DNA of 15,174 nucleotides from a virus. Lineage: Duplodnaviria > Heunggongvirae > Uroviricota > Caudoviricetes. This document shows positions 1 to 15,174 of the stretch, one piece after another. The first letter of the stretch is position 1; each line of letters opens with the position of its first letter. The stretch lies in the IMG/VR virus record IMGVR_UViG_3300010368_000011, positions 64,001-79,174 of that record; one strand, 5' to 3'. The notes beneath the pieces are model-generated. The model was not told the DNA's origin. It saw nothing but the letters and a program-made list of their open reading frames with translations, and made no database searches. The translations under genes and the position numbers were made by a program.

Positions 1-41
1 ACCATTCGTTTAACTTGATCACACGTTTCTCTAATAGTCAT
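1..41 (-). CDS. 5' end of a hypothetical protein running off the window (MTIRETCDQVKRM...)
   Basis: ATG at 41-39 overlaps the TGA (40-38) of the upstream lipoprotein gene in an ATGA junction; only 13 full codons are visible. Confidence 0.4.
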   Translation of the reverse strand, partial: MTIRETCDQVKRM

Positions 42-223
42 TCTGTTTCTTCTTCTGGTGGACAATGTATTTCGGAATTTCTTTCGGGATCATCACACAT
101 ATCAGTGTAACCCCATGGTGCACCAATGGGTGTCGAACCCTGTGGCATAAGCCCATCGGTAGCATCATCAGTTGCACATCCTAATAGAAATAGTGTCATC
201 AAAACTGTTGTAATAAACTTCAT
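38..223 (-). CDS. small lipoprotein (61 aa)
   Basis: MK + hydrophobic stretch + lipobox LLGC; AGGAG Shine-Dalgarno (plus-strand ctcct 230-234); acidic, Pro-rich mature part. Confidence 0.72.
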   Translation of the reverse strand: MKFITTVLMTLFLLGCATDDATDGLMPQGSTPIGAPWGYTDMCDDPERNSEIHCPPEEETE

Positions 224-240
224 GATCTGCTCCTACGACA

Positions 241-248
241 TATTTATT
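241..248 (-). promoter_or_regulatory. T4-like late promoter variant AATAAATA for the lipoprotein gene
   Basis: Reverse complement of tatttatt 241-248, back-to-back with the plus-strand TATAAATA at 257-264; the region is AT-rich, so chance is possible. Confidence 0.4.
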
Positions 249-256
249 ATATTTCC

Positions 257-264
257 TATAAATA
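257..264 (+). promoter_or_regulatory. T4-like late promoter TATAAATA
   Basis: Exact T4 gp55 consensus, 5 nt upstream of ATG 270. Confidence 0.75.
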
Positions 265-269
265 GGTGT

Positions 270-794
270 ATGTCAAAGGTATTTGAAACATTGGATATAG
301 CTGATCCAGAAAAAGTATATGATTGGAGCTACACGGTAGATGGCAAAGAAGTCACCACTGTGCCGGGCGAAGAACTCATGCCTTCAGCACCAGATGGTGA
401 TCGTGATGGTCAATTGGTTGTTGATGATACAACTGAAGATGCTCTTATTACCAGTGGTCATGTTCAGACAGAAGATATTATATCTCATACTCTATCTATT
501 GCTAAACACATTTCCGAATTGGCTCGTGATTACGAACCAAGATCACAAGCACGGATGTATGAAGTTGGTGGCCAATATTATAAAGCCGCCCTTGATGCGA
601 TTAAATTGAAACAAGAAGTCGCTCATAAAACCAAACAACACAATTTCGATAAGGCTAAAACCGGTGCACCGATCACAGCCAATATCCAAAATAATTCGTT
701 TTATGGCTCTCGGGAAGAACTTCTTGAAATGCTAAGAAACCGTAAAGAAAACCCCGTTATCGACATAGAGGCAGAAGATGAAAACGATTCATGA
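270..794 (+). CDS. terS: probable terminase small subunit (T4 gp16-like), 174 aa
   Basis: Motifs ARMYEVGGQYYK and NNSFYGSREELLEML resemble the gp16-like proteins of T4-like phages (RAYEVAGQLIK ... NNALFVGSTxELxKLL). Start moved from 126 to ATG 270 because of the late promoter. Confidence 0.68.
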   Translation: MSKVFETLDIADPEKVYDWSYTVDGKEVTTVPGEELMPSAPDGDRDGQLVVDDTTEDALITSGHVQTEDIISHTLSIAKHISELARDYEPRSQARMYEVGGQYYKAALDAIKLKQEVAHKTKQHNFDKAKTGAPITANIQNNSFYGSREELLEMLRNRKENPVIDIEAEDENDS

Positions 795-1833
795 ATATTT
801 CGCGTTAACAGAAGACGAGTACACTGTTACTATTCTTTCTTATTACGATATCAACAAAGAAGACTATCTGAATCTCATTCAGATTGCTCTACAAAAATAT
901 GATCTTCGTGAATACGAAATTCAGCCCGCACAGCCGTTTTCTACGAATCCGGTCCAGTTCCCTACATTATCGTTCGGAACGCTCTACAAGCACGTGGCGA
1001 CGATTGGTAACCTACCTCGTGGCATGTACGAGCAACTGAAGATGGAAATTTCACAAACCACCAGAATTCCTCTTCAATATTTCTTTTTATCTGAAGATGG
1101 CGAGATTGCCCAATGCAAAACCGGTAAAGCCGATGATGAAGCTTTGTTGACTCAGGCTATGGGCACAAGTCCACGTGATTTTCCTGAAGATGATCTATCT
1201 GTTCAGAAACTGGTTGGACAGCAGAGCGTTGAAGAAGTGCTGAAGAATATGGATGATCGTAAGAAAGCCCGTGAAGAAGAAAGCCGTGCTGTAACCGAGT
1301 CCATCAAATACAAAACATCTCATACGGTTCTATCAGCACATACCGGTAAACCACTCAAGCGTGGCATCTATGAATTCTCTGTTGTTGATGGTGATCTACA
1401 GATTGGTGCTTGTAAAAATGATTTATCAGAAGGTGTATATGTCAAAGACGTAGAACAGCTTCTTGAAACCTTGAAGCCGGTTGTGCCGACATTCGCTCAA
1501 AAATATAAACTCGAAAAGTATTTGAAAGAAGACACTTTCGTTAATTCAGATATCCGTGAACATATAAATCACATGATCGCCTTGTTTGAACAAAAGAACA
1601 ATATTGTTCTTAAGCAAAAAGATGGCTTTTCTAATCATACAATGTCGGCATCGACGATTGATTGTGCTCTAGATGAAAATGGTGTTGGTCATGTTTGTGT
1701 CGAAGATGATGAAGTTCAAGTCAAAGTAATTCAAGAAATCGGCACAGAACTCAATTGGGATAATGTTATGATCAGTCGTGGTCATTCAAACGAGGGACTA
1801 TGCATCAAGTTTGAGTGGCAAGGCGATATCTAA
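778..1833 (+). CDS. hypothetical protein (351 aa), candidate internal head protein
   Basis: Long ORF with GAGG SD, overlapping the terS end. N-terminus MKTIHEYFALTE resembles the T4 internal-protein capsid-targeting sequence (MKTYQEFIAE) and has an L-x-E protease site. No recognisable catalytic motif. Confidence 0.8.
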   Translation: MKTIHEYFALTEDEYTVTILSYYDINKEDYLNLIQIALQKYDLREYEIQPAQPFSTNPVQFPTLSFGTLYKHVATIGNLPRGMYEQLKMEISQTTRIPLQYFFLSEDGEIAQCKTGKADDEALLTQAMGTSPRDFPEDDLSVQKLVGQQSVEEVLKNMDDRKKAREEESRAVTESIKYKTSHTVLSAHTGKPLKRGIYEFSVVDGDLQIGACKNDLSEGVYVKDVEQLLETLKPVVPTFAQKYKLEKYLKEDTFVNSDIREHINHMIALFEQKNNIVLKQKDGFSNHTMSASTIDCALDENGVGHVCVEDDEVQVKVIQEIGTELNWDNVMISRGHSNEGLCIKFEWQGDI

Positions 1834-2429
1834 TGCTGAATTCAAAAACCTTGAATTCAATATTACTGGAAGATACATCATTACCACCTAGAACCGGTAT
1901 TGTTATGATGCTGGTTGAATGTCCTGAAGCTATCAAGTTTGTAAAGCTCATTGAGGATGATGAACTGTTTCATGACAATGGAACCCCTATTGAATACTGG
2001 CATCACATCACTATCAGGTATGGCATCAACGAGTTTGATCCAAAAGGGCTACAAGATGCTCTGAAGGATCATGATGTTATTAGTACTGGTCAGCCTGCTA
2101 TTAGTGAAGTTGGATATTTTGAGAATGTTCAACAGGGTGTATGTGACTGTGTGTATTTGAAGATCAATGATGAAGATACTGCTAAGCTTGAAGAACTCAA
2201 AGATGTGGTTGAGAATGTGGTTGATTGTCAGAAGAGTCAGTTTGATGAATACAAAGCCCACATAACTCTTGCCTATGTGCAGAAGGGTATGGGTAAAGAA
2301 TTAGCAGCTCGATTGAATTCACAATTTGATTCTCTTGGTATTGATCAATTCATATTGAATGGTACATCGTTGTTTTATTCTGATGGTGATCGTAAAGAAG
2401 CAACCATTTATCTTGGATCACGTGTGTAG
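1833..2429 (+). CDS. 2H phosphoesterase (LigT/Acb1-like superfamily), 198 aa
   Basis: Two HxT motifs (HITIRYG and FDEYKAHITLAY) 85 aa apart; the second resembles T4 Acb1/gp57B FDDYTPHITLSY. ATG 1833 is coupled to the upstream stop (TAATG). Confidence 0.85.
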   Translation: MLNSKTLNSILLEDTSLPPRTGIVMMLVECPEAIKFVKLIEDDELFHDNGTPIEYWHHITIRYGINEFDPKGLQDALKDHDVISTGQPAISEVGYFENVQQGVCDCVYLKINDEDTAKLEELKDVVENVVDCQKSQFDEYKAHITLAYVQKGMGKELAARLNSQFDSLGIDQFILNGTSLFYSDGDRKEATIYLGSRV

Positions 2430-2439
2430 ATAGTTACAG

Positions 2440-2958
2440 CTAATCCATATTGGATACTGCTTCTTTTAAGAATGCCTTGAACTCATCATCATTTTTGTTA
2501 CCTTTTGCTAAATTGAAGGGAACACATATGAATTGAACATTTCCCTTGATGTATCCCTCTGATGAATCTATTCTATCTAATGATGCTGTTTTGAAATCTG
2601 GTTTATTGTTATATTTTTTGATCATCATTGACAAGCCGGTGTATGCACATTTGCCTTCTTGGTTGTTCCAAATCATATTTAAATATTCTTCATCGATATC
2701 AAATACATGTCGCCTTCCCTTAGCCTTATTCAAATAATATGAAAAATCCCCCTTCTTGTTAAAGGTGTTACCCCATTGTGGTAACGGCGGGGTTCTATTA
2801 GATATCATACTATTATTATGGGTCGTTGCGCATGATAATGTGCAGAAGAAATTAGCATCTTCTCCTCTTATCTTCTTTTGCCGGGTGTGTTCCCTTTTAT
2901 CTTTTAAAAACAACGCGTTGCAATACTTGCATAAAATTTCTATTTTTTCTCTTGACAT
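2440..2958 (-). CDS. HNH-family (beta-beta-alpha-Me) putative homing endonuclease with N-terminal Zn finger
   Basis: CKYC...FCTLSC Zn motif; C-terminal QEGKCAYTG...SLDRIDSSEGYIKGNVQFICVPFNLAK signature typical of phage HNH-like endonucleases. Confidence 0.8.
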   Translation of the reverse strand: MSREKIEILCKYCNALFLKDKREHTRQKKIRGEDANFFCTLSCATTHNNSMISNRTPPLPQWGNTFNKKGDFSYYLNKAKGRRHVFDIDEEYLNMIWNNQEGKCAYTGLSMMIKKYNNKPDFKTASLDRIDSSEGYIKGNVQFICVPFNLAKGNKNDDEFKAFLKEAVSNMD

Positions 2959-2980
2959 TGAATGTTATAATCCTTATAAG
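2952..2980 (+). promoter_or_regulatory. sigma70-type promoter of the tmRNA gene
   Basis: TTGACA (2952-2957) - 17 nt - TATAAG (2975-2980), predicting a start near 2987, just ahead of the acceptor piece. Confidence 0.72.
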
Positions 2981-2986
2981 TATACA

Positions 2987-3264
2987 TGTAATTTATGACT
3001 CAGACTGAAAGACGTACAGGACGCGGCTTCGAAGCCGCCGCCTCCACCATTATACCGCTCGCCTCCACGTTATTTAGGGGCGAAATCATATGGGGGCGAA
3101 ATGGGATCGACTGGCGTTGTATAGGGAAGACGAGATTGCCGGGTGAAGCCCGTTATAGGTTCAATAATAGTAAATGCAGCATCTAACGATAATGCACCTT
3201 CTGAAGTCCGCATCGCGGCTTAATCAGATTGGGGTCTGACAACCCTCGAAACAGAAAACACCCC
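2987..3264 (+). ncRNA. ssrA: circularly permuted (two-piece) tmRNA gene
   Basis: The 3' tRNA-like half (T-arm GCGGC-TTCGAA-GCCGC, CGCCTCC-A-CCA ending at 3049) precedes the 5' half (GGGGGCGAAATGGGATCGAC from 3092). 7-bp acceptor stem with G3:U70 alanine identity and discriminator A. PK1-like pseudoknot CGGG/CCCG + UGAA/UUCA at 3140-3163; tag frame 3176-3223. Outer ends are approximate. Confidence 0.93.
3176..3223 (+). other. tmRNA tag reading frame, (A)AASNDNAPSEVRIAA*
   Basis: Resume-like context ATAGTAAAT-GCA; NDN and a terminal AA* as in alphaproteobacterial tags. The exact resume codon (3176 vs 3179) is inferred. Confidence 0.8.
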
Positions 3265-3286
3265 TTGCCGAAAGGCTTGGGGTGTT
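3257..3286. terminator. intrinsic terminator hairpin between the convergent tmRNA and repeat-nuclease genes
   Basis: AACACCCC-TT-GCC-GAAA-GGC-TT-GGGGTGTT; the minus-strand read is followed by UUUUCUGUUUC, the plus-strand read by a weaker U tract. Confidence 0.72.
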
Positions 3287-3293
3287 GTCATAT

Positions 3294-5072
3294 TTATTTG
3301 CTTAGCATTTGTTTTGCTATTGATACTTGTGTATCTGTTAAAATCCTAAATTCAGTAAAACCTTGACCTGTAAATGGTTGTTCCATCTTATCACCCATTT
3401 GTAAGATAGCTTTTTCGGTTTTGGTCGGTTTCCTTTGTATTGAGGCATAATATTCATTGTTATCTATTTCGAGGTTGTTTGAACGGCAAACTTCATCTAT
3501 TCTATTAACTACCCGCTTCATATTACTGGTTACTCCGATTTTCCATACATTCTTAAATCCCTTTACTTTCCAAATATATGTAACTCTCGCATATCGACTT
3601 TTAGGCATATGTGCCGTGGCTTCTATGTATAATCCCCTTTTAGACAAGTATGAATACGCACCGCCTTGCTCTTTTTTGAATGTCAAGTGACAATCATACT
3701 CTTTGGCTAACTTGACAGCATCGTCTTCATTCCACATTACTTTCAATGGAATCATATGCTCGGTTATCTGTAGCATCAAATTGTGTCTTCTGGCATAAGA
3801 AAGCGCGCTCCCTTCTTCTCTTTCAAAATCGACCAAGTATTTGAATGGTTTTGACGCAGCAATGCATGTTTCGTGCGTCCACTGAGTACGTTTACCTTTC
3901 ATATGTATACAGACATCATCTAACATTCCCCGATCAACACATGCATGATACGCGGTTGGTTCCGCAATTTTGAAATCTCTGCGTTTATTATAACTCTTGG
4001 CAATCTCATATAAATCATCATTTGATAAATATTTACGCTTATCAAGACATTGTGTCAAATCATCAAGTAAATCGTTCTTTTTTAACCATTGATATAATCC
4101 AGAATTGTCTTCTCGCAGTTCTTTACACGAACTGTATTGTTTTATTACTTCTATTGCTTCTTCTTTTGTCCATGGTGTTGATCGTTGGTTACTCGGCCAA
4201 TGTGCAGTCAATTCATAAAACACTCCCATTTCCCTAGCTGCTTGATATGCTGCGAGTGATCCTTTTTTGAAATCGGCTCTTGAATCGTATTTTGAAATTT
4301 CGTCCTTGATGTTTTCTATAAACCATTTTCTTCTACCACAAACCATATGCGAACAAATGTCATCCCATATTCCACGGTTTTTTGCTGACCAATATGCTCC
4401 ACTGTGGTTTTTTAAAAACTCAGCACGAGTGGTATATTTTAATGCGAGTTGGCGCAGTTGTTTGTTTTTCCATCTTTTCGGTATAGGCATATGACTGCAA
4501 ATGTCTTCAAGTATACCTAATTGTTTAGCAGCATGAATGGCTCCGCCGTATTCTTTCTGGAACTCAGTACGCGTTTTACAAGCTTTGGCCGCTTTTGTGA
4601 TACTATCTATATCCCAATTATTCATCAATACGATCATATGGGCGCATACTTCATCCAGAATGCCGGTTTTTCTTGCCGCATGGTATGCACCCGCTGAACC
4701 AACACTAAAAGTATGTCGGGTATTGTATTTTAATGCTTCTTTAATTATTTTTTCTTGCGTCCAACCCCGACTAACCATGTGGGCACAGGCTTTATTCAAA
4801 ATATCCATTTTCTTGGCGGCGACATATGCGGCATTATCGTTCGCTTTGAAACTCTTTCGCGATTTATGTTTTGAAGATATAGTGAGCACTTCGGTTTCTG
4901 ACCAAATTTTAGCTGTACTGGGTCTGGTCATATGTTGACTAATGACATCCATAATGCTTAATTTTAGTGCCATTCTGTAAGCAGCAGCAGAATTTCTTTT
5001 AAATTCTGATTTCGATTTATATTTCAATGCTTCTTGAGCGCAGAGTTCAGGTGTCCATAAAAAACGCGCCAT
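3294..5072 (-). CDS. repeat-array endonuclease: ten 43-aa helical repeats + C-terminal T5orf172/GIY-YIG-like nuclease domain (592 aa)
   Basis: Repeats W-T-x-E...EALKY-x-TR-x-EF...GAY-xx-A...GILD-x-IC-x-HM at aa 6-489; aa 497-592 carry YIWKV...WKIGVT...R...E..IL...GFTEF, typical of T5orf172-type domains. Confidence 0.8.
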   Translation of the reverse strand: MARFLWTPELCAQEALKYKSKSEFKRNSAAAYRMALKLSIMDVISQHMTRPSTAKIWSETEVLTISSKHKSRKSFKANDNAAYVAAKKMDILNKACAHMVSRGWTQEKIIKEALKYNTRHTFSVGSAGAYHAARKTGILDEVCAHMIVLMNNWDIDSITKAAKACKTRTEFQKEYGGAIHAAKQLGILEDICSHMPIPKRWKNKQLRQLALKYTTRAEFLKNHSGAYWSAKNRGIWDDICSHMVCGRRKWFIENIKDEISKYDSRADFKKGSLAAYQAAREMGVFYELTAHWPSNQRSTPWTKEEAIEVIKQYSSCKELREDNSGLYQWLKKNDLLDDLTQCLDKRKYLSNDDLYEIAKSYNKRRDFKIAEPTAYHACVDRGMLDDVCIHMKGKRTQWTHETCIAASKPFKYLVDFEREEGSALSYARRHNLMLQITEHMIPLKVMWNEDDAVKLAKEYDCHLTFKKEQGGAYSYLSKRGLYIEATAHMPKSRYARVTYIWKVKGFKNVWKIGVTSNMKRVVNRIDEVCRSNNLEIDNNEYYASIQRKPTKTEKAILQMGDKMEQPFTGQGFTEFRILTDTQVSIAKQMLSK

Positions 5073-5655
5073 ATCACTTATCCTTTTTCTTCATATGAGA
5101 ACACACAGTATCGAGAACCCCATCTCGTCTAGCATAATTATATGCACGGCCAGCATTAAGCTTGAACTGATGACGTGTTGCATATTTCGCCGCTTCTTGA
5201 GCAATCAATTCAGGCGTCCATCGGTGTTGTACCTTCGTCATATGCGAACACACATCATCAAGAATTCCGGTTTTTAGCGCATATTGATATGCACCGGAAT
5301 TTCCGAGTTGAAATTGGTATCTGGTTTTATATTTCAGTGCTTCTTGAGCAACCGTCTCTGGTGTCCATCTGAATTGTTCTTTCATATGTGAACACACTTC
5401 ATCAAGACCATCATGTCTTAATGCATAATTATATGCACCTTTGGCCTCTTGAATAAACTCGGTTCTAGTTTTGTATTTCAATGCTTCTTTCTTACACTTG
5501 TCGTGGTTCCAGATGCTTCGTCCGCTCATATGTGAACAGATATCATCAAGAATCTCATTACGCCGTGCCCAATCATATGCACGGTTGCTGTTAATTCTAA
5601 AATCATTACGCGTTTCATGTTTCAGTGCTTCCTTGGCACACAAAGCGTGTGTCCA
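3606..5655 (-). repeat. 14 copies of a 43-aa protein repeat across two adjacent ORFs (10 + 4)
   Basis: Manual alignment: every core is exactly 43 aa (W...HM) with no indels, joined by 4-8 aa linkers that are often basic. Confidence 0.92.
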
Positions 5656-5670
5656 TTTAATACGAGCCAT
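5074..5670 (-). CDS. repeat-only protein: four 43-aa repeats, no catalytic domain (198 aa)
   Basis: AGGAG SD; MARIK-W start paralleling MARFL-W of the downstream gene; ends KKKDK-TGA, 1 nt before the next ATG. Confidence 0.85.
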   Translation of the reverse strand: MARIKWTHALCAKEALKHETRNDFRINSNRAYDWARRNEILDDICSHMSGRSIWNHDKCKKEALKYKTRTEFIQEAKGAYNYALRHDGLDEVCSHMKEQFRWTPETVAQEALKYKTRYQFQLGNSGAYQYALKTGILDDVCSHMTKVQHRWTPELIAQEAAKYATRHQFKLNAGRAYNYARRDGVLDTVCSHMKKKDK

Positions 5671-5756
5671 TGGCTTTCTCCTGTATCGCTAAAAATACCA
5701 TATGACATAAATTCGCTTATGAAAGGCAGCGGTTTGTATGAAGTGGATTCATCTGT

Positions 5757-5764
5757 CATAAATA
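5757..5764 (+). promoter_or_regulatory. late promoter variant CATAAATA
   Basis: 7/8 match to TATAAATA, 5 nt before ATG 5770, the same geometry as at 257, 7809 and 10883. Confidence 0.65.
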
Positions 5765-5769
5765 TCGTT

Positions 5770-6228
5770 ATGAAAATTGTAGATTTATATGAAAATCGGT
5801 TATTTTGGGATTTAGCAGGCGGCTGGATTACAGACGGTGGTGAATGGTTGCCAGTTGATCACGATGTGGATCGTCATCATTCACACGTGGCGTTGAAATA
5901 TTTTGAAGATGTAATCAAAGATACGGATGAATATTATCAAGAACACGGTGAGTTCGATAAATATTCTGAAATATATGCTGAACAATTAGCACAAGAAGCC
6001 GGATGGATTCGAGTATCAACAAAAACATTAGCATTGATTTTTGATATAACGGTTTACAAGATGGACGTTACCGCCGCATCCTACCGGACGTTATTATCAT
6101 TAATTAAACAATATGCTCGTAACAAATATTCGTTTGGAATGGAAACGCCTGACCCTAATGCTTATAATAGTGGTTTAACTGCTAACAGAATGATACAAGC
6201 TTTCAATAAACAAATTACAATACGATGA
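5770..6228 (+). CDS. hypothetical protein (152 aa), candidate internal head protein
   Basis: MKIVDLYE N-terminus; GWI..G....H....GWIRV pattern; start moved from 5617 to ATG 5770. Confidence 0.8.
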   Translation: MKIVDLYENRLFWDLAGGWITDGGEWLPVDHDVDRHHSHVALKYFEDVIKDTDEYYQEHGEFDKYSEIYAEQLAQEAGWIRVSTKTLALIFDITVYKMDVTAASYRTLLSLIKQYARNKYSFGMETPDPNAYNSGLTANRMIQAFNKQITIR

Positions 6229-6237
6229 GAATTAATA

Positions 6238-6290
6238 TTGACATTTGATTCTATACCGTGTATGTTCTCTATAACGAATAGGGAGAGAAC
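6238..6290 (+). promoter_or_regulatory. early promoter cassette 1 with GGGAGAGAAC leader
   Basis: TTGACA 6238 - N17 ending CCGTG - TATGTT 6261; GGGAGAGAAC 6281-6290; ATG 6294. Confidence 0.78.
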
Positions 6291-6293
6291 ATC

Positions 6294-6701
6294 ATGAGTA
6301 CCGGTTTAAAAGAGTTCAACGGGTTTCTTGGTGGGCTGCTGGGCCATAAAACCTATATCATTCATATGTATGAGAATCGTGAAGAGGCGCTGGAAATAAC
6401 TGTTGGTCACTTGCTTGACGAGTTACGCGCCCGTGATCCTGATTATGATAATCCAGTAGCAGTATCGATACAAAATTCAACCGTTCCACATGTTGCTCTT
6501 GATACTTACCGGAATAACCCGGAACTTCATACAGCTTCAGAAGTACGAATCAATCAACCTATGATGATCCAAACGTTGATTGAACAGGCGATGATTGATC
6601 ATGATTGTAATCCTTTGCCTAATATGATGAATGAACGTGATCGCCAACGTGATATCCGTGGTGCCATCGCATGGCTTGAAAGCAAACTGGAACAAGGATA
6701 A
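6294..6701 (+). CDS. hypothetical early protein (135 aa)
   Basis: First gene after promoter cassette 1, strong RBS; no family recognised. Confidence 0.8.
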   Translation: MSTGLKEFNGFLGGLLGHKTYIIHMYENREEALEITVGHLLDELRARDPDYDNPVAVSIQNSTVPHVALDTYRNNPELHTASEVRINQPMMIQTLIEQAMIDHDCNPLPNMMNERDRQRDIRGAIAWLESKLEQG

Positions 6702-6706
6702 TCATC

Positions 6707-7021
6707 ATGGTTGATGGAAAATATTTCGATCCATATACGAAGAAGCATTACCCTGCTGATTATTACATCATTGGTGGTGGTTGTGTTGACGGTTTTTCTA
6801 TAACCGAACACGAAGATGTTCCGTTCTTGTATTTCCGTACTGGTAACCGTGCGGGAATGAAGGAATGGCACGAGTTTCATAATTCGTGTGTACCAAGTGC
6901 GGAAGCATATGCGGCTTTCATCGAACACTGTGCCAAAACGGGCAAAACGGTTTATAACCTTTTCACTAATGAATACGTGACCGGCACACTGGACCAGCTT
7001 GATCCACCAATTGAGGATTAA
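6707..7021 (+). CDS. hypothetical early protein (104 aa)
   Basis: AAGGA SD, tight operon packing. Confidence 0.78.
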   Translation: MVDGKYFDPYTKKHYPADYYIIGGGCVDGFSITEHEDVPFLYFRTGNRAGMKEWHEFHNSCVPSAEAYAAFIEHCAKTGKTVYNLFTNEYVTGTLDQLDPPIED

Positions 7022-7025
7022 TATA

Positions 7026-7340
7026 ATGTTGAAAAATGATATAGCCGTTCTTAAATATATTCAAGACAATCCGCAAACATGTCGGGCCGATATCGTCACT
7101 GATACGAGTATGCCTCGATCTGATGTGGGTGCTTCGGTTGCACGCCTTTTCGGTCGTCGGTTGATTGATGAACCTATGCTTTCGACGCAACGGGTTGGTG
7201 AATTGACTATTACGCCTGCCGGTGATGAATATATCAAGTCTTATGTTCCGGTTGATGAACCGAAATGGTATACAAAAACATGGCTAATCATCGCAGGGCT
7301 AGCGGCTTTTATAATCTTTGCGATGTTAGTTATCAGATAA
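7026..7340 (+). CDS. putative winged-helix protein with C-terminal transmembrane helix (104 aa)
   Basis: GAGGA SD before ATG 7026; VLKYIQDNP..CRADIV......DVGASVARLFGRRLI...LTITPAGDEYI resembles a MarR-like wHTH; C-terminal WLIIAGLAAFIIFAMLVI is hydrophobic. Confidence 0.65.
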   Translation: MLKNDIAVLKYIQDNPQTCRADIVTDTSMPRSDVGASVARLFGRRLIDEPMLSTQRVGELTITPAGDEYIKSYVPVDEPKWYTKTWLIIAGLAAFIIFAMLVIR

Positions 7341-7351
7341 GGTAATTTATT

Positions 7352-7516
7352 ATGGCCAGAACACGAATACCGAAAAATATGCGTGTTCCTAAAGTTACTC
7401 GGCCAAAATCTAAATCATGTATTGCGTGTAACGGATCAGGCCGGTATGATCATAATGGAAGTCCACCCTGTGGTGCTTGCGGTGGTACAGGTATAGAGGA
7501 ACAGAATCATGACTAA
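7352..7516 (+). CDS. 54-aa DnaJ-type zinc-finger miniprotein (missing from the ORF track)
   Basis: Translated by hand: MARTRIPKNMRVPKVTRPKSKSCIACNGSGRYDHNGSPPCGACGGTGIEEQNHD*, two CxxCxGxG motifs. Confidence 0.78.
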   Translation: MARTRIPKNMRVPKVTRPKSKSCIACNGSGRYDHNGSPPCGACGGTGIEEQNHD

Positions 7517-7661
7517 GATTAAAAATTCCAAAAAAAGTATGAGCGTAGCTGTACCCGGTAGACCATGTGAAGATTGTGCCGGGTCGGGTATTTCCGAACA
7601 AAACCCCAATCTACCATGTGAAGCATGTGATGGAACTGGGATCGATGGCGGCAAACGATGA
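7509..7661 (+). CDS. 50-aa DnaJ-type zinc-finger miniprotein (missing from the ORF track)
   Basis: Translated by hand: MTKIKNSKKSMSVAVPGRPCEDCAGSGISEQNPNLPCEACDGTGIDGGKR*, two CxxCxGxG motifs; GAGGA SD; overlaps the previous gene by 8 nt. Confidence 0.78.
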   Translation: MTKIKNSKKSMSVAVPGRPCEDCAGSGISEQNPNLPCEACDGTGIDGGKR

Positions 7662-7810
7662 ATGGTCTATTGTTACTAATAGCGGTTTTTTGGTATTCGT
7701 TTGATGATCATCTGGCGAAGCTGCTTAATACCTCATCTATTGGACAGTTGCCCTTTTTGGTATATATCATCATCTGGTTATTTTATATCCTATGGGATGA
7801 TGATGCCTGA
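7658..7810 (+). CDS. 50-aa small membrane protein (missing from the ORF track)
   Basis: ATGA coupling to the previous gene; MNGLLLLIAVFWYSFDDHLAKLLNTSSIGQLPFLVYIIIWLFYILWDDDA*, two hydrophobic segments. Confidence 0.65.
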   Translation: MNGLLLLIAVFWYSFDDHLAKLLNTSSIGQLPFLVYIIIWLFYILWDDDA

Positions 7811-7816
7811 TAAATA
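7809..7816 (+). promoter_or_regulatory. late promoter variant GATAAATA
   Basis: 7/8 match to TATAAATA, 5 nt before ATG 7822. Confidence 0.65.
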
Positions 7817-7821
7817 ACAAT

Positions 7822-8520
7822 ATGAAACTTCAATCATTATTTGAGAATCGCGACAACCCTAATTTCCAACAATGGTTTGGTGATAGTGTCGTTGTGGACA
7901 ACACGGGTAATCCCCTGAAGGTTTATCATGGGACCGGTAATATGGCCGGGATTGATTCCTTTGATCCAAAGTATACCGGTAAAGGTGCAGATCAGCTTGG
8001 TAGTGGTTTTTATTTTACCACTAATGCGTCTGTGGCATCCGGTTATGTTGGACGCCGTTCCGTGCATGAACCCAAACAGGGTGGTGAAGATAGTCCGGGC
8101 GTTCTTCCAGTTTATTTATCAATTCAAAACCCAATTGTATTACAATTTGATGATGCCACAATTGATATCGTGGAATTGACGACATCGCAAGCTTATAAGA
8201 TTATGTTGAAATCTCCGGGGTTACGTGATCTTGATAATTCACGACTGGGTGATTGGTATGATATTTGGAGCGAAGGCATCAGCGATGCACAAATTCGCAA
8301 TGTAGCTCGTCATTATAAAAATATAATGCATCTAGAAAATGAATTCTTCGATGATCATTCCGATTTGTTCCGGCGCACGTTACATGCTGTAACTGGATAT
8401 GATGGCGTCGTTCAAAATTTTGAAGGCGATACTCATTATGTTGCATGGTTCCCAGAACAAATCAAATCTGTATTCAATTCCGGTGGATATGATAGAAACG
8501 ATCATGGTATTATGCGATGA
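7822..8520 (+). CDS. ADP-ribosyltransferase (ART-PolyVal-like, H-Y-type), 232 aa
   Basis: NFQQWFGDSVVVDNTGNPLKVYHGT...GSGFYFTT...VLPVYLSIQNP...GYDGV...YVAWFPEQIKS..N.G pattern; MKLQSLFE N-terminus. Confidence 0.78.
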   Translation: MKLQSLFENRDNPNFQQWFGDSVVVDNTGNPLKVYHGTGNMAGIDSFDPKYTGKGADQLGSGFYFTTNASVASGYVGRRSVHEPKQGGEDSPGVLPVYLSIQNPIVLQFDDATIDIVELTTSQAYKIMLKSPGLRDLDNSRLGDWYDIWSEGISDAQIRNVARHYKNIMHLENEFFDDHSDLFRRTLHAVTGYDGVVQNFEGDTHYVAWFPEQIKSVFNSGGYDRNDHGIMR

Positions 8521-9053
8521 AGTTACAGCATCTATTTGAAACTAGTTTGATTTATACACCAGAGTTTAAGAATTGGTTTGGTGATAGTAAAGTCATCAAA
8601 GTAAGAACGCCTCTAGTTGTTTATCACGGCACACCAGATGATAGAGAATTAAGAGCTACGGGTGAATTTAAATCTCACTCATGGAAATCTTCCGTCTCTC
8701 ACTTCTTTACTGATAGTCGAAGGGTCGCAAAAACATATGCAGACTGGCGGCGCGCTTTTGACCATCAGGGCGCTGAACCATCTGTATTGGCGTGTTATCT
8801 CAAACTGGAAAATCCTTTAATTGTTGATGCTGAATTCAAACGGTGGAGAGAAACAGAGAAACATATTACTACCGCAATGATAGGCGGTCATGACGGAATC
8901 ATTATTAAAAATTCATATGATGAATATCATGCAGGTCTTGATGACAATAACGGCATAGTCTCTACAGTATATTCTGTGTTTGATTCATGTAATATCAAAT
9001 CTGTTAATAATGATGGTTCTTTTGATATAGATGATCCAGATATTTTTAGTTGA
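8517..9053 (+). CDS. second ADP-ribosyltransferase (ART-PolyVal-like) paralog, 178 aa
   Basis: EFKNWFGDSKV...PLVVYHGT...HFFTDS..VAKTY...CYLKLENP...GHDGII...VYSVF...IKSVNNDG; MKLQHLFE N-terminus; ATGA coupling. Confidence 0.75.
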   Translation: MKLQHLFETSLIYTPEFKNWFGDSKVIKVRTPLVVYHGTPDDRELRATGEFKSHSWKSSVSHFFTDSRRVAKTYADWRRAFDHQGAEPSVLACYLKLENPLIVDAEFKRWRETEKHITTAMIGGHDGIIIKNSYDEYHAGLDDNNGIVSTVYSVFDSCNIKSVNNDGSFDIDDPDIFS

Positions 9054-9098
9054 CATATAGTATCTAACCGGTTATAGTATTATCAACACCGGGAGAGA
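9050..9098 (+). promoter_or_regulatory. early promoter cassette 2 with GGGAGAGA leader
   Basis: TTGACA 9050 (contains the upstream TGA stop) - N17 ending CCGGT - TATAGT 9073; GGGAGAGA 9091-9098; ATG 9103. Confidence 0.78.
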
Positions 9099-9102
9099 TA
9101 TT

Positions 9103-9372
9103 ATGGGTCGTTCGATCACACCAAAATATACTGCACGCGTCACCGTCCAAGATGGCTCTTTCACTGTTATGTGGAATGGTCGTGCCACGGATGCTCGTGC
9201 TGAAGACTACCGCAAGATGATGAACAAGTCATATCAAGCCGGTGGTTCGAATGCACACATCCGGTTGAAGAACGGCGGCATCCCACATGCTTCCAAAGTT
9301 GAAGTTCGGTTGAATGTTATCAACGGGTGTGTTGTTGCCAGTGCAACCATGCCTACCTTCGAAGCGGTTTAG
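9103..9372 (+). CDS. hypothetical early protein (89 aa)
   Basis: First gene after cassette 2; MGRSITPKY...GG.NAH pattern; function unknown. Confidence 0.8.
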   Translation: MGRSITPKYTARVTVQDGSFTVMWNGRATDARAEDYRKMMNKSYQAGGSNAHIRLKNGGIPHASKVEVRLNVINGCVVASATMPTFEAV

Positions 9373-9381
9373 GAGATTATC

Positions 9382-9867
9382 ATGCGTAAAAATATTCTCA
9401 AAGACGGTGAATGCACTGAGTGCGGTAATACCGAAGGTGAGCACAGGCGTTCTTGCACATATTTTACCACCGGTGCCCGGTTTTGTGACCTTTCGATGGG
9501 CGCAAAAGCAGCACATGTGGAAGTGAAGTTTCGAGAAAAGGTGATCGCAAACTCAAGATTGAAACCGGGTATGTTTGTGACCGCCGAAACGACTTATCGG
9601 TATGTCGTCACTAGTGAACAATTGCGCTTGATTGAGAATTATGATGCTGACCGGGGTCGTCCGACCGGTTATCCGTTGAGAGAATTGCTTTGTTTGAACG
9701 GGTACTGTGAGAGTGCTCGATATGATGGGGTTATTGGATTGATCGATGAGAACACGATTCTAATCACTCTGGAAGAGAAACACAACTGTCAATCTGTCAA
9801 GATGCTGATTGAAGACATCGTTGCGGACTATATCAAGGAAGCCACGAAGTTCTATAAGAGCAAATAA
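9382..9867 (+). CDS. hypothetical early protein with N-terminal CxxC...H...C motif (161 aa)
   Basis: AGGAG SD; CTECGNTEGEHRRSC may bind Zn. Confidence 0.75.
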   Translation: MRKNILKDGECTECGNTEGEHRRSCTYFTTGARFCDLSMGAKAAHVEVKFREKVIANSRLKPGMFVTAETTYRYVVTSEQLRLIENYDADRGRPTGYPLRELLCLNGYCESARYDGVIGLIDENTILITLEEKHNCQSVKMLIEDIVADYIKEATKFYKSK

Positions 9868-9869
9868 TA

Positions 9870-10682
9870 TTAAGACTGTCTTTTCTCGGGAATAGTTAGC
9901 TTGTAACCTTCAGGGACATATTCAAATTTTTCACCGAACGCCGGGATTTGAAGAAGGTCACCGTTCTCTTTAAAGAACTGATATAGGCTGACTGGATGAT
10001 CGTGTTCATCCATGAACTGCATGCCTTCCCACTGGAACTGCCAGCGTGCACCTTCAGACTCGCCTTTTTTGAGAATGATATAAAGATCGCCATCTTTATT
10101 ATAATGATCAAACAAACTATTATTTTTCGCCGAAGTACACCATTCGGTATTTTGTCCTAATTGGCATGCGGCATTTTCGGTGTGAGGAATGGCAACCCGC
10201 CATTTGGCGTTATCGAGCACCATCGACGCTTCACCTTTCTCAAATAATTCTGCAAAAGCATCACGCTTTGTTTCTTTATTAGATTTCACATCGGCAAACG
10301 GTGCAACTGCATCACGGAGCTGGATGTAGGTTCTGTATTTCAGGATGTCGCGCTGATCTTGTGGTAGACGTTGTTTGTGCTTGGCAAAGATTGCTAACGG
10401 TTCGGACACTTTATAAAGGTCTTCGTATCGTTGAATACCACCAGAGATATAAGTGTTCATGATCCAGTACCAGAAGTCTTTCTTAGCTGACGGATCAACT
10501 TCAAGGCACGCGTTCAAGAAATCGGTGGGTGTTTTACCAGCAGCACTATTATCGCCTTGAAGACGTTTTTCAATTCTAGAACCATTCTGTTCTAATGTTT
10601 TATCCATATCCATTCGTTTTTCAAGAACGATTTCGGATTCCTTTAAAATTGAATTGAGTTTTGATTTAATCGGATCAGCCAT
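9870..10682 (-). CDS. hypothetical late protein of the phage WCT-motif family (270 aa)
   Basis: AGGGA SD before ATG 10682 (MADPIKSKLNSILKE); motif IPHTENAACQLGQNTEWCTS...F.HY...GDLYI...RWQF...QFMDEHD; start moved from 10739. Confidence 0.78.
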   Translation of the reverse strand: MADPIKSKLNSILKESEIVLEKRMDMDKTLEQNGSRIEKRLQGDNSAAGKTPTDFLNACLEVDPSAKKDFWYWIMNTYISGGIQRYEDLYKVSEPLAIFAKHKQRLPQDQRDILKYRTYIQLRDAVAPFADVKSNKETKRDAFAELFEKGEASMVLDNAKWRVAIPHTENAACQLGQNTEWCTSAKNNSLFDHYNKDGDLYIILKKGESEGARWQFQWEGMQFMDEHDHPVSLYQFFKENGDLLQIPAFGEKFEYVPEGYKLTIPEKRQS

Positions 10683-10708
10683 GATTATCCCTAATATTGT
10701 ATGTGTCT

Positions 10709-10716
10709 TATTTATG
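10709..10716 (-). promoter_or_regulatory. late promoter variant CATAAATA (minus strand)
   Basis: Reverse complement of tatttatg, 26 nt upstream of ATG 10682. Confidence 0.55.
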
Positions 10717-10744
10717 CCTGTGGTCAAAAAGGTGATCATACCGC

Positions 10745-10772
10745 TTGATAATTTATCACAATGTTATATATT
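10745..10772 (+). promoter_or_regulatory. sigma70-type promoter with overlapping palindrome, probably driving a small RNA
   Basis: TTGATA 10745 - N16 - TATATT 10767; palindrome TGATAA-T-TTATCA at 10746-10758; no gene follows with an SD. Confidence 0.5.
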
Positions 10773-10777
10773 AACAT

Positions 10778-10884
10778 ATGAAACATGGCGTTCTTACTCC
10801 CTTTTCAACTCTAACCTAGCATACGACCAAACGAGTAGGTGTGACGCTCGTGAAGCAGAAGATCACAACACGCCATGTTTCTCA
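10778..10884 (+). ncRNA. candidate ~105-nt structured small RNA
   Basis: Perfect 12-bp terminal stem GAAACATGGCGT (10780-10791) / ACGCCATGTTTC (10870-10881) starting at the predicted TSS; interior has a pyrimidine tract with ACTCCC and possible pseudoknot pairings. Confidence 0.5.
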
Positions 10885-10890
10885 TAAATA
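10883..10890 (+). promoter_or_regulatory. late promoter variant CATAAATA
   Basis: 7/8 match to TATAAATA, 5 nt before ATG 10896. Confidence 0.65.
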
Positions 10891-10895
10891 TGTTT

Positions 10896-11777
10896 ATGAA
10901 AATTTCGGACCTATTAGAAGCTAGTCGTGTCATTCGTGGCAATGACTTCGATCAAGATGAATTTACCACAGTAGAGAAAAAGCCTAGATGGTTTGGTCTA
11001 CTGGGTAATAAAAAAATCATCACGACCCATAAAAGCACGTGGTCTTCAGATGAGAAGAACATAATTCTTAATTCTGATATAACGGATCGATTTAATAAAA
11101 TTCTTCAACGCTTCCCGATTGATGTTGATTATTTCATTGTAAATTTTCCGGCTTCTGGTCATTATCACATTGATACATTACCAAAGGGATTATCCCAATT
11201 CATCAGAAAAACTAGACGCCGCAGCGCCGTAACAATCGTGCTTGGGGGTCTGGAAGTCGAGTTACTAGATACCGATGGAAAATCAATCATCAACGTGCAT
11301 GGCAAACTGACACCATGGAGTTTCATGCACCGGTTAGCACATGAAATAATTAATGCCCAACCGAAACGAGTCCAAGACTTTGTGTGGCACCATTATCTTA
11401 CAAATGTGTGGCCACAGCTTACTATGATTATAGAAAAGTATTATGGCTTTGACTTATCCAAGGCACCAACAACATTCGTTTCAACAACCGATAGACAGCC
11501 ACCAAAAGTCGCGAACTTCTATAATGCCTTCTTCACCTTCTCTAGTGCTCGTAATAATAATATAGCGGTTGTGGATGAACTGATGACCGAAACTATCACC
11601 CAACGATATGTGACCGGTAGTATCAAATTACAAATACCTGATGAATTTCATGGTCATAAATTCAACGGTGATAGAAAAGAAGTTCAAGTTATACTTGATA
11701 AAATCACCAAGGATACTATTCGTGCTATTGATAAAGCTGCAAGAAGTTTAAAAGGTTCTACAATTATTCTTATATAG
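10896..11777 (+). CDS. hypothetical late protein with zincin-like HRxxH motif (293 aa)
   Basis: MKISDLLE N-terminus; LTPWSFMHRLAHEII with downstream ELMTETITQ; start moved from 10875. Confidence 0.78.
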   Translation: MKISDLLEASRVIRGNDFDQDEFTTVEKKPRWFGLLGNKKIITTHKSTWSSDEKNIILNSDITDRFNKILQRFPIDVDYFIVNFPASGHYHIDTLPKGLSQFIRKTRRRSAVTIVLGGLEVELLDTDGKSIINVHGKLTPWSFMHRLAHEIINAQPKRVQDFVWHHYLTNVWPQLTMIIEKYYGFDLSKAPTTFVSTTDRQPPKVANFYNAFFTFSSARNNNIAVVDELMTETITQRYVTGSIKLQIPDEFHGHKFNGDRKEVQVILDKITKDTIRAIDKAARSLKGSTIILI

Positions 11778-11780
11778 TTA

Positions 11781-11832
11781 TTGACACATGCTATTCTTCC
11801 GTTTATAACGAGTATCAGAAACGGGAGAGAAC
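11781..11832 (+). promoter_or_regulatory. early promoter cassette 3 with GGGAGAGAAC leader
   Basis: TTGACA 11781 - N17 ending CCGTT - TATAAC 11804; GGGAGAGAAC 11823-11832; ATG 11836. Confidence 0.78.
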
Positions 11833-11835
11833 AAT

Positions 11836-12033
11836 ATGTCACCTTACACCATTCAATACGAACCAACCGGTCGGTGGGGTTATGTTCGCGCGATTGTTGC
11901 GTGGAAGGGTATTGAAATTCTTCGTGGTGCATATTCTAGTAAGGAAGTGGCGGTGCTTGCTGTTAATGGAGCCATCACTAAGCATTCAGCGCCACGGTTT
12001 GAAGAAGTTCATCCAGAAGTGGTGCCCTGTTGA
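11836..12033 (+). CDS. hypothetical early protein (65 aa), weak AP2-like DNA-binding resemblance
   Basis: First gene of cassette 3; VRAIVAWKGIEILRGAYSSKEVAVLA loosely resembles the AP2 pattern. Confidence 0.72.
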   Translation: MSPYTIQYEPTGRWGYVRAIVAWKGIEILRGAYSSKEVAVLAVNGAITKHSAPRFEEVHPEVVPC

Positions 12034-12034
12034 A

Positions 12035-12229
12035 ATGACTAGAACACAAAAAGCAAGACGGTTGGGAGACGCGATGTCCGCGCTCGAAACTGAATTATTT
12101 GAAGGTCGTAAATTCATTCGGGCTGATAATGCACGATGTTTAGCAGCGTCACTTGAGTGGCTTGGTCCAAAGGATAAAGCTAGACTGTTTGATCTAATAA
12201 CATCCACTGATAATATTGTTGACAAATAG
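12035..12229 (+). CDS. hypothetical early protein (64 aa)
   Basis: ATG 1 nt after the upstream TGA; the longer 11882 start in the track overlaps the previous gene. Confidence 0.68.
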   Translation: MTRTQKARRLGDAMSALETELFEGRKFIRADNARCLAASLEWLGPKDKARLFDLITSTDNIVDK

Positions 12230-12268
12230 TATAAAACGTTTATACATAAGTCAACAACGGGAGAGAAC
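12219..12268 (+). promoter_or_regulatory. early promoter cassette 4 with GGGAGAGAAC leader
   Basis: TTGACA 12219 - N16 ending ACGTT - TATACA 12241; GGGAGAGAAC 12259-12268; ATG 12272. Confidence 0.75.
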
Positions 12269-12271
12269 ACT

Positions 12272-12697
12272 ATGACCATCAACGAATTTGACCAATCCAT
12301 TAAGACCCTCATTGCTGCTGCACATGCTGCCGGTGAAGAGGCTGCTGCTAAGTGCGTTCCAACTCCGATGATTGTTGGCACTCCGAAGACCTTCCTTGGT
12401 TCCGGTATTGATTATTCAAAGCCTGTCGAATATGTGGCCGGTGGTGTTTGCGGCTTTGCTTATATTCAGTTTTCCAAAAAGCAACGCAAGCTGTTCAATT
12501 CGTTCAAACGCTTGAACGTTGGCACTCGTGATGAATATGGTCATGCCGACTCGTATCTCGGTGGCTGGTACATGACGCCTAACGGTGCAGCACAAAGCAC
12601 TCAATCCATGGCGATCAAGGAAGATTATTGCCGGGCGTTTGCTCAAGTCATCCGTGATGCTGGTTACAGTGCTCATATGCGTAGCCGCATCGATTAA
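12272..12697 (+). CDS. conserved hypothetical phage protein (141 aa)
   Basis: GVCGFAYI...QSM.IKEDYCRAFAQVI...GYSA...SRID pattern seen in phage proteins of unknown function. Confidence 0.85.
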   Translation: MTINEFDQSIKTLIAAAHAAGEEAAAKCVPTPMIVGTPKTFLGSGIDYSKPVEYVAGGVCGFAYIQFSKKQRKLFNSFKRLNVGTRDEYGHADSYLGGWYMTPNGAAQSTQSMAIKEDYCRAFAQVIRDAGYSAHMRSRID

Positions 12698-12721
12698 TAC
12701 TAGCCCTGAAAAGGATTTATA

Positions 12722-12910
12722 ATGGCCAAGCAAACACCAATCGTAATCAATACGACGCCAAAAGCTTTCAGAAAAGAAAGCGAAGATCGTGATCAGAGTG
12801 TTATTGATGAAGTATCAGCGAACATGGATGCGTTTGCTGCATTTGGTGTGGACCAGACCACTATTGATAAATGGCAGAAAAAGCTTGATGCGGTTAAACT
12901 GATAAAATAG
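12722..12910 (+). CDS. hypothetical early protein (62 aa)
   Basis: AAAGGA SD; fills the gap before the next promoter. Confidence 0.72.
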   Translation: MAKQTPIVINTTPKAFRKESEDRDQSVIDEVSANMDAFAAFGVDQTTIDKWQKKLDAVKLIK

Positions 12911-12911
12911 T

Positions 12912-12964
12912 TTGACTTTCATAGTAATCCGTCTATATTCAATTATAGAGAAACGGGAGAGAAC
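12912..12964 (+). promoter_or_regulatory. early promoter cassette 5 with GGGAGAGAAC leader
   Basis: TTGACT 12912 - N16 ending CCGTC - TATATT 12934; GGGAGAGAAC 12955-12964; ATG 12968. Confidence 0.75.
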
Positions 12965-12967
12965 AAC

Positions 12968-13258
12968 ATGTTTGCACTTCGCTCAAAGACCACCGGAAAC
13001 TTCGCATCATGGGATGTCAATGCTGTTGAGCATTCGGAGCGGTTCTATGACGATTTCCTCACATCGACCCGCAATGAGTTCACGCTCTCGAATCAAATGA
13101 CAACCACTCAGCTCTGGTTGGCAGATTCGGAAGAACAGGCAAACTTCGTCATGCATAATTCCGGCAACGGTGCATATGATGAACCGTTCAATCCATACTA
13201 TAATCCAGACGGTGACAACACCGAATGGGAAGTTGTTGAAATCGTCATGCCCGCATAA
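12968..13258 (+). CDS. hypothetical early protein (96 aa)
   Basis: First gene of cassette 5. Confidence 0.8.
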   Translation: MFALRSKTTGNFASWDVNAVEHSERFYDDFLTSTRNEFTLSNQMTTTQLWLADSEEQANFVMHNSGNGAYDEPFNPYYNPDGDNTEWEVVEIVMPA

Positions 13259-13265
13259 TCAAGAC

Positions 13266-13316
13266 TTGACTTGCATAACAATCCGTATATAAGTTATATC
13301 AACATTGGGAGAGAAC
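13266..13316 (+). promoter_or_regulatory. early promoter cassette 6 with GGGAGAGAAC leader
   Basis: TTGACT 13266 - N16 ending CCGTA - TATAAG 13288; GGGAGAGAAC 13307-13316; ATG 13320. Confidence 0.75.
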
Positions 13317-13319
13317 ATC

Positions 13320-13631
13320 ATGGGTTATCGCACCGTAGTAATGCTTAGTAATGATCGGGCACACGAGTGGGCCAACGATCCTGAGTTGGGCCAGAAGATC
13401 AACCTTGCGATGAATAGTGTTGGTCACAAAGAACGCAGTGATCTTGGTTATGGTCGTGTTGTTGAATGCGTCCATGCTGATACCGTCACACTGGCGACCC
13501 TCAATTTTTATGAAGGGTTTTCGCCTCTGGCCTATACCGGGTATACGGATAAAAATCCTGAAGTGAACCTTCTGAAGCAAGCTGCCGACTCTCTCGGTTA
13601 TCGTCTTGTCAAGAAAAGTGTCAAGAAGTAA
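13320..13631 (+). CDS. conserved hypothetical phage protein (103 aa)
   Basis: MGYRTVVMLSND...DPELG...VVECVHAD pattern; start moved from 13305 to match the leader motif. Confidence 0.8.
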   Translation: MGYRTVVMLSNDRAHEWANDPELGQKINLAMNSVGHKERSDLGYGRVVECVHADTVTLATLNFYEGFSPLAYTGYTDKNPEVNLLKQAADSLGYRLVKKSVKK

Positions 13632-13659
13632 TCTGGTTTAATCTCTTATTAGGATAACG

Positions 13660-14046
13660 ATGATGGCAAAGTTCGGTGTACCACACAGCAATACTATCGA
13701 CACTACCGAACTTCGTGATCGTCATGATGATCTGGTGGATGCAGAAAAACTGTCGGCAGCTGAAACCAAAGAACTGGCAGCACTAGTTTCCGTGATTGAT
13801 GTGATTAGTGAAATCCGACCACAGGATTGGGATTCCAGCACTCTTATCAAAGCAACGCATTTCCCTGAGTGGTTCAAGGATCGGTTGTTTGAAGAACATT
13901 ACGAATTGTCTCATGTGGTAGATGATTTGGAATTCGTCATCATCGATTGGAATAAGACTATTCAAGCCGCTCTGAATAAAATGTTCACCAAAGTGAATTA
14001 CGGCGGGACTGTTTATTATATGTGTGGGGAAGATTATGATTATTGA
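13660..14046 (+). CDS. acidic protein, possibly ArdA-like antirestriction/DNA mimic (128 aa)
   Basis: AGGA SD; Asp/Glu-rich; DW..STLI...HF.EW...IIDW.KT..A......V.YGGT.YY pattern recalls ArdA-like C-terminal domains. The function call is tentative. Confidence 0.5.
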   Translation: MMAKFGVPHSNTIDTTELRDRHDDLVDAEKLSAAETKELAALVSVIDVISEIRPQDWDSSTLIKATHFPEWFKDRLFEEHYELSHVVDDLEFVIIDWNKTIQAALNKMFTKVNYGGTVYYMCGEDYDY

Positions 14047-14078
14047 ACCATATGAATTCATTCGGATTATGGGGTGTC

Positions 14079-14447
14079 ATGATGTCTGATACATCAATCG
14101 AAGATCAGCAATGTGATCGCCTTCTTGAAATGGTTGCTGAAAATTCCAAAGATGGTATGATCACGGTGCATGCTGAATACATGAACTATCTCATCAAACA
14201 AATTAAGGTGCTGACTCATTCCGGTCACCAAAGTCGTACTCGTGATCAGTTTCTTCCAAGCGTTGCCGAAATCCACGCAATGCATCTTCGTGATGATGTC
14301 GGTCGTATGATCACTGGTGAACATTGGCCTGACCTGACCACAGTGCAACCAGAGTTGACAACGGTGCGTCCGCAGCTTACCACGGTGAAAGATGAATTGA
14401 CTTCGGTGCGTCCTTCGCTTACCACTTTGCGAAATGAACCTAATTAA
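14079..14447 (+). CDS. hypothetical protein with C-terminal heptad repeats (122 aa)
   Basis: GGGGTG SD before ATG 14079; alternative ATG at 14052. Confidence 0.7.
   Translation: MMSDTSIEDQQCDRLLEMVAENSKDGMITVHAEYMNYLIKQIKVLTHSGHQSRTRDQFLPSVAEIHAMHLRDDVGRMITGEHWPDLTTVQPELTTVRPQLTTVKDELTSVRPSLTTLRNEPN
14328..14432 (+). repeat. 5 x 21-nt / 7-aa repeat PxLTTVx
   Basis: PDLTTVQ PELTTVR PQLTTVK DELTSVR PSLTTLR, degenerate at the DNA level. Confidence 0.9.
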
Positions 14448-14466
14448 TTCAAAAGGTTATAAGAAC

Positions 14467-14557
14467 ATACCGAACGCAGTGTTCTCCCCCGAAACGCGTT
14501 CGGTATAAAGACGGACGGTAAGTCGCTCTCTCCCCGGTTTGTAGACTTACCGTCCGT
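14467..14557. ncRNA. twin-hairpin element with loops complementary to the early-gene leader motif (candidate sRNA)
   Basis: Perfect 11-bp stem (14467-14477/14496-14506) with 18-nt loop AGTGTTCTCCCCCGAAAC; perfect 14-bp stem (14511-14524/14544-14557) with 19-nt loop GCTCTCTCCCCGGTTTGTA. Confidence 0.72.
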
Positions 14558-14585
14558 TGCTTTATCAATAATTATTACTATCATG

Positions 14586-14613
14586 TATAAATACTCTAAA
14601 ACAAAGAGTATTT
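14586..14613 (+). promoter_or_regulatory. late promoter TATAAATA overlapping an RBS-sequestering hairpin upstream of terL
   Basis: TATAAATA 14586-14593; 9-bp stem AAATACTCT (14589-14597) / AGAGTATTT (14605-14613) ends 3 nt before ATG 14617. Confidence 0.72.
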
Positions 14614-14616
14614 TAT

Positions 14617-15174
14617 ATGGCACGGTTTATACCCGAAGACGATGGCGGCAAGATTAAGCCTGCCAATTACAAACACGATTACACTCCACGAGAAATGATG
14701 GAGTTGGTGACGTGCGAAGATGACATCCACTATTTCTTAAAAAATTATGCATACATCATTCACCCTACCAAGGGCGCAATGAAATTCAATACATATGATT
14801 TCCAGCGACGATTGCTTGATAACTATATCGCATATGATCGCGTAATATGTATGCTTCCAAGACAAACGGGAAAAACAACGACTTCGTGCGCGTACCTGTT
14901 TTGGAAAGCCTGTTTCTTCTCTAAACAAACCATTCTCATTGCTGCGAACATTGGTTCAACCGCTAAAGAGATTATGGAACGCATTAGGGAAATGTATATG
15001 GAATGCCCGTGGTTCTTGAAACCGGGCTTGGTGGTCAACAATGTCCACGAGATGAAATTCGACAACGGTTCTAGAATTATTGCAGAAACCACGACCAAGA
15101 ACACAGGTCGTGGTAAATCTATTTCAGTTCTATATCTCGATGAGTTTGCTTACGTTAATCCCGGCATCCAAAAA
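14617..15174 (+). CDS. terL: terminase large subunit (T4 gp17-like), 5' 186 codons, truncated by the window end (missing from the ORF track)
   Basis: Translated by hand: MARFIPEDDGGKIK...YDFQ...MLPRQTGKTT (Walker A)...FDNGSRI...TGRGKSISVLYLDEFAYV (Walker B). Confidence 0.95.
   Translation, partial: MARFIPEDDGGKIKPANYKHDYTPREMMELVTCEDDIHYFLKNYAYIIHPTKGAMKFNTYDFQRRLLDNYIAYDRVICMLPRQTGKTTTSCAYLFWKACFFSKQTILIAANIGSTAKEIMERIREMYMECPWFLKPGLVVNNVHEMKFDNGSRIIAETTTKNTGRGKSISVLYLDEFAYVNPGIQK

What the first reader, a model, noticed from the sequence alone, without database searches (positions are those of the whole stretch)
14467..14565. Twin-hairpin RNA whose loops are antisense to the shared early-gene leader: candidate regulon-wide translational off-switch
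Seen: two perfect stems (11 and 14 bp) carry 18- and 19-nt loops, too large for ordinary terminators. Loop 2 contains UCUCUCCC (14527-14534), a perfect 8/8 complement of GGGAGAGA in all six early leaders. Loop 1 contains UGUUCUCCCCC (14480-14490), a 10/11 complement of GGGAGAGAACA in five leaders. Extended to AGUGUUCUCCCCCG (14478-14491) it pairs 13/14 with CGGGAGAGAACACU (12258-12271), right up to the AUG of gene 12272. The element sits at the 3' end of the last early operon, immediately before the terL late promoter. Established: rhizobial AbcR-type sRNAs use two stem-loops with C/U-rich anti-SD loops to block ribosome binding. Inference: a phage 3'-UTR-derived sRNA accumulates and shuts off the first gene of every early cassette (and perhaps host GGGAG-type RBSs), a negative-feedback early-to-late switch to which the leaderless late mRNAs would be immune. 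Alternative: if the minus strand is transcribed, the loops display GGGGAGAGAG and GGGGGAGAAC and act as a sponge for a protein or host sRNA that binds the leader. I found no convincing dedicated promoter on either strand.
Basis: partly seen in the sequence, partly recalled or inferred. Interest (0 to 1): 0.9.

Follow-up and report, generated by a model that had tools for sequence, protein, structure and literature searches.

The report
Phage anti-leader twin-hairpin RNA
Just before its DNA-packaging gene, this uncultured giant phage encodes two RNA hairpins whose open loops are the complement of the short ribosome-binding leader on its early genes. Related phages keep the arrangement, so it is probably an untested RNA switch on early-gene translation.

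Summary
Two perfect stems of 11 and 14 bp (14467-14506 and 14511-14557) carry 18- and 19-nt loops. Both loops contain UCUCCCC, a word found nowhere else on either strand of the 79-kb phage record. That word is the complement of GGGAGAGA, which sits in the roughly 19-nt leaders of at least 10 sigma70-type early promoter cassettes.

Three related jumbo phages (terL 66-77% identical) have the element at the same place. Their stems are completely different but fully paired: 16 of 25 pairs carry compensatory changes. Their loops are again C-rich and complementary to the leader.

G-U pairs in one relative show that the terL-sense strand is the folded one. That argues against the minus-strand 'sponge' idea.

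Each phage's first loop fits the leader of its own operon best (4 of 4 phages). The loop bases flanking the C-rich core extend that pairing beyond chance (combined P about 3e-5).

Best reading: an RNA at the 3' end of the early operon that masks early-gene ribosome-binding sites, in cis, in trans or both. The closest known kinds are the alphaproteobacterial cuckoo/CcsR RNAs and the icaR 3'-UTR; it is not a formal member of the first.

Earlier notes of this scan, not checked here, describe analogous elements in other phages.

The parts
14467..14506 (+). Hairpin H1: 11-bp perfect stem (14467-14477 with 14496-14506) and an 18-nt loop
   Evidence: Found at the same place in G001, L223 and L007 by a model built from the window alone.
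14478..14495 (+). H1 loop, AGUGUUCUCCCCCGAAAC. It is the anti-leader sequence: 13/14 complementary to leader 12258-12271, and it pairs with its own operon's leader at 13304-13319.
14511..14557 (+). Hairpin H2: 14-bp perfect stem (14511-14524 with 14544-14557) and a 19-nt loop. It is extended by an A/U-rich outer helix, AUAAAG with CUUUAU, and probably also serves as the terminator.
14525..14543 (+). H2 loop, GCUCUCUCCCCGGUUUGUA. UCUCUCCC (14527-14534) is 8/8 complementary to GGGAGAGA in every early leader.
14558..14579 (+). U-rich tail after H2 (UGCUUUAUCAAUAAUUAUU): the probable transcript end
   Evidence: U-runs follow the element in G001 and L223, and a canonical terminator follows it in L007.
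13266..13322 (+). Nearest upstream early promoter (TTGACT ... CCGTATATA) with its leader AUUGGGAGAGAACAUC and ATG 13320. This is the 5' end of the operon that ends in the twin hairpin.
13320..14447 (+). Three contiguous ORFs of the operon (13320-13631, 13660-14046, 14043-14447). One matches PHROG 7147 of unknown function and the others match nothing.
12219..12274 (+). Early promoter and leader whose 14 nt before the ATG (12258-12271) are the best predicted target of the H1 loop
12912..12970 (+). Early promoter/leader cassette (GGGAGAGAACAAC then ATG 12968)
11781..11838 (+). Early promoter/leader cassette (GGGAGAGAACAAU then ATG 11836)
9050..9105 (+). Early promoter/leader cassette (ACCGGGAGAGAUAUU then ATG 9103). 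It is a good predicted target of the H2 loop (-19.1 kcal/mol).
6238..6296 (+). Early promoter/leader cassette (GGGAGAGAACAUC then ATG 6294). It is the best predicted target of the H2 loop (-20.2 kcal/mol).
14586..14593 (+). T4-type late promoter TATAAATA for terL. It marks the downstream limit of the element.
   Evidence: Conserved before terL in L007, L223 and L224; G001 has TGTAAATA.
14617..15174 (+). terL, large terminase subunit: the first 186 codons, running off the end of the window

Best explanation
The twin hairpin is the 3'-terminal part of the early transcript or transcripts that end just before the late terL promoter. It is read on the + strand from the sigma70-type early promoters upstream. 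The nearest promoter is about 1.2 kb upstream at 13266, and no recognisable terminator lies between 11.8 and 14.5 kb apart from one weak candidate at 12816. Each hairpin presents a C-rich anti-leader sequence (core UCUCCCC) in a large loop on a strong stem. H2, together with the U-rich tail, probably also terminates transcription. The loops base-pair with the roughly 19-nt 5' leaders of early mRNAs (AACAACGGGAGAGAACAnnAUG). The pairing covers the Shine-Dalgarno sequence and, for H1, every base up to the start codon, so 30S binding is blocked and the duplex may be cut by a double-strand RNase. H1 is tuned to the leader of its own operon, which points to a 5'-3' interaction within one mRNA, as in icaR. 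H2 fits the consensus leader of the whole early set, which points to trans action. Shown here: the structure, the strand, conservation with compensatory stem changes, one copy per genome, and leader-specific complementarity that goes beyond the C-rich core. Inferred: that the RNA is made, that the RNAs pair in vivo, and that the outcome is repression that limits or shuts off early-gene translation.
For: 1. Structure. The element folds with z -5.5 in the window, -7.2 in G001, -7.0 in L223 and -4.1 in L007.
2. Conservation. It lies at the same place, between the last upstream gene and the terL late promoter, in four phage lineages with terL 66-77% identical. A covariance model built from the window alone finds it there as the top hit in each relative: 59.2, 29.3 and 23.8 bits.
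3. Covariation. All 86 stem pairs in the 7 hairpins are standard. Every one of the 10 H1 pair positions varies. In the window, G001 and L223 together, 16 of 25 pairs change on both sides and 98.6% of cells are paired, against 28-37% when partners are slid; 0 of 500 shuffles reach this (the alignment was fitted to the structure).
4. Loops. All 7 large loops are 17-20 nt and carry a C-rich core.
5. Strand. L007 H1 has 4 G-U pairs and its minus strand does not fold (z -1.1). A U-tract or canonical terminator follows the element only on the + strand.
6. Leaders. GGGAGAGA marks at least 10 promoter/leader cassettes in the 79-kb record and 17 sites in the complete genome G001, against 1 for the reversed control. 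The same leader occurs in L007 and L223.
7. Cognate fit. Each of the four H1 loops pairs best with its own operon's leader: -18.9, -19.0, -17.0 and -15.9 kcal/mol, against -10.4 to -16.0 for the others. Chance of 4 out of 4 is (1/4)^4 = 0.004. The matches use leader-specific flanks: CUUAGGG with CCCUAAG in G001, AACAAGGGAG with CUCCCUUGUU in L223, and GGGAGAAAG with CUUUCUCCC in L007.
8. Flank test. With the 5-nt C core held fixed, shuffling the other loop bases gives P = 0.003, 0.018, 0.008 and 0.076 for the four H1 loops, Fisher combined 3e-5.
9. Copy number. The element is single-copy. A model built from three instances finds nothing else in 983 kb, which includes all of G001.
10. Precedents. 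The icaR 3'-UTR motif UCCCCUG pairs with its own SD, blocks ribosomes and creates an RNase III site (PMC3868564). Cuckoo/CcsR RNAs are 2-4 hairpins with anti-SD loops and variable stems, cut out of a 3'-UTR (PMC4615179, PMC8034643).
Against: Only four independent lineages exist, so the cognate test is small. The leader core GGGAGA never changes, so there is no compensatory change in the core itself. H2 loops show no own-leader preference, and two of them are not better than shuffled flanks (P 0.18 and 0.24). In the window, H1 fits leader 12259 better than its own operon's leader. In L007 the second C-loop hairpin is replaced by an ordinary terminator, so two loops are not required. In L223 the stop codon of the upstream ORF lies inside the H1 loop, so translating ribosomes would mask that loop. 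Part of each loop is predicted to form weak inner pairs. The sign of the effect could equally be stabilisation rather than repression.
Confidence: 0.55

Rival explanations
1. The element is only a tandem intrinsic terminator that insulates the late terL promoter from early read-through. The loop sequences have no function of their own.
For: It sits at the boundary between early and late genes. The stems are G+C-rich and followed by U-rich tracts. In L007 the second hairpin is a textbook terminator with a 15-bp stem, a 3-nt loop and UUUGUUUUU.
Against: Loops of 17-20 nt weaken terminators and are kept in all 7 hairpins. The tool's terminator scan does not call them. L007 keeps a large-loop C-rich hairpin directly in front of a complete terminator, so that hairpin is not needed for termination. 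The loop motif occurs nowhere else in the 79-kb record. The loop flanks match each phage's own leader.
Confidence: 0.17
2. The RNA pairs with the leader as proposed, but the outcome is positive. Pairing of the 5' and 3' ends protects the mRNA from 5'-end-dependent or 3'-exonucleolytic decay, or sets a timer on the mRNA, rather than shutting off translation.
For: It rests on the same structural and complementarity evidence as the main explanation. A 5'/3'-UTR interaction that controls RNase access is described for B. subtilis hbs mRNA (PMC5737220, abstract seen).
Against: The duplex covers the SD and runs up to the AUG, which should exclude the ribosome. The known C-rich-loop and SD pairings (icaR, RNAIII, cuckoo, AbcR1) are described as repressive, or are proposed to pair with ribosome-binding sites.
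Confidence: 0.1
3. The C-rich loops are protein-binding sites, for example for Hfq, a CcaF1-like protein, a KH-domain protein, S1 or Rho. The likeness to the antisense of the leader is secondary.
For: The conserved loop core sits on variable stems, which is typical of hairpins recognised by proteins. Cuckoo RNAs are bound by Hfq and CcaF1 (PMC8034643). C-rich, G-poor RNA is what Rho prefers (my own knowledge).
Against: The non-C flanks of the loops differ between phages and follow each phage's own leader, which a common protein site would not require. No DUF1127 gene is present in G000 or in the complete G001 genome.
Confidence: 0.08
4. The element acts at the DNA level, as an operator, a packaging signal or a replication origin. 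In this view a protein that binds GGGAGAGAAC in double-stranded DNA at early promoters also binds two inverted copies in front of terL.
For: In duplex DNA the same word is present at the leaders and in the loops. Several early promoters carry DNA palindromes made of leader and anti-leader words. The element lies next to terL.
Against: Flanking inverted repeats that co-vary completely, and G-U pairs that work on one strand only, point to a single-stranded RNA fold. In G001, which has direct terminal repeats, the element lies 121 kb from the record ends, so it is not a terminal packaging site.
Confidence: 0.05
5. The minus strand is the functional RNA: an SD-like decoy that displays GGGGAGAGAG and GGGGGAGAAC to soak up a protein or a small RNA.
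For: The window's two perfect stems fold about equally well on both strands (-45.6 kcal/mol, z -4.1).
Against: L007 H1 does not form on the minus strand. No minus-strand promoter or U-tract is conserved in G001, L223 or L007. All neighbouring genes are on the + strand.
Confidence: 0.03

Closest known systems
Cuckoo / CcsR (RSs0680, NfeR1, alpha-r14; Rfam ar14 RF02344) small RNAs of Alphaproteobacteria
   Same: Both have 2-4 adjacent hairpins of 24-50 nt with 9-27-nt loops. The stems are highly variable and every loop carries the same C-rich anti-SD word. [quoted passage not shown] The G001 copy aligns hairpin for hairpin with ar14 at 26.1 bits, E 0.0024. The phage carries an alpha-type permuted tmRNA, so an alphaproteobacterial host is plausible.
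   Different: The loop word is YUCUCCCC plus leader-matching flanks, not CCUCCUCCC. All scores are below Rfam's gathering score: the window gives no hit at E up to 10, and whole-record scans of G000 and G001 give none. There is no DUF1127 neighbour. The element is phage-encoded, single-copy, and its predicted targets are the phage's own early leaders rather than host mRNAs.
icaR mRNA 5'-UTR/3'-UTR interaction of Staphylococcus aureus (PMC3868564)
   Same: A C-rich anti-SD word (UCCCCUG) in the 3'-UTR pairs with the SD of the same mRNA, blocks ribosome loading and creates an RNase III substrate. It may act in cis or in trans. Here the H1 loop fits the leader of its own operon best in all four phages.
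   Different: In icaR the motif is not displayed in paired large-loop hairpins. icaR is a single gene rather than a set of 10 or more leaders that share one word. It is a bacterial gene, not a phage gene.
UCCC-loop small RNAs: S. aureus RNAIII and Rsa RNAs, mycobacterial 6C, and AbcR1 of Rhizobiales (PMC4152367, PMC6486639)
   Same: They carry C-rich motifs in hairpin loops or other single-stranded stretches. AbcR1 has two modules, each with a UCCC motif able to pair with SD-like sequences.
   Different: Those are stand-alone genes with their own promoters, and they regulate host regulons. There is no Rfam match to any of them.
c4 antisense RNA of phages P1/P7 (recalled from my own knowledge, not read here)
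   Same: It is a phage RNA transcribed in the same unit as its target, and it masks a ribosome-binding site by base pairing.
   Different: c4 lies upstream of its single target operon (icd-ant), has a different fold and controls immunity. No Rfam match was found.
T4 RegB endoribonuclease acting on early-gene GGAG Shine-Dalgarno sites (PMC3014915)
   Same: The logic is the same: early mRNAs carry a private extended SD (GG*AGRAYARAA in T4, GGGAGAGAACA here) that lets the phage inactivate them as a class.
   Different: RegB is a protein nuclease. No RegB homologue (PF10715) is found in G000 or in the complete relative G001. Here the proposed effector is an RNA.

Membership tests
Cuckoo / CcsR RNAs (Rfam ar14, RF02344) | 2-4 adjacent hairpins of 24-50 nt with hairpin loops of 9-27 nt and variable stems (PMC4615179) | tested here: met
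   There are two adjacent hairpins of 40 and 47 nt with loops of 18 and 19 nt. The stems differ completely between four phages.
Cuckoo / CcsR RNAs (Rfam ar14, RF02344) | Every loop carries the motif CCUCCUCCC | tested here: not met
   The window loops read UUCUCCCCC and CUCUCUCCCC. The nearest forms in relatives are UUCCUCCCC (G001 H1) and CUCCCCUCCC (L223 H1).
Cuckoo / CcsR RNAs (Rfam ar14, RF02344) | Score at or above Rfam's gathering threshold of 58.8 bits | tested here: not met
   The window gives no ar14 hit at E up to 10 in a 191-nt search. The G001 copy scores 26.1 bits, E 0.0024. L223 gives no hit. Whole-record scans of G000 and G001 give none.
Cuckoo / CcsR RNAs (Rfam ar14, RF02344) | Conserved neighbourhood with a DUF1127 (CcaF1) gene | tested here: not met
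   PF06568 is absent from G000 and from the complete G001 genome. The upstream ORFs have no Pfam family.
Cuckoo / CcsR RNAs (Rfam ar14, RF02344) | Processed from a longer transcript by RNase E and bound by Hfq | not testable with these tools
   This needs RNA from infected cells.
icaR-type 5'-UTR/3'-UTR anti-SD interaction | A C-rich anti-SD word in the 3'-UTR, complementary to the SD region of the same mRNA | tested here: met
   The H1 loop pairs with its own operon's leader at -18.9 kcal/mol in the window, and the own leader is the best partner in 4 of 4 phages. That both lie on one transcript is inferred from strand, gene continuity and the absence of a terminator call between 13266 and 14467.
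icaR-type 5'-UTR/3'-UTR anti-SD interaction | The pairing blocks 30S binding and creates an RNase III site | not testable with these tools
   This needs toeprinting and RNase III assays.
Rho-independent (intrinsic) terminator | A G+C-rich stem with a short loop, followed directly by a U-tract | tested here: inconclusive
   The stems are strong. The loops are 18-19 nt, against 3-8 in the scan's rule, so no call is made. The tail after H2 has 5 U in its first 9 nt. Relatives have UAUUUUU or UAUUUUC runs, and L007 has a true terminator in place of H2.
c4 antisense RNA of P1/P7, AbcR and other curated sRNA families | Match to the Rfam covariance model | tested here: not met
   No such hit was found in the whole window at E up to 1, or in the element at E up to 10.

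The most novel reading that the evidence does not exclude
The twin hairpin is one instance of a general, undescribed class of phage 'anti-leader RNAs'. In this reading, T4-like and jumbo phages mark their early mRNAs with a private extended ribosome-binding leader and encode, at the end of an early operon, hairpin loops that carry its complement. The RNA shuts down early translation as a class, which is an RNA counterpart of T4 RegB. It would have one loop tuned to its own mRNA and one to the whole regulon, and a loop-and-leader code that differs between phage groups. Earlier notes of this scan report GCCCUC with GAGGGC and other pairs in unrelated phages.
Probability: 0.4. Interest if true: 0.85.

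Novelty: new variant of a known kind. Interest (0 to 1): 0.72.

Why it matters
How large virulent phages end early-gene expression is understood in detail mainly for T4, where the RegB nuclease and RegA do it. This element suggests an RNA-only solution: a private ribosome-binding leader on early genes, and its complement displayed on hairpins at the end of an early operon.

If that is true, it adds a phage branch to the anti-SD hairpin RNAs known from Alphaproteobacteria and staphylococci. It also gives a compact, testable pair of parts, a 19-nt leader and a 40-nt hairpin, for studying timing in uncultured jumbo phages. It could explain why early genes in these phages share such a long conserved leader. 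The pair could also serve as an orthogonal translational switch in synthetic biology.

Tried and rejected
**Searches that found nothing or added nothing**
- A megablast of 12000-15174 against the GenBank phage collection found no match.
- An exact search for the H2 arm and loop in IMG/VR found none.
- 80 IMG/VR loci with terL at or below 49% identity, and six further contigs at 48-55% (L229-L232, L234, L235), lack the element. There the spacer before terL is 1-57 nt or the neighbouring genes diverge. The element is therefore confined to a small clade.
- Searching for the gene upstream of the element in G001 and L007 found only G001 itself.
- L005, L227 and L228 turned out to be the same phage as the window, 100% identical, so they add no comparative information.
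- L224, L225 and L226 lack usable upstream sequence.
- The record behind L007 is not held, so its other leaders could not be listed.

**Methods that did not work**
- MAFFT could not put the seven hairpins in register. Pairs were counted by hand and on a model-guided alignment.

**Ideas considered and rejected**
- A minus-strand promoter-like match in the window (CCGTCTTTATAC followed by GGGGGAGAACACU) is absent from G001 and was dismissed as chance.
- A RegB-based explanation of the leader was rejected because no RegB homologue is present.
- A packaging-site reading was rejected because the element is far from the G001 termini.
- Literature searches found no phage element of this kind in the library searched. 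This is not proof of absence.

Full report
**Context.** The window is the last 15 kb of a 79,174-bp IMG/VR record of an uncultured jumbo phage, G000. CheckV rates the record 24% complete. A complete relative, G001, has 335,552 bp with direct terminal repeats. The window holds a permuted alpha-type tmRNA, two ART-PolyVal ADP-ribosyltransferases, many ORFs of unknown function, and at its end the start of terL. TATAAATA lies 24 nt before the terL ATG. This is the T4 late-promoter word (my own knowledge).

H1 (14467-14506) has an 11-bp perfect stem and an 18-nt loop. H2 (14511-14557) has a 14-bp perfect stem and a 19-nt loop. The region folds at -45.7 kcal/mol with z = -5.5. GGGAGAGA occurs six times on the + strand of the window, each time just before an ATG, and once on the minus strand inside the H2 loop. 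Chance expectation is 0.17.

In the whole 79-kb record the word occurs 10 times on the + strand. Every copy lies in the same cassette: TTGAC(A/T), a spacer ending in CCGT, a TATA-type -10, about 12 nt, then (A)ACGGGAGAGAACAnnATG. With a start about 7 nt after the -10, the 5' leader is only about 19 nt long. TCTCCCC, shared by both loops, occurs nowhere else on either strand of the record. The H1 loop is 13/14 complementary to 12258-12271. That leader is its best target anywhere in the record on either strand, apart from its own antisense (-22.3 kcal/mol).

**Relatives.** terL-based searches gave three independent relatives that carry the element:
- L007, a metagenome contig with terL 66% identical to the window's.
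- G001, terL 73% identical to the window's.
- L223, a Logan contig with terL 77% identical to G001's.

In each, the spacer between the last upstream gene and the terL late promoter holds large-loop hairpins on the terL strand.
- G001 has 10- and 14-bp stems with loops GUUGUUCCUCCCCUAAGA and GUUCUCUCCCCUUUAAU, followed by UAUUUUU.
- L223 has 10- and 13-bp stems with loops GCUCCCCUCCCUUGUUA and ACAAUCUCCCCGUUGUUCC, followed by UAUUUUC.
- L007 has one 14-bp stem with loop CCCUUUCUCCCCCCUCGUGA, followed by a textbook terminator.

A covariance model made from the window alone finds all three at the expected place as the top hit: 59.2, 29.3 and 23.8 bits. Relatives with terL at or below 55% identity have almost no spacer there and lack the element. 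A model built from three copies finds nothing else in 983 kb, including all of G001. The element is therefore single-copy.

**Structure and strand.** All 86 stem pairs of the seven hairpins are standard pairs, while the arm sequences are largely unrelated between phages. On the model-guided alignment of the window, G001 and L223, 16 of 25 pairs change on both sides. 98.6% of cells are paired, against 28-37% when partners are slid by 1-3 columns, and no shuffle of 500 reaches the observed values. The caveat is that the alignment was fitted to the structure.

L007 H1 contains four G-U pairs. On the minus strand these become C-A mismatches, and that strand does not fold (z -1.1 against -4.1). Taken with the U-tracts or terminator that follow the element on the + strand only, this makes the functional molecule a + strand RNA.

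**Loops against leaders.** The same promoter and leader family is present in L007, L223 and G001. I defined the cognate leader objectively as the nearest upstream early-promoter leader on the same strand. It lies 0.85-1.2 kb away, with contiguous ORFs in between.

Each of the four H1 loops pairs best with its own phage's cognate leader: -18.9, -19.0, -17.0 and -15.9 kcal/mol on the diagonal, against -10.4 to -16.0 off it. If partners were random, 4 best out of 4 would have probability (1/4)^4 = 0.004. The extra pairs come from leader-specific bases that flank the GGGAG core: CUUAGGG with CCCUAAG in G001, AACAAGGGAG with CUCCCUUGUU in L223, and GGGAGAAAG with CUUUCUCCC in L007.

I then held the five-base C core fixed and shuffled only the remaining loop bases. 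This gives P = 0.003, 0.018, 0.008 and 0.076 for the four H1 loops, Fisher combined 3e-5.

H2 loops behave differently. G001 H2 is 10/10 complementary to GGGAGAGAAC in six or more leaders. The window's H2 is 8/8 complementary to all its leaders. H2 loops show no own-leader preference.

**Mechanism proposed.** The early promoters upstream have no convincing terminator between them and the element. They should therefore produce co-terminal transcripts that end at H2 and its U-rich tail. The loops can pair with the short early leaders across the SD and up to the AUG. The 16S anti-SD would form only about 4-5 pairs with this leader (my own estimate), so the loops should out-compete the ribosome thermodynamically.

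H1's own-leader tuning suggests a 5'-3' interaction within one mRNA, as shown for icaR. There a 3'-UTR UCCCCUG pairs with the SD, blocks ribosomes and creates an RNase III site, in cis or trans (PMC3868564). H2's generic fit suggests trans action on the whole early set. Repression is the most likely outcome, but it is inferred, not shown.

A T4 parallel exists. T4 early genes carry an extended SD (GG*AGRAYARAA) that lets the RegB nuclease inactivate them as a class (PMC3014915). No RegB homologue is present in G000 or in complete G001.

**Comparison with known families.** The architecture is that of cuckoo/CcsR RNAs of Alphaproteobacteria. Those have 2-4 adjacent hairpins with variable stems, and every 9-27-nt loop carries the anti-SD word CCUCCUCCC. 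In Rhodobacter they are made from a 3'-UTR and followed by a terminator (PMC4615179, PMC8034643). Earlier notes of this scan gave me this lead, and I checked it.

The G001 copy aligns with Rfam ar14 hairpin for hairpin, but only at 26.1 bits against a threshold of 58.8. The window and L223 give no hit, and whole-record scans give none. The loop word differs, and no DUF1127 gene is present. The element therefore works like a cuckoo RNA but is not a member by the family's own criteria. No match to c4, AbcR or any other sRNA family was found.

**Limits.** Only four lineages carry the element, and the leader core is invariant. Two of the three H2 loops are no better than shuffled flanks. In L223 the upstream stop codon lies inside the H1 loop.

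The literature library I searched describes no phage element of this kind. Earlier notes of this scan report analogous 'anti-leader' hairpins in other uncultured phages with other loop and leader words. Those notes are unverified and were not used as evidence here.

**Verdict.** The feature is real and conserved, and its anatomy is strongly suggestive. I rate it a new variant of a known kind: an anti-SD hairpin RNA or 3'-UTR element. It is encoded by a phage and predicted to target the phage's own early leaders, and its function is untested.

Noticed in passing
window 6262-6292; G001:C1:161576-161620, 227655-227706 and 267984-268031: Many early promoters carry an inverted repeat that brackets the -10 and the transcription start. 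The spacer word ending in CCGT is the complement of the ACGG(GAGAG) of the leader. The repeat grows to 9 bp in the window (ATGTTCTCT with AGAGAACAT) and to 11-15 perfect bp in G001. Leader 9091 co-varies: CCGGT with ACCGG. In read-through RNA from an upstream promoter this would lock the internal SD in a hairpin, while the promoter's own transcript escapes. Alternatively it is an operator.
   Followed up: partly
window 14589-14613; L007:5963-5990; L205 about 2060-2090 (-); L223 about 2628-2650: A short inverted repeat starts inside the terL late-promoter word TATAAATA and ends just before the ATG. Its sequence differs in each phage but stays paired: TACTCT/AGAGTA, ACTTGTT/AACAAGT, ACTCATG/CGTGAGT. 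This may be a read-through lock on the terL start site.
   Followed up: partly
L005:1662-4386 (same phage, continuing beyond the window end); L223:2652-5402: terL is interrupted in this clade. In the window's phage a 352-aa N-terminal ORF overlaps a 562-aa ORF that has a faint GIY-YIG hit. A relative has a 916-aa terL with a LAGLIDADG domain, which looks like an intein. G001 and L007 each have a single uninterrupted ORF.
   Followed up: no
window 2939-3265 (+): A phage-encoded permuted (two-piece) tmRNA: Rfam tmRNA_permuted 101.8 bits and alpha_tmRNA 84.9 bits. It hints at an alphaproteobacterial host.
   Followed up: partly
window 7822-8520 and 8517-9053 (+): Two adjacent stand-alone ART-PolyVal ADP-ribosyltransferase genes (Pfam E 7e-23 and 7e-15).
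   Followed up: no
window 14340-14447 (+): The C-terminus of the 134-aa ORF just before the element is a run of imperfect 7-9-residue repeats (xELTTVRP, QLTTVKD, ELTSVRP, SLTTLRN). The ORF has no family match. This gene is not the one found upstream of the element in G001 and L007.
   Followed up: no
G001:C1:299830-299880 (-): A leader-like word, GGGGAGAGAACG, lies in a local hairpin opposite its complement CGTTCTCTC, away from any recognisable early promoter. It is the second-best predicted target of the G001 H2 loop.
   Followed up: no
window 7352-7810 (+): Three tandem ORFs of 50-54 aa. Two of them have weak CXXCXGXG zinc-finger (DnaJ central domain / anti-TRAP-like) hits.
   Followed up: no
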